Of a DNA stretch of 64,000 nucleotides, positions 1 to 64,000 are shown one piece after another. Numbering within the stretch: the first letter of the stretch is position 1; each line of letters opens with the position of its first letter. The stretch comes from an uncultured Flavobacteriales bacterium (GTDB lineage Bacteria > Bacteroidota > Bacteroidia > Flavobacteriales > UBA1820), in NCBI GenBank assembly GCA_902478645.1, contig CABSLV010000005.1, positions 20,892 to 84,891 of the forward strand, given 5' to 3'. A program made the translations under genes and the position numbers. The notes beneath the pieces are model-generated. The model had not been told where the DNA came from, searched no databases, and worked only from the letters and a program-made list of their open reading frames with translations.

Positions 1-1
1 A

Positions 2-778
2 GTATTCGGGAGCGTCCGCAAGAAAGAAGACGCCCTTCGGCTCAAGGAAGAATTGGGCGACAGCTACGAACCGCTCTTCTTCGACCTGACGGACGACCAG
101 GCCATCGCCGCCGAAGCCGCCCGCGTAGGGCAACTGGTCGGCGCACAAGGCATCCAGCTGCTGGTCAACAACGGCGGTATCTCGGGCGGAGACGCCATCA
201 TGCACGTATCGATCGAGTACATGAAGTACATCTACGACGTCAATACGCTCGGCATGCTGCGTGTCTCGCAGGCGTTCTTCCCCCTGTTGAAGATCTCCTC
301 GGCCAACCGGACGGTACAGACCAAGATCGTCAACATCTCCTCGGGAGCCGGACGTGCAGTACGCCCGTATCTGGGACCGTATGCCGCCACCAAACATGCG
401 GTGGAAGCCATCTCGGATGCCATGCGGCGCGAACTGATGCGCTACGGGATCGACGTGATCATCATCGAACCGGGCCCCATCGAGACCGAGATCTGGAACA
501 AAAACAAATCCAAAGACGGGGTGTACAAATACCAGGATACGGATTATGCCGTCCTGTTCCAGAAGATCGACAAAGGCGTCGAGCAGATGGAGCACAACGC
601 CCTTCCGGCCGAAAAGGTAGCCCAACTTATCCTGAAGGCCTACACGAAAACCAACCCCGATTCGCGTTACCTGATCGCTCCTTCGCGCTGGATGTTCTGG
701 CTGGCCATCCACGTGCTGCCGGACCGTTTCCTGGACCGGATGTTCAAAAAACAATTCGACAAGATAGAAAACTCATAA
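2..778 (+). CDS. Short-chain dehydrogenase/reductase (SDR), 5' end outside window
   Basis: The frame is open from nt 2, before the ORF-track start at 53. Motifs: NNGGI, NISSGAG, catalytic YAATK (YxxxK), IIEPGPIETE. Confidence 0.85.
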   Translation, partial: VFGSVRKKEDALRLKEELGDSYEPLFFDLTDDQAIAAEAARVGQLVGAQGIQLLVNNGGISGGDAIMHVSIEYMKYIYDVNTLGMLRVSQAFFPLLKISSANRTVQTKIVNISSGAGRAVRPYLGPYAATKHAVEAISDAMRRELMRYGIDVIIIEPGPIETEIWNKNKSKDGVYKYQDTDYAVLFQKIDKGVEQMEHNALPAEKVAQLILKAYTKTNPDSRYLIAPSRWMFWLAIHVLPDRFLDRMFKKQFDKIENS

Positions 779-830
779 CAGAAATCAACCCGGGGCGTGC
801 TGCGCCCTTTTCAACACGACTTATCAAATT

Positions 831-2099
831 ATGGCAATGGTAGATTTATTCGACAAGATCAAAAGCAAACCCGGCCCGCTGGAAATGTGGCACGAACAGG
901 GCGAGGGCTATTACCTGTTCCCCGAGCTGGAAGGCGAGATCGGTTCCCGCATGATGTTCCACGGCAAGGAAGTGCTGTGCTGGAGCCTGAACAACTACCT
1001 CGGACTGGCCAACCATCCCGAGGTGCGCAAAGCCGACGCGGAAGCCGCCGCCAAATACGGCATGGCTTACCCGATGGGCGCACGCGTAATGTCCGGACAG
1101 ACCAAATACCACAAACAACTGGAACAGGAACTGGCCGAGTTCGTACACAAGAAATACGGTTGCGTGATCAACTACGGTTACCAGGGCATCATGTCGGCCA
1201 TCGACTGCCTGCTGGATCGCCACGACGTAGTGGTGTACGACGCCGACTGCCACGCTTCGATCATGGACGCCATCCGCATGACGGATGCCGAACGCCTGAA
1301 ATTCCGCCACAACGACCCCAAGGACTGCGAAAAGAAACTGGAAGTAGCCACCCGGAAGGCCAACGAACTGGGCGGCGGTATCCTGGTGGTTACCGAAGGC
1401 GTGTTCGGTATGCGCGGTATGCAGGGTAAGGTGCGTGAAATCGCCGACCTGAAAAAGAAATTCAACTTCCGCCTGCTGATCGACGACGCACATGGATTCG
1501 GTACGCAGGGCCCCAACGGAGACGGTACGCACGCCGAACAGAACTGCGTGAAGGAAGTGGACGTTTACTGCGCTACGTTTGCCAAATCGATGGCTTCCAC
1601 CGGTGGTTTCGTCGCTACGGATGACAAGCAGCTCATCGTTCACCTGCGTTACAACATGCGTTCGCAGATCTTCGCCAAATCCCTGCCGATGGTCAATGTC
1701 CTGGGCGCCCTCAAACGTCTGGAGATCATCCGCAACCATCCGGAACTGCGCGAAAAACTGTGGGAAAACGTACGCATGCTTCAGAACGGTCTGCGCGAGC
1801 GCGGTTTCGACATCGGCGATCTGACCTCGTGCGTAACGCCGGTTTACATGAAAGGTTCGCTGCAGGAGGCTTCGCAGGTGGTGGCCGACATGCGTGAAAA
1901 CTACCGCATCTTCTGCTCGATCGTGATCCCGCCGGTAATCCCCAAGGGACTCATCCTGCTGCGTCTGATCCCCACCAACTACCACACCAAGGAGGAGATC
2001 CAGTACACGCTCAACGCATTCGCCGACGTGCGCGACAAACTGGCTCGCCACGCTTACGACACCGAAAATATCGCCAAAGTCCAGCTCGATCTGGATTGA
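831..2099 (+). CDS. PLP-dependent alpha-oxoamine synthase family acyltransferase (KBL/BioF/SPT/cysteate-acyltransferase-like)
   Basis: 422 aa. Has NNYLGLANHPEV, DDAHGFG and a putative PLP-lysine in TFAKSMAS. Full-length class-II aminotransferase-like pattern. Confidence 0.9.
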   Translation: MAMVDLFDKIKSKPGPLEMWHEQGEGYYLFPELEGEIGSRMMFHGKEVLCWSLNNYLGLANHPEVRKADAEAAAKYGMAYPMGARVMSGQTKYHKQLEQELAEFVHKKYGCVINYGYQGIMSAIDCLLDRHDVVVYDADCHASIMDAIRMTDAERLKFRHNDPKDCEKKLEVATRKANELGGGILVVTEGVFGMRGMQGKVREIADLKKKFNFRLLIDDAHGFGTQGPNGDGTHAEQNCVKEVDVYCATFAKSMASTGGFVATDDKQLIVHLRYNMRSQIFAKSLPMVNVLGALKRLEIIRNHPELREKLWENVRMLQNGLRERGFDIGDLTSCVTPVYMKGSLQEASQVVADMRENYRIFCSIVIPPVIPKGLILLRLIPTNYHTKEEIQYTLNAFADVRDKLARHAYDTENIAKVQLDLD

Positions 2100-2110
2100 T
2101 CGCGTCTGTT

Positions 2111-2164
2111 GCGTGCAAGCAAAAAAGCCGGGGGCAATGCCCCCGGCTTTTTTTGCTTGCACGC
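2111..2164. terminator. Bidirectional intrinsic terminator hairpin between convergent genes
   Basis: gcgtgcaagcaaaaaagccgggggc / aat / gcccccggctttttttgcttgcacgc. About a 25-bp stem with a 1-nt bulge and A/T tracts on both sides. Confidence 0.75.
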
Positions 2165-2182
2165 CCGCTTGCCCTTTCCGCC

Positions 2183-3436
2183 TTATCTGCCCGCGCGAAC
2201 TTCCCGCCCGCCACGCTCGTCCGGCAGAAGAAACGCTACGAAACCCAGCAAAGGCAAATAGGAACATATCCGGAAAACCTCCTCGATTCCGTGCGTATCG
2301 GCCATCTGCCCCAGCACCGCTGCCGCAATGCCCCCGATACCGAACATCACCCCGAAAAAGAAACCGGAAACCAGCCCCAGTTTCGTCGGCAGAAGTTCCT
2401 GCGCATAGACCAGTATCGCCGAAAAAGCGGAAGACAGCACCAGACCGATCACCACGCTCAACACGCACGTACCCGCCAGCCCCGCATAGGGCATCCACAA
2501 GGCGAACGGCGCCGCCCCGAGGATCGAAGCCCAGATGACGAATTTCCTCCCGAAACGATCGCCCACCGGCCCGCCGAACAGCGTTCCCAACGCCACGGAA
2601 AAGAGAAAAGCGAAAAGGTAAAACTGCGACTGACGCGCCGTTACATCAAACTTGTCCATCAGGTAAAACGTGTAGAAATTGGTCAAGCAAGCCATATACA
2701 CATATTTGGAAAAGACCAGCAGCAACAGCACCGAGAAGACAAAGACGATTTTCCTGCGCGAAAAGCCGCTTCGGGGAAGTTCGAGCCGAAGTTTCTCCCT
2801 CTGCCCCCTTCCCGCGATCACCTGCCCGTACCACCGCACCAGCGGCCGCTTGAGCAGCATTGCCACCAAAGCCGCCCCGGCGAACACCACGATGTAGTGC
2901 TGACCGTAAGGAGCAATGATCAGCGCCGCCAACAACGGTCCGAACGAACTGCCCAGATTGCCCCCCACCTGAAAGATGGATTGCGCCAGGCCATGCCGTC
3001 CTCCGGAAGCGAAATGCGTCATCCGCGAGGCCTCGGGATGCAGCACCGACGAGCCCAACCCTACCAGAGCCACCGCCACCAATACCACCGGGAACGACCC
3101 GGCGTAGGCCAACAGGAACAAACCCGCCGCCGTAGAAAGCGAGCTCAAGGGCAAATACCACACGCTGGGACGCTTGTCGAACACCACCCCGAAAACCGGC
3201 TGGAACACCGAAGCACAGATCTGGTACACCAGCGTGATCATCCCCACCTGGGCAAAAGTAAGCGCCAGGTTGTCCTTCAAAAGAGGATACACCGCCGGAA
3301 TAACCGACTGGAATGCATCGTTGCACAAATGCGCTAGGCACAGCGACCACAGGATTCCCATCGCCGTGGTGTATTCGGCCGCACCTTTTTCCCTATCTGT
3401 TACCGTCATTTTCATCGCAGGGGCAAAGATACGCAT
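2183..3436 (-). CDS. MFS transporter (Fsr/fosmidomycin-resistance-like)
   Basis: 417-aa multi-TM ORF with an LAHLCNDAFQSVIPAVYPLLK...GVVFDKRP N-terminal signature. The start may be an internal Met at 3415 or 3409. Confidence 0.85.
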   Translation of the reverse strand: MRIFAPAMKMTVTDREKGAAEYTTAMGILWSLCLAHLCNDAFQSVIPAVYPLLKDNLALTFAQVGMITLVYQICASVFQPVFGVVFDKRPSVWYLPLSSLSTAAGLFLLAYAGSFPVVLVAVALVGLGSSVLHPEASRMTHFASGGRHGLAQSIFQVGGNLGSSFGPLLAALIIAPYGQHYIVVFAGAALVAMLLKRPLVRWYGQVIAGRGQREKLRLELPRSGFSRRKIVFVFSVLLLLVFSKYVYMACLTNFYTFYLMDKFDVTARQSQFYLFAFLFSVALGTLFGGPVGDRFGRKFVIWASILGAAPFALWMPYAGLAGTCVLSVVIGLVLSSAFSAILVYAQELLPTKLGLVSGFFFGVMFGIGGIAAAVLGQMADTHGIEEVFRICSYLPLLGFVAFLLPDERGGREVRAGR

Positions 3437-3503
3437 CGGGACGGTTCCGGCCTACGGAAAGCCCTCCGCTTTTCCCTCCCGCACCCGGGGAAATGTTCCC
3501 CCC

Positions 3504-3549
3504 AAAAAAAGAGCGTTCGCCCCGGGAAGCCTCCCCACGGCGAACGCTC
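3504..3549 (-). terminator. Intrinsic terminator downstream of the PepSY-TM gene
   Basis: On the minus strand, 11-bp arms gagcgttcgcc/ggcgaacgctc are followed by a T7 tract (A7 at 3504-3510 on +). Confidence 0.7.
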
Positions 3550-3607
3550 CGTCGTTCACAAAATTCTAAAAACCAATAATGACCTGTTTTTTCGTTCCTT
3601 CAACCCG

Positions 3608-4189
3608 TTACAACAGCAAGAAGAGCGTCAGCGGGACGGCTATCCCCACGAGCAACTCCACTCCCCCACGACCCCAAAGCCCCTTGGGCCCCTTGACCAT
3701 GACGATGCCCGTCAATGTGATCACCAGCAACGCCACGGCAAACACATCGGAAAAGATCGTCCAGGCGCGCGACGGGTTGTAATGCAAACGATTGAGCGCC
3801 GGGAGAAGCGGACGTTTTCGCAAGGACTCGTACCGGGCCTGCCCGCTGCGGATATCCGCCTGGAGGGACGACCCTCCCTTGAGGAACACCTTGACGGTAT
3901 GCTCATCGGGGAAATAATGCTGGGTATAGTTCTCCCGCTCGCCCAAAGGCTCGAGCAGCCCCAACACATAGTCCTTGTCCCAGCCATCCTTCTCGACGGG
4001 CAGAGGACTCTCCAGGGTGTATTCGGTCAGGCGGATGCTGTAATCCGAGTTGAAGTCCCGCTTGTGGTTCAGGCAAATCCCGGAGATGGCATAGACCAGC
4101 AGCGCCCCGGCGAAAAGGTAGGACAGATCGCGGTGCAACCAGCGGCTCACCCGGCGCACTCGTCCCATTCGTGTGTTTTTTTCACTCAT
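3608..4189 (-). CDS. PepSY-associated TM-helix domain membrane protein
   Basis: 193 aa. HRDLSYLFAGALLVYAISGICLNHKRDF N-terminal TM and a C-terminal TM with LHYNPSRAWTIFSDVFAVALL. Confidence 0.75.
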   Translation of the reverse strand: MSEKNTRMGRVRRVSRWLHRDLSYLFAGALLVYAISGICLNHKRDFNSDYSIRLTEYTLESPLPVEKDGWDKDYVLGLLEPLGERENYTQHYFPDEHTVKVFLKGGSSLQADIRSGQARYESLRKRPLLPALNRLHYNPSRAWTIFSDVFAVALLVITLTGIVMVKGPKGLWGRGGVELLVGIAVPLTLFLLL

Positions 4190-4317
4190 TTTTTAAGGGT
4201 AGTATCCCCCCCTCTCTTTCCGCTTCCGAAGACCTTTTTTCCCTGCGCCCAAAACCGGGTGGAGTGTTCGCACGGAAAAAAGATCCCTTTCGCAAAGAAG
4301 AAGGGGAAAAACGGCGG

Positions 4318-4914
4318 TTATTTGATCCGGTAGGCGGAGGCTTCGGCGTGATAGAACGAGAGGTAGTCCTTGCCCTGCTCTTGCTTGCGCTGGGCGATCT
4401 TCTGGCGGTAGTTTTCGATGCGCGCCCGGGCGGTAGCGGTAGCGGATTCGCCCCGTGCCTGTTGTTCGACACTGCATCCCTGGGTTGCATGCTCCTGGGC
4501 GGAAGATTGGGCAGCGGCCTCGAGCTGCTGTTCCCATTGGCGCAGGTATGCCTCGTCGATGCGGTCCTCGACGATCACGCCTTCGACCGCCACGATGCTA
4601 TTGACCGTTTCCTTGGGGAAGGACCCGAGCTGCTTGGAGGCTTCCACGCGCAACATCTGCGTGTCGTCCGAGCCCATCAGAAAGATTTTCTGTCCGCCGT
4701 GTTCGCAGATGTGGGTGCAGACTCCTTCCAGGATGACAGCCTGTCCCACCAGCGAATCCGCCCGGGAAAGGACCTCGTCGATGGTGAGCGTATCGCCGGA
4801 AGTGGTCATCGAAACGGGTTCCGAGGCCGACTGTGAAGAGTTTTTGCAGGAGGCTGCTGCAAGCAGCATAAACGCCGCGAAAGACCACACGGCGATCTGT
4901 TTGAGAGTTTTCAT
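4318..4914 (-). CDS. Hypothetical lipoprotein
   Basis: Internal Met gives MKTLKQIAVWSFAAFMLLAAASC (lipobox). No family recognised. C-terminal Gln/Ala/Arg-rich helix. Confidence 0.6.
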   Translation of the reverse strand: MKTLKQIAVWSFAAFMLLAAASCKNSSQSASEPVSMTTSGDTLTIDEVLSRADSLVGQAVILEGVCTHICEHGGQKIFLMGSDDTQMLRVEASKQLGSFPKETVNSIVAVEGVIVEDRIDEAYLRQWEQQLEAAAQSSAQEHATQGCSVEQQARGESATATARARIENYRQKIAQRKQEQGKDYLSFYHAEASAYRIK

Positions 4915-5091
4915 GGGAGTGTTCCAGTTTTTTTCGATTACGTGGGCAAAAGTAGCCCTCCCTCTCCCGGAGAGCAATCCCCAATACCGGCTAAAAGCCG
5001 ATCGGCCCGTACCAACTTGTTGGTACGGGCCGATCGATGGGTCGAGAGGAGAAACTCCTCCGTTCCCGTTGTTTTCTTTTTCCCGAAGAGA

Positions 5092-6438
5092 TCAGTTGAA
5101 CAGGACCATGGCAGGGAAGAGATATTCCTGATACTCCAAACGCGATTTCTCAGCGCCGGTCTTTCCGTCGAATACCACCAGTCTGTTCTGGTTGTCTCCC
5201 CAGCTAACACCCACGAAAGTGGCTACCAAGTCGCCGCTCACGGGATCTACCCGGAAACCACCGCCGTAGAGGTAATCGTTCGCACCCCCCGCGGCAAACG
5301 GCTGGGCGAGCGACGAAGCGTCGCCGATCTGATAACGGTAGATATTCTGTACGGCATAGTTGTCCCCTGCACTGGCAAAGTACAAGACATTTTCCGTGGC
5401 GGAAGCATCGAACATGGCCGGCTTCCACGCCCACTGGTCGGTATAGACTTCAAGACCTTCGGGAAGGTCGGTCTTGGTTACGGCCAGGGTCTTGGGATTG
5501 ATGCAGTAGAGCGAAGGGCCGTCCGAAGCCCAGATGTTGCCGTCCTTGGACTGTACGAAACCGATGTGCGCCGGGCAGAGCACCTCGCTGCGGACCAGCG
5601 AACGATCGGCTTTGGAGTACACGTATACGCCGTCCTTGACATTGATGACAAAGATGTAGTCACCCGCCGTGATCGCACCGCCGCACTGGGCCGACATGCC
5701 GGTAGAGCCTACGCCCCGCGAGCCTTCCAGGTAAGATACCGACTTGAACGTGTTGAGATCGACCACGTAAGCCCCGTTGGAGGTCGTGTACACCCCGTAG
5801 TTTTCGTCGATACCGGCAAAGGAACGTCCATCGGCATCCGAACCGGCTACTGCAGCGGAATACTCACCGCCATCGACAAAATCGGTGGCCGAGGCCTTGA
5901 CCAGAGTGCGGCCCTGCTTGGAGACGAAGTAATAGTTTCCGTTCCATTTCGTACCGAATTCGGTCGTATTGCCCAGTTCTTTTCCCGGGTTGGCCGTCTG
6001 ATACACGTGCGGAGTACGGGTGGATGCGTCGGCAAAATAATCGACCGAACCCATCGTCCGACCGAACGAGCCTTCGTTGATGACGAAAAATCCGCCCTTG
6101 TACAGCACTACACTTACGGTAAATTCACGCGAATCGGTACCGGAAACATTCGTGGCGGTAAATTTCAGGATGTACTCCCCGGTCTGCTTGGGAGCAAAGG
6201 TGTACGCCAACTCGGTGGATACTTCCTCCCCGTCGAGCGTCCACTGGTATTCGGTCTGCTCGGTAGGGGTTACCGATGCGGTGAAGGTGATGCTTTCCCC
6301 GACAGCCATCGAAAGGTTGTCTTCGGCATTTTCGATTCCGGCAATAGCCGGAACATCCGGATCGTCCTCCTTCGAGCAGGACGTAAATCCTACTGCCAGG
6401 GCGGCAGCAAGGATCATGGTGTAAAAAAATCTTTTCAT
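5092..6438 (-). CDS. Surface lipoprotein with PKD/Ig-like domain plus DUF5074/YncE-like beta-propeller
   Basis: MKRFFYTMILAAALAVGFTSC lipobox. Ig-like segment (ITFTASV...YQWTLDGEEV...KFTATN), then GGFFVINEGSFG typical of DUF5074-type propellers. Confidence 0.72.
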   Translation of the reverse strand: MKRFFYTMILAAALAVGFTSCSKEDDPDVPAIAGIENAEDNLSMAVGESITFTASVTPTEQTEYQWTLDGEEVSTELAYTFAPKQTGEYILKFTATNVSGTDSREFTVSVVLYKGGFFVINEGSFGRTMGSVDYFADASTRTPHVYQTANPGKELGNTTEFGTKWNGNYYFVSKQGRTLVKASATDFVDGGEYSAAVAGSDADGRSFAGIDENYGVYTTSNGAYVVDLNTFKSVSYLEGSRGVGSTGMSAQCGGAITAGDYIFVINVKDGVYVYSKADRSLVRSEVLCPAHIGFVQSKDGNIWASDGPSLYCINPKTLAVTKTDLPEGLEVYTDQWAWKPAMFDASATENVLYFASAGDNYAVQNIYRYQIGDASSLAQPFAAGGANDYLYGGGFRVDPVSGDLVATFVGVSWGDNQNRLVVFDGKTGAEKSRLEYQEYLFPAMVLFN

Positions 6439-6538
6439 TCGTTTGTAGATTTTACTATGGATTTTGAGATGCCGCAAATTTACTCATTTTTTGACTTCCT
6501 CCCAGCCGACAAGCCAAGAATAAACGAGACTCCAGCCA

Positions 6539-6801
6539 TCTTTTCATAAGACAGGATGCGCTCCGGCAAAACCATCGGGGAAAAACCTCACCCTCTCCCT
6601 CGCCTTTGCACTCGGCTTTCACTGTCTTTTCATAAGACAGGATGCGCCTCGGCAAAACCATCGGGGAAAAACCTCTCTCTCTCCCTCGCCTTTGCACTCG
6701 GCTTTCACTATCTTTTCATAAGACAGGATGCGCCTCGGCAATCCCTTAAGGAAAAACTTCATTTTCCCCCGAGGCTTTGCACTCAGCATTCGCTATCTTT
6801 G
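6539..6801 (+). repeat. Tandem array of an 86-bp unit (3 copies starting at 6539, 6625 and 6711; third copy diverged)
   Basis: Unit: tcttttcataagacaggatgcgcctcggcaaaaccatcggggaaaaacctc..ctccctcgcctttgcactcggctttcacta. The period of 86 was derived from ORF-track codon positions. Confidence 0.9.
6794..6801 (+). promoter_or_regulatory. Bacteroidota -7 promoter box TATCTTTG upstream of rnpA
   Basis: Perfect TAnnTTTG 24 nt upstream of the ATG at 6825. It forms the end of the repeat array. Confidence 0.6.
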
Positions 6802-6824
6802 CCCTAACAAAAAACACTGACCCG

Positions 6825-7211
6825 ATGCGCGCCACTTTGGGCAAAAACCAACGGCTGAAAAGTTCCAAACAGATCCGCGAAATCTTCTCCAGACGAAAGA
6901 GCGTGGCCGCGCCACCACTGCGCATTCTCTGGAACGAGATACCGGGCGAAGGGAATCCCTTAGCCGCTTTTTTCGTACCCAAGAAATACTACCGGCACGC
7001 GGTAGAGCGCAACCGGATCAAACGCCTGATGCGTGAAGTTTACCGCACCACACGCTACCAATACATCGGCGGATACTCCCATCGGTTCGCATTCATCTTT
7101 CTGTGGACCGGGCATGATGTACCCGAACTGACCACCGTAAAAAGCCGGATGGACAAAGCCTTTGCCCGTTGGCGGGAGGAAATAGACCGAAGAAACGAAG
7201 TATGCAAATAG
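6825..7211 (+). CDS. rnpA: Ribonuclease P protein component
   Basis: KNQRLKSSKQIREIFS...HAVERNRIKRLMREVYR signature. Internal Met of ORF 6777-7211. Confidence 0.85.
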   Translation: MRATLGKNQRLKSSKQIREIFSRRKSVAAPPLRILWNEIPGEGNPLAAFFVPKKYYRHAVERNRIKRLMREVYRTTRYQYIGGYSHRFAFIFLWTGHDVPELTTVKSRMDKAFARWREEIDRRNEVCK

Positions 7212-7675
7212 ACATCTACACCGACGGCTCCTCGCGGGGCAACCCCGGTCCCGGCGGCTACGGCATCGTGATGCGGGTGCACGACACGAACTACGAAAAG
7301 TCCTTCCAACAGGGATTCCGCCTGACGACCAACAACCGGATGGAACTCCTGGCGGTGATCGTCGCGCTGGAAAAACTGCAAACCTCCGGTCATCAGGTAC
7401 ACATCTATTCGGACTCCCGCTACGTGGTGGACGCCGTGAGCAAAGGTTGGCTCGACGGGTGGGTCAAAAAAAACTTCGCCGGAAAAAAGAACCCCGACCT
7501 GTGGATGCGTTACCTGCGCGCCGCCCGAGGACAACATATCGTCTTCCATTGGATAAAGGGACACAACGAACACCCGGAAAACGAACGCTGCGACGCCATG
7601 GCCGTCGCAGCCGCCACAGCCGATGCCGCGAAACTGGCCCGCGACACCGTATTTGAAAACGAATACAAGCTATAA
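7202..7675 (+). CDS. rnhA: Ribonuclease HI
   Basis: IYTDGSSRGNPGPGGYG, TNNRMEL, DSRYVV, HWIKGHNEHPENERCD. Overlaps the rnpA stop by 10 nt. Confidence 0.92.
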   Translation: MQIDIYTDGSSRGNPGPGGYGIVMRVHDTNYEKSFQQGFRLTTNNRMELLAVIVALEKLQTSGHQVHIYSDSRYVVDAVSKGWLDGWVKKNFAGKKNPDLWMRYLRAARGQHIVFHWIKGHNEHPENERCDAMAVAAATADAAKLARDTVFENEYKL

Positions 7676-7704
7676 CCCCCACCCCCTAAACCGAAAAACC
7701 GACC

Positions 7705-8868
7705 ATGAAAACAAACTCCCGCCGCATCCTCCCGACCGTGGGCGTAGTGCTTCTCGCCCTGATCGTCGTCTATCTCGCCGGCCCGCGGCCCGCGGCCCCC
7801 GTACTTTCCACAGAATTTCCCATCGTACCCGAGTCGCTGGAAGCCATTCAGGACAGCCTTTCCCGCGCCGAAAAAGCTGCGGGCAACGTCAAAAAGGACA
7901 ACGAAGGCCGGATCTTCTGGCAGGGCGACTCGCTGAAACGCACCGAATACGTCCTGTTGTACCTGCACGGATACAGTGCCTCCCGGTTGGAAGGGGAGCC
8001 GGTTACCACCGACTTTGCCGCCCGTTACGGGGTCAACCTATACGCGCCCCGTCTGTGTGCCCACGGTCTGGACACGCCCGAACCGCTGCTGGACATGACG
8101 GCGGACTGCCTGTGGGAAGGCGCCAAGAACGCCTTGGCTGTGGCGGAAAAACTGGGAGAGAAAGTGATCGTGATGAGCACCTCCACCGGCGGCACCCTCG
8201 CCTTGACCCTGGCTGCGACCTACCCGGAAAAAATCCATGCCCTGATCAACATCTCGCCGAACATCCTCCCGGCCAACCGCGGCATCGGACTGATCAACGG
8301 TCCTTGGGGCTTGCAAATAGCCCGGGCGGTGATGGGGGGAAAATACATGCCCGTCGATCCCGACTCGTACCATCCGGAAGCCTGGAGCGAAGGCGCTCGC
8401 CTGGAATCGGCCGTAGAGTTGCAATCGCTGGTCGAAGCCACGATGACCCGCCGGACCTTCCAACGGGTTACCGCCCCGAGCCTCACCCTGGCCTACTACA
8501 AGAACCGGCAGCATCAGGATGGCACGGTTCGCGTGAGCCGTATCCGGGAAATGGTTTCCGAACTCGGCACCCCTCCCCAGGGAAACGTGTACGTGGAACT
8601 TCCCGAGGTAGGAGTACACCCGATGGCCAGCGGTATCGTATCCAAGGACATCCCGGCCGTGGAAGAGGCCATTTTCTCGTTCAGCGAACAGGTCCTCGGA
8701 CTGCGCCCCCTGCCTGCTCCCCGGAGGTCGAAACCCAGTCCTGCAAAGGATAGGAACGAGCCCCCTTGCTGCGCAAACGCATTTTCTCAGCCAAAAAATT
8801 TCCGCTTGCACGGGCACAAGCAGGCATACCCCCCGATGGATTTCTTACGGAAAACTCTTCCTCGTTAA
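7705..8868 (+). CDS. Alpha/beta hydrolase (esterase/lipase-like), membrane-anchored
   Basis: N-terminal TM, LYLHGYSAS, nucleophile-elbow-like MSTSTGG. Confidence 0.72.
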   Translation: MKTNSRRILPTVGVVLLALIVVYLAGPRPAAPVLSTEFPIVPESLEAIQDSLSRAEKAAGNVKKDNEGRIFWQGDSLKRTEYVLLYLHGYSASRLEGEPVTTDFAARYGVNLYAPRLCAHGLDTPEPLLDMTADCLWEGAKNALAVAEKLGEKVIVMSTSTGGTLALTLAATYPEKIHALINISPNILPANRGIGLINGPWGLQIARAVMGGKYMPVDPDSYHPEAWSEGARLESAVELQSLVEATMTRRTFQRVTAPSLTLAYYKNRQHQDGTVRVSRIREMVSELGTPPQGNVYVELPEVGVHPMASGIVSKDIPAVEEAIFSFSEQVLGLRPLPAPRRSKPSPAKDRNEPPCCANAFSQPKNFRLHGHKQAYPPMDFLRKTLPR

Positions 8869-8899
8869 AAAAGACGACAGAAAAGCCACTCCGGAAACC

Positions 8900-9460
8900 C
8901 TACGACATCCCTATCTCGGCAGGCGAGACATACCCGTTGAGCAGCGCATAAAATGTAAGTCCCGATACGGTCTTGATCCCCGTTTTGGCCGAGATGTTTT
9001 TACGATGGGTGAGCACGGTGTTGAAACTGATGGACAACCGCTCGGCAATCTCTTTGTTGATAGCCCCCGAAACGACCAGACGCAAGACCTGTATTTCCCG
9101 GGGTGTAAGATTCTTATTTTCCTCACCCTCTCCTGTGGAATCGTGTCGGCCAAAGAAGCCTTTTATCACCTCGACCATACGGTGCTGATCGGCAGAAGTA
9201 TCGAGCAGGCATTCTCCCTCCTCCCCTTGGCCCGCACCTAAAGACAAGCGGACGAGTTTCCGCGCAACGATGCCCGCAAAGGAACCCATCGCTTCCTCTT
9301 CGACGAAATACATATCGTAGTCCTCGTGCCGCACCCATTCGCCCGAGGTGGCGTACAGGTCGATCTCCATCGGAGGGAAATACGAAACCAACAGGTTTCG
9401 CAATCCCCCGGCCCGCAGCGTGTCGCGGCAACAGATGGCTACCCGACGGATCCTACGCAT
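8900..9460 (-). CDS. LuxR-family HTH transcriptional regulator with degenerate receiver-like N-terminus
   Basis: C-terminal LTPREIQVLRLVVSGAINKEIAERLSISFNTVLTHRKNI. N-terminal VAICCRDTLRAGGL lacks the acidic DD pocket. The start overlaps the upstream stop by 8 nt. Confidence 0.8.
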   Translation of the reverse strand: MRRIRRVAICCRDTLRAGGLRNLLVSYFPPMEIDLYATSGEWVRHEDYDMYFVEEEAMGSFAGIVARKLVRLSLGAGQGEEGECLLDTSADQHRMVEVIKGFFGRHDSTGEGEENKNLTPREIQVLRLVVSGAINKEIAERLSISFNTVLTHRKNISAKTGIKTVSGLTFYALLNGYVSPAEIGMS

Positions 9461-10208
9461 CGTCTCTGCCGGTGTTTTTGCCCCCGCGCTCCATCGCATG
9501 AACCATCGGGATGAGTATCCGGTGGCGGATCCGCTCGTGCAGGCGCATGTCTTTTTCAAAAGCCGAAACGGCAAACAATACGGCGTAACACAGGTTCGGG
9601 TCGTACATCCCCCGCAAATGCCGCACCAATACGCTCTTTATGTCGCGCAACTGCTCCCAGCCGTATTCCTGATCTGCCGCACTCTTTTGCACGGGCGACA
9701 TTGGACGCAAGTCGGCCTGGGGGACGGAACGGCACAGACGGAGCACATAGGGGAAAAACTCGTCCTCATCCCGCTCCATCCGCTCGCAGATACGCGCCTT
9801 TGCCTTGGAAAACGCATCACCCACCAGCGCGAGCGCGGGGTTTTCCCCCCGTCCCGAAGCGACGAAACCCTTCAAATGCCGCTCGATGTTGGGCAACTGA
9901 AACCGGCGGTAATACGCATGGGTCTTGCTCAGGTAATCGACGATCTGTTCGGCGTGAAAAGCGGAGAACTGCTCCTGCGGGAAATACCCTTCGTTGAGAA
10001 AGGTATTGAGCACCATCAGGAAAAAACCGGTGTCGATACCCTGTCGGGCACATACCTGTTCCACGGAACTCTCGCCCAAGCCGAGCGGGATACCGAAACG
10101 ATCGAGTACCGGCATGAGAAAGGGATGGTCTTCGAGTATCCCGGCCAAAGACATATCGCGGTATATCAGCAGCATGTTTTTATGAAATTTATCGTTTACC
10201 CTTACCAT
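9453..10208 (-). CDS. Hemerythrin-like / ScdA(RIC)-like di-iron protein (putative)
   Basis: 252 aa from the internal Met MVRVNDKF. ScdA_N-like PFLMPVLDRFGIPLGLGE..VEQVC, then His/Glu-rich helices (THAYYRR, DEDEFFPYV, MRLHERIRHRILIP). Confidence 0.55.
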   Translation of the reverse strand: MVRVNDKFHKNMLLIYRDMSLAGILEDHPFLMPVLDRFGIPLGLGESSVEQVCARQGIDTGFFLMVLNTFLNEGYFPQEQFSAFHAEQIVDYLSKTHAYYRRFQLPNIERHLKGFVASGRGENPALALVGDAFSKAKARICERMERDEDEFFPYVLRLCRSVPQADLRPMSPVQKSAADQEYGWEQLRDIKSVLVRHLRGMYDPNLCYAVLFAVSAFEKDMRLHERIRHRILIPMVHAMERGGKNTGRDDA

Positions 10209-10261
10209 TCGCTGCTCTGCACAGTATCGTTGGTAGGCTTGCGCCAGAATTTCCCGGCGGA

Positions 10262-10269
10262 CAAAGATA
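10262..10269 (-). promoter_or_regulatory. -7 promoter box TATCTTTG (minus strand) upstream of the hemerythrin-like gene
   Basis: caaagata on +. 54 nt upstream of the ATG at 10208. Terminal part of the repeat. Confidence 0.55.
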
Positions 10270-10400
10270 GTGAAAGCCGAGAGCAAAGCCGCGAGGAGAA
10301 ACGAAGTTTTTCCTCGGAGGATTTGCCGAGGCGCATCCTGTCTTATCCAAAGACAGTAAAAGCCGAAGGAGAGAAAACGTTTTCTCTCTGAGCAAAGGCA
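10262..10400 (-). repeat. Dispersed copy (about 1.5 units) of the 86-bp repeat family, inverted orientation
   Basis: caaagatagtgaaagccgagagcaaag...gccgaggcgcatcctgtcttatccaaagacagtaaaagccgaagg is the reverse complement of the 6539-6801 unit. Confidence 0.85.
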
Positions 10401-10429
10401 ACGGCAACCGACATGTGCTTTACTGCGGG

Positions 10430-10472
10430 CAAAAACAATCGTCGGCCGCCCCAAAGGGCGGCCGACGATTGT
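10430..10472 (-). terminator. Intrinsic terminator after the hemD-like operon
   Basis: Perfect 17-bp stem acaatcgtcggccgccc/gggcggccgacgattgt with a 4-nt loop, followed by a T-run on the minus strand. Confidence 0.7.
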
Positions 10473-10532
10473 CGAGGTCGAAAGGATGTGTCCGAAAACG
10501 GAACTGTCCGTACTTTCCTTCCGAAGTCCCGA

Positions 10533-11279
10533 TTATTGTTTGTTGTTGGTCTTGATGTATTCCTGCAAAGCCATGGCCATCGAGGGAGCCTCGGGCGAGG
10601 GAGCCTTGATGTCCACCGTCAGTCCCGATCCTTCGGCTTCGCGGAAAGTCGATACCCCAAACGTTGCAATACGGGTATCGCCTTGCTGGAAGTCGGGGAA
10701 ATTATGGAACATCGACTTGATACCGGCAGGAGTAAAGAAAGCCATCACATCGTACTTCTTGTCTTTCAATCCGGAAAGGTCGGAATAAACGTTGGTATAG
10801 AGAATAACCCGATCCCACTTGATACCCAATTCGTCGAGTGCAGCAGGGATCTCCGGGCGCAAACTGTCCGAGGTAGGCATCAGGAACGTCTCGGTACGGT
10901 GCTTGCGGATGACCTTCACTACATCGTCGAACGTTTTCCCGCCGATGTAAATCTTGCGTTTGCGGTACACCACGTACTTCTGCAGGTAGTAGGCGATGGC
11001 CTCCGTCTGGCAGAAATACTTCAGGGTATCGGGCACCTTGTAACGCATTTCTTCGGCTATGCGGAAGTAATGATCGACCGCATTTTTACTATTGAGAATC
11101 AGCGCCGTATAGTTTTTCAAGTCGATCTTTTGCTTGCGTACTGCCGAAGCATCGACGCCTTCCACATGGGAAAAAGGCAAAAAGTCGATCTTTACGCCGA
11201 ATTTCTGTTCCAATTCATTGTAGGGAGAACCTTCCGTTTTGGGTTCGGGCTGGGAAACAAGAATGGTCTTTACTTTCAT
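10533..11279 (-). CDS. Uroporphyrinogen-III synthase family protein (HemD-like)
   Basis: MKVKTILVSQPEPKTEGSPY...KIDFLPFSHVEGV...KYFCQTEAIAYYLQKYVVYRKRKI matches the Bacteroidales HemD-like pattern. Confidence 0.75.
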   Translation of the reverse strand: MKVKTILVSQPEPKTEGSPYNELEQKFGVKIDFLPFSHVEGVDASAVRKQKIDLKNYTALILNSKNAVDHYFRIAEEMRYKVPDTLKYFCQTEAIAYYLQKYVVYRKRKIYIGGKTFDDVVKVIRKHRTETFLMPTSDSLRPEIPAALDELGIKWDRVILYTNVYSDLSGLKDKKYDVMAFFTPAGIKSMFHNFPDFQQGDTRIATFGVSTFREAEGSGLTVDIKAPSPEAPSMAMALQEYIKTNNKQ

Positions 11280-11324
11280 TTTTCTTTCTAAAAACGCTTC
11301 CTTGGGCGCGTCGAAGGTGTTTTT

Positions 11325-11990
11325 CTATCCGGCCAATGTGCGTTTGAGCATGCTCCAAGCCACAAGTACCGGGCAAATTTCGACCACGCAAAGATAAAAA
11401 ATAAAATAGAAAAAATACTCCGCCCGTCTGGCCAAATATTCCACCATCACAGCCACATATCCGACAAAGTATAAAATGAAGCCTCCCAGCAAGGTTTTTT
11501 TTTCAAAACCGTCCGGAAAAAAACCGGAATAGACTCCCAGAAAAAACAGGATCAATCCATACACGGCAAACGACAATTGGAACGCCGTTCTTTTCTCGTC
11601 CAACACCTGCTCCAAAGCCTTCGCCCCGAACAGCCAGGCCAGAAAACGGTCGATCAAGTGCCTCCCTCCCAGGAAAACGAGCGCCACACCAAACGTGCCT
11701 CCCCATCGCAGCCAGGAAAAACTTCCGCCGAAATACATCTTCCCCAGACAAAACGAAAGAAACAACGCAAAGGCAAATCCGAACAACAAAGAACTCAAAG
11801 CCCGATATGTGGCATAAGCCCGGGTATTCCGCTGGAGGGATGCCTCGGTCGAGAAATAAAACAAACGCCGCGTATCCCTACGGAAAAACTCCGGATAGAG
11901 GTATTCCAACAAAACGACAAACGCAAATCCGGCCAGGAATGCGAAAAACAAAAACGACCCTTCTCCTTGGACACGCGCGGTCTCTATCAT
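11325..11990 (-). CDS. DUF4271-like multi-TM membrane protein
   Basis: Polytopic membrane protein downstream of the GT39 gene (ATGA start/stop overlap) and upstream of the hemD-like gene. This neighbourhood is typical for DUF4271. Confidence 0.62.
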   Translation of the reverse strand: MIETARVQGEGSFLFFAFLAGFAFVVLLEYLYPEFFRRDTRRLFYFSTEASLQRNTRAYATYRALSSLLFGFAFALFLSFCLGKMYFGGSFSWLRWGGTFGVALVFLGGRHLIDRFLAWLFGAKALEQVLDEKRTAFQLSFAVYGLILFFLGVYSGFFPDGFEKKTLLGGFILYFVGYVAVMVEYLARRAEYFFYFIFYLCVVEICPVLVAWSMLKRTLAG

Positions 11991-13375
11991 GGCTTCACCG
12001 AAGGTTTTGCCCACAAGCTATCGGGTTCGAAATGCTCGATCCATCGCCCGCACAACTCTTTCTTGCCCGCACGGATGATCACCTGGTCGCTCTCCCCGTC
12101 GAGGAACAGCACCCGCTGCCCGCGGATATAATCCTTGATCGGGAAAATATCGTACTGGTTGCGCCGTCCCTGAGGACTGCGGGCGCTGATAGCCGGGCAA
12201 TTCGTGTAATACGTATACATCGAGGCCTTCTGGTAACTGTCGCGGAATACCACCGGCGCATCGCCCGCCACATCGTGAATGCTCCCGGCCCATTCCTTCT
12301 GGTGATGGTACGGCGTATCGAGTCCCGGAAGGAACAAGGCGACCCGCACCACGAAGATCAGAAAAGCGGAAAACAAGGAAGCCCCCACGAAATACCTCGC
12401 CTTCCTCTCACTGCGCAACACATAATGGAACGTAAAATACATCGCCGGGATGATGGCTACCACCGTCCAGTGCGGTTCCACATGCCCCTTGAACGTCATC
12501 AGGAAAAAGAATGCCAGAAAGCCCCAGAACAAAAAGCGCATGGCGCGAGCCATCCTGCCGGGATTCTTTTTCCCGCCTTTCCACACGGCCAGCACCATCA
12601 CCGGAAACAGGAACGGGCCGAAGACCGCCAGTTGGTTGAGCGGATACTCCCACGTATAGCGGAACTTGTACGCCTTATCGGCCGTACGCTCGTACAAGTG
12701 ATAGGACAGCGAAGGAAAATCGTGTTCCACCTGCCAAGTGATGTGGGGCACCAGCAGCACCAATGCCGTAAGGGCCGCGATATAAAAATAACGGTCGCGC
12801 AGCAGTTTCACATTGGAGGCTACCACCAGCAGCAACACCAGTGCTCCGTGGTACTTGCTGTACAACACGGCGGCCGCCAGGACACCTACCAGGATCGCTT
12901 TGAGAACATTCTCACTCTTGAGGAACCAGCGGTAAGCCAGCAGGAACAGGGATACGAAGAACAACAGCGGCCCGTCGGGTACGATCATGAATCCGTACAC
13001 GCTCACCATCGGGATGGACAGGGCCATCAGGATAAAGACATTGACGTACTTGTACTTGTCCTTGTGCTCGATCAGTTTCCAAACGGCGTACAGGAACAAG
13101 GTCGAGGAAATGGCCGAAAACAGCCGCAATCCCAACACCTTGCCGAACATCTGCATCCCGGCCCAAGCGAACATGCCCACCATCGGCGGATGGTCGAAAT
13201 ACCCCCAGGCCGGAAACATGGCGTACATGTAATAGTACGGTTCGTCCTCGTTCAGTCCGGAAAACACCCCCTGCACATAACTCAGCACAAACCACAGCAG
13301 GAGGAACACACGGAGTTTTTCCCGTGCCCAGCCCGCATCCCGGGTCGTAAGAAAATTCAAAGCCTTCATATCCAT
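11987..13375 (-). CDS. ArnT/GT39-GT83-like membrane glycosyltransferase
   Basis: 462 aa polytopic. NEDEPYYYMYAMFPAWGYFDHPPMVGMF loop motif typical of the PMT/ArnT family. Confidence 0.8.
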   Translation of the reverse strand: MDMKALNFLTTRDAGWAREKLRVFLLLWFVLSYVQGVFSGLNEDEPYYYMYAMFPAWGYFDHPPMVGMFAWAGMQMFGKVLGLRLFSAISSTLFLYAVWKLIEHKDKYKYVNVFILMALSIPMVSVYGFMIVPDGPLLFFVSLFLLAYRWFLKSENVLKAILVGVLAAAVLYSKYHGALVLLLVVASNVKLLRDRYFYIAALTALVLLVPHITWQVEHDFPSLSYHLYERTADKAYKFRYTWEYPLNQLAVFGPFLFPVMVLAVWKGGKKNPGRMARAMRFLFWGFLAFFFLMTFKGHVEPHWTVVAIIPAMYFTFHYVLRSERKARYFVGASLFSAFLIFVVRVALFLPGLDTPYHHQKEWAGSIHDVAGDAPVVFRDSYQKASMYTYYTNCPAISARSPQGRRNQYDIFPIKDYIRGQRVLFLDGESDQVIIRAGKKELCGRWIEHFEPDSLWAKPSVKP

Positions 13376-13397
13376 CGCCTGTCCTCCTGTCTTTTGG

Positions 13398-15167
13398 TCA
13401 GTACAAAAGCACCGTCCCCCTGTCGGGGGTATGCATCAGAATAAACACCTCGGTATTGACATAGCCTCCGCCCAGGTACTTGATAAAGCGGAAACGATCC
13501 GCCACCTGCTCGCTGGGATAGGACGTGAGCGCCGTCTCGTTGTCCGGTTCCACCGCCATGCGGGACAGCACATCGTAGGTAACATCGAATCCCACCAGGG
13601 AGTACGTCCCGGGGAACTCCCGGAAATGCCGCCGGAACGAACGAACGAAATCGTTGTACTGCGCCCGGCCCGTATTTTCAAACATCCGGTCGGCATAAAC
13701 AAAGCGTACCCGCGAAGCAGCCTGACCCTGCGCCTCCCGCATGAGTTTTCCGGCCGCCGTATTGGCCTCGAAGGCATAGACCTCCACCGGGTCCAGCCGG
13801 TTGGAGAGTTCCACCGCCTGATAGACTTCGGCCACGGTCGATCCGGTGAGCGAGGGGACGATCAAAACCGGAGAAACGCCCTGCCGGATCATCCCGCTCA
13901 AACGGGCTGCGTTCTCTCCCAGATCGGTATCGAGTACTTCCACCGAGGTAATCCCCCGCTGGGCCAACGCACTCTTCACCCGGGCGATGAGCGTTCCCTG
14001 CCCGGTGGAGGAAGCCATGAGGATCACCTTGCGATCCGGCGAGAGGTTGTCCTGAAGGTACCGCAGAATCGCCCGCTGCAAGTCTTCGGCCGGTGCGGAT
14101 ACCTGAAGGATATTGGGCGAGGAGACCACGTCGTGGCGCAGGGAAAGCGGAGAGACCACGATCGCCTTGCTGCCGCGAAGATTCCTGGCCGCCCGCTCGG
14201 CCACCTCGGCATACAACGGCCCGATCACCACATCGGTCTGCGAAAAATCGTGTGCGGCCATCAGGCTGTCTATCGTCAGGGTATCCCTGCGGGTATCGAA
14301 CACCCGCACTTGCGCCACCAAACCTTGCCCGGCGAGCGAATCGAGTGCCATGCGTACCCCCATGTAAAATCCCAGCGCTACGTTGGAATCGGCCAGACGC
14401 CGCGCCGGAGTTTCCCCTACCAGCGAATCGGCCCGATCGAGGTAAAACGGCAGGAGCACATCCACCCTCAATGCCCTGCGGACGTTCAACTGACTGGCCT
14501 GGTGCAGGGAGAAAGCATCATTGCCTTGCCGCCAAGGATCGTCCGGTACTGGCGGAAATCCCGTCAGTTGGTCCTCCGGTGCTTCGTCCTGCGGCTGCCG
14601 GAGGGGTGGTTCGGAACGGCGGTCGGTCTGCGAGGCAACTGACGAAGACGTGTCCTGCGGTCTGGCCACAGGGGGAACCTGCTCCGCAGGGGTCGTTTCC
14701 GGAGTACCCATCACCGGGATGCGGAGCGTCATCCCGATCTTGAGCACCGAAGTTTTCAGTTCGGGATTGTACTCCTTGAGCTGATCCTGGGTAATGCCCC
14801 ACTGCCGCGAGATGCCGTAGACGGTCTCCTTGGGAGCGACCACATGCGTAGCGAATTCTACAGGTTGCTGTACCACGGGAGCCTGCTGAACCACTTGCGC
14901 AGCAGCCTGTTCCCTCTGCTGCTGGAGCTTTTTGCGCTCCTTGCGCGAAGGGATGATCAAGATGTCGCGCGCACGGAGCTCGCGGGTCTTGTACGCTTGG
15001 TTGTATTCCAGCAGTTCCTCCACGCTCAAACCGAAACGGTCGGCGATGGTCTGCATCGTATCGCTTTTCTTTACCCGATACGTTTCCACCGCCTGGGCAT
15101 CGGCCGAAAGCGCCCACCCTGCCAGCAGAAACACCAGAAAAAATGTTCTCGTAAAAGATACAGGCAT
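13398..15167 (-). CDS. LysM-domain protein fused to a periplasmic-binding (PBP type 1-like) domain
   Basis: Signal peptide, two LysM repeats (YRVKKSDTMQTIADRFGLSVEELLEYN; HVVAPKETVYGISRQWGITQDQLKEYNP), a Pro/Gln linker and an ~350-aa PBP-like C-terminus. Confidence 0.75.
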   Translation of the reverse strand: MPVSFTRTFFLVFLLAGWALSADAQAVETYRVKKSDTMQTIADRFGLSVEELLEYNQAYKTRELRARDILIIPSRKERKKLQQQREQAAAQVVQQAPVVQQPVEFATHVVAPKETVYGISRQWGITQDQLKEYNPELKTSVLKIGMTLRIPVMGTPETTPAEQVPPVARPQDTSSSVASQTDRRSEPPLRQPQDEAPEDQLTGFPPVPDDPWRQGNDAFSLHQASQLNVRRALRVDVLLPFYLDRADSLVGETPARRLADSNVALGFYMGVRMALDSLAGQGLVAQVRVFDTRRDTLTIDSLMAAHDFSQTDVVIGPLYAEVAERAARNLRGSKAIVVSPLSLRHDVVSSPNILQVSAPAEDLQRAILRYLQDNLSPDRKVILMASSTGQGTLIARVKSALAQRGITSVEVLDTDLGENAARLSGMIRQGVSPVLIVPSLTGSTVAEVYQAVELSNRLDPVEVYAFEANTAAGKLMREAQGQAASRVRFVYADRMFENTGRAQYNDFVRSFRRHFREFPGTYSLVGFDVTYDVLSRMAVEPDNETALTSYPSEQVADRFRFIKYLGGGYVNTEVFILMHTPDRGTVLLY

Positions 15168-15203
15168 ATATCCGTTGATTTTCTTGTTTACTTTCTACCC
15201 TTG

Positions 15204-15425
15204 CTACGACTGCACAGCACGACCTTGACGGTCGGAGTCGTTTCCCCTGCGGGGAAAACGCCCCGCCAGCACTCCCAGAAACAAGCCCAGAAGCAGCCCG
15301 AGTGGGATATTGCCGATCGCTGCCCCGAGAAGCAGCCCCAGGGCTATCCCCAACGACAAATAACGACCGACCTCCCGCCCCGAAGGCCGGGAAACGCCGT
15401 CTCCTTTCTGAGGAATATCGTCCAT
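15204..15425 (-). CDS. Small glycine-zipper membrane protein (hypothetical)
   Basis: GIALGLLLGAAIGNIPLGLLLGLFLGVLAG TM pair, located between guaA and the LysM gene. Coding status is uncertain. Confidence 0.35.
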   Translation of the reverse strand: MDDIPQKGDGVSRPSGREVGRYLSLGIALGLLLGAAIGNIPLGLLLGLFLGVLAGRFPRRGNDSDRQGRAVQS

Positions 15426-15477
15426 TGCGTGCCTAACTTTCTTCGTCAAAATGCTGTGTCGGATCGCCTCCCGGGGA

Positions 15478-17004
15478 TCATTCCCATTCGATGGTGGCCG
15501 GCGGTTTGGAACTGATGTCGTACACCACGCGGTTCACGCCCTTGACCTTGTTGATGATGTCGTTCGATACCTTGGCCAGGAACTCGTACGGCAAGTGCGA
15601 CCAGTCGGCCGTCATGCCGTCGGTGGATTCCACTGCCCGCAAAGCCACGACCCGCTCGTAGGTGCGTTCGTCGCCCATCACGCCTACCGACTGAACGGGG
15701 AGCAGGATTGCACCCGCCTGCCATACTTTCTTGTAGAGTCCCCACTGACGCAGCGCGGAGATAAAAATGTCGTCCACATCCTGCAGGATCCGCACCTTCT
15801 CCGGCGTAATATCGCCCAGGATGCGGATGGCCAACCCCGGTCCGGGGAACGGATGGCGCGAGAGGAGTTCGTCGGGGATACCCAAAGTCGCTCCCACGCG
15901 GCGCACTTCGTCCTTGAAGAGGGTACGGAGCGGCTCGACCACCTTGAGTTTCATGTAGGCCGGCAACCCGCCCACGTTGTGGTGGCTCTTGATGGTGGCC
16001 GAAGGTCCCTTGACCGAGCAGGATTCGATCACATCAGGGTAAATGGTCCCCTGTGCCAACCACCGGGCATCCTTGATCTTGGCCGCCTCGGCGTCGAACA
16101 CATCGATGAACGACGCCCCGATGGCCTTGCGCTTCTTTTCAGGATCGGTAACCCCGGCCAAAACCTTGTAAAAACGCTCGCTGGCATCCACACCCACGAT
16201 ATTGAGCCCCATGTCCTTGTATTGGGCCAGGACGCTTTCGTATTCGTTCTTGCGCAGCAGACCGTTGTTGACAAAGATGCAGGTGAGCCGATCCCCGATG
16301 GCCCGTGAGAGCAGTACCCCGGCCACTGTCGAATCCACACCTCCCGAGAGTCCCAACACGACCTTGTCCTGCCCGAGGGTCTCGCGCAGGGATGCGATGG
16401 TGGTCTCCACGAACGAATCGGGCGTCCAGTCCTGTTTCAGGCCGGCTACCCCTACCAGGAAATTGCGCAGAAGCTGCGTGCCGTGCTCCGAGTGGTACAC
16501 CTCGGGGTGGAACTGTATGCCGTAGGTCTTCTCGCCCTCGATCTTGTAGGCAGCTACCGCCACATCGGCCGTGGAAGCGATGATGCGGAAACCCTGGGGA
16601 AGCTGCTGGATGGTGTCTCCGTGGCTCATCCACACTTGCGTACCGACGGGGATGTCCTTGAGCAGCGGCTCGTCCGGGTCGATCTGCACGATATTGGCCC
16701 GGCCATACTCGCGCACCTGGCTGGGAAGGACCTCCCCTCCCGCGCAGTAGGCGAGGTACTGGGCGCCGTAGCACACCCCGAGCAAGGGGAAGCGGCCGCG
16801 AAAGAGCGAAAGATCCACCTGAGGAGCATCGTCCTGACGCACCGACGAGGGACTTCCGCTAAGGATCACCGCACCGAAAGCCGACAGGTCGGGCACTTTG
16901 TTGAAGGGATGGATCTCGCAATAGATATTGAGTTCGCGCACCCGACGGGCGATGAGTTGCGTGTACTGCGAACCGAAATCGAGGATCAGAACTTTGTTCT
17001 CCAT
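15478..17004 (-). CDS. guaA: GMP synthase (glutamine-hydrolysing)
   Basis: 508 aa. GATase GVCYGAQ, ATP-PPase LSGGVDS, conserved C-terminal ...PPATIEWE. Confidence 0.97.
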
Positions 17005-17058
17005 GTAATTGTCTTGGTATTTATTGCTTTGTTATTCTTCCTTGGTGTTTGTCCTTCT

Positions 17059-17808
17059 TCATTGCAGGTAATCGGCTATCTGGAACCGTACGCGCATCCG
17101 GTAATGCAATTTGATCTTGACCGTACTTTCGTCCTGAAGACTGCCTTCGCCTTCGGCCGAAGAGAGCATCGTCAGGTTGCTTTCCAAGTATTGCGTCGGC
17201 TGGAAAGCATTGTTTTCATCCGGTTCGACGATAAAGAGAATATCCCCCAGACGCTTCCCGACCGCTTCGAGCAGGTACTGGGCTTTCTCCCGGGCCGCCT
17301 GCAAAGCGAGGATCTTGCCTTCTTCGCGATACTGGGCTATGTCCTTGTTTTTGAGTTCGGCGATCTGGAACGACTCTATCCCGCGCAGATTGCCCGCGCG
17401 CAGGATTCGGTTGACGGTAGCAAAATCGAACACCCGCACCTGGTATTGTTTTCCCATCAGGAAATCTCGTCCCCGTTCACGCCAGGACTCTCCCACATCC
17501 TGCACGGAGATGTCCTCCTGGCGCACACCCGCAGCGATCAGAGCCCGGGTTACCTGCGTCTCGATACGTTCCAAGGGGACCTTGGTGCGGTAATCCTCGG
17601 GCTTGGAACGGCGGTCGAATTCCTCCTCCCAGTACTCCCGGATATAGATCGAGAGAATGATTTCGTCCGGATCGACTTCGAGTTCCGAAGAGCCGGTTAC
17701 CTCGATGTAACGCACCGGAGGGATGCCGTCTGTCGGCGAGAACGTCTGTGCCGCGGCCGGCCATGCGACCCAAACCGACAAAAACAAAGACAAAACCAAA
17801 GTTTTCAT
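17059..17808 (-). CDS. SIMPL/DUF541 domain periplasmic protein
   Basis: The internal Met gives signal peptide MKTLVLSLFLSVWVAWPAAAQ. IEVTGSSELEVDPDEIILSI start is typical of SIMPL. Confidence 0.75.
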   Translation of the reverse strand: MKTLVLSLFLSVWVAWPAAAQTFSPTDGIPPVRYIEVTGSSELEVDPDEIILSIYIREYWEEEFDRRSKPEDYRTKVPLERIETQVTRALIAAGVRQEDISVQDVGESWRERGRDFLMGKQYQVRVFDFATVNRILRAGNLRGIESFQIAELKNKDIAQYREEGKILALQAAREKAQYLLEAVGKRLGDILFIVEPDENNAFQPTQYLESNLTMLSSAEGEGSLQDESTVKIKLHYRMRVRFQIADYLQ

Positions 17809-17937
17809 ATCGCTTCTCTTTTTTGTTCCTTCCTGTTTGTGTCTCTCCTTGCCTGCGTTTCTCTCTTCCTTCCTTGCTCTTTTTCCTGCATCCCGTTTTT
17901 CTGTCCTCCTGCCTCGTTCTTCCCCGGTGTTCCTTGT
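17809..17937 (-). other. Polypurine (GA-rich) 5' leader tract upstream of the SIMPL gene
   Basis: By hand count the + strand is about 85% pyrimidine with a single A over ~127 nt, so the mRNA-sense strand is G/A-rich and nearly U-free. Confidence 0.6.
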
Positions 17938-17974
17938 CAAAGGCTCGGGGCAAAAGCAAATGGAGATCGAGGGA

Positions 17975-18721
17975 TCAGAAATTGGGGGTAAAGGTTTTCT
18001 TTTCGTAGAATTTGCCGATGGCCGCCACGACCTCGTCCGGAGTGTCCACCAGAGAGATCAGGTCGAGGTCTTCGGGAGCGATCATTCCCTCGGTCACCAA
18101 GCGTTCGCGGATCCAGTCGAGCAGCCCGCCCCAATACTCGGATCCCACCATGACGATGGGATACAGGGTCGATTTGCCGGTCTGGATCAAGGTAATGGCC
18201 TCGAAGAGTTCATCGAGCGTACCGAAACCTCCGGGCATCACTACAAAGGCCTGCGCATACTTGACGAACATCACCTTACGGACAAAAAAGTGGCTGAAAT
18301 ACACATTTTTGTCCTTGTCGATAAAGGGGTTCGAATTTTGTTCGTGCGGCAGTTCGATGTTCATCCCGCAGGAAGTTCCTCCTCCGAAGTACGCGCCTTT
18401 GTTGGCCGCCTCCATGATACCCGGGCCTCCACCGGTGATAATACCGAAGCCCAGTCCGGTCAACCGGTAGGCGATCTGCTCGGCCAACCGGTAGTATTTC
18501 GTGCCGGGCTTGATGCGCGCCGAACCGAAAATGGACACGCAGGGCCCGATGCGCGCCATGATGTCGAAACCGCTGACGAATTCGCTCATCACCTTGAAGA
18601 TGGACCACGAATCGTTCGTCTTGATGTCGTTCCACGTATGGGGTTTGAAATCGTTGCGGATCTGCTGTTCGATCTCGCTCACCGAGGTCCCTGCTACGGG
18701 AAGGTTTTCTTCTTTTTCCAT
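17975..18721 (-). CDS. LOG family (TIGR00730) nucleotide 5'-monophosphate nucleosidase
   Basis: GGGPGIMEAANKGA and PGGFGTLDELFE motifs. Confidence 0.9.
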   Translation of the reverse strand: MEKEENLPVAGTSVSEIEQQIRNDFKPHTWNDIKTNDSWSIFKVMSEFVSGFDIMARIGPCVSIFGSARIKPGTKYYRLAEQIAYRLTGLGFGIITGGGPGIMEAANKGAYFGGGTSCGMNIELPHEQNSNPFIDKDKNVYFSHFFVRKVMFVKYAQAFVVMPGGFGTLDELFEAITLIQTGKSTLYPIVMVGSEYWGGLLDWIRERLVTEGMIAPEDLDLISLVDTPDEVVAAIGKFYEKKTFTPNF

Positions 18722-18730
18722 GACTTATGT

Positions 18731-19813
18731 TTACGGTTTTTCGTTTTCAGAGGCTGTTTTGTCTTCCCGATCGACAGGAACGATGGTCAGGAGTGCCGTA
18801 ATGCCGTTGTGGTCGCTGGCATCGCTGCGCAAGGTGGAAAACTTCGCCGGACGGAACATCTGCTCGTCCGCCAGGATGAAGTCGATGCGCAGGGGATAGA
18901 GTTTGATGGCCCGGAACGTCCGCCCGAAACCGAAACCGGCCTGGGAGAAAGCGTCCGTCAAGTCATCGCCCGCAATGGTAAGGAAGGCATAGGAAAACGG
19001 GGTGTTGTTGAAGTCGCCGGCTACGACACACGGGTAGGGACTGGCATCGATGCTCGCCCGCAGCGTCTCCACCTGGGACTGCTGGCGGATAAATCCGGTG
19101 TTGAGACGTCCCAAAAGCCCCTTGGCCCGATCCTTGAGCTGATCCGACGACAGGGAGGTCAGTTCGTTCACCTCGTCGGCACTGATGCCCAACGACTGCA
19201 GATGCACGCTGTACACCCGCACCACCCGTCCCTCGGGAAGGCGGATATCGGCATACACGGCGTTGTTCTGCGTACGGGGAAAATCCAGATTGCCGGTGCC
19301 TACGATGGGATATTTGGAAAAAACGGCATCGCAATACCACCCGTGCGGTTGCACGTAGGAATACCGGTAGGCCGACATGTCGCACTTGCCACGGGCATAC
19401 TCCTGAAAGCACACCACATCGGGAGTATAACGGGCCACCTCACGGGCGATCTTTTCGGCGGGAGACTCTCCTGCTGCTTCCTGCTTGTAACAAAACCCGT
19501 GGACATTATAACTGACGATGCGCAAAGTATCGGCATCGGACACCTTCTCCCCTCCGCCCAAGGCAAACGCGTGTCCCAGTTGTCCCCAGCCTACCACCAA
19601 TGCCAGGATGGAATACAAGGCAAACGGATTGAGACGGATGACCCAAAACAGAGCGAAAAGCACATTGACGATGATCAGAAACGGGGCGAGCAACCCTGCC
19701 ACAGAGATATACGGAAGGCTTTCGGGCGGAAAATGCGAGCAGAGGAACACGGCGGCCAAAGCCAGCGCGCAGAGAAGATTGACCGTTTTGATCACCCAGT
19801 TGATTATAAGCAT
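18731..19813 (-). CDS. Endonuclease/exonuclease/phosphatase (EEP) family membrane protein
   Basis: N-terminal TM helices, then LRIVSYNVHGF...VCFQE...SDHNGI EEP motifs. Confidence 0.8.
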   Translation of the reverse strand: MLIINWVIKTVNLLCALALAAVFLCSHFPPESLPYISVAGLLAPFLIIVNVLFALFWVIRLNPFALYSILALVVGWGQLGHAFALGGGEKVSDADTLRIVSYNVHGFCYKQEAAGESPAEKIAREVARYTPDVVCFQEYARGKCDMSAYRYSYVQPHGWYCDAVFSKYPIVGTGNLDFPRTQNNAVYADIRLPEGRVVRVYSVHLQSLGISADEVNELTSLSSDQLKDRAKGLLGRLNTGFIRQQSQVETLRASIDASPYPCVVAGDFNNTPFSYAFLTIAGDDLTDAFSQAGFGFGRTFRAIKLYPLRIDFILADEQMFRPAKFSTLRSDASDHNGITALLTIVPVDREDKTASENEKP

Positions 19814-19959
19814 TTTTCCGTGTGCTTTTCCGCTATTTCCCTCCTTACGGTAGAAAGTTGCAATTTATAAAAAAAATACATACTCCCGGCCTCCCCCGGG
19901 AGCGATTTCGGTAGGAAATAAAGTTGACAACCCCCGAGGGGAACTTCCCGCTTTTACCG

Positions 19960-19967
19960 TACCTTTG
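19960..19967 (+). promoter_or_regulatory. -7 promoter box TACCTTTG upstream of the EamA transporter
   Basis: TAnnTTTG 33 nt upstream of the ATG at 20001. Confidence 0.55.
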
Positions 19968-20000
19968 CACTCGTAAAATTTGTTCGATCCAAAAAAAACG

Positions 20001-20957
20001 ATGGCTTATCCTACCTTAAAGACAGACAACGCAAAAGGCGTATTTTTCGGACTGTTCGCAGCCGTTACCTTCGGGTTTCTGCCGTTCTTTTCCATCCCCC
20101 TGATGGCGGACGGGATGACAGTTTCGTCACTGCTCTTTTACCGGTTCGTGGTAGCAGCCGGAGTCATGACCCTCGTGGTACTGATAAGACGGATAAACCT
20201 GCGCATCACCCGCCGGCAATTTTTCATTCTGCTGGGACTGGCCGCCATGTACGTAGCTTCGGCCACCGGACTGGTACATTCGTACATGTATATTCCCAGC
20301 GGAGTATCTACCACAATCCACTTCATCTACCCGGTGATCGTTACCTGTGCGATGATCTTCTTTTTCCACGAGCGCCGCTCCAAGACCATCTTCACTGCCA
20401 TGGGAATGGCCATCGCAGGGGTAGCCCTGCTGTGCTGGACACCGGGCGGAACCCTCGACGTTCGGGGACTGGCCTGGGCCGGATCGACCATTTTCTGGTA
20501 TGCCTCGTACCTGATCATCGTCAACCGCTCCTCGGTGAGCGAGTTGGCCAGCATGACGATGATGTTCTACATCTTCGTGTTGGGCGCCGTCCTGTTTGCC
20601 CTGACCACCCTGGCCGAAGGCGGCCTGCAACCGGTGCGCTCGGTTTACCAGTGGAAAATGCTCGCCGGAGTCGCCCTGCTGGCTACCGTCATCCCGAACG
20701 TCGCCCTGCTCAAGGCGGTAAAGAATTCCGGAGCCGTCGTTACCTCCATCCTGGGATCGGCCGAACCGCTGACCGCCATGCTGGTGGGCATCCTGTATTT
20801 CGGCGAGCCGTTCACCAGCCGCACCCTGCTGGGATTCGTCCTGGTAGTCTGCGCCGTGGTACTGGTGATCCTGAACAAAAACCGGGAAAACAACCCCTTT
20901 GTCCGCCTGAGAAAATACTTCAGTCTGCAAAAACAGAGAGGACATTTAAAAACATAA
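20001..20957 (+). CDS. EamA/DMT family transporter
   Basis: 10-TM-like profile with two EamA halves. Confidence 0.8.
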   Translation: MAYPTLKTDNAKGVFFGLFAAVTFGFLPFFSIPLMADGMTVSSLLFYRFVVAAGVMTLVVLIRRINLRITRRQFFILLGLAAMYVASATGLVHSYMYIPSGVSTTIHFIYPVIVTCAMIFFFHERRSKTIFTAMGMAIAGVALLCWTPGGTLDVRGLAWAGSTIFWYASYLIIVNRSSVSELASMTMMFYIFVLGAVLFALTTLAEGGLQPVRSVYQWKMLAGVALLATVIPNVALLKAVKNSGAVVTSILGSAEPLTAMLVGILYFGEPFTSRTLLGFVLVVCAVVLVILNKNRENNPFVRLRKYFSLQKQRGHLKT

Positions 20958-20979
20958 TTTTTTATCCTATCAACAAAAT

Positions 20980-22455
20980 ATGACGCATCTTATTTTTCTC
21001 TCTGCCCTACTGTTGCTCATCAGTATTGTTTTGAGCAAGACTTCCCATAAATTCGGCACACCGTCCCTGCTCCTGTTTTTGATCACGGGAATGCTGGCTG
21101 GTTCGGAAGGCATCGGAGGCATCGAATTCGACGACTATCAATTTGCCCAATTCGTGGGCAATATCGCCTTGATCTTCATCATATATTCAGGTGGACTAGA
21201 AACTAAGTTTTCCACCATCCGTCCCGTATTGACCGAAGGCATTATTTTGTCTACACTGGGTGTTTTGCTGTCAGTTTTCGCTGTGGGAGGATTCGTGTAT
21301 TTGGTAACTGATTTTTCCTTGTTAGTCTCTCTGCTTATCGGGGCGATCGTCTCCTCCACCGACGCAGCGGCCGTGTTCGGCGTATTCCGAAGCCGGAAAA
21401 TGGGGCTCAAACACAACCTGCGCCCGCTGCTGGAGTTGGAAAGCGGCTCGAACGACCCGATGGCCTACATCATGACCACCACGTTCATCTACCTGATCCA
21501 GGAACCCAATACCTCCTTTGCCACCATCGGGTGGATGCTGGTGCGCTCCATCGTCCTGGGCTCCATCGCCGGGTGGGCCTTCGGAAAAGCCTCGCTGTGG
21601 GTGATCAACCGTATCAAACTGGACACCGACGGACTGTACCCGGTGCTGATGATGGCCACTACACTGCTCACCTTTGCCGCAACGGACCTGACCGGGGGCA
21701 ACGGTTTCCTGGCCATCTACATCTCGGCCATCATCCTGGGCAACAGCAACTTCGTACACAAACGCAGCCTGATGCAGTTCAACGACGGTCTGGCCTGGCT
21801 GATGCAGGTGGTGATGTTCCTCATGCTGGGACTGCTGGTCTATCCCTCGGAGATCGTCCCGGTGATCGGCATCGGGATCGTCATCTCGTTCTTCATGATC
21901 CTGGTAGCCCGTCCGGTAGTCGTGTTTATCCTGATGGCTTTCTCCAAGTTTTCGGCCCGCGACAAGATCTTCATCTCCTGGGGAGGGTTGCGCGGAGCGG
22001 TGCCCATCGTCTTTGCTTCCTACGCATTGGTATCGGGCGTACCGCAGGCCAATACGATCTTCAACATCGTGTTCTTTATCTCGATCTCCTCGGTACTCAT
22101 CCAAGGGACTTCGCTGCCGCTGATGGCGCGCTGGCTGCGGCTCGACCTGCCGGGCAGCGACGCCCGCCAGCACCCGCTGGACTACGAGACCTCCGAGAGT
22201 TTCAAGAGCGAACTGGTCGAGGTAACGGCCCGCCCCGGCTCCTTTATCGTGGACAAGAAAGTGGTGGACCTGAAGATCCCCCACTCGGTGATGATCATCC
22301 TGGTGTATCGGGACGGGAAATACTTTGCTCCGAACGGTTCGACGGTCATCGAACAGGGCGACATCCTGACCTTGATGTCCGAAAGCCAGACGGACGTAGA
22401 ACGTGTTCGCTCACTGTGCCAAAGAACCCCCTCGGAGCCAGCGGAAAAGGATTAA
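20980..22455 (+). CDS. K+/H+ antiporter (CPA1, NhaP2-type) with C-terminal TrkA_C domain
   Basis: 491 aa. The Na_H exchanger core (ESGSNDPMAY) is followed by a VVDLKIPHSVMIILVYRDGKYFAPNGSTVIEQGDILTLM TrkA_C-like end. Confidence 0.9.
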   Translation: MTHLIFLSALLLLISIVLSKTSHKFGTPSLLLFLITGMLAGSEGIGGIEFDDYQFAQFVGNIALIFIIYSGGLETKFSTIRPVLTEGIILSTLGVLLSVFAVGGFVYLVTDFSLLVSLLIGAIVSSTDAAAVFGVFRSRKMGLKHNLRPLLELESGSNDPMAYIMTTTFIYLIQEPNTSFATIGWMLVRSIVLGSIAGWAFGKASLWVINRIKLDTDGLYPVLMMATTLLTFAATDLTGGNGFLAIYISAIILGNSNFVHKRSLMQFNDGLAWLMQVVMFLMLGLLVYPSEIVPVIGIGIVISFFMILVARPVVVFILMAFSKFSARDKIFISWGGLRGAVPIVFASYALVSGVPQANTIFNIVFFISISSVLIQGTSLPLMARWLRLDLPGSDARQHPLDYETSESFKSELVEVTARPGSFIVDKKVVDLKIPHSVMIILVYRDGKYFAPNGSTVIEQGDILTLMSESQTDVERVRSLCQRTPSEPAEKD

Positions 22456-22557
22456 AGAAAATGCAACGAATCCTATCCCCTCGCTCTTTTTCCTGTTCCC
22501 GAAAAGAACATTTAACGCATACACCGAAAAAAACACGATTTTTTATCGATTAATTCA

Positions 22558-22565
22558 TACATTTG
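22558..22565 (+). promoter_or_regulatory. -7 promoter box TACATTTG upstream of the PCMD-like lipoprotein gene
   Basis: TAnnTTTG 19 nt upstream of the ATG at 22584. Confidence 0.5.
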
Positions 22566-22583
22566 CTGCGCTTTATCAAACTC

Positions 22584-23720
22584 ATGAAAAACCGACTCAT
22601 GTCCACATTCAACAAACTCTTCGTCCTGGCCGCAGCCTGTTCCCTCGCTTTTTCCTGCGAAAAAGTGAACAAATTGAACGACCGGACGAGCATCGACAGC
22701 TTTATCGTCACCGCCGCTTCCAGCGGTGTCAAGGTGAAAAGCGTGGAGATCATCCCTTCGGACAATCCGGACGACAACCGGATCGTGATAACCACCGACG
22801 CTACCAACACGGACTATCCGTATTCGGTGCTGGTCGAACCCACCTTCTCGGGCGCAGAAAAGATCTTTTACATTCCTACCCTCTCGGGTAGCGAAAGCCA
22901 GGAGTGGGATTTCATGTCCCCGCTCACCTTCACCTACGGACAGACCTACCGGTTTGTCCTGATCGCCGAAAGCGGACTGGTCAATACCTACACCATCTCG
23001 CTCTCGGACAACGCCACCGGCGGAGGCGACTACCTGGAAGAGTTGTTCCAGATACCCAACAGCGACTTCGAGCAGTGGATCAACACCAACACCAACAAGG
23101 TCAACCTCAACCCGACCTCCATCGAAGGCAACAACTACTGGTGCACGGCCAACAACTATTTCGTACAGGGCACCCTGCCGGCCAGCGGTCCCAACGGACT
23201 TTGCGCCCAGATGACGACCAAGAAAGTCGACTTCGTTTACCGCACCATCGCCGCCGGGACCACCTTTACCGGAAACTTCTCCTCGAATGTCAACCTGGAC
23301 AACCCGCGGCAGATGACTTTCTTCGGTTCGCATTTCATCAAACGACCCACCTCGATGACCTTCCGCATGAGCTACAAAGCGGGCGAACAGTTGCAGAAGG
23401 TAGAAAACGGCAACTTCGTCAACCTCTCGGGCAAAGACCGGGGACAGGCCTGGATACAACTGCTCCACTATTCCGGCCAGGGGGAAATGGAATACCACAA
23501 GGATCCGGCCGCCAACATCCAAGTTGTGGGCAACGGCGAACTGGTCATCGACGACACCAACGGCTGGGTGGAAGCGACGATAGACATCACCTATACCGAC
23601 CCGACCACCATTCCGAACTACATCGCCATTGTATTTACCTCGAGCATCCGGGGCGATTACTTCGAAGGCGCACCGGGCAGCGTACTGATGATCGACGATG
23701 TCCGCTTGAACTACGAGTAG
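22584..23720 (+). CDS. PCMD-domain-like surface lipoprotein
   Basis: Lipobox LAFSC. The C-terminal ...GSVLMIDDVRLNYE ending and NSDFEQW region are typical of the putative carbohydrate metabolism domain family. Confidence 0.62.
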   Translation: MKNRLMSTFNKLFVLAAACSLAFSCEKVNKLNDRTSIDSFIVTAASSGVKVKSVEIIPSDNPDDNRIVITTDATNTDYPYSVLVEPTFSGAEKIFYIPTLSGSESQEWDFMSPLTFTYGQTYRFVLIAESGLVNTYTISLSDNATGGGDYLEELFQIPNSDFEQWINTNTNKVNLNPTSIEGNNYWCTANNYFVQGTLPASGPNGLCAQMTTKKVDFVYRTIAAGTTFTGNFSSNVNLDNPRQMTFFGSHFIKRPTSMTFRMSYKAGEQLQKVENGNFVNLSGKDRGQAWIQLLHYSGQGEMEYHKDPAANIQVVGNGELVIDDTNGWVEATIDITYTDPTTIPNYIAIVFTSSIRGDYFEGAPGSVLMIDDVRLNYE

Positions 23721-23750
23721 TCCTTCCTTATTTTCAAACACGAGAAAACC

Positions 23751-24575
23751 ATGAAAACAAAAATATACGCCCTGTTGCTGACCGCCCTGCTGAGCATCCC
23801 CTGCCTGCAGGCCGGGGATATGGAAAAAAGCCTCGCATCCGACACCCCTGAAACGACCGATACCACGGTCTTGAAACGCCGCATTTCCATCGGTGTTTTG
23901 GCCGGGACGGACATCGGAGGGGCCGTTCCCTATCCGTTCAAACATATCCCGGACAAATTCAACCCCTATCCGCAGCTTTCCATCGCTCTGGGAGCCAAGG
24001 TAAACATCCCCTTGAAAGGTAAAAAATGGGGCCTTGGTGCCGAAGTAACCTACAAACGGATTGCACTTGATGCCGATGCACGCGTGGAAAACCAGCGTTT
24101 CGAGGGAAACGACCAGGGAGAAAGGAAAACGCAATATTTCTCGGGAACGGCCGGGATGTCCATGGCATTCAACATGGTAGAGGTTCCTGTCTATGTCCGT
24201 TACGCCTTCACTTCCGGGCAAGGAAGCCATCTGCTGTTCGGTGTTTACGGAGCCTACTACCTCAACAGCCGCTTCAATGTGACCGCCACCAAAGGCTACG
24301 TAGGCAACGAACCCGACGAATTCCGCAATGCGGTTACTCCGGAAGCCCCCATCCACATGGACTTCTCTTCGTCGATGGATTCCTGGGATGCCGGATTGCT
24401 GCTCGGATACGAAAAGAAACTGTTCTCCCGTTTCGACATCGGCCTTCGGGTAACTTTCGGACTGAAGGACATCTTTACCTCGGACAACAAATACTTCGAC
24501 TACAAGATGCTTCAGATGCGCGGAACACTCACTTTGAGCTACGACCTGTTCGTACTCCGTACGCGCGACAAATAA
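23751..24575 (+). CDS. Outer-membrane beta-barrel (PorT/OmpA-like porin family) protein
   Basis: Signal peptide, alternating aromatic/hydrophobic strands, C-terminal ...GTLTLSYDLF-like barrel end. Confidence 0.62.
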   Translation: MKTKIYALLLTALLSIPCLQAGDMEKSLASDTPETTDTTVLKRRISIGVLAGTDIGGAVPYPFKHIPDKFNPYPQLSIALGAKVNIPLKGKKWGLGAEVTYKRIALDADARVENQRFEGNDQGERKTQYFSGTAGMSMAFNMVEVPVYVRYAFTSGQGSHLLFGVYGAYYLNSRFNVTATKGYVGNEPDEFRNAVTPEAPIHMDFSSSMDSWDAGLLLGYEKKLFSRFDIGLRVTFGLKDIFTSDNKYFDYKMLQMRGTLTLSYDLFVLRTRDK

Positions 24576-24619
24576 GTGGGGGCGTCATCCTTTCCGAAAA
24601 CGGATACCGATCCGATATA

Positions 24620-24656
24620 AAAAACCGGGGGAGCATTTCTTGCTCCCCCGGTTTTT
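24620..24656. terminator. Bidirectional intrinsic terminator
   Basis: aaaaaccgggggagca / tttct / tgctcccccggttttt. Perfect 16-nt arms that include the A5/T5 tracts, between convergent genes. Confidence 0.8.
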
Positions 24657-24678
24657 TATAACAACTTCGCCGAAGCCA

Positions 24679-24855
24679 TTACTTCTTGGCAGCGTCGATG
24701 GATTTTGCGCGGAACTCCTTGAACATCTTGGTCAGTTCCAACGAAGCCTTGCGGGCGCGGGTGCCGGCAGCCTTATTGCCTTTTACCACGTTAGCTTCGG
24801 CGTCTTTTACGAAACTATCGATCTGCTCTTTGATTTGATCAAGTAAATTTTTCAT
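24679..24855 (-). CDS. Histone H1-like (HCT-type) small basic DNA-binding protein
   Basis: 58-aa ORF absent from the track: MKNLLDQIKEQIDSFVKDAEANVVKGNKAAGTRARKASLELTKMFKEFRAKSIDAAKK. The KGNKAAGTRARK core is typical of the family. Confidence 0.75.
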   Translation of the reverse strand: MKNLLDQIKEQIDSFVKDAEANVVKGNKAAGTRARKASLELTKMFKEFRAKSIDAAKK

Positions 24856-24955
24856 GTCGAAAACAAATTTTAGGTTATGTATTAAGTGTTAATTGTACTT
24901 CCTGTATTCGCTTTAACGCCTTACAGTCAAAACCATGCGACTTGGTCTTTACCTG

Positions 24956-24963
24956 CAAATATA
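24956..24963 (-). promoter_or_regulatory. -7 promoter box TATATTTG (minus strand) upstream of the H1-like gene
   Basis: caaatata on +, about 100 nt upstream of the ATG at 24855, in an AT-rich intergenic region. Confidence 0.5.
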
Positions 24964-25076
24964 TTCATATTTCCAAATAAGCGGAAATATTATTGTTAAA
25001 AATTCCTACCGGTTTTCTTTTTTAACACATTGCCCGAGAACGCACTACCGTTTCGTTTCCGACAAAAAAACACTTT

Positions 25077-25475
25077 TTACAGCACCCACGGGAAGCGAAA
25101 ACAAGCCTCGTCGTACAGACAATAATCGGCCGTTCCGTTCACCGCAAAGGTCTTGACCGTGGCCGCCTCGGCGAGCAATTCCTTCGCATAACGGACCGTC
25201 GTTCCGGTCTTGATCCGGTCTTCGACCAGCAGCACCCGCTTGCCTGCAAAGTCGAAATCGATCGGGCGGAGCAACTTCGGCCGATCGTACAACTTGTTCT
25301 GGCATTCGTCGCGGAGGTTGAGCCGCAGCAAATACACCGGCAAGCCCAACTTGCGGCACAAGATCCCCGCCGGGAGGATTCCTCCGTCGGCTATGGCCAC
25401 GATCATGTCGAACGGTTCGTCGATGCGCAAGGCGCGGAAGCGCTCCATCACCTGCTCAAAAGGTTTGGTTTCCAT
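25077..25475 (-). CDS. Phosphoribosyltransferase (type I PRT fold)
   Basis: PRPP loop VLLVEDRIKTGTT. 132 aa from the internal Met METKPF. Confidence 0.75.
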   Translation of the reverse strand: METKPFEQVMERFRALRIDEPFDMIVAIADGGILPAGILCRKLGLPVYLLRLNLRDECQNKLYDRPKLLRPIDFDFAGKRVLLVEDRIKTGTTVRYAKELLAEAATVKTFAVNGTADYCLYDEACFRFPWVL

Positions 25476-25550
25476 CGTCGTATTTCCTTGTTTTCTCTTT
25501 TTGTTTCTCTTTCTCTTCGGGACACCCCCGCGTTTTCCTTTTCGTTTCTC
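25476..25550 (-). other. Polypurine (GA-rich) 5' leader upstream of the PRT gene
   Basis: Minus-sense ...GAGAAACGAAAAGGAAAACGCGGGGGTGTCCCGAAGAGAAAGAGAAACAAAAAGAGAAAACAAGGAAATACGACG-ATG. Confidence 0.6.
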
Positions 25551-25584
25551 GCGCTCGGTCGGAGTGCCGTTCCGGAGTCCGAAA

Positions 25585-26679
25585 TCAATCCTGCGCAAAG
25601 TACTCGGCCAAGGGTGCTACGGCCGAGAGCTTTCTCTCGGTCTCGTCCCACTCCTGCACCGGATCGCTGTCCGAGAGGATGCCGCCTCCGGCATAGAGGA
25701 GCAATTCCCCTTTCCGAGCCTGCATGCAGCGGATATTGACGTAGAGTTCCGCCGACTTTTCCCCCGCGAGGTTCAACTCGCCGAGATAGCCGCCGTAAAA
25801 CTCCCGCGGGTATCCCTCGTAGTGACGGATAAACTCCATCGCCTCCCGACGCGGATACCCGCACAAGGCCGGAGTAGGCGCCAGATTGCGCAACAGGGTG
25901 TTCATGTCCAGTTCGTCGGTAGCCTGAGCTTCGATCCGGCTGCACAGATGCACCACCGGCCCGGCCGACTGGTTGCCCGGGGTGGAGACACTCACCGTAG
26001 CCGCACCGCTGCGCTCCAACGCATCCTTGATAAATACGCTGACGATGGCCTGTTCCTCCACGTTTTTCCGATCCCATCGGTACATCCGGTCGCCCTGGTA
26101 GGGCAAGGTTCCGGCCAGAGCCATGCTGCGCAACTGTTTTCCGCGCCGAAGCAGCAGCAACTCGGGCGATGCACCGAACCAGCGGCCTATCCGGGGATGC
26201 GAAAAACAGTACACGAACGCCTCGGGATACTGCACGGCCAGCGCCGAGAACAACCCCGCTGCATCGACCCGGGAACACGGCAAGGCTACGCGCCGCGAGA
26301 CCACGACCTTTTCCAGCGTGCCTTGCTGCAAAGCATCCTTGGCCCGGCCGACGAGCTCGACATAGTGTTCCCGATCCTCTTCCCCCCAGCGGTACACGCC
26401 TTCCGTCTGCCGGGGCAGATTTTCTGCAACCGGAAGGGAGGACATCGGGAATTCGGCTACCGCTCCGGGGCGCAACAAGACCGAAGGTACGCTCTCACTG
26501 GCAAACGGAGCAAAGACAAAACCCCGGTCGGCGTTGGCATTTTCCACCACATGAAGATCCTCGCTGCGGTCGATCAACACCTTGACCGTATCTTCTCCCG
26601 GCAACCGATACACGGCAAAGGGGAAACTTCCCTTGGCCAGGATTTTCATCACCGCCGTAAAATCTGCTTTTGCACTCAT
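25585..26679 (-). CDS. menF: Isochorismate synthase
   Basis: Chorismate-binding C-terminus: YGGYLGEL...NIRCMQ...LYAGGGILSDSDPVQEWDETERK. Confidence 0.85.
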   Translation of the reverse strand: MSAKADFTAVMKILAKGSFPFAVYRLPGEDTVKVLIDRSEDLHVVENANADRGFVFAPFASESVPSVLLRPGAVAEFPMSSLPVAENLPRQTEGVYRWGEEDREHYVELVGRAKDALQQGTLEKVVVSRRVALPCSRVDAAGLFSALAVQYPEAFVYCFSHPRIGRWFGASPELLLLRRGKQLRSMALAGTLPYQGDRMYRWDRKNVEEQAIVSVFIKDALERSGAATVSVSTPGNQSAGPVVHLCSRIEAQATDELDMNTLLRNLAPTPALCGYPRREAMEFIRHYEGYPREFYGGYLGELNLAGEKSAELYVNIRCMQARKGELLLYAGGGILSDSDPVQEWDETERKLSAVAPLAEYFAQD

Positions 26680-26683
26680 CTTA

Positions 26684-27133
26684 TTATTCCTTCTTTTTAA
26701 GGCCGTTCTCCGCCGCACTCTTGGGCAGGATGACGTTGGTTACCTTTCCCACCGAGACCAGCCGTCCGTCCTGTGCCCGGACTTCCACTTGCCACAACTG
26801 CGTGGTACGTCCCACATGTACCGCACGGGCGGTAGCGGTGAGCAGGTCGCCCTCCCTTCCGGGACTCAGGTGCGAAGCCGAGACGTCGATCCCGAGTACG
26901 ATCTCCCGCTCCGGATCCAGAAAAAGGTACGAACCGGAACTTCCGGCCGTCTCCAGCAGCGCCATCGTCGCCCCTCCATGCAGAAAGCCTTCGGTGCGCA
27001 GATGCAGCTGCGTTACTTTCATCGTGCAGGCGATCCAGTCCTCTCCCACCGCCGTGTAGCGGATGCCGAGGGTCTCCATCAGCGTTCCGGGGCAGATGGC
27101 GTTCATCCGGGATAGGATCTGCTCTTGGCTCAA
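26684..27133 (-). CDS. PaaI/DHNA-CoA-type hotdog thioesterase
   Basis: TLMETLGIRYT...HLRTEGFLHGGATMALLETAGS. The start is uncertain (TTG at 27133 or ATG at 27106). Lies adjacent to menF. Confidence 0.8.
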   Translation of the reverse strand: MSQEQILSRMNAICPGTLMETLGIRYTAVGEDWIACTMKVTQLHLRTEGFLHGGATMALLETAGSSGSYLFLDPEREIVLGIDVSASHLSPGREGDLLTATARAVHVGRTTQLWQVEVRAQDGRLVSVGKVTNVILPKSAAENGLKKKE

Positions 27134-27304
27134 TTTTATTCTTTCTCTCACAACGTTCGTTTTTTCTCGTCCAATGATAATTGTTTCCAGCGCCTGTTTT
27201 TCCGTTTTCCCTATCGGGTCTCCGTCCTGCCTTGTCCAGCCCTCTCTTCTTTCTTTCCTCTCCCCTTTCTCCTCCTTCCCTTTCCCGGGAGCCTCGCTTC
27301 CGGC
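27134..27304 (-). other. Polypurine (GA-rich) leader/intergenic tract between the MBL gene and the thioesterase gene
   Basis: Minus-sense GGCTCCCGGGAAAGGGAAGGAGGAGAAAGGGGAGAGGAAAGAAAGAAGAGAGGG..., starting right after the MBL stop. Confidence 0.6.
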
Positions 27305-27308
27305 CCTG

Positions 27309-28082
27309 TCAAAAATCGATCTCCAAGGTATCGTAGGCCAGGTGTACCCCTTCGGGAAGCAAGGTTTCCGCCTGGGCGGCAAAACCCATCGCTTCGCTGA
27401 TGTGGGTGAAATACGTCCGTTTGGGTGCCACGCGCCGCACCACTTCCAGCGCTTCGGGCAGGATCATGTGGGTGGGGTGCGGATCGCTGTGGCGCAAACA
27501 GTTGAGCACCAACACGTCGACCCCTTCGAGCAGGCGGTAGGAGGACTCGAACATCTGTTTGACATCGGTCAGGTAAGCCAGGTTTCCGATGCGGTAACCC
27601 GTTACGTCGATCCATCCGTGGTTGGCCGGGATGGGGATCACCCGCACGTCCCGTACGTAAAACGGCTCGTCGGTAATGATGTGTTCGGCAACGGTCGGGG
27701 CTCCGGGATAACGGTCCGCTCCTTTGGCAAAAACGTATGCAAAGCGCGCCTTGAGCGAATCCATCACTTCCTTCTTGGCATACAGGTCGATGTCGTGGCT
27801 GCGGAAGTAACAGATGGGGCGCACGTCGTCCAAACCGGCCGTATGGTCGGAATGCTGGTGGGTGAACAGGATGCCGTCCAGGTCGGACAGGCCGGCGCGC
27901 AGCATTTGGTAGCGGAAGTCCGGTCCGCAATCGAGCAGGATGATGTGTCCGTTGTCGGTGACGATGGCGGCCGAGGTGCGCAGGCGGTTGTCGCGCGGAT
28001 CGGTCGATCGTGACACGGGGCTCTTGCTGCCGATCATCGGTACGCCCTGCGAGGTTCCTGTTCCCAAAAATATCAACTTCAT
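27309..28082 (-). CDS. MBL-fold metallo-hydrolase
   Basis: MKLIFLGTGTSQGVP..., HxHxDH motif (THQHSDHTAG). Confidence 0.85.
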   Translation of the reverse strand: MKLIFLGTGTSQGVPMIGSKSPVSRSTDPRDNRLRTSAAIVTDNGHIILLDCGPDFRYQMLRAGLSDLDGILFTHQHSDHTAGLDDVRPICYFRSHDIDLYAKKEVMDSLKARFAYVFAKGADRYPGAPTVAEHIITDEPFYVRDVRVIPIPANHGWIDVTGYRIGNLAYLTDVKQMFESSYRLLEGVDVLVLNCLRHSDPHPTHMILPEALEVVRRVAPKRTYFTHISEAMGFAAQAETLLPEGVHLAYDTLEIDF

Positions 28083-28199
28083 GGTTTGCGTTGCTTTTTC
28101 TCCCTTCTCCGTTCCTGTCTTCTCGCTCTCTCCCTCTATCCATCCTTCCGGGACACTCCCGCCGTCCCCTTTTCCTCTCCCCCCACCTCCGGTTTTCTG
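28083..28199 (-). other. Polypurine (GA-rich) 5' leader upstream of the MBL-fold gene
   Basis: Minus-sense GGAGGTGGGGGGAGAGGAAAAGGGGACGGCGGGAGTGTCCCGGAAGGATGGATAGAGGGAGAGAGCGAGAAGACAGGAACGGAGAAGGGAGAAAAAGC...ATG. Confidence 0.6.
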
Positions 28200-28222
28200 C
28201 ACCCTGATGGGAGGGAATAGGT

Positions 28223-31111
28223 TTACCGGGACTTACGGCGCGTAAACAGGCGGATCACTTCTCCTACCCACAGCACCAGGGACGAGCCGGCCAATACCGC
28301 GATCCACTGTCCAAGAGTCAACGGGCGGACGCTGAAAGCATCCCCGCCGAAGGTAACGATGAGCACCTGCCCCACCACGATGGCCAGCAGGATGAGCAAG
28401 AATGCCTGGCTGCGTCCCAGGTGGTAGAAGGCCGAATGCCCCGAGGAAAACGCCCGCACGTTGAGCAGGTTCCACACCTGCATCATCACGAACAGGGTAA
28501 AGAACATCGAGAGTTCGACCGGGGTCAGCGCTCCGTCGGTATGGTAAAACCACCCCAGCACCGCCAAGAGAGCCACTGCGGAAAGTCCTCCGGTGAGGAA
28601 AATGGCGTGTTTCATTCCCCGGGTGATGATAAAGGCCGCCGCATCGCGCGGGCGATCCAGCATCACGCTCCGATCGGGCGGCAACGAAGCCAGCGCACCG
28701 GCCGCCAAGGTATCCATGATCAGGTTTACCCACAACATCTGCGTTACGCTCAGGGGGGCCTGCCCGCCGAATGCCGAGCCGAGGAACACCACCACCAGGG
28801 CCACCAGATTGATCGTCAGCTGGAAGACGATAAAGCGCTGGATATTCTTGTACAGGGAACGTCCCCACATCACGGCCGTGGAGATGGAGGTAAACGAATC
28901 GTCCAGGATCGTAATGTCGCTGGCTTCCTTGGCTACCGACGTCCCGGTACCCATCGACAAGCCTACGTGTGCAAAGTTCAGAGCCGGAGCGTCGTTCGTG
29001 CCGTCGCCCGTTACCGCCACCACTTCGCCATGACGCTGGAGCAGACGCACCAAACGCTGCTTGTCCATCGGCCGGGCACGCGCCATGATCTTGAGTTGCT
29101 CCACCCGATCGTAGGCCTGCTGGTCGGACAAAGCTTCGAAGTCCGGTCCGGTGATAATCTGGCTGTCCGTATCGCGGGCCGGATCCCACAGTCCGATCTG
29201 GCGGGCGATCTCCCGTGCCGTATTCGGCGTGTCGCCCGTAACGATCTTCACCGCCACCCCGGCGCGAAGGCATTCGCCGATGGCCTCTCCCACATCGGGA
29301 CGAACGGGGTCGGAAATGGCCGTGATGCCCAAAAAGACGAGCCCCTGCGCGGAAAGTTCCTCCAGCGGCGTACGGAGGTCTTTTTCCTCTACCTTCCGGT
29401 AGGCGAACCCGAGGGTGCGCATGGCCTGGTTCTGATACCCGATGAGTTTTTCCCGCAGGTCATCGCCCCAACGGGAAGCCTCGTCCTCCCGGTCGGAAAG
29501 CGCCACCCGCGCACATTTGGAAAAGACGATCTCCGGAGCACCTTTCACATAGAGGGTACACTCTCCCTCGGCGTCCCGCACCAGGGTCGCCATGTATTTT
29601 CTCTCGGTCGAGAAAGTCAGCTGTGCAACCACCTCGACCCCTTCGCGCAACTGCTGGTAGTCCTTTCCCTGGTTGCGCAGCCACAACAGCAGCGCCCCTT
29701 CCGTCGGATTGCCGATGGGATGTACCTGCCCCTGCGGGTTGGTTTCGAGGAAAGCGGTCGAATTGGCCGCCATCCCCTGCTCGATACAGCGGGAAAGGGC
29801 ATCGTCCGAGAGTTTCCCCTCGGAGGAAAGTCCGTAGAAGTCCGCCCGATATACCTGCATCCGGTTTTGGGTCAGGGTACCCGTCTTGTCGGTGCAGATG
29901 ACCGTTACGGCCCCCATCGTCTCGCAAGCATGCATCTTGCGCACCAGGTTATGCGACTTGAGCATCCGACGCATGCTCAAAGCCAGCGACAGCGTGACAC
30001 TCATCGGCAAACCCTCGGGCACCACCACCACGATCAACGTGACGGCGACCATCAGATAACCCAGTATCTCGGCCAGCACGCCCAGCGGAACCCAGTTGTC
30101 GCCATCGGTCGGATCGACGCCCATAGCGTATTCCACCCCGACGAACACGGCCACCAGAGCCACAGCCGAAAGTGCCCATGCCCACCAGGGGCTGCGGCGG
30201 ATCCAGCGCGGAGATTCGATCCCTTTGCGGAACAAGGCCACCACATCGTACACGATCCGTACCCAAACCTTCATGCCCAGCAACAGGAACGCTCCGACTA
30301 CGACCCACAACGAAGCCATCTGCCACGACCCGAAATCGGGCACACCCCACACGACGTCGCGCAGGAAAAGCAGCAGGAAGATCAGCAGCGCAAAGGCAAA
30401 TCCCAGCGCACTGATAAACTTCGCCAACCCTTCCAACTGACGGTTGAGCGGGGTTTTTTCTTCGGTCTTGGCACTGGACTGCCGGGCGACCTTTCCAAAT
30501 TCGGTCGCATCGCCCACTGCAGTAACCACCATCTCGCCCCGGCCGTCCACCACCGTCGTTCCCCGCATCACCCGGTCGGAGGGATACGTTGCTTCGGGGT
30601 CGAACTGCGCCGGATCGGTCGTCTTGTCGATCACCGGTTCCCCGGTGAGGGCCGATTCGTTCACCTGCAAGGACACCGCCTCCGTCAGACGCCCGTCCGC
30701 CGGGATCTCGTCGCCCTGAGCCAGCACGACCACATCGCCCACCACTACTTCGCGGCGGGGTATCTCCCGGACAGCCCCGTCCCGGTACACCTTGACCGGG
30801 ACATCGTCGTTCACTTGGTTGAGCAGGTCGAACTTCTTGCCGGCGTCCCACTCGAAAAAGAAGCCGACGCACGTAGCCAGCAGGATGGCTACCACGATGC
30901 CTACCGTTTCGATGTATTCGCCCGAGGTGGCTGCTATCAAAAACGAAAGCAGCGCTGCTACCAGCAGGATTTCGATGATCGGGTCCTTGAATTTTTCGAG
31001 CAACAGCCTCCATACGGATTCGCGGGGAGGGGGCGTTACCAGGTTTTCACCATGTTGCCGGCGGCTCTCCAAAGCCTGCTCGGAAGTAAGTCCTTTGGTT
31101 GTCTTGGCCAT
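28223..31111 (-). CDS. Calcium-translocating P-type ATPase (P2 type)
   Basis: 962 aa. Phosphorylation site CTDKTGTLTQN, hinge TGDGTNDAPAL, N-terminal cation-ATPase domain. Confidence 0.92.
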   Translation of the reverse strand: MAKTTKGLTSEQALESRRQHGENLVTPPPRESVWRLLLEKFKDPIIEILLVAALLSFLIAATSGEYIETVGIVVAILLATCVGFFFEWDAGKKFDLLNQVNDDVPVKVYRDGAVREIPRREVVVGDVVVLAQGDEIPADGRLTEAVSLQVNESALTGEPVIDKTTDPAQFDPEATYPSDRVMRGTTVVDGRGEMVVTAVGDATEFGKVARQSSAKTEEKTPLNRQLEGLAKFISALGFAFALLIFLLLFLRDVVWGVPDFGSWQMASLWVVVGAFLLLGMKVWVRIVYDVVALFRKGIESPRWIRRSPWWAWALSAVALVAVFVGVEYAMGVDPTDGDNWVPLGVLAEILGYLMVAVTLIVVVVPEGLPMSVTLSLALSMRRMLKSHNLVRKMHACETMGAVTVICTDKTGTLTQNRMQVYRADFYGLSSEGKLSDDALSRCIEQGMAANSTAFLETNPQGQVHPIGNPTEGALLLWLRNQGKDYQQLREGVEVVAQLTFSTERKYMATLVRDAEGECTLYVKGAPEIVFSKCARVALSDREDEASRWGDDLREKLIGYQNQAMRTLGFAYRKVEEKDLRTPLEELSAQGLVFLGITAISDPVRPDVGEAIGECLRAGVAVKIVTGDTPNTAREIARQIGLWDPARDTDSQIITGPDFEALSDQQAYDRVEQLKIMARARPMDKQRLVRLLQRHGEVVAVTGDGTNDAPALNFAHVGLSMGTGTSVAKEASDITILDDSFTSISTAVMWGRSLYKNIQRFIVFQLTINLVALVVVFLGSAFGGQAPLSVTQMLWVNLIMDTLAAGALASLPPDRSVMLDRPRDAAAFIITRGMKHAIFLTGGLSAVALLAVLGWFYHTDGALTPVELSMFFTLFVMMQVWNLLNVRAFSSGHSAFYHLGRSQAFLLILLAIVVGQVLIVTFGGDAFSVRPLTLGQWIAVLAGSSLVLWVGEVIRLFTRRKSR

Positions 31112-31153
31112 ACTTTGTAGAAACGGTCGTTTAACGGTTGTTTTTTAAACAGA

Positions 31154-31161
31154 CAAAGTTA
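31154..31161 (-). promoter_or_regulatory. -7 promoter box TAACTTTG (minus strand) upstream of the P-type ATPase
   Basis: caaagtta on +. 43 nt upstream of the ATG at 31111. Confidence 0.5.
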
Positions 31162-31354
31162 TGCTTTTACACTCATATTCCCCCAAAAAGTACATTAAAT
31201 TATCTTTACCTCCCGCCCTTGTGCTTTCGGTGCTTCCGTCCGCCGGTGGAGAGAAAACGAAAAATCTTTCCCGTTCCTCGGTTTTTTCCTTACATTTACC
31301 CCCGAAGAGCCTCGCCGGGGAAAAACTCCGCTGCGGTCTTCCGTCCGAAAAACC

Positions 31355-31573
31355 GTGCAAACCCTCAAGAACATCTACGCCTTTTACCGGGACGGTTTTG
31401 CCCGGATGAGTCGCCTGGGACGAATGCTCTGGGTACTCATCCTGGTCAAAGTGGCCATCCTGTTCCTTGTCCTGAAAGTTTTCTTTTTCCAGGACTACCT
31501 CGACCAGCGGTTCGACACCCCGGAGCAAAAGACACAGTACGTGCTGGAGGCTTTGAGCGGACGAAATGAATGA
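31355..31573 (+). CDS. DUF4492-like small membrane protein preceding cydA
   Basis: 72 aa with a GTG start. FYRDGFARMSRLGRMLWVLILVKVAILFLVLKVFFF matches the pattern found upstream of Bacteroidota cydAB. Confidence 0.7.
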   Translation: MQTLKNIYAFYRDGFARMSRLGRMLWVLILVKVAILFLVLKVFFFQDYLDQRFDTPEQKTQYVLEALSGRNE

Positions 31574-31598
31574 CGATTCCTAACACCTTTTCACTACG

Positions 31599-33194
31599 AT
31601 GGAACACATAGACTTCTCCCTGGTCGACTGGTCGCGGGCACAGTTTGCCCTGACGGCCCTCTACCACTGGATTTTCGTTCCCCTGACCCTCGGCCTGTCG
31701 TGGATCATCGCCATCATGGCCACCGTGTACTACCGCACCAACGCCCCCAAATGGAAGACCATCACCCGATTCTGGCTCAAGCTCTTCGGGATCAACTTCG
31801 CGGTGGGCGTGGCCACCGGCCTGATCCTCGAATTCGAATTCGGCACCAACTGGTCCACCTATTCGTGGTTCGTGGGCGATATTTTCGGAGCACCGCTGGC
31901 CGTGGAAGGCATCCTGGCCTTTTTCCTGGAAAGCACGTTCTTTGCCGTGCTATTCTTCGGCTGGAACCGCGTCGGAAGGGGCCTTCACCTGACTTCGGCC
32001 TGGATGGTAGCCGTCGGGTCCAACCTCTCGGCACTATGGATCCTGGTGGCCAACGCCTGGATGCAGGACCCCGTCGGGATGCAGTTCAATCCCGAAACCG
32101 CCCGAAACGAGATGATGGACTTCTGGGCCGTGCTGCTCTCTCCGACGGCCATCAACAAGTTTTTCCATACGGTTCTCTCCGGTTTCGTCACGGCCGGCGT
32201 GTTCGTGGTAGGGGTCAGCTCGTACCTCTTGCTCAAAAAGAAAAACATACAATACGCCCTGCACAGCCTGCGCATCGGTGCGATCTTCGGACTGGCCGGA
32301 ATCCTGCTGAGCATGTATACGGGCGACGGCTCCGGACGGCGTATTTTCGAGATCCAACCGATGAAACTGGCCGCCGCCGAAGGCCTCATCTACGGACAGA
32401 CCCACGCACCGCTCACCGTGGTGGGATACGTGGACACCGATGCAGAGAAAGGCTATCAGGGCACACAAGTGAAAGGCATCGACGTACCGGGCATGCTTTC
32501 CTTCCTGGCCGCCCACCGCACGGACGCCTTCGTGCCGGGGATAAATGACCTGATCGAAGGCAACCCCGAACACGGCATCCTGTCCGCCTACGAAAAAATG
32601 GAACGGGGGCACATCGCCCAGCAAGCCCTGGCCGAACTCAAGGACATGGAAAAAGGCTCGCTGGAATACCACCTGGCCCTCGAAAAGTTCTCCGACCCGC
32701 AATGGCAAAAGGACTATTTCGACTATTTCGGCTACGGATATTTTTACCACAAGGACCCGCAGGTAAGCCGAAAGAATGCCGAACTGCTGGTGCCCAACGT
32801 CCCGCTGGTCTTCTACTCCTTCCGGGTGATGGTCGGACTGGGCTGCCTCTTCGTGCTGCTGTTTGCCCTGGGGCTGTACCTGTCGGTCAAAAAACGCCTC
32901 GAAGGAAAACGGTGGTTCTTCTATGCCGCCATCGCGTGCATCCCGCTGGTGTACCTCTGCTCGATGGCCGGCTGGGTGGTAGCCGAAGTAGGCCGGCAAC
33001 CTTGGATCATCGAACGCCTGATGCCTACCTTGGCCGCCGTATCGGATGTGGAAACCTCCTCGGTACAGACTACCTTCTGGATCTTCGCCGGCGTGTTCAC
33101 CGTGCTGCTGATCGCGGAAATAAAGATCATGATCGGCCAGATCAAAAAAGGCATGACGCCTGCTTCCCCGGAACCGAACACCCCGCAAGCCTGA
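31599..33194 (+). CDS. cydA: Cytochrome bd ubiquinol oxidase subunit I
   Basis: 531 aa. SRAQFALTALYHWIFVPLTLG, GWVVAEVGRQPW motif. Confidence 0.95.
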   Translation: MEHIDFSLVDWSRAQFALTALYHWIFVPLTLGLSWIIAIMATVYYRTNAPKWKTITRFWLKLFGINFAVGVATGLILEFEFGTNWSTYSWFVGDIFGAPLAVEGILAFFLESTFFAVLFFGWNRVGRGLHLTSAWMVAVGSNLSALWILVANAWMQDPVGMQFNPETARNEMMDFWAVLLSPTAINKFFHTVLSGFVTAGVFVVGVSSYLLLKKKNIQYALHSLRIGAIFGLAGILLSMYTGDGSGRRIFEIQPMKLAAAEGLIYGQTHAPLTVVGYVDTDAEKGYQGTQVKGIDVPGMLSFLAAHRTDAFVPGINDLIEGNPEHGILSAYEKMERGHIAQQALAELKDMEKGSLEYHLALEKFSDPQWQKDYFDYFGYGYFYHKDPQVSRKNAELLVPNVPLVFYSFRVMVGLGCLFVLLFALGLYLSVKKRLEGKRWFFYAAIACIPLVYLCSMAGWVVAEVGRQPWIIERLMPTLAAVSDVETSSVQTTFWIFAGVFTVLLIAEIKIMIGQIKKGMTPASPEPNTPQA

Positions 33195-33242
33195 CCCGAC
33201 CCGGATCGGTGCAAACGGAAAAAAACCAAAACACTTTCAGCC

Positions 33243-34406
33243 ATGTTTGAAACCTTCTCGACTTTCGCTCTGCAACAATACTGGTGGGTGATTATCTCCC
33301 TGTTGGCCGGACTGCTGGTCGCCCTGATGTTCGTCCAAGGGGGACAAACCCTGATCTACCAGGCCGGGAAGACCGACCTGGAACGCACGATGATCGTCAA
33401 TGCCCTGGGGCACAAATGGGAACTGACCTTCACCACCCTGGTGGTATTCGGCGGAGCGTTCTTCGCCGCCTTTCCCCTGTTTTACGCCACCAGTTTCGGC
33501 GGGGCGTATTGGGTATGGATGGTCATCCTGCTGTTTTTCGTCCTCCAGGCCGTCTCGTACGAATTCCGCACCAAGGCCGGCAACCTGCTGGGACAGCGCA
33601 CCTACCAGAATTTTCTGCTGATCAACGGCATCGGAGCCCCGCTCTTTCTGGGAGTGGCAGTCGCTTCCTTCTTTACCGGGAGTTCCTTCGTGCTGCTGTC
33701 CGACCCGGCAAGCGGCGTGCTCACCCCCCGCTGGACCGGAGGGTTCGGGGGGCTGGAACTGGCCTTTGACCTGAGCAGTTACACCACCTACATCAACCTT
33801 TCGCTCGGCATAGCCCTGGTATTCCTCACCCGGGTACTGGGAGCAATGTACCTGAAAAGCAGCATCGACTCCCCGGAGATCGCCGAACGTTCCGAGAAAA
33901 CCATCCGTCAGGAAGCGCCTTTCTTCCTGCTGTTCTTCGTCTTTTTCCTGCTGAACCTCCTGCTGCGCGAGGGATACGCCTACGACTCGCAGGGCCTGAT
34001 CTATACCGAGAGCTTCAAGTACCTGCACAACCTGTTGCAGATGCCCCTCGTCCTGGTCCTGTTGCTGCTGGGCACCGGACTCACCGTGGCCGGCATCGTT
34101 CTGGGGGGCTACACCGCCCGCCGGAGAGGTTTCTACTACTCGGCCCCCGGCGTAGTACTGGTAGTACTCGCCCTGCTACTCACCGCCGGGCTGAACGATA
34201 CCGTGTACTACCCCTCCACCGGTGCCAACATCCAGAACGGCCTGACCATCCGCAACAGTTCCTCCGGCCGCTACACCCTCACGGTCATGAGTTACGTCTC
34301 GTTGTTCATCCCGTTCGTAGTGGCGTACATCGCCTACGTATGGCATTCGATGGGGCGGCACAAGATCGACAAACAGGAGATAAAAGACGACCCGGACACT
34401 TATTGA
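33243..34406 (+). CDS. cydB: Cytochrome bd ubiquinol oxidase subunit II
   Basis: 387-aa polytopic protein directly downstream of cydA. LQQYWWVIISLL start is typical of CydB. Confidence 0.93.
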   Translation: MFETFSTFALQQYWWVIISLLAGLLVALMFVQGGQTLIYQAGKTDLERTMIVNALGHKWELTFTTLVVFGGAFFAAFPLFYATSFGGAYWVWMVILLFFVLQAVSYEFRTKAGNLLGQRTYQNFLLINGIGAPLFLGVAVASFFTGSSFVLLSDPASGVLTPRWTGGFGGLELAFDLSSYTTYINLSLGIALVFLTRVLGAMYLKSSIDSPEIAERSEKTIRQEAPFFLLFFVFFLLNLLLREGYAYDSQGLIYTESFKYLHNLLQMPLVLVLLLLGTGLTVAGIVLGGYTARRRGFYYSAPGVVLVVLALLLTAGLNDTVYYPSTGANIQNGLTIRNSSSGRYTLTVMSYVSLFIPFVVAYIAYVWHSMGRHKIDKQEIKDDPDTY

Positions 34407-34562
34407 TCTCCCTCCGAGCGTCTGCTCCAAGCGGGGGAAAACCAGCCGTTTTTGCCCCGGGAAGATCGGAAGACAAAAGGATTGCGCACAGGGATCCCTT
34501 CCCTTGTGCGCAACCCGACCTAAACAACCAAACAATCACCAGAAAAAAAAGTTCGTTCTTCC

Positions 34563-36071
34563 TCACGCCAGCCCGGCCGCCCGGAGCGAACCGTTGGAGA
34601 GCAGCGTTCCCAACCTCCGGTCGATACTCTCCAGATAGCGGTTGTAGCGCGTATTGGATTCGATGGCCACCAGAGCGGACAGGCTGTCGGAAAGGGTTTC
34701 CATCGATTTTATCTGATTGGTGCGGATGGCGTTCATCTGCCCGGCCACCAGCGAAGCAGTCTGTTCGCTCACCCCTTTTATCGCGGCGGAAAGCGTCTGC
34801 GAACTCGAATTGTCCACCTCCAGGCCCAGTTTTTCGAGGATGGAGCTCAACTCGGGAGAAAGTTCCTTGATCTTCTCGGCCGTCTGTTCGATCTGCGCTT
34901 CGAGTTCCGGAGTAACCACCTCGTCCAAGTCGATCTCTCCGGCGAGGAAGTCCATCACCTTTTCCCGGAATTTGTTGAATATCGGGTCGATCTGCGCCAG
35001 GATCACCGAATCGGAAAAACCGTTGATGATCGCCTGCCGCATCACGTCCTCGAAATTCTTGGCAAAATCCCACGTAGCTTCCTCGCCCTTGCGGAAGGCC
35101 TCGACCCAACTGTCGGCCAATGATTGGGCCGAAGAACCGATCAACTCCTCGGCCAAGCTTTTCTGCTGCTCCACCCAGTCTTTTTCCTGCTGGGCCAGGG
35201 CGAGCAAACGCTCGTAAAACGACTGGTACTCATCGTACGACTCGTCACTCGAAGGCATCAACGGCGAACCACCCATCGTCTCGAGCCAGTCCAAGTCGTC
35301 CCGATGGTTTTTCAACTCCAGCAAAGCATTGTAGTAATTCGATGCACCCCGCTTGTAGCGCGCGCTGTACCGCCCGTTCATCTTGCCGTACAATTCCTGC
35401 ATCCGATCGTCGATCTCGGAGACGACCTCCTGCCGGTTGCCCGAAGCCTGCTGAAGGCCGGACTCGATCTGCTTGTACTTCTCGCGGGTGATCGCCTGCT
35501 CGTCGGCCAGGCGGCGGGAAGTAGCCAAAGACAATTCCACCTCCGCGTTCAACTGAGCATTGAGCGCCTGCTGCATCTCCCGCTGGTATTTCTTTTCCTC
35601 CTCCCTCCGCCGGCGGAAAATACCCACGATCCCAGATATCAGCGAAGCTCCGGCACCCAAACCGCCCAGGACCGCCCCGAAGATGCTGCCGCCGCTACCC
35701 GATCCACCACTCATGCCCCCTGAAGCGCCCGCTGCCGAACCCGCCACGCCCCCGGCAGCGGAAGCCGCCGCTGCGCCGGAAGAAGTCGTCTTGACCTCCT
35801 TGGCCTGGCGGATGGCCTCGGCGAGTTTTGAAATATTCTGCACCAACATCTGTCCACTGGAGGACACCTGAACGATCAAATCCCCCGCCTGGCGGAGCGA
35901 ACCGTTGAACCCTGACAATCCTCGACCCAACTCGCCCAGCCCCGTGAGACTTTCCAAAATCTGATTGCGCAAATCGGCCGTCGTCCGCTGAATCTCCACA
36001 CTCGATACGATGTTCGATCCTGCCGTGCTACTACCATTACTCTTTTTACTGCTTGCCATTTTCTCTTTCAT
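34563..36071 (-). CDS. Hypothetical coiled-coil membrane protein with tape-measure-like features
   Basis: 502 aa with no signal peptide. Gly/Ala/Ser tract, then TM IFGAVLGGLGAGASLISGIVGIF followed by RRRREEEKK, and a long helical C-terminal part (SLADSWVEAFRKGEEATWDFAKNFEDVMRQAIINGF). Confidence 0.8.
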   Translation of the reverse strand: MKEKMASSKKSNGSSTAGSNIVSSVEIQRTTADLRNQILESLTGLGELGRGLSGFNGSLRQAGDLIVQVSSSGQMLVQNISKLAEAIRQAKEVKTTSSGAAAASAAGGVAGSAAGASGGMSGGSGSGGSIFGAVLGGLGAGASLISGIVGIFRRRREEEKKYQREMQQALNAQLNAEVELSLATSRRLADEQAITREKYKQIESGLQQASGNRQEVVSEIDDRMQELYGKMNGRYSARYKRGASNYYNALLELKNHRDDLDWLETMGGSPLMPSSDESYDEYQSFYERLLALAQQEKDWVEQQKSLAEELIGSSAQSLADSWVEAFRKGEEATWDFAKNFEDVMRQAIINGFSDSVILAQIDPIFNKFREKVMDFLAGEIDLDEVVTPELEAQIEQTAEKIKELSPELSSILEKLGLEVDNSSSQTLSAAIKGVSEQTASLVAGQMNAIRTNQIKSMETLSDSLSALVAIESNTRYNRYLESIDRRLGTLLSNGSLRAAGLA

Positions 36072-36178
36072 TTATATCCATGCTGCACTGACCTTGCGGA
36101 CGCTCGTTCCACGCAATCTTGCCATACCTTCCCCGGTATTTCCGAAGACCAACCCCGGGAATCGTCCGCTTGTTTTAA

Positions 36179-36186
36179 CAAATATA
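36179..36186 (-). promoter_or_regulatory. -7 promoter box TATATTTG (minus strand) upstream of the tape-measure-like gene
   Basis: caaatata on +. 108 nt upstream of the ATG at 36071. Confidence 0.5.
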
Positions 36187-36311
36187 ATCAAAAAAGAAAT
36201 AAAACACAAGTACCCCTCCGCATTTTCCCGCTCGCCCCGCCGCGGATTAACGTTCGATCCCACCCCTTTTGCCTAATTTAGTCGCACGAATTGCCGCTGG
36301 CACTCCGCTCG

Positions 36312-37598
36312 ATGGGTAACACATACCGCATATTGTTCCTCCTGCCGTTTCTTTGGTTCGCTGCGCATCCCGCCGCGGGACAATCGGCCATGCGCACCCC
36401 GAGCGATACCAACGCTCTTGTCCCCGTCGAACGGGCAAGCTCGCCGGACTTTCCCCCGCTGGGCTCCGAAGTGGAGGATCAGGATTTGTCTCTCGCTCCG
36501 CCCGAAGCGGTGGATACGGCCTCCCCGAGCGGTTTTTCCTCGTTCGTCCAGACGGTGAGCAGTCTCTTTCAAGTAGATACGACCAAACGGCGGCGGTTTT
36601 CCCTGCTGGCACTCCCCGAGTTTTCCTACGGTGACGAAAATGGTCTGGGGCTTGGATTTACCGCCCGCCTGTACATCAACGACTTCCGCCCCCATCCGCA
36701 GGGCAAGGCCCGGCGGCAGTCGTACGTGGATTTCTCCTCACATTTCACCTTCAAAGGCAATCTGTCGCTCTCGCTCCGCCCGACGGTGTACCTGCTCGAC
36801 GAACGCCTGCTGCTGCGGGGGTACTTCGGACTGGGACACTACCCTTCGACCTTTCAGGCCATCGGCCCGGACAGTCCGGAAGACCAAAAGGAGGACTACG
36901 ACGAACGCTCCACCCGCCTTCGCTTGGCGACGTACTGGCGGTGGTTTGAAAACATGTACATCGGCCTGGGGTATTACTACTACGATTATCAGGTGAAAGA
37001 CATACTCGAAGGCGGGATGCTGGATCAGGGCACGATCCCCGGCTGCGACGGAGCCAGGATTTCAGGCCTTTCCCTGCACTACATCTACGACAGCCGCGAC
37101 GATCCGTTCGTTCCCCTGAAAGGTTTTTACGCACAACTGGACGGCTACTTCAACGCACATCTGCTGGGCAGCACGCAGGATTACACCAAATACCTGATCG
37201 ATCTGCGCGGATACATCCCGGTAGGAAAAGACCAATTGATCGCCCTGAATTTCTACTCCCAGATCGCCACCGGAGAAGTCCCTTTTCAGGACATGGCCTC
37301 CCTGTCCAACGGCATCCACTCACGAGGATACGCCAGCGGCCGTTATATCGACAAAAACCTCATGTCCCTCCAGGCGGAATACCGGTACTATTTCGGACGG
37401 TTCGGCATTTCGGCATTCGCAGGGACGGCCAATGTGGGTGATACGCCGCTGAAAGCACTGAAAATGGACAAATTCACCTTCGGTGGCGGGCTTCGTGTGA
37501 AACCTTTCCGGGGACAACGGATGTACTTCCGGGGCGACGTGGGATTCAACACGCACGGAGACGTCCAGTTCTACCTGGGTATCGACGAACTGTTCTGA
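36312..37598 (+). CDS. Omp85/BamA-TamA family outer-membrane beta-barrel protein
   Basis: Signal peptide (YRILFLLPFLWFAAHPAAG). Bacterial surface antigen (D15)-type barrel ending ...GDVGFNTHGDVQFYLGIDELF. Start taken at the internal Met. Confidence 0.7.
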   Translation: MGNTYRILFLLPFLWFAAHPAAGQSAMRTPSDTNALVPVERASSPDFPPLGSEVEDQDLSLAPPEAVDTASPSGFSSFVQTVSSLFQVDTTKRRRFSLLALPEFSYGDENGLGLGFTARLYINDFRPHPQGKARRQSYVDFSSHFTFKGNLSLSLRPTVYLLDERLLLRGYFGLGHYPSTFQAIGPDSPEDQKEDYDERSTRLRLATYWRWFENMYIGLGYYYYDYQVKDILEGGMLDQGTIPGCDGARISGLSLHYIYDSRDDPFVPLKGFYAQLDGYFNAHLLGSTQDYTKYLIDLRGYIPVGKDQLIALNFYSQIATGEVPFQDMASLSNGIHSRGYASGRYIDKNLMSLQAEYRYYFGRFGISAFAGTANVGDTPLKALKMDKFTFGGGLRVKPFRGQRMYFRGDVGFNTHGDVQFYLGIDELF

Positions 37599-37670
37599 CC
37601 CTCGGGAGCAGTTTTCAGCCATGCCTGGACAAAAACCGTTTCCCACACCCCGATAAAAGACAGAAAAAAA

Positions 37671-38162
37671 ATGAACAACACCCCTCCCCTTCCGATCGTC
37701 TTTCGGGAACTCCGCACAGACGAACACCCCCTGCTACGGGAATTCCTCCTGCGGGCCATCTACCTGCCCGAGGGTACACCACCCCCTCCGCCCGAGATCG
37801 TGGAAAGCCCCGAACTGAACCTCTATTTCAAGGATTTCGGCCACCACGACGCAGACCACGCCCTGGTGGCGGCCGTAGGGGAAGAAGTCATTGGCCTCGT
37901 CTGGTGCCGACGGATGCACGATTTCGGGTATGTGGACGAACAAACGCCTTCGCTGGCCCTCTCCCTGCGGGAAGAATATCGGGGAAAAGGTATCGGTACC
38001 CGACTGTTGGAAAACATGCTTCAACTGCTGCACGGAAAAGGCTATGCGCAGGTCTCCCTCTCGGTGCAAAAAGCCAACCCGGCCTTTCGCCTCTACAAGC
38101 GCCTGGGATTCGAAAAACTCCGGGGAACCGACGAGGAATTCATCCTGGTACGCAAGCTATAA
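37671..38162 (+). CDS. GNAT family N-acetyltransferase
   Basis: Motif A: REEYRGKGIGTRLLENML. 163 aa. Confidence 0.85.
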   Translation: MNNTPPLPIVFRELRTDEHPLLREFLLRAIYLPEGTPPPPPEIVESPELNLYFKDFGHHDADHALVAAVGEEVIGLVWCRRMHDFGYVDEQTPSLALSLREEYRGKGIGTRLLENMLQLLHGKGYAQVSLSVQKANPAFRLYKRLGFEKLRGTDEEFILVRKL

Positions 38163-38299
38163 TCGTACGCCCGGGATGCGCCTACACCCGTCCCCGCCTT
38201 CAAAACTTTCTCTGAAAACGCGCCGATCTTGTTTGACCTCGCTTAAAAATACGTGGAGATATTTGCGCCCCGTCAAAAATCTTCGGAAAAAAATTCTCC

Positions 38300-39382
38300 T
38301 TATGCCTTATTTTCTCCCCAAAACATATCCTTGACTACCAAATAGCCACACGAAGCCAGCGCTCCGAGGAACATGAAACCGATGAGGATTTTCGCTTTGC
38401 TCGGTTTGGATTTCTGCAACGGGCGCGTAGCCGGTTCGATCACCGTCAGACAGGGGGTCTGTTCCTGCAATTTCAGTTTCGCCATTTCCAACTGCTGCGA
38501 TGTGGCGGCATACATATTGTAGGCGAAATCCATTTCGTTGCTCAAACGATACTGCTCGGTCTTGACCGACTGACGGACCAGATCCTTGTTCTGGTCCACA
38601 AAAGCGGCATAGCGGTTTTGCGCCTCGTAATATTGTTTCTTCGACTCGTCGAAGGCCTTCTGGCAATATTCCATATCCTGGCGAGCCTTGTCGGTACGGT
38701 ATCGGACGATGTATTCCTGGAATTTGGAGACCATCGAATCGGCTACCACGGCAGCTACCCCGGGATCCTGCATAGTCACCGAAGCGGTAATGATCCCCGT
38801 TTTTTTGTCCAACGAGATTCCCATGCGTTCGCGGATAGTTTTTACATAATCGTATTGTTCCTTGGTAAGATTGGCCACATCGAACTCCTCTGCTTCCTGA
38901 GGCTCTTTCGAGGAAAACAACGACATTCCCCAGCCCAATACCCGAAATGGGAAAGCGATAATGTGGTTCCACCAGGCCGTTTTTTGATGTTCCGAGAGAT
39001 AATCGTACAACGTGTAAGGCTCCTTTGCCTTTCGGGGCTGTACAGGCACGGTGCGCATATCGGCCAGGAAAGGCAACGACGAAGCTACTTCCGGATACAT
39101 AAGCACTCCGATACCGTATCCGCTGCCCGATCCTCCCAAGTCTATCCCGGCCAAGGATGCCAACTGGCTCACTCCGGAAGTCGCCATTTTATTGTCGGCT
39201 TCTTCCGCGACCATCTTGACCGATACGGTGTATTCGGACGGGATGCTGAATCCGACGACCAAACCTACTACGGCCGCCACTCCGGTCCATTTGAAGATAA
39301 AACGACGGCGCGCCCACAGTTTCCGTGCGATTTCCAGCAGGTCGATTTCCCCAACCGGATTGTTGCCCGTATTTTCACTCAT
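38300..39382 (-). CDS. Wzz/chain-length-determinant family protein (no kinase domain)
   Basis: EIDLLEIARKLWARRRFIFKW then an N-terminal TM, a periplasmic coiled-coil and a C-terminal TM (ILIGFMFLGALASCGYLVV). Confidence 0.8.
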   Translation of the reverse strand: MSENTGNNPVGEIDLLEIARKLWARRRFIFKWTGVAAVVGLVVGFSIPSEYTVSVKMVAEEADNKMATSGVSQLASLAGIDLGGSGSGYGIGVLMYPEVASSLPFLADMRTVPVQPRKAKEPYTLYDYLSEHQKTAWWNHIIAFPFRVLGWGMSLFSSKEPQEAEEFDVANLTKEQYDYVKTIRERMGISLDKKTGIITASVTMQDPGVAAVVADSMVSKFQEYIVRYRTDKARQDMEYCQKAFDESKKQYYEAQNRYAAFVDQNKDLVRQSVKTEQYRLSNEMDFAYNMYAATSQQLEMAKLKLQEQTPCLTVIEPATRPLQKSKPSKAKILIGFMFLGALASCGYLVVKDMFWGENKA

Positions 39383-39477
39383 GTCTGTTTTTATTTTTTG
39401 TTGAGCTTTCCTGTTGCAACGAAAGAACCTACGCGTGTACTTTTCCTGCTCCTGGGACAAACAAGGAAAAGTCAGTA

Positions 39478-41919
39478 TTATTTGATCATCGAATTGATCA
39501 GCGCCGCGATCGAGGTCGTGGACGAAGCCAAACTCATGATTTCAGCCAAACCCAACCCTTCACGGGGAGTCTTGATCGGAACGATGATTTCACACCCAGG
39601 CTCTATCTTGGGGTAACGGCGGAAAATACTTCCCCGTACCGTTTCGACCTGCCCGTTGGCATAGATCACATAAGCTTTCCGGCGGGCATTCTGTGCATAA
39701 CCTCCGGCATTGTAGATGTATTTCTTCAGGCTCTTGCCCTTTTCATAGGTTACTGCATTGGGATATACGACAGCTCCACTGATCCGCACAGTACTCGTAT
39801 AAGTGGGAACGACCAACTCATCCCCTTCCTGAAGATACGCATCCTGCTGTCCTCCCGGATTTTCCATGGCTGCTTCCAGATCGATCCCCACCAGATAGTA
39901 TTCCGGGATGTCGGTGACCAAGGCCGTACTGAGTGAATCCGCACCGTCGGCATTCTGCACAATCCTCGCCCTTGCTTCGAGCTTTACCAAATCGGCCTCG
40001 GACAGTTTGCGGCGCAACTGCGCTCCACGAATGTACGCATACGGGGTAAAGCCTCCTGCCTGTTTGACCAAATCCGAAAGCCGCATGTTCTTTTTCAGAT
40101 TATACCCTCCTCGGAAAACCACCTCTCCATTGACCGACACGAATTTCTGAGCGACAAATGAAGGAGAACGCCGAACAATGATCTCATCGAAAGGTTTCAG
40201 ATCAAAACTGTCTCCTTTCTGGTCAAAGGCCAAACCTCCCTCCAACGTTATCTGGAATTCTTCTGCCGGACGGTCGTCATACATCGTAGACAACGGGTCT
40301 TTTCCCCGCCGAACCACCAATATCTGCGTTTGGGAAGCCGACTCCTTAAACCCTCCGGCCAACAAAATCGCATCGGCTACCGACATTCCCTCCATATAGT
40401 CGAGTTTATAGCCATTCTTCTGTTGGTTCTCGCTTTCCGACACATATTCGCCTCCTTTTTGGACAGCCTGTATGTTGCGACGGAGCATATCTTCCTTAGT
40501 GCCCATATTCAGGCCATTCACTTCGCCCCGTACCGTCACATAATACGGCTCATGAAGTTCCCCGGCATAAGGTATATACAATTCATCCCCGTTTTCCAAT
40601 GCAATATCCGGAGCCTGTCCGGAGAACACGGCCGGCACATCGACCGGTAGAGCCTGATAGGTACCGTCCGGCTTTAGCCGGCGAATGATACCCCGTTCGA
40701 AATACTCATCCTGCCGAAGGCCCTGGGCCTTGTGAACCAGCGAAACCACCGAACGTACCGTATCGTCGAGCTGATAATCCCCCGGACGCCAAACCGCCCC
40801 GCGAACCGAGACACGGTTTTCATACCGATCGATCACCTCGCCTACCGATACCGAATCGCCATCCCGCATCGGGAAATCGGCAAAGTTCCGTTCTTCGACG
40901 GTAAACATTCGGTAAAAATTGCCGTCCGCCTTTCGGTTTACCGACACATTGCCCGTATAGGCATCGCCCGTAAAGCCGCCTGCATAACGGATCAAGTCGG
41001 AGAGCGTTTCTCCATCCTTGAGTTCGAAGATACGTTCGCGTTTGACCTTGCCCGAAACCCGGACATGGTTGCAATAAGGACCAACGATGATCATATCGTT
41101 GTCTTCGAGCGCAATATTGGCCTCGTATTTTCCATTGAGGATATAGTCGTACACATCGAGCGTCGCCACGCATTTGCTATTCCGATACACCTGAATATCA
41201 CGCAGCGAACCGATCGCATTCACTCCGCCGGCCATATACAGCGCATTGAACAAAGTGGCCAGCGACGGCAGAGTATAGGTACCCGGAGCCATTACCTCTC
41301 CGGCGATATTCACCCGGATACTGCGTATCTGTCCCAAGGATACCCGCAAGTTGATCCCACCGGTCTTGATTTCGGAATACACCGCACTCATCTGTTCCTC
41401 GATAGTCTTCCGGGCTTGTTCCACCGTTTGCCCGCTGAGGAAAATCACTCCGACCGACGGCAGGCTGATCACTCCGTCGGGACTGATCGTACGGGTGTAG
41501 GAAGCCTCGGAATTGCCCCACAATTCGATCAGAAGCTGGTCTCCGGCCGAAAGGACATAACCTTGGGGGGTCGGCATGTTGAAGTTCGGTTCAAAAGACA
41601 AACGTTGATTCCCGAATATTTCCATACCGAACACCCGATCGGTATCCGCTACAGGCAACAAACTGATTGACAAACTATCCGAAACCGTTCGTTCCGGAGG
41701 GACGACTTGACGGATACCACTCTGACGTCCCAAAGAAGTATCTGCCGGAATATTGAGTTCCCGACTATCCTGCGCATTGGACAGGACTTGGTTGATTTGC
41801 GAGTCGGACACCCCCATCTGTCTAGCTTGTTGCAACATGGCGGGAGTCACCTGTATCTGTTGTCCCCACACAATCTGGCACATTCCGAGTGCAAGGGCCC
41901 AAAGCAGCATTTTCTTCAT
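39478..41919 (-). CDS. Polysaccharide export outer-membrane protein (Wza/BexD family with multiple SLBB domains)
   Basis: 813 aa. Signal peptide, Poly_export motif (YVLSAGDQLLIELWG) and repeated SLBB-like units (V.V.G.V..PG.Y). Confidence 0.88.
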   Translation of the reverse strand: MKKMLLWALALGMCQIVWGQQIQVTPAMLQQARQMGVSDSQINQVLSNAQDSRELNIPADTSLGRQSGIRQVVPPERTVSDSLSISLLPVADTDRVFGMEIFGNQRLSFEPNFNMPTPQGYVLSAGDQLLIELWGNSEASYTRTISPDGVISLPSVGVIFLSGQTVEQARKTIEEQMSAVYSEIKTGGINLRVSLGQIRSIRVNIAGEVMAPGTYTLPSLATLFNALYMAGGVNAIGSLRDIQVYRNSKCVATLDVYDYILNGKYEANIALEDNDMIIVGPYCNHVRVSGKVKRERIFELKDGETLSDLIRYAGGFTGDAYTGNVSVNRKADGNFYRMFTVEERNFADFPMRDGDSVSVGEVIDRYENRVSVRGAVWRPGDYQLDDTVRSVVSLVHKAQGLRQDEYFERGIIRRLKPDGTYQALPVDVPAVFSGQAPDIALENGDELYIPYAGELHEPYYVTVRGEVNGLNMGTKEDMLRRNIQAVQKGGEYVSESENQQKNGYKLDYMEGMSVADAILLAGGFKESASQTQILVVRRGKDPLSTMYDDRPAEEFQITLEGGLAFDQKGDSFDLKPFDEIIVRRSPSFVAQKFVSVNGEVVFRGGYNLKKNMRLSDLVKQAGGFTPYAYIRGAQLRRKLSEADLVKLEARARIVQNADGADSLSTALVTDIPEYYLVGIDLEAAMENPGGQQDAYLQEGDELVVPTYTSTVRISGAVVYPNAVTYEKGKSLKKYIYNAGGYAQNARRKAYVIYANGQVETVRGSIFRRYPKIEPGCEIIVPIKTPREGLGLAEIMSLASSTTSIAALINSMIK

Positions 41920-41945
41920 GGAATTGTCAAAATACGTCTGTTACG

Positions 41946-41953
41946 CAAATTTA
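41946..41953 (-). promoter_or_regulatory. -7 promoter box TAAATTTG (minus strand) upstream of the wza-like gene
   Basis: caaattta on +. 27 nt upstream of the ATG at 41919. Confidence 0.5.
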
Positions 41954-42007
41954 TAAATCTTTTTCAATGCCACCAGCCTCCGGTGACTTTCAGACAAAAG
42001 AAAACAA

Positions 42008-42048
42008 TAAAAAAAGCCTTTGCAAGCGTTTCCGTTTTTGCAAAGGCT
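42008..42048 (-). terminator. Intrinsic terminator immediately downstream of tRNA-Gln
   Basis: 11-bp stem agcctttgcaa/ttgcaaaggct with a 12-nt loop, followed by T7 on the minus strand. Confidence 0.7.
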
Positions 42049-42050
42049 TG

Positions 42051-42121
42051 TAGCCCTACCTGGATTCGAACCAAGACAAGCAGATCCAGAATCTGATGTG
42101 CTACCATTACACCATAGGGCT
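42051..42121 (-). tRNA. tRNA-Gln (anticodon CTG)
   Basis: Hand-folded 71-nt cloverleaf: acceptor AGCCCTA/TAGGGCT, T-arm CTTGG-TTCGAAT-CCAGG, anticodon loop TTCTGGA. No encoded CCA. Confidence 0.85.
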
Positions 42122-42148
42122 GAATCACGGTGCAAATTTAGTCATTTT

Positions 42149-42526
42149 TCAGACAGCCGCAACAACTTTTTTATTTTTTTCAGAAATTGTGCCTTGCTCC
42201 TGAGCCGCCTTTCCCCCACGACGGAAATAAATACGGTCTTCCAACCATTCCTGAACTGCGATGGCCGTGGGCTTGGGGAGTTTTTCATAAAAGCGGGAAA
42301 CTTCTATCTGCTCCTTGTTCTCAAATACTTCCTCCAGATTTTCAGCGTTGGCGGCAAATTCATCCAATTTGTCATTCAACTCCTTTTTCAGATCGACACC
42401 GATTTGCGTAGCACGGGCCGCTATGATCATGATCGCCTCATAAACATTTCCCGTCTTGGCATCAATCTGACGAATATCCCGCGTAATGGTCGTCAGCGGC
42501 GCGTTCGATTTCTTCAAATCCATCAT
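42149..42526 (-). CDS. rpoZ: DNA-directed RNA polymerase subunit omega
   Basis: GNVYEAIMIIAARATQIG core motif. Lies downstream of bamD, as is common in Bacteroidota. Confidence 0.8.
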   Translation of the reverse strand: MMDLKKSNAPLTTITRDIRQIDAKTGNVYEAIMIIAARATQIGVDLKKELNDKLDEFAANAENLEEVFENKEQIEVSRFYEKLPKPTAIAVQEWLEDRIYFRRGGKAAQEQGTISEKNKKVVAAV

Positions 42527-42529
42527 CTC

Positions 42530-43468
42530 TTATTCCTTGTTTTGTTTTTTTTGTTCTTTTGCCTGCGCTTTCAAAGCGGCCTTTTCCGCCTTCTCCACCT
42601 GACGGTCGTACTTCTTCATTTTCTTTTCATCCAAACCATCTTTCTCCCCCAGGTCCTTGATCACCTGATCGAGAATGGCGGACTTGTTTTCCATGGCCTT
42701 GACGGCCTTTTCGATCTCGGCATAATGAACCGACTCAGGGAACTGGCGCAGGAACAAACGTCCATAAGTCATGGCATCCGTATAACGCTCGGCCTGTTTG
42801 TCGGGAATACTCTTGTTGGCATAGATCGCAGCCGCCTTGGCACGGTAATACATCAGGTTTTCCCGCTGGGTAGTATAAGGCCGATCATCCAACGCATTGG
42901 TGAAAGCAATTACCGCCGAACTGTAATCCTCCATCCGGTAATAATTGTACGCGATATCGAAAGCCTTTTTATCCAACTTTTCGTTCAACTCCCGCACCAT
43001 ACTGTCCGCCTGGGCCACCTGCGGAGCGGTAGGATAACGTTCGATAAAACGCTGCAAAGCGTTGATCGCCTTGGTCGTATTTTCCTGATCCAGATAACTT
43101 TCAGGAGAAATATTATACGACGACTGGGCAGCCATAAATGCCGCCTGTTCGTTTTTATCGCTCAAAGGGTAGGTCTTGGCAAAATTGCCCATCAAATAAG
43201 CCGAAAGCTCGTACATGTCATCCATGTACCACGAATAGGCCATCATCCAGTCGGCATTTTCGGCCTCTTTCGTGTTTTTAAAATGCTGATAATACGGCTC
43301 GAGTACTTTGACAACCTTCGGATACTTTCCCTGTTCGAACAGTTTTTTGGCGTAGTCCAAATGAGCGACAGGATCCTCGCTGCGGAGTATCTTGGAATAC
43401 TCGCCGCAACTTGCCAACGATACCGTCAATGCGCAGAGCAACCCTATTTTGATGCGTGATAGTAACAT
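42530..43468 (-). CDS. bamD: Outer membrane protein assembly factor BamD (TPR lipoprotein)
   Basis: Lipobox LASC. TPR-like repeats. YAKKLFEQGKYPKVVKVLE start is typical of BamD. Confidence 0.85.
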   Translation of the reverse strand: MLLSRIKIGLLCALTVSLASCGEYSKILRSEDPVAHLDYAKKLFEQGKYPKVVKVLEPYYQHFKNTKEAENADWMMAYSWYMDDMYELSAYLMGNFAKTYPLSDKNEQAAFMAAQSSYNISPESYLDQENTTKAINALQRFIERYPTAPQVAQADSMVRELNEKLDKKAFDIAYNYYRMEDYSSAVIAFTNALDDRPYTTQRENLMYYRAKAAAIYANKSIPDKQAERYTDAMTYGRLFLRQFPESVHYAEIEKAVKAMENKSAILDQVIKDLGEKDGLDEKKMKKYDRQVEKAEKAALKAQAKEQKKQNKE

Positions 43469-43473
43469 AGGTG

Positions 43474-43481
43474 CAAATGTA
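43474..43481 (-). promoter_or_regulatory. Possible -7 box TACATTTG (minus strand) abutting the bamD start
   Basis: caaatgta on +. Only 5 nt separate it from the ATG at 43468, so it would imply a very short or absent leader. Confidence 0.3.
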
Positions 43482-43714
43482 TGAATTTTATCCGTTCACG
43501 TGAAAAAAAAGTCGAAGACTCGGGCAAAGATACAGGATAATATGACGCGCCGCGCAACCGGTCTCCTTAAATAAATCATAAGATTTTCCCCCAAATGCCT
43601 TTCCAACACCGAGCGAGGCAAATTAAACAATTGAAAAACAATCAATATAGTTTTTATCTATCCCGACAAAGAAAAACAATTATACGCAACGCACCCCCTC
43701 CGGATAAAAAGCCG

Positions 43715-43722
43715 TACCTTTG
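43715..43722 (+). promoter_or_regulatory. -7 promoter box TACCTTTG upstream of rubrerythrin
   Basis: TAnnTTTG 45 nt upstream of the ATG at 43768. Confidence 0.55.
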
Positions 43723-43767
43723 TTACAACAAAAATCTTATAAGAACTATACAAAACATCAAGATCCT

Positions 43768-44322
43768 ATGAAAAAGAAATTCATCTGCACCATCTGCGGT
43801 TACGTTCACGAAGGGGATTCCGCTCCCGAAAAATGCCCTCAGTGCCATGCTCCGGCCAGCAAATTCAAAGAATTGGTAGAAAGCGAAGGCGCCCTTGCTT
43901 TCGTAACCGAGCATGAGATCGGCGTAGCCAAAGGCTGCGACGAGGAAATGATCAAGGACCTCAACGCACACTTCACCGGAGAATGCACCGAAGTGGGCAT
44001 GTACCTGGCCATGAGCCGTCAGGCCGACCGTGAAGGCTACCCCGAGATCGCCGAAGCCTACAAGCGCTACGCTTGGGAAGAAGCCGAACACGCCAGCAAA
44101 TTTGCCGAACTGCTGGGCGATGTGGTATGGGACACCAAGACCAACCTGGAAAAACGCATGCAGGCCGAATGCGGCGCTTGCGAAGACAAGATGCGTATCG
44201 CCAAACGCGCCAAGGAACTGAACCTGGACGCTATCCACGATACGGTTCATGAAATGGCCAAGGACGAGGCTCGTCACGGCAAAGGCTTCGAGGGACTCTA
44301 CAACCGCTATTTCAAGAAATAA
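43768..44322 (+). CDS. Rubrerythrin with N-terminal rubredoxin-like domain (reverse rubrerythrin arrangement)
   Basis: [10 protein letters not shown]...CPQC zinc-ribbon/rubredoxin motif at the N-terminus, then a ferritin-like di-iron domain ([16 protein letters not shown]). Confidence 0.92.
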
Positions 44323-44370
44323 GTCTGCCCGGCGGAAGGGCAACCTCCGCCATCAGCAGCAATGTTCATG

Positions 44371-44402
44371 AAAAACTTTCCGCGATGAGCGGGAAGTTTT
44401 TC
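44371..44402 (+). terminator. Intrinsic terminator after rubrerythrin
   Basis: aaaaa-ctttccgc-gatga-gcgggaag-tttttc. 8-bp stem (one G-U) followed by a T-run. Confidence 0.65.
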
Positions 44403-44434
44403 TCTCCATTCACCGTAAAAAACACATCAACGAC

Positions 44435-44746
44435 ATGGCAAAAGAGATCACAGACGCTAATTTCGCCGAGATCACCCGCGAAGGGGTGGTCGTGGTCGAT
44501 TTCTGGGCTCCCTGGTGCGGTCCGTGCCGCATGGTAGCTCCCATCATCGACGAACTGGCCGAAGAATATGCAGGAAAAGCCGTCATCGGCAAAGTCAATG
44601 TGGACGACAACCCGGGGGTTTCCGCCTCGCAGAGCATCCGCAACATCCCGACCCTGCTGTTCTTCAAAAACGGACAGTTGGTCGACAAGCACGTAGGGGT
44701 GGCATCCAAGGCCGACCTGAAGGCAAAGATCGACGCTCTCTTTTAA
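44435..44746 (+). CDS. trxA: Thioredoxin
   Basis: 103 aa. WAPWCGPC active site. Confidence 0.96.
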   Translation: MAKEITDANFAEITREGVVVVDFWAPWCGPCRMVAPIIDELAEEYAGKAVIGKVNVDDNPGVSASQSIRNIPTLLFFKNGQLVDKHVGVASKADLKAKIDALF

Positions 44747-44786
44747 AACGCTTCCCCTGCAACGAAACAGGGATCCGGCTCAAGTT

Positions 44787-44851
44787 GAGCAGAGCGCAAA
44801 GAAAAACCCCCGGGGGAAAATCCCCCGGGGGTTTTTCTTTGCGCTCTGCTC
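44787..44851. terminator. Bidirectional terminator: perfect 30-bp inverted repeat
   Basis: gagcagagcgcaaagaaaaacccccggggg / aaaat / cccccgggggtttttctttgcgctctgctc, between trxA (+) and nhaA (-). Confidence 0.8.
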
Positions 44852-44860
44852 TCACGCGGA

Positions 44861-46258
44861 TCAGTGCTTGCGCTTGGCCGAGATCGCGTAAAGGAACGTA
44901 TAACCAATGATGGCCGCCAGCACCGAAGCCAACAGGATAGCCAGTTTCGCTTCAGAGGTATAATTCATCGCTATCTCCCGGATGGACAGATCCGTGGTGC
45001 GGAAGGCCAGTTCGGTGATGAACAACGCTACGGTAAAGCCCATACCGGCAATGATGCCCATTCCGAAGATGTGTTTCCACTTCACGCCCTCGGGCAATTT
45101 GCCGATGCCCAGTTTGACAAACAGGAGCGTAAAGAGGAAGATACCGATCGGTTTACCTACCAGCAGACCTATTCCCACACCGAGCGCCACCGGAGTAGCG
45201 ATAGCCTGGGTAAAACTCAAATCGCCGCTCACGTTCACTCCGGCATTGGCCAAAGCGAAGACCGGCATCACCAACAGCGCCACCCAGGGAGCCAGCGTCC
45301 GCTCGACACTTGCCAGCGGGCTTTCCGCATATTTGGTGAGTTGTTTCAGTTCGAAGTACGTATCCGAAGTCTCGGCATCGGGCATCCCCCGGAATATCGT
45401 CTCCGGTCCTTTGTCCTCGAGTTTACCGAGCAGTTTCTTGGCCTTGGCCGCGTAATCCTTGGGCAACATCCCGGCATTGGTCGGGAAAGCAAAGCCCATC
45501 AACACACCGGCAATGGTGGCATGCACTCCGGATTCGAGGATCTGCGTCCACACCACGACAAATCCCACCACGTAGTACAACCAGCGGGTGCGGGCATTGA
45601 CCATGTTGGAAAAGAACAGGAAGGCCACCCCGATCAACGCAATGGCCAGCGCGCCGGTATTGAGATGCTCGGTATAGAAGAAGGCAATCACGGCGATACC
45701 TCCCAGGTCGTCCGCCACGGCCAGGGTCATCAGGAACACTTTCAGGCTCAAAGGCACCCGTTTGGCCAACAGGGAGATCACCGCCAACGAGAAGGCAATG
45801 TCGGTAGCCATCGGGATACCCCAACCTTGCTCGGCGATGTCGGCCGCATTGTGGTTGAACAGATGGTAGATGATGGCCGGAGCCAGCATTCCGCCCAAAG
45901 CGGCGGCAATGGGCAGGATCGCTTTCTTGAACGAGGAGAGTTTTCCGGCGACGAACTCGCCCTTGAGTTCCAATCCTACGCTAAAGAAGAAGATGACCAT
46001 CAGCAGGTCGCTGACAAACAACTGCAGGCTCTTCAAGTGAATCGACATGAAGTAGGATACGTGTTCTACCACCTGCCCGTTTTCCAGTGCTTTCTCCACG
46101 TGTTTGCCCAGGTTGAGGGTCAAAGGCTGGTTCCACACTGCATTGTACGTATCGGGCGAGACGTTCGCCCAGACAAATGCTGCTACCGCAGCGAAAAACA
46201 ACAGCCCGCCGGTAAAGGTCGGTCCGGCGAGAATGCTTCGGAGTTTTTTCAGTTTCAT
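44861..46258 (-). CDS. nhaA: Na+/H+ antiporter NhaA
   Basis: FFFSVGLELKGEF and TLAVADDLGGIAVIAFFY motifs. Confidence 0.92.
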   Translation of the reverse strand: MKLKKLRSILAGPTFTGGLLFFAAVAAFVWANVSPDTYNAVWNQPLTLNLGKHVEKALENGQVVEHVSYFMSIHLKSLQLFVSDLLMVIFFFSVGLELKGEFVAGKLSSFKKAILPIAAALGGMLAPAIIYHLFNHNAADIAEQGWGIPMATDIAFSLAVISLLAKRVPLSLKVFLMTLAVADDLGGIAVIAFFYTEHLNTGALAIALIGVAFLFFSNMVNARTRWLYYVVGFVVVWTQILESGVHATIAGVLMGFAFPTNAGMLPKDYAAKAKKLLGKLEDKGPETIFRGMPDAETSDTYFELKQLTKYAESPLASVERTLAPWVALLVMPVFALANAGVNVSGDLSFTQAIATPVALGVGIGLLVGKPIGIFLFTLLFVKLGIGKLPEGVKWKHIFGMGIIAGMGFTVALFITELAFRTTDLSIREIAMNYTSEAKLAILLASVLAAIIGYTFLYAISAKRKH

Positions 46259-46426
46259 TCCCATAATTTTCGCTATCTTTTATCCTTGTTCTTCCTTTTG
46301 CCATTCTGCGCACCCCGAGGATCCTTTCCTAAAGAGAATCAACCTTTCCTCCCCTACCACCTCTTTTCCTTCCGCCCGGGAAATCCCAAAGCAGGGAACG
46401 TTTGGCCGGGAGCGCGCCCGTAAACC

Positions 46427-47713
46427 TTACAGCATCTTTTCCAAATCCTTTCCGATGTCCCGACGGCAATACGCCCCTTCGAAATGGATCCGGTCGACAT
46501 TGGCATAGCTCTGCACCAGCGCGTCGCGGAAATCGTCGGCATAGGACGTTACTGCCAGTACGCGTCCCCCGTCGGTGAGCACCTCCCCCTGCGGGGAAAG
46601 TTTCGTCCCGGCATGGAATACGACACTGCCCTGCACGGCATCGAGTCCGGCGATCGGCTTGCCTTTTTCGTACGCCTGGGGATAGCCTCCGGAGACCATC
46701 ACCACCGTAACGGCGGCACGGGAGTCGATCTCGAAGTTCACCTGTCCCAACCTCCCCTGGGAGGCGGCATAGAGGGCTTCGAGCAGGTCGCTCTTCACCC
46801 GGGGGATCACCGCTTCGGTCTCCGGGTCGCCCATCCGCACGTTGTATTCGATCACTTTGGGTTCGCCCCCCACGTTGATCAACCCGAAGAAGACAAACCC
46901 GGTATAGACGATCCCGTCCTTCTCCAGTCCCCGGATAGTCGGGCGGACGATGCGTTCCTCGATCTTTTTCATGAATTCCCCTTGGGCAAAGGGTACGGGC
47001 GAAACCGCTCCCATGCCGCCGGTATTGAGCCCCGTATCGCCTTCCCCGATCCGCTTGTAATCCTTGGCGGAAGGGAGCAGTTTGTAGTCGTGTCCGTCGG
47101 TAATGGCAAAGACCGAAAGTTCGATCCCGGAAAGGAACTCCTCGATCACCACCTTGGCCGAAGCCGAGCCGAATTTCCCGCCGAGGATCATCTCCCGCAA
47201 TTCATCCTTGGCCTGCCGGGCGTCGGGGAGGATCAGCACTCCTTTCCCCGCAGCCAGGCCGTCGGCCTTGAGTACATACGGGGGAGTAAGGCTGTCGATG
47301 AAGGCATCCGCCTGGTCGAGATTTTCCCGGGTAAAACTCCGGTAGGCAGCCGTGGGTATGCCGTGGCGCATCATGAATTCCTTGGCGTATTCCTTGCTGC
47401 CCTCCAGGGTCGCTCCCTGGCGCGAAGGGCCGAACACCGCTACGCGGGCCAACTGGGGATCGGCGTGGAAAAAGTCGTAGATGCCGTTTACCAGCGGATC
47501 TTCCGGCCCTACCACCACGAAATCGATCGCATGGTCCAGCACGGCCTGTTTGATCGCCTGAAAATCGCCGACCTTGATCGCAAGGTTGGTCCCTACCTGC
47601 GCCGTGCCGGCATTGCCGGGAGCGATCCACAAGCGGTCGCACATCGGACTTTGCGCTATCTTCCACGCCAGGGCGTGTTCCCGCCCGCCGGAACCGAGTA
47701 TCAGTACATTCAT
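46427..47713 (-). CDS. purD: Phosphoribosylamine--glycine ligase
   Basis: MNVLILGSGGREHALAWK..., ATP-grasp core. 428 aa. ATGA overlap with the upstream GH3 gene. Confidence 0.96.
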   Translation of the reverse strand: MNVLILGSGGREHALAWKIAQSPMCDRLWIAPGNAGTAQVGTNLAIKVGDFQAIKQAVLDHAIDFVVVGPEDPLVNGIYDFFHADPQLARVAVFGPSRQGATLEGSKEYAKEFMMRHGIPTAAYRSFTRENLDQADAFIDSLTPPYVLKADGLAAGKGVLILPDARQAKDELREMILGGKFGSASAKVVIEEFLSGIELSVFAITDGHDYKLLPSAKDYKRIGEGDTGLNTGGMGAVSPVPFAQGEFMKKIEERIVRPTIRGLEKDGIVYTGFVFFGLINVGGEPKVIEYNVRMGDPETEAVIPRVKSDLLEALYAASQGRLGQVNFEIDSRAAVTVVMVSGGYPQAYEKGKPIAGLDAVQGSVVFHAGTKLSPQGEVLTDGGRVLAVTSYADDFRDALVQSYANVDRIHFEGAYCRRDIGKDLEKML

Positions 47714-49233
47714 CGTGCAATATCTTTATTGGTGAATTTCATTTTTTCCATCGCTGCCTGCAGTCCATCGGCCAAGGTACGGTCGTTGGACAGACGGGGG
47801 ATCTTGTTCTGCCCGCCCAGACGCCCTACCGACTTCATGTACGCTGCAAAAGCCCCTTCGGGCAGCGGACGCACCACAGCCGGACGCAGGATGCGCCCTT
47901 GGATCAAATCCCGGTAATAGATATTCTGGTGTTGCATCTCCCGGTCGAGAACTCGGGCAAAGAGGTCGGGATCGGACGGTTTTCGGGCAAACTCGATCCA
48001 CCACTCGTGGTACGGGAGCCCGCTCTCGGGGGCCACCTGCGGGGCAAGGGTAAACTCCGCCACCACTGCTCCGCTCTCCCGGGCTGCCTGGGATACCGCC
48101 CGCTCGGCTTCCGCCGCAATGACGTGCTCCCCGAAAGCCGACGTATAGTGCGCCACCCGTCCCGTTACCTTTACGCGGTACGGGGAGGTAGAGGTAAACA
48201 TCACCGTATCGCCGATGCTGTACGCCCACAGGCCGGAATTGGTCGTGAGGATCAAAGCGTAGTTCACCCCTGTCTCCACCTGTGAGAGGTCTAACCGGGG
48301 TGCATCCGGCTGGCCGTAAAGGTCGGCCGGGACAAATTCGTAGAACAATCCGCTGTTTACCTCCAGCAGCAGGCTTCCGTCCCGGGCTACACTGTCGGAG
48401 GCGGCAACAAAGCCTTCGGAGGCCGGGTAAGTTTCCAGCACATCGACCTCGCGTCCGATAAGCTGACGGAAACGTTCGCGGTACGGTTCGTAGTTCACCC
48501 CACCGGTTACCATCACCGAGAAATGGGGAAAAAGTTCGCCGACCGGTTTGCCCGAGCGGGCGATGAGGCGTTCGAAATACATTTGCAGCCACGAAGGGAT
48601 ACCCGAGATCAAGGTCATGTCGGCCGAGATGGTCTCATCGACAATGGCCTCCACCTTCTGCTCCCAGTCCTCGATGCAATTGGTACGGTAGGAGGGCTTG
48701 CGGTTGCCCCGCAGGTAAAAAGGCACGCAATGGGCCACGATGCCCGAGAGCCGCCCGGTGAGGATGCCGTTGCGGTCTTCCAGCACAGGACTTCCTTGCA
48801 GGAAGATCATCTTCCCGCCGACGAAGTCCACCTGACCGCTGGAAAGGATGTAACGCAGCAGCATGTCCCGCGTGGCCCGCACCTGGCATGCCAGGCCTTC
48901 CCGGGTGAGCGGGATGTATTTCGTACCGGAGGTCGTCCCCGAAGTCTTGGCAAAATACGCCGGCCGGCCGGGCCAAAGCACGTCGCGCTCGCCCTCGGCG
49001 ATGCGCTGGATATAGCCGCGGAGGTCTTCGTACGTACAAAGGGGGACGCGCTGGCGATACTGCTGGTAAGTGCGGATGTCCCCGAAACCGTGCTCCCGCC
49101 CGAAAGCCGTATCGGCCGCGGCGGAGAGAAAACGCGAGAGCAACTTCTGCTGGGTTTCGATCGGATGGGCGATAAAACGGTCCGCACGGCGGATCTGACT
49201 GCGGGCAAAGGCTGTGGCAAAATACTTTTTCAT
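47710..49233 (-). CDS. GH3-family (auxin-responsive-promoter-like) acyl-adenylate-forming enzyme
   Basis: FAKTSGTTSGTKYIPLT adenylation motif. ~507 aa from the internal Met MKKYF. Whole-length GH3-like pattern. Confidence 0.85.
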   Translation of the reverse strand: MKKYFATAFARSQIRRADRFIAHPIETQQKLLSRFLSAAADTAFGREHGFGDIRTYQQYRQRVPLCTYEDLRGYIQRIAEGERDVLWPGRPAYFAKTSGTTSGTKYIPLTREGLACQVRATRDMLLRYILSSGQVDFVGGKMIFLQGSPVLEDRNGILTGRLSGIVAHCVPFYLRGNRKPSYRTNCIEDWEQKVEAIVDETISADMTLISGIPSWLQMYFERLIARSGKPVGELFPHFSVMVTGGVNYEPYRERFRQLIGREVDVLETYPASEGFVAASDSVARDGSLLLEVNSGLFYEFVPADLYGQPDAPRLDLSQVETGVNYALILTTNSGLWAYSIGDTVMFTSTSPYRVKVTGRVAHYTSAFGEHVIAAEAERAVSQAARESGAVVAEFTLAPQVAPESGLPYHEWWIEFARKPSDPDLFARVLDREMQHQNIYYRDLIQGRILRPAVVRPLPEGAFAAYMKSVGRLGGQNKIPRLSNDRTLADGLQAAMEKMKFTNKDIAR

Positions 49234-49250
49234 CGTTCCCGCTCCTTCGC

Positions 49251-50171
49251 TTACATTCCGAAATTGATATAATCCTGCGGATCGACCGATGCGCCGTCGA
49301 TCCACAACTCAAAACGCACCACCGGGTTCGAGGTCGCTCTGGCTCCCAATCCCGTGGTGGCGATCAGTTCCCCCTGGGAAACGCGATCGCCGGGATGCTT
49401 CTGGGTAAGGCCTACGTTCTTATAGACGGTGGACATGTTTCCCGGGTGGCTTATCACGAGTACATTGCCGCTCTCGGGGGTCCAGTCGCGGTAAATGACC
49501 GTTCCGGAGGCAACGGCAAAGATCGGCGTATTGGAGGGCGCCGAAAGATCGATCCAGAGATGATCGGTCGAGGGATCGTACGGCGCAGCCATCACCGCTC
49601 CGCGTACCGGCACGGAGAGTACCTGCATCGAACGGGTAGTTATCGCAGCCTGCAAAGCCTCCATCTGCCGCTGCTCGACCTGACGACGGAATGCCGAATC
49701 CTGTGCCGAGGCCCAGATAAATTGTTGGGCGTTTTTGGAAACCGAATCGACAAAGACCGAATCCTGCATCTTTTCCGGAGCGACATCCCCGGCCAGAATA
49801 TCGCGAAGCACCGCCAGGTAGGCTTCGTTTTGCATCAGGCGTGTTTCCAGCGTATCGACCTGGGAAAGCAGGTGTACCGTTTGGCGGCGCAGGGCCGGGA
49901 TATCGTCGGTGATCACATACGTCTTCAGGCTGGTATAGCGCAACAGCAGGATCGTTCCCCCCACCAGCACGAGGGTAGCCACGGCCAGGAGGATGACGAT
50001 GTTCATCGGGCGAAGGCGCAGGGAAAACACCTCGTGGAACATCGCTTCGTCAAAAACGATGAACTTGAAGTGATTGGTCAGTTTCCGGTGCAGACGACGA
50101 CGGAAACTTTCCTTGGGTTCATTCCCGGGGTGGGATTCCTTTTTCTTGGCAGCCATTTCGTCTATCGGCAT
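49251..50171 (-). CDS. M23/LytM-domain membrane protein, probably catalytically degenerate
   Basis: N-terminal TM and coiled coil. LytM domain with HLWID (HxxxD), but YKNV replaces the usual HxH. Confidence 0.8.
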   Translation of the reverse strand: MPIDEMAAKKKESHPGNEPKESFRRRLHRKLTNHFKFIVFDEAMFHEVFSLRLRPMNIVILLAVATLVLVGGTILLLRYTSLKTYVITDDIPALRRQTVHLLSQVDTLETRLMQNEAYLAVLRDILAGDVAPEKMQDSVFVDSVSKNAQQFIWASAQDSAFRRQVEQRQMEALQAAITTRSMQVLSVPVRGAVMAAPYDPSTDHLWIDLSAPSNTPIFAVASGTVIYRDWTPESGNVLVISHPGNMSTVYKNVGLTQKHPGDRVSQGELIATTGLGARATSNPVVRFELWIDGASVDPQDYINFGM

Positions 50172-50193
50172 GGCATTTTCCGCCTGCCGCGTA

Positions 50194-50201
50194 CAAAGAT
50201 A
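50194..50201 (-). promoter_or_regulatory. -7 promoter box TATCTTTG (minus strand) upstream of the M23 gene
   Basis: caaagata on +. 23 nt upstream of the ATG at 50171. Terminal part of the repeat. Confidence 0.55.
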
Positions 50202-50281
50202 GTGAAAGCCGAGAGCAGAGGCAAACGAAAACGAAGTTTTCACTTTGACCCTGCCGAGACGCATCCTGTCTTATCCAAAGA
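50194..50281 (-). repeat. Third locus of the 86-bp repeat family (one copy, inverted orientation)
   Basis: caaagatagtgaaagccgagagcagaggcaaacg...gccgagacgcatcctgtcttatccaaaga. Confidence 0.85.
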
Positions 50282-50316
50282 TAGATATAAAAATTCTTGG
50301 AATCCTCCCTCAAAAA

Positions 50317-50949
50317 TCAAAGCAGCGCCCGGGGATTGAGACGGGCCGTAATGATATCGCGCTCCAAGGTAGCTCCCCGCGCCGGAGAATACTCCCGGCC
50401 GTAATAGATGATCTGCAAGTGCAGGCGCGTCCAAAGATGCTGGGGGAACAACCGTTTGGCATCCCGCTCGGTCTGCTCCACATTCTTGCCCGAAGAAAGC
50501 CCCCAACGGTGCATCAGCCGGTGGATGTGCGTATCGACCGGAAAGGCCGGTACATCGAAAGCCTGGGACATGATCACCGAGGCCGTCTTGTGTCCCACTC
50601 CGGGGAGGGCTTCGAGTTCTTCAAAGGTGCGGGGCACTTCTCCTCCGTAGCGTTCCACCAAAATCCGCGACATCGCCTGAAGGTTACGCCCCTTGGTGGG
50701 AGCCAGACCGACAGGATGGATCAGCGATACGATGCGCTCCACCGGCAGACTGGCCATCTGCTCGGGGGTTGAGGCGGCGGCAAACAAAGCGGGAGTTACC
50801 TCGTTCACCCGTTTGTCGGTAGTCTGCGCCGAAAGCATCACCGCCACCAGAAAAGTGAACGGATCGCTGTGCCGGAGCGGGATCTGCGGATCGGGATACA
50901 AGGTATCCAAAGTGCGGATGAGAAAATCGACTTTTTCCCGGAGGGTCAT
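50317..50949 (-). CDS. Endonuclease III-like HhH-GPD DNA glycosylase lacking the Fe-S cluster loop
   Basis: LPGVGHKTASVI (HhH with Lys) and VDTHIHR (Asp) are present. The whole 210-aa protein contains no cysteine. Confidence 0.85.
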   Translation of the reverse strand: MTLREKVDFLIRTLDTLYPDPQIPLRHSDPFTFLVAVMLSAQTTDKRVNEVTPALFAAASTPEQMASLPVERIVSLIHPVGLAPTKGRNLQAMSRILVERYGGEVPRTFEELEALPGVGHKTASVIMSQAFDVPAFPVDTHIHRLMHRWGLSSGKNVEQTERDAKRLFPQHLWTRLHLQIIYYGREYSPARGATLERDIITARLNPRALL

Positions 50950-50970
50950 ACGGAAACTCGGTAAAGGAAG

Positions 50971-51438
50971 TTACAGCTTTATCTTGACCGCCCGGTCGGC
51001 ATCGCGGCGGATGTCCTTGTCCTTGATGGATTCGCGCTTGTCGTAGAGCTTCTTTCCCCGCGCCAGGGCGATCTCCATCTTGGCCAGTCCCCGGTCGTTG
51101 ATAAACAAGCGAAGGGGGACGACCGTCAAACCCTTTTCCCGCACAGCGCGGTCCAAACGGCGCAATTCGGTGCGGGTGAGCAGCAGTTTGCGCTCGCGGC
51201 GGGCGGCGTGGTTGAAATACACCGTATGGTCGTACGGGTCGATGTTCATGTTGATGACGAACAGTTCCCCGTCCTTGAACTGGCAGAAACTCTCGGCGAT
51301 CCGCCCTTTGCCTCCCCGCAGCGACTTGATCTCGGTGCCGTAGAGGACGATCCCGGCCGTATAGCGGTCCAACAACTCGTATTCGAAGCCGGCGCGCTTG
51401 TTGCGGATGTCGATGGTATTGGGTCTTTTGTCTTTCAT
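50971..51438 (-). CDS. smpB: SsrA-binding protein
   Basis: [29 protein letters not shown]. 155 aa. Confidence 0.95.
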
Positions 51439-51490
51439 GGTTTCGGATGAAAAAGGAGAGGCAAGATACGAAAAAAGAAAGAGCGCAGGA

Positions 51491-52426
51491 TCACCCTTCC
51501 CCGTGTCCTTCCTGCGGCTGGGTCGGCAGGCGTTTGGCTTTGCGCCGCTCGCGCAGGTTGTTCAGCCAGGCGTTGAGCACCACTACGGACAGGATGATGG
51601 CCGCCCCGAGGTAGAACGCGCCGGACATCCGCTCGTCGGGATACAGGGCTGCCGCCATGAGCATGGCATAGACCGGTTCGAGGTTGATGTTGAGCATCAC
51701 CGTAAAGGGCGAAAGGTAGCGGAACAGCTGGATCATCCGCACATTGGTGTACGAGGTGCAGACCACCGCCAGGAACAGGATGCCCAACGCGTCCTTGAGG
51801 CTCACTTGGCCCAAACCCTGCACGAAACCTTCCGTGGGAGCGAACAGTGCTGCAACTACCACGACGGCTCCCGCCATTTCGTAAAACGAGATCATCACCG
51901 TATCGTTGGGAAAACGGACGAACCACTTGCTGTTGATGATGGAATAGCACGCCGAGACGAACGATGCAGCCAGGGCCGTAACGATCCCGCCGTGGTACTC
52001 GGCATTCTGTCCCGAGATGATGAAGATGCCCACCACGACGATGAGCCCGAAGACAACCTCGTGCGCCCGCAAGCGCCGATGGTAAAACAGGGGTTCGAGC
52101 AGCGAGGCGAACAGCGCTCCGGTGGAGAGCATGGCCATCGTAACCGATACGTTGGCCTGCTTGATGGCCGAGAAGAACAGCACCCAATGGATCCCGATGA
52201 CTCCGCCGGAGAGCAGCAGCAGCACCACGTTACGCCACCCTACGCGGAACGACATGCCCCGCAGCCACATGAAGGCTCCCAGACACACGCAGGTAAGCCC
52301 CGTGCGGTAGATGGTCAGCGCCGTGGGCGGGGTGTCAATGTAGCGTCCCAAGATACCGGTAAACCCGAAAATGAGAATGATCAGGTGGAGCGAAAGGTAC
52401 GGACGGGCTTTGTTACTTTTTTGCAT
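51491..52426 (-). CDS. EamA/DMT family transporter
   Basis: 10-TM-like profile from the internal Met [27 protein letters not shown]. Confidence 0.8.
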
Positions 52427-53510
52427 GGCGGTACAGGTAATAAGCGATCCCGGCAAAGAGGATATTGGGCAGCCAGATCCAAAACAGCGGAGAACCGTCG
52501 GTACTCTTGGCCGCCGTGGTTTCAAACACGCGAAGCATGAACAGATAGGCCGCCATCAGGACGATACCGATAGCGATGTTGATCCCCGTACCTCCGCGTT
52601 TTTTGCGCGAGCACAGTGCTACGGCCAACACCGTGAGGATGAGCGAGGAAAATGGCAAGGCCACACGTTTGTACCGTTCGGTAATCAGGGTACGCACGTC
52701 GGGCGATCCGCGCTGCTGTTCGAGCCGGATGAGTTTCTCCAGTTCGATGGAGTTTTTCTTGTCGCCCACGTGTTTGTCCATCGAAAAATCGGCCGGGGTA
52801 AAGGCAAACACGGTGTCGATCGTATAACCGGAGGTGATGTCTTCCGAGCCGTCCTCCCTGAGGTCTTTCGAGAAATAGTTGGTCAGGCGGTAACGCGAGG
52901 TCTCCCGGTCGTAGGTGATGTGTTCCGAGGAAAACTTGTGGGTCATCGTACCGGTGGAGTCGTACTGCTCGAACGTGAAATACGAACCCACGGCACGCCC
53001 CACGTTCCAGTCCTTGATGTAGATGATCTGCCCCGGACCTACCTGCTTGTGGATATCCTGAATAACCAGATAATTATCGTCACGCGGCTTGACGTAACGC
53101 GCCTCGAAATCCAGACGCCGGATGTTGGAGTACGGCAGGATAAAATTGTTGATCAGCAGCGAAAGCGCCGTAAGCAGCACCGCGCCGTAGAGGTACGGGC
53201 GGAGGAAACGGTTGTAGTTGACCCCCGCGCTCATGATGGCGATGATCTCCGAACGGGCGGCAAACTTCGAGGTAAAGATGGTCGCCGCCAAAAAGACCAC
53301 TAGCGACATGTACATATTGCCGTAGTACAGGGCAAAGTTCAGGTAATACGTGGCGATCTCGGATGCCGGTGCCTGGTTGGTGAGATACTTGTCGATCTTC
53401 TCGGACATATCCACGATGGTGGCCAGGATGAGCACCACCAGCTCGGTTACCACAAAGGTGCCGAGAAAATTCTTCAGGATATACCGGTCGAGTATCTTCA
53501 GGGGTCTCAT
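52413..53510 (-). CDS. LptF/LptG family permease
   Basis: MRPLKILDRYILKNFLGTF N-terminus, a periplasmic beta-jellyroll region between TM3 and TM4, and ATGA overlap with tgt. Confidence 0.85.
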   Translation of the reverse strand: MRPLKILDRYILKNFLGTFVVTELVVLILATIVDMSEKIDKYLTNQAPASEIATYYLNFALYYGNMYMSLVVFLAATIFTSKFAARSEIIAIMSAGVNYNRFLRPYLYGAVLLTALSLLINNFILPYSNIRRLDFEARYVKPRDDNYLVIQDIHKQVGPGQIIYIKDWNVGRAVGSYFTFEQYDSTGTMTHKFSSEHITYDRETSRYRLTNYFSKDLREDGSEDITSGYTIDTVFAFTPADFSMDKHVGDKKNSIELEKLIRLEQQRGSPDVRTLITERYKRVALPFSSLILTVLAVALCSRKKRGGTGINIAIGIVLMAAYLFMLRVFETTAAKSTDGSPLFWIWLPNILFAGIAYYLYRHAKK

Positions 53511-54637
53511 AACCGCCGCTCGAGTTTTTCCACCATCTCCCTTTTCCATTGGGCAAACTCACCCGAGGCGATGCGTCGGCGCGCCTCGCCCACCAGCCAC
53601 AGGTAAAATCCCAGGTTGTGTACCGATGCGATCTGCTTGGCCAGGAATTCGTCCGCCGTAAACAGATGGCGCAGATAGGCGCGCGTGTAGGCCGTATCCA
53701 CCCACGTGTAGCCGGCCGGATCGACGGGCGAAAAATCGTCCGCCCACTTGCGGTTCTTGATGTTGATGATGCCCTCGGCGGTAAACAGCATCCCGTTGCG
53801 ACCGTTGCGGGTCGGCATCACGCAGTCCATCATGTCGATACCGCGGTCGATGGCTTCCAGGATGTTGGTCGGCGTACCGACACCCATCAGGTAGCGCGGA
53901 CGGTCGGCCGGCAGGATGGCGCAGACCTCCTCGATCATCTCGTACATCACTTCGTGCGGCTCGCCTACGGACAAGCCTCCGATGGCGTTCCCCTCCGCTC
54001 CGACCGAAGCGATCTTCTCGGCCGAGATCCGGCGCAGGTCGGAGTACACCGAGCCCTGCACGATGGGGAACAAGGCCTGCGGATAACCGTAACGTTCGGG
54101 ATGTTCGGCCAGATACGCCACGCAGCGGTCCAGCCAGCGGTGGGTCATCTGCATCGAGGCCTTGGCATAGGCGTATTCACACGGATAAGGCGTACACTCG
54201 TCGAAGGTCATGATGATGTCGGCCCCGATCTTGCGCTCGATCTCCATGACACTCTCCGGGGAGAACAGGTGCGCCGAGCCGTCGATGTGGGACTTGAAGC
54301 GTACGCCTTCTTCGCGGATCTTTCGCGTGGCCGAGAGCGAATACACCTGATAGCCTCCGCTGTCGGTGAGGATCGGCCGGTCCCAACCGATAAAACGGTG
54401 CAGGCCGCCGGCTTTTTCCAGAATGTCCGTGCCCGGACGCAGGTACAGGTGATAGGTATTGCCCAAGATGATCTTGGCGTCGATGTCCTGAGCCAATTCC
54501 CGCTGATGCACGCCCTTGACACTGCCTACCGTCCCCACCGGCATGAAGATGGGAGTAGGGATGTCCCCGTGCGCCGTCGTCAAGACGCCGGCGCGGGCCT
54601 GGGTAGCGGGTGCGGTGTGCTTTATCTCGAATTTCAT
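53507..54637 (-). CDS. tgt: tRNA-guanine transglycosylase (queuine tRNA-ribosyltransferase)
   Basis: TPIFMPVGT, ILTDSGGYQV, YLMGVGTP, CVMPTRNGRNG. Confidence 0.96.
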   Translation of the reverse strand: MKFEIKHTAPATQARAGVLTTAHGDIPTPIFMPVGTVGSVKGVHQRELAQDIDAKIILGNTYHLYLRPGTDILEKAGGLHRFIGWDRPILTDSGGYQVYSLSATRKIREEGVRFKSHIDGSAHLFSPESVMEIERKIGADIIMTFDECTPYPCEYAYAKASMQMTHRWLDRCVAYLAEHPERYGYPQALFPIVQGSVYSDLRRISAEKIASVGAEGNAIGGLSVGEPHEVMYEMIEEVCAILPADRPRYLMGVGTPTNILEAIDRGIDMMDCVMPTRNGRNGMLFTAEGIINIKNRKWADDFSPVDPAGYTWVDTAYTRAYLRHLFTADEFLAKQIASVHNLGFYLWLVGEARRRIASGEFAQWKREMVEKLERRL

Positions 54638-54716
54638 CTTCTCTCGTTTCGTTTTTCGTGGTGTTTCCTCGCAGAGGCAAGCCATGGCCTGCGCTCCTTT
54701 TGTCTTTTTTATCGCC

Positions 54717-55943
54717 TCAAAAACCGTAATCGGTCTGGAGGGCCAACAGATCGTCCAGCGTTTCGCGGCGCGAGATTAGGTAGTCGGTCCCGTCCTTGAC
54801 CAGCACCTGCGGCGGACGGAAACGCGAATTGTACACCGAAGCCATCGTATAGCCGTACGCTCCGGCATTGAGTATCGCCAGCAGGTCGCCCCGACGCACT
54901 TCGGGCAGGGTGCGGTGTACGGCAAAATTGTCCGTCTCGCAGATAAATCCCGTTACGTTGTACTGCCTGGGCGCACCGCAAGGGTTGGAGACGTTGAGGA
55001 TATGGTGGTACGCATCGTACATCATCGGGCGGATCAGGTGGCAAAGCCCGCTGTCCACCTGCACGAAATCCGCCGCCGGGGTGTGCTTCACCCAATCGGC
55101 GCGCACCAGCAGCGTACCGCAGCGGCTCACCAGGAATTTTCCCGGCTCCACGACCATGCGCACCGGACGACCCGTCTGCTGCACGAAGCGGTTGAAACGC
55201 TCCGAAAGTTTCTCGCCGAGCAACTCCACATCCGTTCCGTGTTCGTCCGGCCGGTAAGGCACTTTGAACCCGCTGCCGAAGTCGATGTATTCCACCGGGA
55301 AACGCCGCGCGACGGAGAACACCCGCTCGGCTCCTTCGAGAAACACATCCACGTCGTAAATGTCCGAACCGGTATGCAGGTGCACGCCCACGATGGGGAG
55401 GCCCTCCCGCTTGGCCAACTCCTCGACCTCATCCATCCGCTCGAGAGGGATGCCGAATTTGGACTCCCGCCCCCCGACCGAAATCTTGGCATGTCCCCCG
55501 GCAAAGATTTCCGGGGTGATACGAATGCCTACCGGAACACCGGGATGGGTCCGGGCAAAAACCTGCAAGGTCTCCACCGAATCGATATGGATGTGAACAC
55601 CCAGTTCGACGGCCTGGTCGATCTCCTGCATCGGCACGCCGTTGGGGGTGTAGATGATGTCTTTCGGAGCGAAACCGGCCAGCAGCGCCAGACGGATTTC
55701 ATTGACCGACACGGTATCGACCCCGGCCCCCAATCCGCGGATCACCCGCAGGATGTTGATGTTGCTCAAAGCCTTCATCGCAAAATGGATGCGATGGTCG
55801 GCCACCGGACGGAATACACCATCCAGGCGAGCATACTGCTGCTCGATCTGCGCACAGTCGTATATGTAAACAGGCGTGCCGTAACGTTCGGCAAGCGTTT
55901 CGGCGGGAATCCCGCCGATGAGGTATCGGTCGTTCTGGTTCAC
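54717..55943 (-). CDS. lysA: Diaminopimelate decarboxylase (Orn/DAP/Arg decarboxylase fold III)
   Basis: YGTPVYIYD, FAMKALSN (PLP Lys), HTGS, GAYGYTMAS. Confidence 0.82.
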   Translation of the reverse strand: MNQNDRYLIGGIPAETLAERYGTPVYIYDCAQIEQQYARLDGVFRPVADHRIHFAMKALSNINILRVIRGLGAGVDTVSVNEIRLALLAGFAPKDIIYTPNGVPMQEIDQAVELGVHIHIDSVETLQVFARTHPGVPVGIRITPEIFAGGHAKISVGGRESKFGIPLERMDEVEELAKREGLPIVGVHLHTGSDIYDVDVFLEGAERVFSVARRFPVEYIDFGSGFKVPYRPDEHGTDVELLGEKLSERFNRFVQQTGRPVRMVVEPGKFLVSRCGTLLVRADWVKHTPAADFVQVDSGLCHLIRPMMYDAYHHILNVSNPCGAPRQYNVTGFICETDNFAVHRTLPEVRRGDLLAILNAGAYGYTMASVYNSRFRPPQVLVKDGTDYLISRRETLDDLLALQTDYGF

Positions 55944-56050
55944 TTTGCTTTTTTAGATAAAACTCATCTCGGTTCGGAAGCGTCCCGGAGCGAAAACTGC
56001 ATTTCCATCCTTCCCGTTCTGCCCGTGTTTCACGATTTTGATTCCGGTGG

Positions 56051-56058
56051 CAAAATTA
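56051..56058 (-). promoter_or_regulatory. -7 promoter box TAATTTTG (minus strand) upstream of lysA
   Basis: caaaatta on +. 108 nt upstream of the ATG at 55943. Confidence 0.45.
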
Positions 56059-56116
56059 CGGCAAATGCGCCATCCTGCCGCACGTTTTCCCCACAAATTG
56101 GATCCCCAGATACAAT

Positions 56117-56935
56117 CTACCGGGCCGGATAGGCCGTCATCTTCTGCCCAGGACGGTCGGTGAGCACCCGCCAGTATTCGGGGTGGGCCAGCACTTCGGT
56201 GTAGTCCATCCGGCGACCGTCGACCCAGATGTCCCGCCGTACCAGGCGAAAACCATGGCTGTAATCCACATAATGGAAGATATGCCCGGTATAGACCGGT
56301 TGGATAGGTTTTCCGTCGAGGGTGTGCCAGCCGTAGAGGGCAATCCGGTTGGGTTTGCCTTCGAGGGCGGCGGTGAGCACCACGTCCTTTTTATGCCCGG
56401 CGATGAGCCCCTTGCGCCCTTTCCGCTGACCTTCGATGATGTAATTGTGCACCACGAACGTACGGAAACTCTCGCGCTCGCACATCATCGGCATCGGTTC
56501 CAATTTTACCCGAGCGGCGCGGTACACCTGGTCGCAAACGGTGGGGGTGGACAGGAAACACCCCAGCAGATCGGCGATACGCTGCGCTGCGCGGGGCGTA
56601 AGGGGAAGGCGGAGAAAATCCTCGTCCGTACCCACGCACAGATAGTCCGGCGCCACGTAATAATGCGCCTTCACCGTCCGTCCGTCCGAGGTAACGATCC
56701 GGGTGTCCACCCGCTGGAAATGACGCATGAAGCGCGGAAAATCCCCCGCTGCATACCATTGTACCGCCAACGAATCGCGCTGGGAGTAAGTCAGCGAGTC
56801 GGCCTGCGCCCGAAAAAGCGCCGCGCCCCGCTCAGGAGCGGGAAGTCCTTGTCCTACGGTCGCCCGGGTGGCCGTGCACGAAGCCAGCACCAGCGACAAC
56901 ACCACGGCGACGGCGAGTCCTGTCTTTCTCATCAT
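56117..56935 (-). CDS. Hypothetical lipoprotein
   Basis: Internal Met gives MMRKTGLAVAVVLSLVLASC. Conserved-looking C-terminal block YGWHTLDGKPIQPVYTGHIFHYVDYSHGFRLV. Family not recognised. Confidence 0.55.
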   Translation of the reverse strand: MMRKTGLAVAVVLSLVLASCTATRATVGQGLPAPERGAALFRAQADSLTYSQRDSLAVQWYAAGDFPRFMRHFQRVDTRIVTSDGRTVKAHYYVAPDYLCVGTDEDFLRLPLTPRAAQRIADLLGCFLSTPTVCDQVYRAARVKLEPMPMMCERESFRTFVVHNYIIEGQRKGRKGLIAGHKKDVVLTAALEGKPNRIALYGWHTLDGKPIQPVYTGHIFHYVDYSHGFRLVRRDIWVDGRRMDYTEVLAHPEYWRVLTDRPGQKMTAYPAR

Positions 56936-57211
56936 GGTTTTCCCTGTTTTTTCGGGTAAAAGTACGGATTTATCCCGCAGAAAACGAAAAAAAGCGCTTT
57001 TTCTTCCGTCCGTCCCTTTCCTGCCCCGCTCCACCGGAAGCCGCTTCGTCCACCATCGCTCTCGGGACAGAGAAGCCTCCCTTTCCGGAGGAAAAAACAT
57101 CCGTCAGCGGGAAGGTTTTCTGTCCGCTTTTTCGTATCTTTACTATTTCTCCCCGCGTTGCGTGCTATCCCAAGCAAACGAAAGGCGGGGAAAAAACATC
57201 AGACGCTTACC

Positions 57212-59236
57212 ATGCAATTCAAACTCACCAGCGACTACCGGCCTACCGGCGACCAACCGGAAGCCATCCGCCAGCTCACCCAAGGGGTCGAAAGCGGCCT
57301 TGCGGCCCAGACCCTGCTGGGGGTAACCGGCTCGGGAAAGACCTTCACCATAGCCAACGTCATCCAGAACACCGGCCGCCCTACCCTCGTGCTGGCACAC
57401 AACAAGACCCTGGCCGCCCAACTCTACTCGGAGTTCAAGGGATTTTTCCCGGAAAATGCCGTCGAATACTTCGTTTCGTATTACGACTACTACCAGCCCG
57501 AGGCTTACATCCCTTCGACCGGCACCTACATCGAGAAAGACCTCTCGATCAACGAAGACATCGAAAAACTCCGCCTTTCGGCCGTGTCGTCGCTGCTCTC
57601 CTCACGCCGGGACGTGATCGTGGTGGCTTCCGTGTCGTGCCTCTACGGCATCGGCAACCCTTACGAGTTTGAAAAGAGCGTCATCGACCTCGAAGTGGGA
57701 CAAAGCATCCCCCGCACCTGTTTCCTGCACCAACTCACCGAAGGACTGTACAGCCGCACCACGGGCGATTTTGCCCGGGGAAATTTCCGGGTCAAAGGCG
57801 ACACGGTCGATGTATTCCCCGCGTATTCCGACACTTCGGTGCGCATCCACTTCTTCGGCGACCGTATCGAGGAGATCGAGGGCACGGATCCCACGACCAA
57901 CGCTCACCTGACCCAGTACGACCACCTGCGCATCTACCCGGCCAACATCTTCGTAACCGGGAAAGACCGTTTGAAAAACGCCATCCACCAGATCGAGATC
58001 GACCTGGGAGAGCGTGTGGAATACTTCAACGCCGCTGGCCAGCTTCTGGAGGCAAAACGGCTGAAGGAGCGTACCGAGTTCGACCTGGAAATGATCCGCG
58101 AGTTGGGATACTGTTCCGGCATCGAGAACTACTCCCGGTATCTGGACGGCCGGGAACCGGGCAGCCGCCCGTTTTGCCTGCTGGACTATTTCCCCAAGGA
58201 TTTTCTGATGGTGATCGACGAGAGCCATGTAACCGTCCCGCAGGTGCAGGCCATGTACGGGGGCGACCGTAGCCGCAAGACCACCCTGGTGGAATACGGA
58301 TTCCGCCTGCCGGCCGCCATCGACAACCGCCCGCTCAAATTCGAGGAATTCGAGGCCATGCAGCACCAGACCATCTATGTGTCGGCTACTCCGGCCGACT
58401 ACGAACTGGAGAAATCGGGCGGAGTATATGTGGAACAGGTCATCCGTCCCACCGGCCTGCTGGACCCCGAGATCGAGGTGCGCCCGACGAAAAACCAGAT
58501 TGACGACCTGCTGGAAGAGATCCATCGCCGGGAAGAACTGGACGAACGCGTACTGGTCACCACCCTGACCAAACGCATGGCCGAAGAACTGGCCAAATAC
58601 CTGGCCCGGGTGGGGGTGCGCTGCCGTTACATCCACTCGGATGTCGATACGCTGGAGCGGGTACAGATCATGCAGGACTTGCGCGAGGGACGTTTCGACG
58701 TGCTGATCGGGGTCAACCTGCTGCGCGAGGGGCTCGACCTGCCGGAAGTATCACTGGTGGCCATTCTCGATGCGGACAAGGAAGGATTTCTCCGCTCGCA
58801 CCGCTCGCTCACCCAGACCATCGGCCGTGCCGCCCGCCATGTAAACGGGAAAGCGATCCTCTACGGCGACAAGATCACCGACTCCATGCGGCAGACGATC
58901 GACGAAACAGCGCGCCGCCGCCGTATCCAGCAGCAATACAACCGGGATCACGGCATCACGCCCCGTCCCATCCAAAAAGCGATCAACCTCAACTCCCTGC
59001 TGGCCAAAGCCTCCGAAAGTCCCCAGGGGGCAGCCGAACTGGTGCGCCTGTCAAAAGAAAACGGTATCAGCGCCCAGGCTGCCGACGAAAAATTCCTCTC
59101 GGGTGCGGAACTGAAAAAACGCATCGACTCCGCCCGGCGCGAGATGGAAAAAGCGGCCAAAAATCTGGATTTTATCTCGGCGGCTGCTTGGCGGGACGAG
59201 ATGGAGCGTCTGAAGGCTCTGTCGGCCGAAAAGTAA
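57212..59236 (+). CDS. uvrB: Excinuclease ABC subunit B
   Basis: GVTGSGKTF Walker A, VIDESHVT, helicase C motifs, C-terminal UVR domain. Confidence 0.97.
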   Translation: MQFKLTSDYRPTGDQPEAIRQLTQGVESGLAAQTLLGVTGSGKTFTIANVIQNTGRPTLVLAHNKTLAAQLYSEFKGFFPENAVEYFVSYYDYYQPEAYIPSTGTYIEKDLSINEDIEKLRLSAVSSLLSSRRDVIVVASVSCLYGIGNPYEFEKSVIDLEVGQSIPRTCFLHQLTEGLYSRTTGDFARGNFRVKGDTVDVFPAYSDTSVRIHFFGDRIEEIEGTDPTTNAHLTQYDHLRIYPANIFVTGKDRLKNAIHQIEIDLGERVEYFNAAGQLLEAKRLKERTEFDLEMIRELGYCSGIENYSRYLDGREPGSRPFCLLDYFPKDFLMVIDESHVTVPQVQAMYGGDRSRKTTLVEYGFRLPAAIDNRPLKFEEFEAMQHQTIYVSATPADYELEKSGGVYVEQVIRPTGLLDPEIEVRPTKNQIDDLLEEIHRREELDERVLVTTLTKRMAEELAKYLARVGVRCRYIHSDVDTLERVQIMQDLREGRFDVLIGVNLLREGLDLPEVSLVAILDADKEGFLRSHRSLTQTIGRAARHVNGKAILYGDKITDSMRQTIDETARRRRIQQQYNRDHGITPRPIQKAINLNSLLAKASESPQGAAELVRLSKENGISAQAADEKFLSGAELKKRIDSARREMEKAAKNLDFISAAAWRDEMERLKALSAEK

Positions 59237-59600
59237 CGGGCGATTCGTCCAACTCCACCAGACGCCGCTGCCAACGCGCCCAGGCATTGCCCCGGGTAAC
59301 CGTCATGCAGGCCTGCAGGGAACGTTCCAGCACACGGCGTTCCTCCTCCCAGCGCCCGGTGAGTGCGAGCAGTTCCTGCACCCGATCGGTCAGGAAGACA
59401 ATCCGGGAGGTACGCCTTATCCGCCCTTCCAGTTCCGTATCCAACAAGCTCCGATAAAGCGCAAGGGCTTTTTCCCGCTCTCCGCTTTCCATCAGGTGTT
59501 GCGCCTGGTGGACCGCACGGCGGTAGGACTCCTCCATGCGGCGCCCCAGCCAAACGATTCCCCCTGCGATCAAAAGGACTACCAACAGATACGTTCCCAT
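59172..59600 (-). CDS. Hypothetical membrane-anchored helical protein
   Basis: N-terminal TM MGTYLLVVLLIAGGIVWLG followed by helical repeats. The 3' end overlaps the uvrB 3' end by 65 nt. Coding status is uncertain. Confidence 0.4.
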   Translation of the reverse strand: MGTYLLVVLLIAGGIVWLGRRMEESYRRAVHQAQHLMESGEREKALALYRSLLDTELEGRIRRTSRIVFLTDRVQELLALTGRWEEERRVLERSLQACMTVTRGNAWARWQRRLVELDESPVTFRPTEPSDAPSRPAKQPPR

Positions 59601-59640
59601 CTTTTCCGCTCGCGTTTTCTCCTTAACTTTTCCCTTTGTT

Positions 59641-60405
59641 TTACAAGCCTATCCAGGCGGCGGCAGCAAACCCCAGGACGATCACCCCGAGTTTGCGCAA
59701 ACGGCCGTGGAAACCTATCTGACAGTCGGACATCATCACCGAAGAGACGTGGAGCAGGATGCCCACCACAACGGCCAGTGCTGCGTAGTAATACCGGTGG
59801 ATGAATTCCCACTGCGCCCCGGCCAGTATGCCCAAGGGTCCGGAGAGCGCGAACAAAATCATAAGCAGCCATGCCCTCGTGCGGCTTTTGACCGTACGCA
59901 GCAACATCATGTACAATACGATAGCCATCGGAATGGTATGAAGCGCGATGCTGACCAGCAGCGGGGAGAGGCTTCCCTCCGCGGCGACTTCGTGCAGGTG
60001 TCCGTGCCCGTGTGCGTCGCCGGCTACGATGGGAGTCGATTCGAGAAAGGTATGCAGGAACAGGCTGACGAACATCCCGATGGTCAGCGACCCGTCCGCT
60101 GCATGCGCACGGTCTTCCCCATGGCTTGCGCTTCGGGAGTGCGTATGCCCGTGATCGATGCCCCGGGAGAAAAACTCCAAGACGGTCTGCAGGAGCAGCC
60201 CCGCCAGCACGCAACCGCCCACCCATGCGGCGGAATGCGTACCTCCGTACGCTTCGGGCAGCATATGGAATACGATGACGCCCAACACAAAGGCACCTGT
60301 AAATCCGGATACGGCCTCCATCACGCCCGGGGTCAGTCTCCCCCGAGCCAAATCCACCATCGCTACAGGCAGCAGTACCGCCAGGAACAAAACGAGATAA
60401 TCCAT
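59641..60405 (-). CDS. ZIP family metal transporter
   Basis: His-rich loop (GIDHGHTHSRSASHGED...HGHGHLH). 8-TM-like profile from the internal Met MDYLVLF. Confidence 0.8.
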   Translation of the reverse strand: MDYLVLFLAVLLPVAMVDLARGRLTPGVMEAVSGFTGAFVLGVIVFHMLPEAYGGTHSAAWVGGCVLAGLLLQTVLEFFSRGIDHGHTHSRSASHGEDRAHAADGSLTIGMFVSLFLHTFLESTPIVAGDAHGHGHLHEVAAEGSLSPLLVSIALHTIPMAIVLYMMLLRTVKSRTRAWLLMILFALSGPLGILAGAQWEFIHRYYYAALAVVVGILLHVSSVMMSDCQIGFHGRLRKLGVIVLGFAAAAWIGL

Positions 60406-60537
60406 CCTTTCTCTTGCTTTCAGTCGGGACAAAGGTAACCAATTATCCGCGCAATATCCTCCTCCGCGAGAAATGCTTCGCAAAGGTTTCTTCCTTCGCA
60501 CGGGACTACACGTCGCTGAAATCCTGTGGCGGGCAAG

Positions 60538-60596
60538 GCGAGCAAGCGGAAGCGGCCGCGCCCCGGAACGGGGCGCGGCCGCTTCCGCTTGCTCGC
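60538..60596 (-). terminator. Long perfect hairpin downstream of the amidase gene
   Basis: 28-bp perfect stem gcgagcaagcggaagcggccgcgccccg / gaa / cggggcgcggccgcttccgcttgctcgc, 13 nt after the stop. No clear U-tract. Confidence 0.55.
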
Positions 60597-60608
60597 ATCA
60601 GGAATGGA

Positions 60609-62336
60609 TTACTTGGAAGGTTTGAACTTCTTGGGCGCCTTGGCATCGCTGCCGGGCACCGAAGCCAGGAATTTTTCCAGTCCCCAAACAACCCGATCCA
60701 TCATCTCGTCGCGGAAACGCTTGTCCAGGATCTTGGCCGAATCTTCCGGCGAGGAAAGGAACAAGGTCTCCACCAACACCGTCAGGTATTCGGTAGGCTG
60801 GTTGAGGGTGAAATTGAAATTACCGATGTTGCCGAAATTGTTCACATCCATCTCCAGGATACTCTCCAGGATATAGACCGAAAGCGGACGCTGGGACAAG
60901 TGGCGGTAGTAGGTACTCGTCCCCTTGGCCGCAAAGGGCGACCCTCCGGCATTGCAGTGGATCGAGATCAGGATGTCTGCCCCGCCATCCAGCGCAGCCG
61001 CCTTGCGATCATCCATATCCACATTTTCCGTCCCCGGACGGGTGAGGATCACTTTCGCTCCCTTGGCCTCCAATACCGCCTTGAGATGATCGGCCATATC
61101 CTTGGTCAGGTCCTGCTCCTTCACACCACTGGTAGTACGCGCACCGTTCCAGGGCTCGCCGTGTCCGGCATCCACCGCAATGGTCAGGTTGCTCAACTTG
61201 AGGCTTTCCGGGCGGTGTTTGACCCGAACCACCAGGCTGTTGCCGCGGTAGCCCACCGAATAGCCCCACATCTGGCTGTCGCGCAACTCGACGATCACCC
61301 GCAGCACGTCGTCCTGCACCTGACGGTAGGATACGTTGGCGATCTCCTTTTCACCTTTGAGTTGGGTGATCCAGTTGGTATTGCAGGCCGCCCCATACAG
61401 GTCGATGTTGATCCGATGCAGATCCGGGTCCTCGGTGATGATGTACGGCAGGCGCTCGGACAACCCTACGGTGAGCTGATCGTACTTCCCACCGGTGGTT
61501 ACACTCCACGATCCGGAGAGCGACTCGGGAGCAAACGTTCCCTCCGGCATCGGCTCGGTGCAGGATACCGGAATCCACGCTACGGTATTGCGGGAAAGAC
61601 GCACCTTGTACATCTGGTTTACCCGACCCACGACCTGAAGCTTGATCCCTTCGGCCAGATAATTGATCTTGGCTCCGCCCAGACGGTCTCCGCCCAAACC
61701 ATAGTTCAAGTACGCCCCCGCCTTGGTCTGAACGATACGGGGCATCGGCCCCTCGATCAGTTCCAGCGACGATTCTACCCCCTGAACGGCTGTCGTATCG
61801 CCCCAAGCGATGGATAGTTCGATCGGACGGCCGATCAGCGTATCGCCCGGCTGCACCGTGTACTGTCCCTGGAATACCCCTTGGGAAACCTCATAGAGGG
61901 GCTCTCCGCCGATCCACGCGATCTTCGCCCCGGGGGCTGCATTCAGTCGGATACGCACTGCATCGCCGGGAGAAAGCGCCATATCGGACGAGGGAAGGAG
62001 CTGGATGTTTTCAGCCCGCGGACCATCGATCGGTTGAGGTGCTTCCCGTTTCTTGAGAAAGATGTTTTTCGATACGCTCTGTCCGTCGGTAGTGGTGAGC
62101 GTAACGGTATTGTCCCCTTCGGTCAGTTCCACCCGAGCCGCCCACTCCCCGGAGGAATACACCGGAAAGGTCTCTCCCTGCACGGAGATCTGCGTACCGG
62201 CCGTGGCCACTCCCCGCAGGTTGAGGGTGGCCGTGTAGGTCGTGTCGGGCGCTCCGGCAACGATACGGAGCTGTTGGGCTTGGACGGCCCCGATGGATGC
62301 GGCCGCCAGCAAAAGACAAACGGTTTTTTTGAGCAT
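60609..62336 (-). CDS. N-acetylmuramoyl-L-alanine amidase (Amidase_3) with N-terminal Ig-like/beta-sandwich domains
   Basis: Signal peptide MLKKTVCLLLAAASIGAVQA. C-terminal IAVDAGHGEP...ILISIHCNAG Amidase_3 motifs. Confidence 0.88.
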   Translation of the reverse strand: MLKKTVCLLLAAASIGAVQAQQLRIVAGAPDTTYTATLNLRGVATAGTQISVQGETFPVYSSGEWAARVELTEGDNTVTLTTTDGQSVSKNIFLKKREAPQPIDGPRAENIQLLPSSDMALSPGDAVRIRLNAAPGAKIAWIGGEPLYEVSQGVFQGQYTVQPGDTLIGRPIELSIAWGDTTAVQGVESSLELIEGPMPRIVQTKAGAYLNYGLGGDRLGGAKINYLAEGIKLQVVGRVNQMYKVRLSRNTVAWIPVSCTEPMPEGTFAPESLSGSWSVTTGGKYDQLTVGLSERLPYIITEDPDLHRINIDLYGAACNTNWITQLKGEKEIANVSYRQVQDDVLRVIVELRDSQMWGYSVGYRGNSLVVRVKHRPESLKLSNLTIAVDAGHGEPWNGARTTSGVKEQDLTKDMADHLKAVLEAKGAKVILTRPGTENVDMDDRKAAALDGGADILISIHCNAGGSPFAAKGTSTYYRHLSQRPLSVYILESILEMDVNNFGNIGNFNFTLNQPTEYLTVLVETLFLSSPEDSAKILDKRFRDEMMDRVVWGLEKFLASVPGSDAKAPKKFKPSK

Positions 62337-62445
62337 GATGGTATTGTAGTTTTTGTTCGTAGTCCCGTTTTCGACAAAGATCGGAAACCGGGAGGACTTT
62401 TCCCCGCTCAAAAACGAAGAAAAAACACTCCGGCCTCCCGATTTT

Positions 62446-63132
62446 TTACAGCAAAGCGGAAAAGTCCGCACTACCGTATCCCTCTTGCGCGAGATTTCCC
62501 ACCCGGATAAACGCACTCTGGGGATAGGTCTTGTCCAGATAATCGCGGATGACCCGCACCGTATCCGCCTCGATCTGGGACAACACGTCCGGATAGTAAT
62601 TGTACACCACCGCCGCGATGTCAATGCCCCGGGAGCGGCACACCTCCAGGCTCATCACCGTATGGTTGATGCTGCCCAACTTGCCCGAGGTAACCAGCAC
62701 GACAGGCAGGTCCTGCCGGGCGAGCCAATCGACCAGGTATTCCTCCCGGGTAAGCGGTACGCAAAGTCCCCCTACCCCTTCGCACAGGACGTATTCATAA
62801 CGTTTTTCCAGTTCCTTGCGCGCAGCGGTGATCTTTTCCGGGTCGATCCGCCCTCCGTCGATCTCGGCCGCCAGGTGCGGCGAACAGGGTACGGTAAAGA
62901 TAAACGGACAGGTAAGCCCCTGCGCATCCTCCGGCAATGCCCCCGTACCCATCATCAAGCGGTGGCGTTCGATGTCCTCCGAAGTGTCCACACAGCCTGT
63001 CTGGGCGATCTTCTGCGTCACCACGCTCTGTCCCCGATCGACCAGGTAACGGGCAAAGGCACCCGTCACCCAGGTTTTCCCGGCATCGGTGTCGATCCCG
63101 GTAATGAAGTATGTTTTCTTGTGTTCCATCAC
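62446..63132 (-). CDS. bioD: ATP-dependent dethiobiotin synthetase
   Basis: YFITGIDTDAGKTWVTG P-loop. 228 aa. Confidence 0.9.
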   Translation of the reverse strand: MMEHKKTYFITGIDTDAGKTWVTGAFARYLVDRGQSVVTQKIAQTGCVDTSEDIERHRLMMGTGALPEDAQGLTCPFIFTVPCSPHLAAEIDGGRIDPEKITAARKELEKRYEYVLCEGVGGLCVPLTREEYLVDWLARQDLPVVLVTSGKLGSINHTVMSLEVCRSRGIDIAAVVYNYYPDVLSQIEADTVRVIRDYLDKTYPQSAFIRVGNLAQEGYGSADFSALL

Positions 63133-63156
63133 GATTTGCGTATCTATTGTTTGGAC

Positions 63157-63292
63157 GTATTTCCCTTGCGGAAAAAGAATTCACCGAGCGGACGGTGGTA
63201 AAACAGCCAACCAAGACATCACCCAGCTGACCAAGGAGATGTATTTCCCTTGCGGAAAAAGAATTCACCGAGCGGACGGTGGTAAAACAGCA
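63157..63292. repeat. Direct repeat: ~52-bp perfect copies 84 bp apart (63157-63208 and 63241-63292)
   Basis: gtatttcccttgcggaaaaagaattcaccgagcggacggtggtaaaacagc occurs twice. The second copy is the 3' coding end of the EamA gene. Confidence 0.9.
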
Positions 63293-64000
63293 GCAGGGAG
63301 GCCGTCAGCAGGATCATTCCCGTTACCGAAAACGCATTGGGCGTGTCGCCCTCCACCAGCAGCCACCCCTCGAGCGAGCCGAACACCGGGATGAGGAATT
63401 TCCACATGTTCAGCTCCGAGACCTTGACCTCGGGACGCGAGAGGAGCGAAAACCAGGTAACCATCGTCGCTACTGCGATGAACACCATGATCGCCAAAGT
63501 GATATAGAACGCCCCTTCCGCCGGGAGAGGCTGCCATCGTCCGGTCCCTGCGGCCAAGGCCAGCAGCAGTGCCCCGCCCAAGGTGAGTTGAGCCGAATTG
63601 AGCACCCGGATGTCGACCGTGGCGAAATCGACTTTCGAGACGATGATGTTGCCGTAGGCGGCCGAAAGGCAATTGACCAACATCAGCAGGATGCCTCCGA
63701 TGGCGGCTATGCCCATTGCCTGCATATTGACCAGACTGGGGAAACTTACGACCACCAAGCCCACGATGGCCAGCAGGATGCTGAATACTTTCAACGGGGT
63801 AAAGCGGTCGTTTTTGACCAGCAGATGCGCCATCACCGCCACAAAGAACGGCTGCGCACTTACGATCAGCGCCGCCAACGAGGGGTCCAGCAGGTTCTGC
63901 CCCAGGTAGTACGCTCCGTAGAGGATCGTGGTGGAAAACAGCGCGACCTTTACCACCAGGGAGCCGTTTTTCCCTACCTGCCGGAAATACCGCGGCCCGA
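63219..64000 (-). CDS. EamA/DMT family transporter, 5' end outside window
   Basis: Multi-TM EamA-like sequence. The frame stays open upstream of the ORF-track GTG start at 63956, to the window edge. Confidence 0.75.
   Translation of the reverse strand, partial: GPRYFRQVGKNGSLVVKVALFSTTILYGAYYLGQNLLDPSLAALIVSAQPFFVAVMAHLLVKNDRFTPLKVFSILLAIVGLVVVSFPSLVNMQAMGIAAIGGILLMLVNCLSAAYGNIIVSKVDFATVDIRVLNSAQLTLGGALLLALAAGTGRWQPLPAEGAFYITLAIMVFIAVATMVTWFSLLSRPEVKVSELNMWKFLIPVFGSLEGWLLVEGDTPNAFSVTGMILLTASLLLFYHRPLGEFFFRKGNTSPWSAG

Follow-up and report, generated by a model that had tools for sequence, protein, structure and literature searches.

A putative promoter-bearing palindromic repeat upstream of rnpA and at dispersed loci in Bacteroidales genomes

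In the stretch of DNA analysed here (64 kb in total, referred to below as the window), the intergenic gap upstream of rnpA is occupied by head-to-tail copies of one sequence, the last of which ends in a promoter-like box facing the gene. An earlier note on this DNA had proposed a promoter-carrying, MITE/REP-like intergenic element with regulatory palindromes at the unit junctions. The locus raises the question of whether these copies are a local peculiarity of one promoter region or members of a dispersed family, and of what the repeated unit may do for the gene that follows it. We report a computational analysis of the array, of the related copies in the window and of the same element in other genomes. 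The reading that we favour, with a probability of roughly 0.65 on sequence grounds, is that of a dispersed, copy-number-variable, MITE-like, non-coding palindromic promoter element that is widespread in Bacteroidales.

The rnpA array and other copies in the window

Tandem Repeats Finder detected a period-86 tandem array at 6538-6741 (2.4 copies, 94% matches, score 373), and a third, more diverged unit was picked up by profile and covariance-model searches. The array consists of three head-to-tail units (86, 86 and 85 bp) that span 6546-6801, with nhmmer E values of 1e-28 to 1e-31 and covariance model scores of 65-75 bits (E ≤ 1e-12). Its features are as follows.

6537-6544, plus strand: degenerate -7-like box CATCTTTT at the 5' edge of the array, from the sequence; relatives have CATCCTTT or CATCTTTC there
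6546-6630, plus strand: unit 1, with a decayed central hairpin and a 3' box, TGTCTTTT, that is off the promoter consensus (covariance model 65.4 bits, E 1e-12)
6632-6716, plus strand: unit 2, a near copy of unit 1 (Tandem Repeats Finder, 94% match), with a 3' box, TATCTTTT, that lacks the G (covariance model 75.2 bits)
6718-6801, plus strand: unit 3, gene-proximal, of another subtype with a different centre (covariance model 70.8 bits)
6794-6802, plus strand: terminal -7 box TATCTTTGC, which fits TANNTTTGY (consensus from PMC12632263), the presumed working promoter of rnpA
6825-7211, plus strand: rnpA (RNase P protein), the gene at which the array points (Pfam PF00825, E 2.6e-16; gene call in the related locus L065)

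The boxes along the array run from TGTCTTTT through TATCTTTT to TATCTTTGC, with box-to-box spacings of 86, 86 and 85 bp; the last is shorter because unit 3 has a 1-nt deletion. The exact 86-bp period in three copies that had been claimed earlier thus applies to units 1 and 2 but not to the last unit. The terminal TATCTTTG lies at 6794-6801, in front of the rnpA ATG at 6825 as had been described, with 23 nt between them. The inverted repeats at the junctions were also found as reported: a perfect CTGTCTT-TTCAT-AAGACAG occupies 6622-6640, and CTATCTT-TTCAT-AAGACAG, at 6708-6726, contains a single mismatch. Successive units follow each other head to tail, 1 nt apart and without the unique spacers of a CRISPR array, and the element is non-coding, since 86 is not a multiple of 3 and indels vary the unit length between 66 and 87 nt; on both points we agree with the earlier note. 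An RNase H gene follows rnpA, its start overlapping the rnpA end (6825-7675 for the pair). The rpmH gene does not precede rnpA in this lineage, and in a distant relative (L084) the called rnpA product starts with an rpmH-like sequence.

The repeat is real and not an assembly artefact, since three independent short contigs from other samples (L066, L067 and L068) contain units 2-3 with the rnpA flank and end inside the array, and eight relatives were assembled straight through rnpA arrays of 1-4 units. The exact copy number of the array is uncertain, the assembly being built from short reads. The contig ends of L066, L067 and L068 inside the array indicate that such arrays break short-read assemblies. 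Shuffled windows gave 0 matches to either of two element probes of 20-23 nt.

The full units of the whole window are the three at rnpA and two solitary ones (E 1e-12 to 1e-32 with profile and covariance model), and the same searches found no further units above noise in the 64 kb. The two solitary copies and their surroundings are listed below.

10262-10346, minus strand: solitary full unit, with terminal box TATCTTTGT at 10261-10269 (covariance model 81.4 bits)
10348-10401, minus strand: truncated older unit, right arm only, with box TGTCTTTG (covariance model 10.8 bits)
9453-10208, minus strand: gene for a conserved 251-aa protein downstream of the 10262-10346 unit, RIC/YtfE-like in some source annotations (104 homologues)
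50194-50274, minus strand: solitary full unit, with a -33 TTTG at 20-nt spacing and terminal box TATCTTTGT at 50193-50201 (covariance model 88.2 bits)
50276-50283, minus strand: intact TATCTTTG box just 5' of the 50194-50274 unit, preceded by non-element sequence (from the sequence)
49251-50171, minus strand: M23 peptidase gene downstream of the 50194-50274 unit (Pfam PF01551, E 1.2e-19)

Both genes start on the strand of their unit, 53 nt past the 10262-10346 unit and 22 nt past the 50194-50274 unit, which bears out the earlier statement that the element recurs at two other loci with its box towards the next gene. The RIC-like protein had no Pfam match. The window is from an organism close to UBA1820 (L018), as its nearly identical M23 peptidase locus shows; UBA1820 has two units there against one in the window, and the box at 50276-50283 is likely the original resident promoter.

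Three other sequences of the window were recorded. The truncated older unit is interrupted at 10369-10388 by a 20-bp perfect palindrome, GAGAGAAAACGTTTTCTCTC; the close relatives L092-L094 have it too, L095/L096 have it with one change, and none of the other fetched loci contains it. A perfect palindrome of ~65 nt, GAGCAGAGCGCAAAGAAAAACCCCCGGGGGAAAATCCCCCGGGGGTTTTTCTTTGCGCTCTGCTC, at 44782-44871, directly follows a thioredoxin-like gene, with a gene on the opposite strand beyond it, and is probably a bidirectional terminator; it matches the element model weakly (17.8 bits, E 0.16) because it is a hairpin. At 55957-56041 (plus strand), between two minus-strand genes, lies a degenerate sequence that resembles the unit weakly (nhmmer E 0.012; covariance model 11.6 bits, E 4.7). 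It is oriented away from all gene starts and is perhaps a decayed relic, perhaps a chance match.

Distribution and structure of the unit

An exact-pattern scan with ATAAGACAGGATGCGNNNCGGCA, limited to one genome per species, returned 64 stretches. Sixty-two of these, from about 40 genomes, were the same element and the other two were chance matches in non-Bacteroidota. The hosts include the isolates Parabacteroides sp. 52, Mediterranea massiliensis, Caecibacteroides pullorum and Prevotella sp. HCN-7019, and MAGs labelled Barnesiella, Muribaculaceae, Rikenellaceae/Tidjanibacter/Alistipes, Paludibacteraceae, Dysgonomonadaceae, Proteiniphilum, Bacteroides, UBA1820 and Candidatus Merdimorpha; many hosts are MAGs, and some of these taxonomic assignments may be wrong. 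A profile search of the 62 loci and the window gave 139 units in 79 arrays of 1-4 units (38 singles, 26 doubles, 12 triples and 3 quadruples). About one further array was found per 31 kb beyond the copy that recruited each locus, and the window has five units at three loci in 64 kb, a density that on extrapolation suggests in the order of a hundred arrays per host genome.

The element was matched once among 2.9 million viral contigs, by two weak metagenomic fragments among phage records and not at all among the plasmids searched, and a phage or plasmid vehicle was rejected on these counts. With Rfam, only tRNA-Gln was found in the whole window at gathering thresholds, and the best match of a permissive search of 6400-6900 scored 16 bits, well below its gathering score of 34. 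No paper was found with the exact sequence string, a literature search on MITE, REP and palindromic repeats in Bacteroides/Bacteroidales retrieved no named family, and a general MITE census (PMC11602168) does not describe the element; large MITE censuses may contain it unnamed.

The structure of the unit was derived from an alignment of 122 distinct units of 66-87 bp. Terminal inverted repeats of 7 nt, AAGAYAG ... CTRTCTT, are paired in 87% of cells. The 5' arm reads ATAAGACAGGATGCG-N1N2-TCGGCA and the 3' arm TGCnCTC-N2'N1'-CTTTCAC-TATCTTTG, and the core between them varies in sequence and length yet is self-complementary. At least three core classes exist, among them ..GAAAAC-nnn-GTTTTC.. in units of 81-87 nt, ..TCAAGCAAGCTTGA.. 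in units of 72-76 nt, and shorter ones.

Folded as a whole-unit hairpin, the 122 units have 82.8% of cells paired against 71.1% in shuffles, and the covariation score is 0.238 against 0.085, a value reached by none of 500 shuffles. Double changes occur in 22 of the 27 hairpin pairs, and slid controls, with the partner moved by 1-3 columns, lower the pairing to 36-54%. Mutual information singles out N1/N1' (G-C 55, C-G 19, T-A 10), N2/N2' (C-G 54, T-A 26) and the helix from GCA/TGC; the inner helix of 3 bp is 96% paired, with 48 and 31 double changes. Units of different families can match fully save for compensatory changes, as in L029 and L061, which differ only at N1N2, at N2'N1' and at one other base. 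Where the arms of neighbours differ, N1N2 agrees with the 3' arm of its own unit in 25 cases and with that of the preceding unit in 4, so the stretch from ATAAG to TTTG is a coherent module.

By the same count a junction hairpin was rejected as the covarying structure, and the junction palindrome, which had been put forward as a separate site for a regulator or nucleoid protein, is simply the place where the right terminal repeat of a unit meets the left one of its neighbour; the arms that covary are those of one unit (25 against 4), and its two ends form the base of the whole-unit hairpin. The likeness of TTATCCAAA at some junctions to a DnaA box was likewise dismissed: the junction dinucleotide varies and the rnpA array is without it.

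A host global regulator or nucleoid protein that binds the arms or the CTRTCTT-N5-AAGAYAG junction, and thereby co-regulates housekeeping promoters, is an unlikely explanation. In its favour, the arm positions GATGC and CTTTCA are unpaired and more than 90% conserved across families, which suggests sequence-specific recognition beyond the needs of pairing. The core, however, is constrained in pairing and not in sequence, which recognition of double-stranded DNA does not explain; the gene-proximal promoter has only half of the junction palindrome; and sites come and go between close relatives at housekeeping genes. In the reading that we favour, conserved unpaired arm bases together with a core conserved in structure only suggest an enzyme that would recognise folded DNA.

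Folding of single sequences is weak evidence for the hairpin. As DNA, unit 1 of the window (z -0.84) and unit 2 (z +0.8) fold no better than shuffles, and unit 3 and the two solitary copies have z scores of -1.7 to -2.7 in sense and down to -4.5 in antisense. The antisense strand is the more stable as RNA in 84 of 92 units, largely through one C.A/G.U position that is fixed by the promoter TA and enriched by the search pattern. In well-aligned helices, wobble pairs number 32 against 46 A.C pairs, a balanced count, and we infer from the few wobble pairs on either strand that folding at the DNA level fits somewhat better than a classical structured RNA. In L039 (7264-7304) the first 20 nt of a unit are tandemly duplicated, GGATAAGACAGGATGCGGCAGGATAAGACAGGATGCGGCTCGG, which points to slippage at the 5' end of the element or to an insertion aborted there.

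Promoter boxes, downstream genes and turnover

Orientation was assessed by asking for a same-strand ORF of at least 90 aa that starts within 300 nt downstream, with additional Pfam checks. The orientation bias, which the earlier note had made a test of its proposal, is extreme: 75 of 79 arrays face such a start, typically at a distance of 10-80 nt, and the other four either run into a locus end or have another element or array next downstream. Confident Pfam matches from the N-terminus were obtained for 18 of 20 sampled downstream ORFs and cover differing functions, including RnpA, M23 peptidase, FolP, RecQ, ABC-F, IleS, TyrS, MnmG, HflX, Der, FabG, Ffh, sulfatase and transporters; one of the two ORFs without a match has 104 homologues. 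The 75 downstream proteins fall into 62 clusters, and a regulon was rejected, the downstream genes being functionally unrelated by Pfam and by clustering.

The Bacteroidota -7 consensus is TANNTTTGY (PMC12632263), and it is present at all three loci of the window. Across the family the gene-proximal box matches TAnnTTTG in 83 of 87 arrays (95%), against 21 of 67 internal boxes (31%). A pyrimidine follows the terminal box in 77 of 84 cases, and only 6 of 65 internal boxes have the G and then Y. This pattern of conservation shows purifying selection on the gene-proximal box only: one good promoter is kept, next to the gene, and the rnpA array of the window is a clear example. It is the strongest indirect evidence on the role of the terminal unit, which is probably the working promoter of the downstream gene, as judged by the consensus and by these signatures of selection, and box-to-ATG distances of typically 10-80 nt are compatible with short leaders. 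The degenerate boxes at the junctions look like decayed or disabled promoters rather than weak ones. Upstream of the box, a TTTG with an 18-22 nt spacer (peak at 19-20) was found in 32 of 80 terminal and 21 of 45 internal units, about 40% overall, and other subtypes have TTTG at 14 nt; the 50.2-kb copy of the window has the -33 TTTG and unit 3 at rnpA does not.

A structured leader RNA acting in cis, of riboswitch or attenuator type or as a stabilising hairpin at the 5' end, and made from the box that precedes the unit, would place the conserved 5' end of the unit approximately where a transcript from the preceding box begins, and its hairpin would be backed by the covariation. We hold it to be about as unlikely as the binding platform: the downstream genes share no function, the units occur in tandem with cores of unrelated sequence classes, the internal boxes are mostly defective and many arrays are without an intact upstream box, wobble pairs are rare with no preference for the sense strand, and there is no Rfam match. 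Small RNA genes, in which each unit would be a promoter with a short hairpin RNA, are very improbable. They would agree with the promoter-like box before each unit and with the resemblance of some cores to terminators of the A-tract/hairpin/T-tract type, but the terminator is inconsistent, with T-tracts consumed within the stem, most internal boxes are defective, and the units are placed strictly in sense directly before protein genes.

Two further arrangements were observed. In L049 (5385-5549) and L055 (1102-1266), two partial or full units lie back to back in opposite orientation around a common central hairpin and face rpoN one way and an Xaa-Pro aminopeptidase-like gene the other, which looks like a bidirectional promoter built from the element. 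In L062 (436-597), from a Prevotella MAG, a two-unit array lies 29 nt upstream of a cas9-like gene of about 1400 aa.

Turnover was followed at rnpA in relatives with 88-95% identical RnpA and the same flanks on both sides, and the unit number proved variable, in answer to the copy-number check proposed earlier. The array has two units in L069 and L070, four units of three subtypes in L071, one unit and a decayed one in L072, L073, L075 and L076, and two units with a decayed one in L074. L074 and L072 differ by a single unit with identical arm sequences at its two boundaries, which is the outcome that unequal recombination would give. A clade that keeps the gene order at 62% RnpA identity has no detectable unit before rnpA; the empty site reads ...TGCCTATCTTTG, 27 nt, ATG, a plain TAnnTTTG promoter. 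At the RIC-like locus, the 10262-10346 unit is kept in relatives of 98% identity; at 61-64% identity, clades that share the neighbouring genes show only a terminator plus a plain TACCTTTG or TATCTTTG promoter, with no unit. Such presence and absence could reflect loss rather than gain.

Thirty units have their nearest relative at an unlinked locus of the same genome, before an unrelated gene and mostly at 93-97% identity, and unit 3 of the window is most similar, at 88% identity, to a unit that a related genome has at a different locus (L051). These similarities show spread of the element between loci, by transposition or by gene conversion. The 5' edges of arrays are of two kinds. In 13 cases, including 50276-50283, the array is preceded by non-element sequence with an intact TAnnTTTG box, likely the original promoter; in 22 cases, including 10348-10401, the edge is a truncated older unit with a degenerate box. 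No target-site duplication beyond the shared box was found, the flanking dinucleotide matching at ~5 of 20 solitary copies, as by chance.

An explanation restricted to the rnpA promoter region, as a local minisatellite or an artefact of assembly, is hardly credible: the 94% identity of units 1 and 2 and the three short contigs that break within the array would suit it, but further copies lie elsewhere in the window and across about 40 genomes, several independent assemblies traverse arrays, and unit 3 is closest to a unit at a different locus.

Proposed mechanism and relation to known elements

The dispersed promoter element that we favour may be pictured as follows. Transcription of the downstream gene would start from a promoter in the gene-proximal unit, and boxes that end up within an array would decay. 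New copies would appear at a resident promoter, at its -7 box or immediately behind it; as the element brings its own box, such an insertion would replace the promoter and not destroy it. Entry at a resident -7 box would explain the fixed orientation, the retained upstream box, the head-to-tail arrays and the harmlessness of the insertion. Arrays would change in length by unequal recombination between units, and the whole-unit hairpin would probably be recognised by the propagation machinery as folded single-stranded or cruciform DNA. The fuller proposal, that of an order-wide mobile hairpin family which homes to resident -7 boxes, is spread by an enzyme that recognises folded DNA (HUH-type or recombinase-like) and, at the density observed, serves as promoter for a few percent of host genes, is tentative and on balance doubtful.

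The element is small, non-coding, multi-copy and dispersed, with terminal inverted repeats and with presence or absence at orthologous sites, all of which are characteristics of MITEs; the target-site duplication of MITEs is missing. The proposal of a promoter-carrying, MITE/REP-like intergenic element stands as to the dispersal, the lack of coding potential and the box aimed at the next gene, but not as to REP features. In the window and the 8-kb loci we saw no insertion sequence that shares the ends of the element and might be its parent, and no transposase or recombinase was linked to the element. A selfish MITE would not usually have near-identical arms across an order, and these could instead indicate a host function.

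If the gene-proximal units are promoters, a selfish-looking repeat would drive a noticeable share of the housekeeping genes of gut Bacteroidales, with about one array per 20-30 kb and with rnpA, ffh, der, hflX, mnmG, xerD, tRNA synthetases, rpoN and even cas9 among the genes concerned, and strain differences in copy number or unit type would be a source of variation in expression. The element could spread cheaply, since insertion at a promoter would leave a promoter intact. A compact, portable promoter cassette would have practical value for Bacteroidales engineering; annotation and assembly are affected as well, in that contigs break in the arrays. The conserved arms hint at a recognition machinery that may be worth finding.

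Several known systems share parts of this architecture. The attC sites (tens to about 140 bp) have conserved inverted core sites at their ends and a variable self-complementary centre, and are recognised as folded DNA; they are found beside gene cassettes and depend on an integron integrase and an attI site. The present units share the conserved inverted ends, the variable self-complementary centre and the variable length but, unlike attC sites, abut without cassettes at ordinary promoters. The IS200/IS605 elements insert strand- and orientation-specifically beside a short target, without duplication, and have folded hairpins rather than long terminal repeats. By analogy, an element whose own end can recreate the target would explain head-to-tail arrays. 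In contrast to IS200/IS605, no Y1/HUH transposase is linked here, a single hairpin covers the whole element in place of two subterminal ones, and internal junctions are often without the presumed TTTG target. The REP/BIME and ERIC sequences of Proteobacteria are high-copy extragenic imperfect palindromes conserved more in structure than in sequence, as is the element described here. REPs measure 20-40 bp, bear a GTAG or CGTC tag, are located mainly 3' of genes and are not known to carry promoters, whereas the present units are of 66-87 bp, have no GTAG/CGTC tag and lie 5' of genes.

The Correia elements of Neisseria (CREE/NEMIS) are small, non-coding, multi-copy intergenic sequences with fold-back terminal inverted repeats, outward promoters and strain-variable presence. 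Their terminal repeats, of about 26 bp, come with a TA duplication; the elements are found in both orientations, 3' of genes as well, and are not known to form head-to-tail arrays. Our element is likewise a multi-copy intergenic fold-back element of variable presence, with a predicted promoter for the neighbouring gene. It is unrelated to them in sequence and differs in its 7-nt terminal repeats and covarying arms, in the lack of a duplication beyond the box, in a nearly invariable sense orientation directly 5' of a gene and in the formation of arrays.

BrickBuilt of Porphyromonas gingivalis is an intergenic MITE/minisatellite of spacer-free tandem repeats with small inverted-repeat ends and promoter elements; it has a 23-nt repeat within leader and tail subunits, occurs in 19 copies in one species and shows bidirectional promoter activity at 49-591 nt from genes (PMC4596501). 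The two have in common that they are intergenic Bacteroidales repeats, tandem without spacers, with inverted-repeat ends and promoter elements. Here, unlike in BrickBuilt, the repeated unit is a whole palindrome of 66-87 nt, the promoter would be one-way, the start codon is typically 10-80 nt away, and the element spans many families of the order. We place it among the promoter-bearing palindromic intergenic repeats, where it most resembles the Correia elements and BrickBuilt in function and is distinguished by its strict promoter coupling, its arrays and its spread across an order.

Follow-up and report, generated by a model that had tools for sequence, protein, structure and literature searches.

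The gene considered here lies on the minus strand of the 64-kb stretch of DNA that was analyzed (hereafter the window), where an open reading frame running from ATG to stop encodes a 502-aa protein of 54 kDa. We refer to it as the TMP-derived gene, after the tape-measure proteins (TMPs) to which its product is related. It is convergent with cydB on one side and divergent from a POTRA-less member of the Omp85 family on the other (Table 1), and the surrounding region includes BamD/YfiO, Wza, and Wzz. The preliminary description of this DNA had given the same reading frame and the same arrangement of neighbors, and both are borne out, the former by an identical public gene call. Orthologues begin with MASSKK in the alignment, and the true start may be M5, with its ATG at 36059, which would leave a product of 498 aa like that of the orthologues.

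Table 1. Features of the TMP-derived gene and its surroundings (window coordinates)
Feature	Position	Strand	Basis or remark
cydB	33243-34406	+	convergent with the TMP-derived gene
GC-rich hairpin TTGCGCACAAGGG...CCCTGTGCGCAA then TCCTTTTGTC	34482..34513	-	between stop codon and cydB
TMP-derived CDS, 502 aa	34563..36071	-	ORF list; same 502-aa product in public gene call
Conserved TMP C-terminal domain, aa 281-502	34566..35231	-	PHROG 21917 covers aa 281-501
Long helical middle, aa 163-280	35232..35585	-	invariant motif RLxDEQxITREKYKQ
Basic/acidic cluster RRRREEEKKY, aa 153-162	35586..35615	-	directly after TM helix; kept in all orthologues
Single predicted TM helix with glycine zipper, aa 130-152, IFGAVLGGLGAGASLISGIVGIF	35616..35684	-	hydrophobicity
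Gly/Ala/Ser low-complexity linker, aa 97-129	35685..35783	-	length varies; indels and weak conservation in orthologue alignment A1
N-terminal helical hairpin, aa 1-96	35784..36071	-	DSSP H18-53, H57-96; most variable part
Bacteroidota-type promoter block	36179..36210	-	~31 nt, conserved upstream of orthologous loci
TATATTTG, -7 box	36186-36179	-	108 nt upstream of ATG
cTTG, -33-like element	36210-36207	-	part of promoter block
POTRA-less Omp85-family gene (context only)	36291..37598	+	Pfam PF01103, E 1.5e-11; divergent

The protein lacks an N-terminal hydrophobic signal, in agreement with the earlier statement that it has no signal peptide, and its sole hydrophobic segment is aa 130-152, with a Kyte-Doolittle 19-residue maximum of 1.88. 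The series described for aa 97-162, in which a Gly/Ala/Ser tract passes into one glycine-zipper TM helix followed by RRRREEEKK, is confirmed. Small-xxx-small patterns that can be read directly overlap within the helix (G132/G136/A140, A133/G137/G141, and G139/S143/G147), and G139 and F152 are invariant among the orthologues in the alignment. The protein is predicted to be membrane-anchored, and by the positive-inside rule the charged cluster would put the C-terminal 350 aa in the cytoplasm. Both ends of the protein had been described as helical, and the AlphaFold model assigned with DSSP indeed contains helices only, with the Gly/Ala/Ser tract (aa 97-141) disordered and long helices thereafter. 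Model confidence is uneven, with pLDDT values of 25-33 in the linker (aa 97-129) and of 80-91 for aa ~200-300, and residues 190-310 are the only confidently modeled part. AlphaFold2 gave no confident overall fold for the full protein with 18 orthologues (pLDDT 51), and the C-domain fared no better when modeled from 48 aligned sequences, TMP C-termini among them (pLDDT 48.6). A Foldseek search of BFVD with a low-confidence model as query returned nothing significant, TMPs heading the list with E values of at least 0.06. The C-domain carries the motifs AFxxGEEA, KGVSEQTASLVAGQMNAIR, NTRYNRYLESID, and SLRAAGLA.

Segments of the protein had been noted to resemble phage tail tape-measure proteins, and this resemblance proved to be statistically real. 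In profile searches the protein is matched by PHROG 9959 ("tail length tape measure protein," E 1.7e-16) and by PHROG 21917 (E 4e-25), and tblastn recovered the TMP of Porphyromonas phage005 (XAW31826, 1357 aa; E 2e-17) together with annotated TMPs of isolated Elizabethkingia, Riemerella, and Bacteroides phages. Phages with this TMP family include phage005 of P. gingivalis, PJO17 and GDF21 of Riemerella anatipestifer, and TCUEAP3 of Elizabethkingia. The Porphyromonas TMP gene stands in the canonical order major tail protein - TMP - distal tail protein. Profile searching gave about 1400 TMP relatives, mostly 1000-1900 aa long, whose match lies at the very C-terminal end; some 20 of them are collinear across profile positions 20-500, and TMPs such as P0066, P0069, and P0131 align from profile positions ~14-45 onward. 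The homology to Bacteroidota siphophage TMPs covers about 460 aa, collinear with their C-terminal third, and aa 1-96 correspond to TMP sequence about 460-500 aa from the TMP C-termini. The parts follow in the same order in both, namely a helical region, a Gly-rich hydrophobic segment with a glycine zipper, a charged stretch, a second helical region, and the C-domain. At the motif level, KGVSEETAxxVAGQMNAIRxNQ, NTRYNRYLESID, NTxYNRYLxxI, and SLRxxGL are common to the protein and the TMPs in alignment A2, which includes 21 phage/prophage TMP C-termini. Like the TMPs, the protein is predominantly, and in the low-confidence monomer model entirely, alpha-helical and poorly modeled as a monomer.

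The C-domain has a median identity of 31.5% to TMPs, which are 28.7% identical among themselves; being no farther from the TMPs than these are from one another, it still has the look of a functional TMP end. The collinear Gly-rich hydrophobic segment has a mean Kyte-Doolittle value of 1.10 in 40 TMPs as against 1.49 in the chromosomal family, and the six residues that follow hold on average 1.45 and 2.64 K/R, respectively. On sequence grounds, the predicted TM segment and its glycine zipper are inherited from the TMP family, with no host additions, and the more uniform hydrophobicity and stronger basic cluster are what would be expected of a resident membrane protein.

In length and setting, the protein departs from the TMPs. 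It has 502 aa where its relatives have 1000-1900 aa, it matches relatives of 1093-1772 aa at their C-terminal end alone, it is without their N-terminal two-thirds, and the PF20155 TMP_3 domain of full-length relatives is absent, no Pfam domain scoring above the cut-off; a metagenomic relative of 1093 aa (P0028) does carry PF20155. True TMP relatives are followed by a phrog_6305 tail protein or lie within capsid/tail/lysis modules, whereas the TMP-derived gene has a promoter to itself and sits at a constant place in the chromosome, beside cydB and Omp85. Genes for phrog_6305-type tail proteins come immediately after the related TMPs in L036 (523-942), L043 (10509-11156), and L018 (10581-11333). 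Profile searches against Pfam, NCBIfam, and PDB sequences gave nothing above the cut-off, and no characterized non-phage family claims the protein. Matches to designed coiled coils, HTH_40, CT398_CC, and the like were sub-threshold and compositional. Membership of an LXG/WXG100 or secretion coiled-coil family was rejected as well (no Pfam/NCBIfam match at E <= 1, no secretion genes nearby), as was identity as a TamB/AsmA-like Omp85 partner, which would have an N-terminal signal anchor and a long beta-rich AsmA/DUF490 domain, there being no Pfam/NCBIfam match and the protein being all-alpha with its TM segment at aa 130-152.

The ~500-aa form falls into about 24 orthologue clusters and occurs only in gut "Flavobacteriales" MAGs of UBA1820 / Ca. 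Merdimorpha (8 species), whose genomes are only ~1.8-2.0 Mb (PMC7214798). The word "orphan" in the preliminary description holds in so far as there are no phage neighbors, but with these clusters and some 1400 TMP relatives it does not hold for the protein itself. In the tree, the chromosomal sequences form a single clade (21/21) that branches from within the TMPs, the hosts of which span Bacteroidales, Flavobacteriaceae, and Marinilabiliaceae, and all inspected relatives outside the lineage are TMPs of 1000-1900 aa, or broken pieces, in phage tail modules. The broad spread of the TMPs and the restriction of the short form to one lineage point to a single origin and to a direction from phage to host. 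Phage TMPs acquire host-like modules, such as peptidoglycan hydrolase motifs, and this is a precedent for the reverse course, in which an ancestral Bacteroidota host membrane protein was taken by phages and fused to TMP ends. We consider that course very unlikely, since the stand-alone form is found in one narrow lineage, monophyletic within a very broad TMP radiation, and the collinear stretch, about 460 aa, takes in generic helical sequence of TMPs and not just a terminal module. TMP hydrolases are mentioned in PMC12617516.

Candidates for an independent short form outside the lineage were rejected one after another, none being a chromosomal stand-alone short TMP: L018 (631 aa) is followed by a phage tail protein, L033 is a split TMP (937 + 427 aa), P0160 is a fragment from a contig of 2.2 kb, and P0311 and P0320 are downstream parts of TMPs in tail modules, following an in-frame TGA and a frameshift at an A6 run, respectively. 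A second Pfam-less protein, of 497 aa in L042, is unrelated to the TMP-derived protein. A phage-like contig with a related TMP was binned with one genome of the lineage (L036).

The TMP-derived gene occupies the same locus in all 8 species and on all metagenomic contigs inspected, a range that spans family-level divergence, and no presence/absence variation was seen among these loci. The orthologues are chromosomal at the inspected loci and lie outside prophage regions. Whether the gene always lies beside Omp85 had been raised as a check, and the Omp85 gene is in fact its most constant neighbor, adjoining or one small gene away in all sub-lineages (a 265-aa gene sits between them in one). cydB usually adjoins too, L015 having lost this adjacency and kept Omp85, and the Omp85/cydB synteny is maintained down to 51% identity. 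The TMP-derived and Omp85 proteins have clusters of similar size, with 220 and 273 members, respectively, in one comparison and 131 and 87 in another, in keeping with a functional gene. As the preliminary description had stated for phage, conjugation, and secretion genes, none of these, and no integrase or transposase, was found in the window by Pfam annotation from about position 770 on, which returned housekeeping genes only; neither a tRNA-type attachment context nor a defense island surrounds the gene in the 64 kb. TMP-family proteins are parts of tailocins, GTAs, and eCIS-like machines, and the gene might be a dispersed component of such a tail-like apparatus with its other genes elsewhere in the genome. 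This we regard as extremely unlikely, given that the protein lacks the first two-thirds of a TMP, the PF20155 TMP_3 region among them, that no tail genes occur within the 64 kb, and that the gene has a constitutive-type promoter of its own.

That promoter, described earlier as a TATATTTG box with a ~108-nt leader, is confirmed. A conserved T-rich spacer of 20 nt separates the box from cTTG, and the block is present upstream of 10/10 orthologous loci, including L015 at 51% identity, with 26 invariant columns in an alignment of loci whose flanks are unalignable; its 24-nt core occurs once in the window. It is almost invariant despite the saturation of synonymous sites among the loci compared, and it reads as a promoter of the constitutive type. 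A sigma-70 consensus scan, which is not designed for Bacteroidota promoters, called none. In the 3' flank RNAfold forms a stem, and the hairpin followed by TCCTTTTGTC is a probable terminator, conserved among the loci, which a strict intrinsic-terminator consensus scan did not call. Rfam gave no match in the leader or 3' region.

The coding sequence is likewise constrained. Its dN/dS of 0.09-0.18 is comparable to that of cydB, Omp85, and the P-type ATPase, with values of 0.12-0.34 for the N-terminal aa 1-96 and the lowest values in the C-domain (0-0.05 in close pairs), and no diversifying selection was evident. Intact ORFs of 459-523 aa occur in about 20 clusters at 45-95% identity, the sole broken one (P0005) being a compensated double frameshift on one contig. 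Purifying selection and the near-invariant promoter indicate a domesticated phage gene and no decaying remnant, so that the "domesticated phage remnant" proposed in the preliminary description stands as to TMP derivation and adoption but not as to decay. A functionless cryptic-prophage piece, the last of a degraded prophage, would suit the phage origin and the N-terminal truncation relative to every TMP. It is effectively refuted by selection and synteny, that is, by the low dN/dS and the ORFs intact in about 20 clusters, by the conserved promoter and probable terminator, by a window in which neither further phage genes nor an integrase nor a tRNA-type attachment context occurs, and by a position kept across family-level divergence.

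We conclude, with a probability of about 0.9, that the gene is the exapted C-terminal ~460 aa of a Bacteroidota siphophage TMP, that it goes back to a single capture, with loss of the first two-thirds of the TMP and of all other phage genes, and that vertical inheritance has since kept it at one chromosomal site in UBA1820-type gut Flavobacteriales, under purifying selection and with its own conserved promoter. The preliminary description had offered a lineage-specific envelope or cytoskeletal protein as its second reading, which stands in that the protein is UBA1820-only and predicted to be membrane-anchored. The evidence supports a combination of both readings, a protein at once TMP-homologous, lineage-specific, and predicted to be membrane-anchored, and it seems that the host has turned a fragment of a viral structural protein to its own use. 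That selection has acted across a family-level divergence, and in genomes of only some 2 Mb, argues that a C-terminal TMP module can function without the rest of the tail.

TMPs are known as parts of the virion, and their C-terminal ends are essential and poorly understood, docking at the tail tip and aiding passage across the inner membrane. In genuine TMPs it is the C-domain that attaches to the tail-tip initiator complex (Dit/Tal, or gpI in lambda) and goes first when the membrane is penetrated. Binding of the TMP C-terminus to the tail-tip hub and its essential nature are described in PMC5099701 and PMC12617516, and defenses of hosts or prophages act against the TMP/injection step (PMC13190303 and references therein). 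The proposal that the protein mimics a TMP from an anchor in the inner membrane, and so disturbs tail assembly or DNA entry by siphophages, we put at somewhat below even odds. The inherited glycine-zipper helix would insert the protein into the inner membrane, and the reinforced RRRR cluster would keep the C-terminal part of ~350 aa, which retains every consensus motif of the TMP C-domain, on the cytoplasmic face. Such a truncated, membrane-tethered TMP look-alike could act as a dominant-negative decoy against siphophages with the same TMP family, sequestering phage tail-tip/initiator proteins so that tails would go unbuilt or be mis-measured; alternatively, the TM segment and periplasmic part might poison the TMP conduit that moves DNA across the inner membrane. 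In favor of a decoy are the closeness of the C-domain to TMPs, the more uniformly hydrophobic TM segment with its stronger basic cluster, and the phage-like contig with a related TMP that was binned with one of the genomes (L036), besides the published work on TMP ends and on defenses directed at them. Against a decoy, the gene is core-like, at a fixed locus and in no defense island, and to our knowledge most defense genes do not behave in this way. The conservation of TMP motifs could also reflect self-assembly constraints of a helical domain and not binding to phage partners. We found no report in the literature of a domesticated stand-alone TMP fragment, nor of one acting in defense. The full proposition, that a phage structural fragment was fixed as a core constitutive gene across a gut-bacterial family and as a dominant-negative mimic blocks tail assembly or DNA entry of siphophages with the parental TMP, is more doubtful. 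If phage interference is true, it would represent a new class of defense by domesticated structural mimics, a bacterial parallel to restriction of the Fv1/Fv4 type; we know of no structural-protein mimicry by a domesticated fragment among anti-phage systems.

The main rival to phage interference is a host cell-envelope role unrelated to phage, in which the protein would be an inner-membrane-anchored, oligomerizing all-helical protein, possibly a partner of the POTRA-less Omp85, for instance as a periplasm-spanning or membrane-organizing scaffold. The gene does behave like a core gene, with a fixed locus, purifying selection at the level of its neighbors, an invariant promoter, and retention in such small genomes, and Omp85 stays beside it even in L015, where cydB does not. 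Close Omp85 orthologues share the restriction to the lineage, identity dropping from 49% to 35% outside it, and BamD/YfiO, Wza, and Wzz are also in the region. However, the two genes form no operon, being divergent and in one sub-lineage separated by the 265-aa gene, and no TMP-like or cyd neighbor was found for distant Omp85 homologues (32-35% identity), which leaves an obligatory coupling to Omp85 beyond the lineage unsupported. The protein has no similarity to TamB/AsmA or any envelope family, and its C-domain remains at the TMP consensus with no drift toward a new function. We hold an envelope role to be possible but unlikely; if true, it would be one of the few documented instances in which a fragment of one phage tail gene was taken into the ordinary cell biology of a bacterium. 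Under either function, the gene offers a compact 500-aa handle on what KGVSEETA..AGQMNAIR, NTRYNRYLESID, and SLRxxGL bind, and it warns that "tape measure" matches in Bacteroidota genomes are not always prophage markers.

A viral structural gene fragment that became fixed in one place in the host genome and is maintained by selection has counterparts in animals, where the restriction factors Fv1 (from gag) and Fv4/Refrex-1 (from env) mimic or poison a component of the incoming virus. These belong to another domain of life and concern another type of virus, and restriction by the TMP-derived gene is hypothetical. Among phage proteins, lambda gpHC is a C-terminal fragment cut from the TMP gpH in its glycine-rich region, and the extreme C-terminus of gpH (residues 818-849) binds the hub protein gpI (PMC12617516). 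The likeness lies in a separate polypeptide that constitutes the TMP end distal to a Gly-rich, weakly hydrophobic region; however, gpHC is about 14 kDa and arises by proteolysis during virion assembly, whereas the window protein is 54 kDa, has its own host gene, and extends about 130 aa beyond the Gly-rich segment on the N-terminal side. Pfam and PDB-sequence profile searches detected no sequence relation between the two. The superinfection-exclusion and defense proteins HK97 gp15, Ltp of TP-J34, lactococcal Sie2009, and SNIPE act on TMP-mediated DNA entry (PMC13190303, PMC3952083). All are encoded by hosts or prophages, are membrane-associated, and engage the TMP or the site of injection, by proposal or by demonstration, which makes them functional analogues for the proposed mechanism. 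In type they range from small membrane proteins and lipoproteins to a nuclease; none is TMP-derived, and none has sequence similarity to the 502-aa protein. Most of them lie on prophages or mobile islands, unlike the core chromosomal gene described here.

In a test against defense families, PADLOC gave only an inconsistent match to the C-terminal part of Eleos LeoBC (PDLC03841; E 1.2e-8), and the neighbors are respiratory and envelope genes. Identity with LeoBC was rejected, because the match is absent or marginal in the orthologues P0010, P0018, and P0023 and present in the true TMPs P0046 and P0066; unlike Eleos LeoBC, the protein has no dynamin-like GTPase part (Pfam) and no LeoA-like neighbor. 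The matched residues, aa 77-227 to positions 435-583 of the 601-position model, comprise the linker, the TM segment, and the next helix, and the match probably reflects a generic Gly-rich TM plus helix.

We found the same 502-residue product in public gene calls of the same metagenomic contig, and the length of the ORF, its TM segment, the charged stretch, the neighboring genes and the upstream box were all recovered as the preliminary description had them. The true start may be at 36059, because orthologues begin at the second methionine (MASSKK). The protein has no signal-like segment at its N-terminus; in the predicted structure two helices (residues 18–53 and 57–96) lead into a disordered Gly/Ala/Ser tract, and the sole hydrophobic stretch, IFGAVLGGLGAGASLISGIVGIF (residues 130–152; Kyte-Doolittle 19-residue maximum of 1.88), holds three overlapping small-xxx-small-xxx-small patterns. 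This TM segment is followed by RRRREEEKKY and then by ~340 residues of predicted helix. AlphaFold gave no confident fold for either the whole protein (pLDDT 51) or residues 281–502, here termed the C-domain (48.6); low confidence of this kind is typical where folding depends on oligomerization or complex formation. The sole disrupted orthologue seen (P0005, 85% identity, on a single 1.9-kb contig) has a scrambled stretch that coincides exactly with the TM/RRRR region, after which the frame is restored; the cause is either two frameshifts that compensate each other or an error of assembly.

Searches of Pfam, NCBIfam and PDB sequences with the 502-residue protein returned no match above threshold, and none places it in a characterized non-phage family. 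Features of LXG/WXG proteins, which the preliminary description had proposed checking, and of TamB/AsmA proteins were absent in the Pfam and NCBIfam searches. The resemblance to phage tail tape-measure proteins (TMPs) was borne out by a PHROGs search, which gave two significant matches, both at the C-terminal ends of very long profiles. Residues 62–487 align with positions 1232–1690 of the 1708 in phrog_9959, "tail length tape measure protein" (E 1.7e-16), and residues 281–501 with positions 1172–1394 of the 1395 in phrog_21917 (E 4e-25). The latter is likewise a TMP family, as shown by a prophage TMP whose two ORFs together span it end to end. Among isolated phages, tblastn matched annotated TMPs of Porphyromonas, Elizabethkingia, Riemerella and Bacteroides phages, at best 31.8% over residues 287–501 (E 2e-17). 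The Porphyromonas phage TMP (1357 aa) is matched at its extreme C-terminus and is encoded at the canonical place, with the major tail protein on one side and the distal tail protein on the other.

A profile built from 18 orthologues was run against 1.84 billion representative proteins and found 1400 relatives (570 with E <= 1e-10). Between the gene's own chromosomal family and the remaining relatives the E-value jumps from 1e-240 to 1e-37, and below this gap nearly all matches are proteins of 1000–1950 residues aligned at their very end; ~20 are collinear over profile positions ~20–500. Below the gap P0028 is closest, with 39% identity in the C-domain; it has a PF20155 TMP_3 domain, and genes for capsid, holin and amidase accompany it on a phage contig. 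The last 235 residues of 8 chromosomal copies and 21 phage or prophage TMPs align collinearly end to end, with the common motifs AFxxGxxA, KGVSEETAxxVAGQMNAIRxNQ, NTxYNRYLxxI and a terminal SLRxxGL. In 40 TMPs, a hydrophobic, Gly-rich segment with a K/R/E-rich stretch behind it occurs at a collinear position, ~355–390 residues from the C-terminal end (in P0118, for example, IAAGLGIVGAAVGVVTAIVGIFR-KAREERKK), and the glycine-zipper segment of the 502-residue protein is also inherited from TMPs. This segment is more uniformly apolar in the chromosomal family, with a mean Kyte-Doolittle hydropathy of 1.49 ± 0.10 versus 1.10 ± 0.46 in TMPs and 1.0 versus 3.1 polar residues; because the chromosomal sequences are interrelated, the Mann-Whitney P of 4e-4 for this comparison assumes more independence than the data have. 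The basic cluster behind the segment is also stronger in the chromosomal family.

The protein had been thought possibly lineage-specific, and this holds: in a scan of one genome per species in GTDB r232, full-length copies of ~500 residues occur in 8 species only, all of them MAGs of gut "Flavobacteriales" (identity to the window is 97% for UBA1820 and 94% for Ca. Merdimorpha stercoravium; the rest come from guts of humans, chickens and ruminants). The hosts are uncultured; the name UBA1820 serves as a placeholder for a family of Flavobacteriales from avian and human guts, whose genomes measure ~1.8–2.0 Mb (PMC7214798). At the 20 other loci in the scan only residues ~280–502 were matched (27–36% identity), in each case at the end of an ORF of 1100–1770 residues or of one truncated or split, and phage tail proteins lay directly downstream in those inspected. 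Short relatives considered as stand-alone genes all proved to be pieces of TMP genes: one is a contig-end fragment, and two lie inside tail modules, where the TMP is broken by one in-frame TGA or by a frameshift in an A6 run. A distance tree of C-domain sequences places the chromosomal family within the TMPs as a single clade (monophyletic, 21/21), and its median identity to TMPs (31.5%) is not below that between TMPs (28.7%). One capture of the TMP end from a phage, and not the reverse, is the simplest history.

The 502-residue protein is thus homologous to TMPs but lacks the full length and the N-terminal TMP_3 region of a working TMP, and, unlike TMPs, it does not reside in a tail module. 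Annotators should neither label it a tape-measure protein nor take it as a prophage marker. Literature searches yielded no description of a stand-alone domesticated TMP fragment; the evolutionary case is both solid and unusual, with a TMP-family module in a new genetic setting and probably a new functional one.

In the precomputed Pfam annotation of the contig, which covers the window from about position 770 onwards, only housekeeping genes are present (DUF4492-cydA-cydB, P-type ATPase, Omp85, GNAT, Wzz, Wza, BamD/YfiO, RNA polymerase omega subunit, rubrerythrin, thioredoxin, purine and GMP synthesis, UvrB, Tgt, LptF/G and SmpB), with no integrase or transposase and, as had been stated, no phage gene. 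The gene is still divergent from the same Omp85 gene in loci at 63%, 56–57% and 51% protein identity, but the adjacency is not universal, since in one sub-lineage (locus L042) a 265-residue Poly_export (Wza-like) gene lies between the two. Convergence with cydB is kept in all loci inspected downstream of the gene except the most divergent, L015, where a distant cydBA pair (37–42% identity) flanks Omp85 on its opposite side. At the loci inspected, the orthologues do not lie in prophage regions. Close Omp85 orthologues are as lineage-restricted as the TMP-derived gene (identity at least 49% inside and at most 35% outside the lineage), and distant Omp85 homologues (32–35%) in other Bacteroidota have no TMP-derived neighbor. 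Elsewhere in the window, an MBL-fold hydrolase gene adjoins the P-type ATPase, a position it retains in the orthologous loci (L001–L007) for which this stretch was inspected, and GC content dips to 0.46, versus ~0.57 elsewhere, over the BamD/YfiO and RNA polymerase omega genes.

Features of the window and of other inspected loci
Feature	Sequence	Position	Strand	Remark
MBL-fold hydrolase gene	window	~27309-28037	-	Pfam PF23023 Anti-Pycsar_Apyc1 and Lactamase_B
cydB	window	33243-34406	+	convergent with TMP-derived gene
TMP-derived CDS, 502 aa	window	34563..36071	-	ATG-to-stop ORF
Leader	window	36072-36170	-	promoter block to start codon
-7-like box TATATTTG	window	36186-36179	-	108 nt before ATG
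Spacer, 20 nt	window	36187-36206	-	between -33-like TTG and -7 box
Promoter block cTTG-N-TTTTATTTCTTTTTTGATTATATTTG	window	36210-36179	-	found in 10/10 loci examined
Omp85-domain gene	window	36291-37598	+	divergent from TMP-derived gene; POTRA-less
GC dip	window	42001-44000		
Poly_export gene	L042	5132-5929		synteny variation between sub-lineages
Synteny variation	L013	~8800-9960		between sub-lineages
Distant cydBA pair	L015	5781-8389		synteny variation between sub-lineages
TMP C-terminus	L036	3-512		
phrog_6305 tail protein	L036	523-942		
Mom-like DNA-modification gene	L036	1792-2526		
In-frame TGA in TMP gene	L044	7821		joined length 1688 aa
Frameshift in TMP gene	L045	~7915-7925		A6 run, at AAGAAAAAACC
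TMP gene in two overlapping frames	L033	9398-9426		

The gene is under purifying constraint comparable in figures to that of its neighbors, with dN/dS (Nei-Gojobori) of 0.09–0.18, against 0.01–0.16 for cydB, 0.02–0.15 for Omp85 and 0.05–0.11 for the ATPase in the same genome pairs. The C-domain is most constrained (0–0.05 in close pairs) and the N-terminal 135 residues least (0.12–0.34). Upstream, the box described earlier belongs to a conserved block that is unique in the window; 26 columns of the block are invariant, even at loci with saturated synonymous sites, and its flanks cannot be aligned. Bacteroidota promoters have the form -33 TTTG/-7 TAnnTTTG, which the putative promoter block fits. 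Its spacer is almost invariant down to 51% protein identity. Such conservation exceeds what a promoter requires of its spacer and hints at a further regulatory site, perhaps a regulator-binding site overlapping the spacer. A GC-rich hairpin lies directly 3' of the stop codon. Protein clusters are similar in size to those of Omp85 (220 versus 273 and 131 versus 87 member sequences), as expected if the gene is fixed and not accessory. Together, the low dN/dS, promoter conservation, hairpin and cluster sizes lead us to reject a decaying remnant. Hence, of the "domesticated phage remnant" suggested earlier, the observation is confirmed and a phage-derived, domesticated gene is supported, but "remnant" is not. 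The leader is ~108–126 nt, GC-rich and bears a CCCGGGG...CCGGGG hairpin in the window and its closest relatives, L009 and L010, versus ~13–55 nt and AT-rich in other sub-lineages, so that a 5' UTR insertion was apparently gained in the former clade; an Rfam search of the leader gave no match.

The C-terminal end of a TMP is essential and located in the tail-tip initiator complex; the TP901-1 TMP needs its last 60 residues and first hydrophobic region, residues 818–849 of the lambda TMP bind the hub gpI, cleavage in the Gly-rich region of the lambda TMP frees a C-terminal fragment, and the TMP then makes a conduit to the inner membrane, interacting with its proteins (PMC5099701, PMC12617516, PMC13190303). 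The host protein keeps this end intact and has lost the measuring part, and by the positive-inside rule its C-terminal 350 residues would face the cytoplasm. Because of the intact TMP end, the apolar TM segment and the strong basic cluster, we propose that it may be a membrane-tethered TMP mimic interfering with siphophages, to which we assign a probability of roughly 0.4. In infected cells such a mimic would bind tail-tip/initiator proteins, or TMP subunits, of siphophages with this TMP family, thereby preventing tail assembly or upsetting its length measurement; another possibility is that the TM and periplasmic part of the mimic would interfere with the conduit formed by the incoming TMP. 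The core-like behavior of the gene (fixed locus, no defence island, no diversifying signal) favors the main rival, in which the protein was co-opted for a role in the envelope, perhaps one linked to its Omp85 neighbor; we consider this rival somewhat less likely than the mimic. As to the proposed mimic, siphophages of this TMP type plausibly infect the lineage, because a phage-like 6.5-kb contig (L036), whose TMP C-terminus is 36% identical to the window protein, was binned in the same MAG as L013, which belongs to the lineage; the contig may derive from a phage that infects these bacteria, binning being no proof of host.

The 502-residue protein is unrelated in sequence to known superinfection-exclusion proteins and to PADLOC families. 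Residues 77–227 matched the C-terminal part of LeoBC (Eleos, PDLC03841; E 1.2e-8), a match that was rejected as it is weak or absent among orthologues and is also given by the true TMPs P0046 and P0066. Eleos is a dynamin-like defence system, and relatedness of the LeoBC membrane module to the Gly-rich TM module of TMPs is a candidate only. In gut phages, several TMP genes of this family appear as two ORFs in the gene calls (L044, L045 and L033); sequencing error is one possible cause, and recoding of a stop codon or programmed slippage, in late genes, is another.
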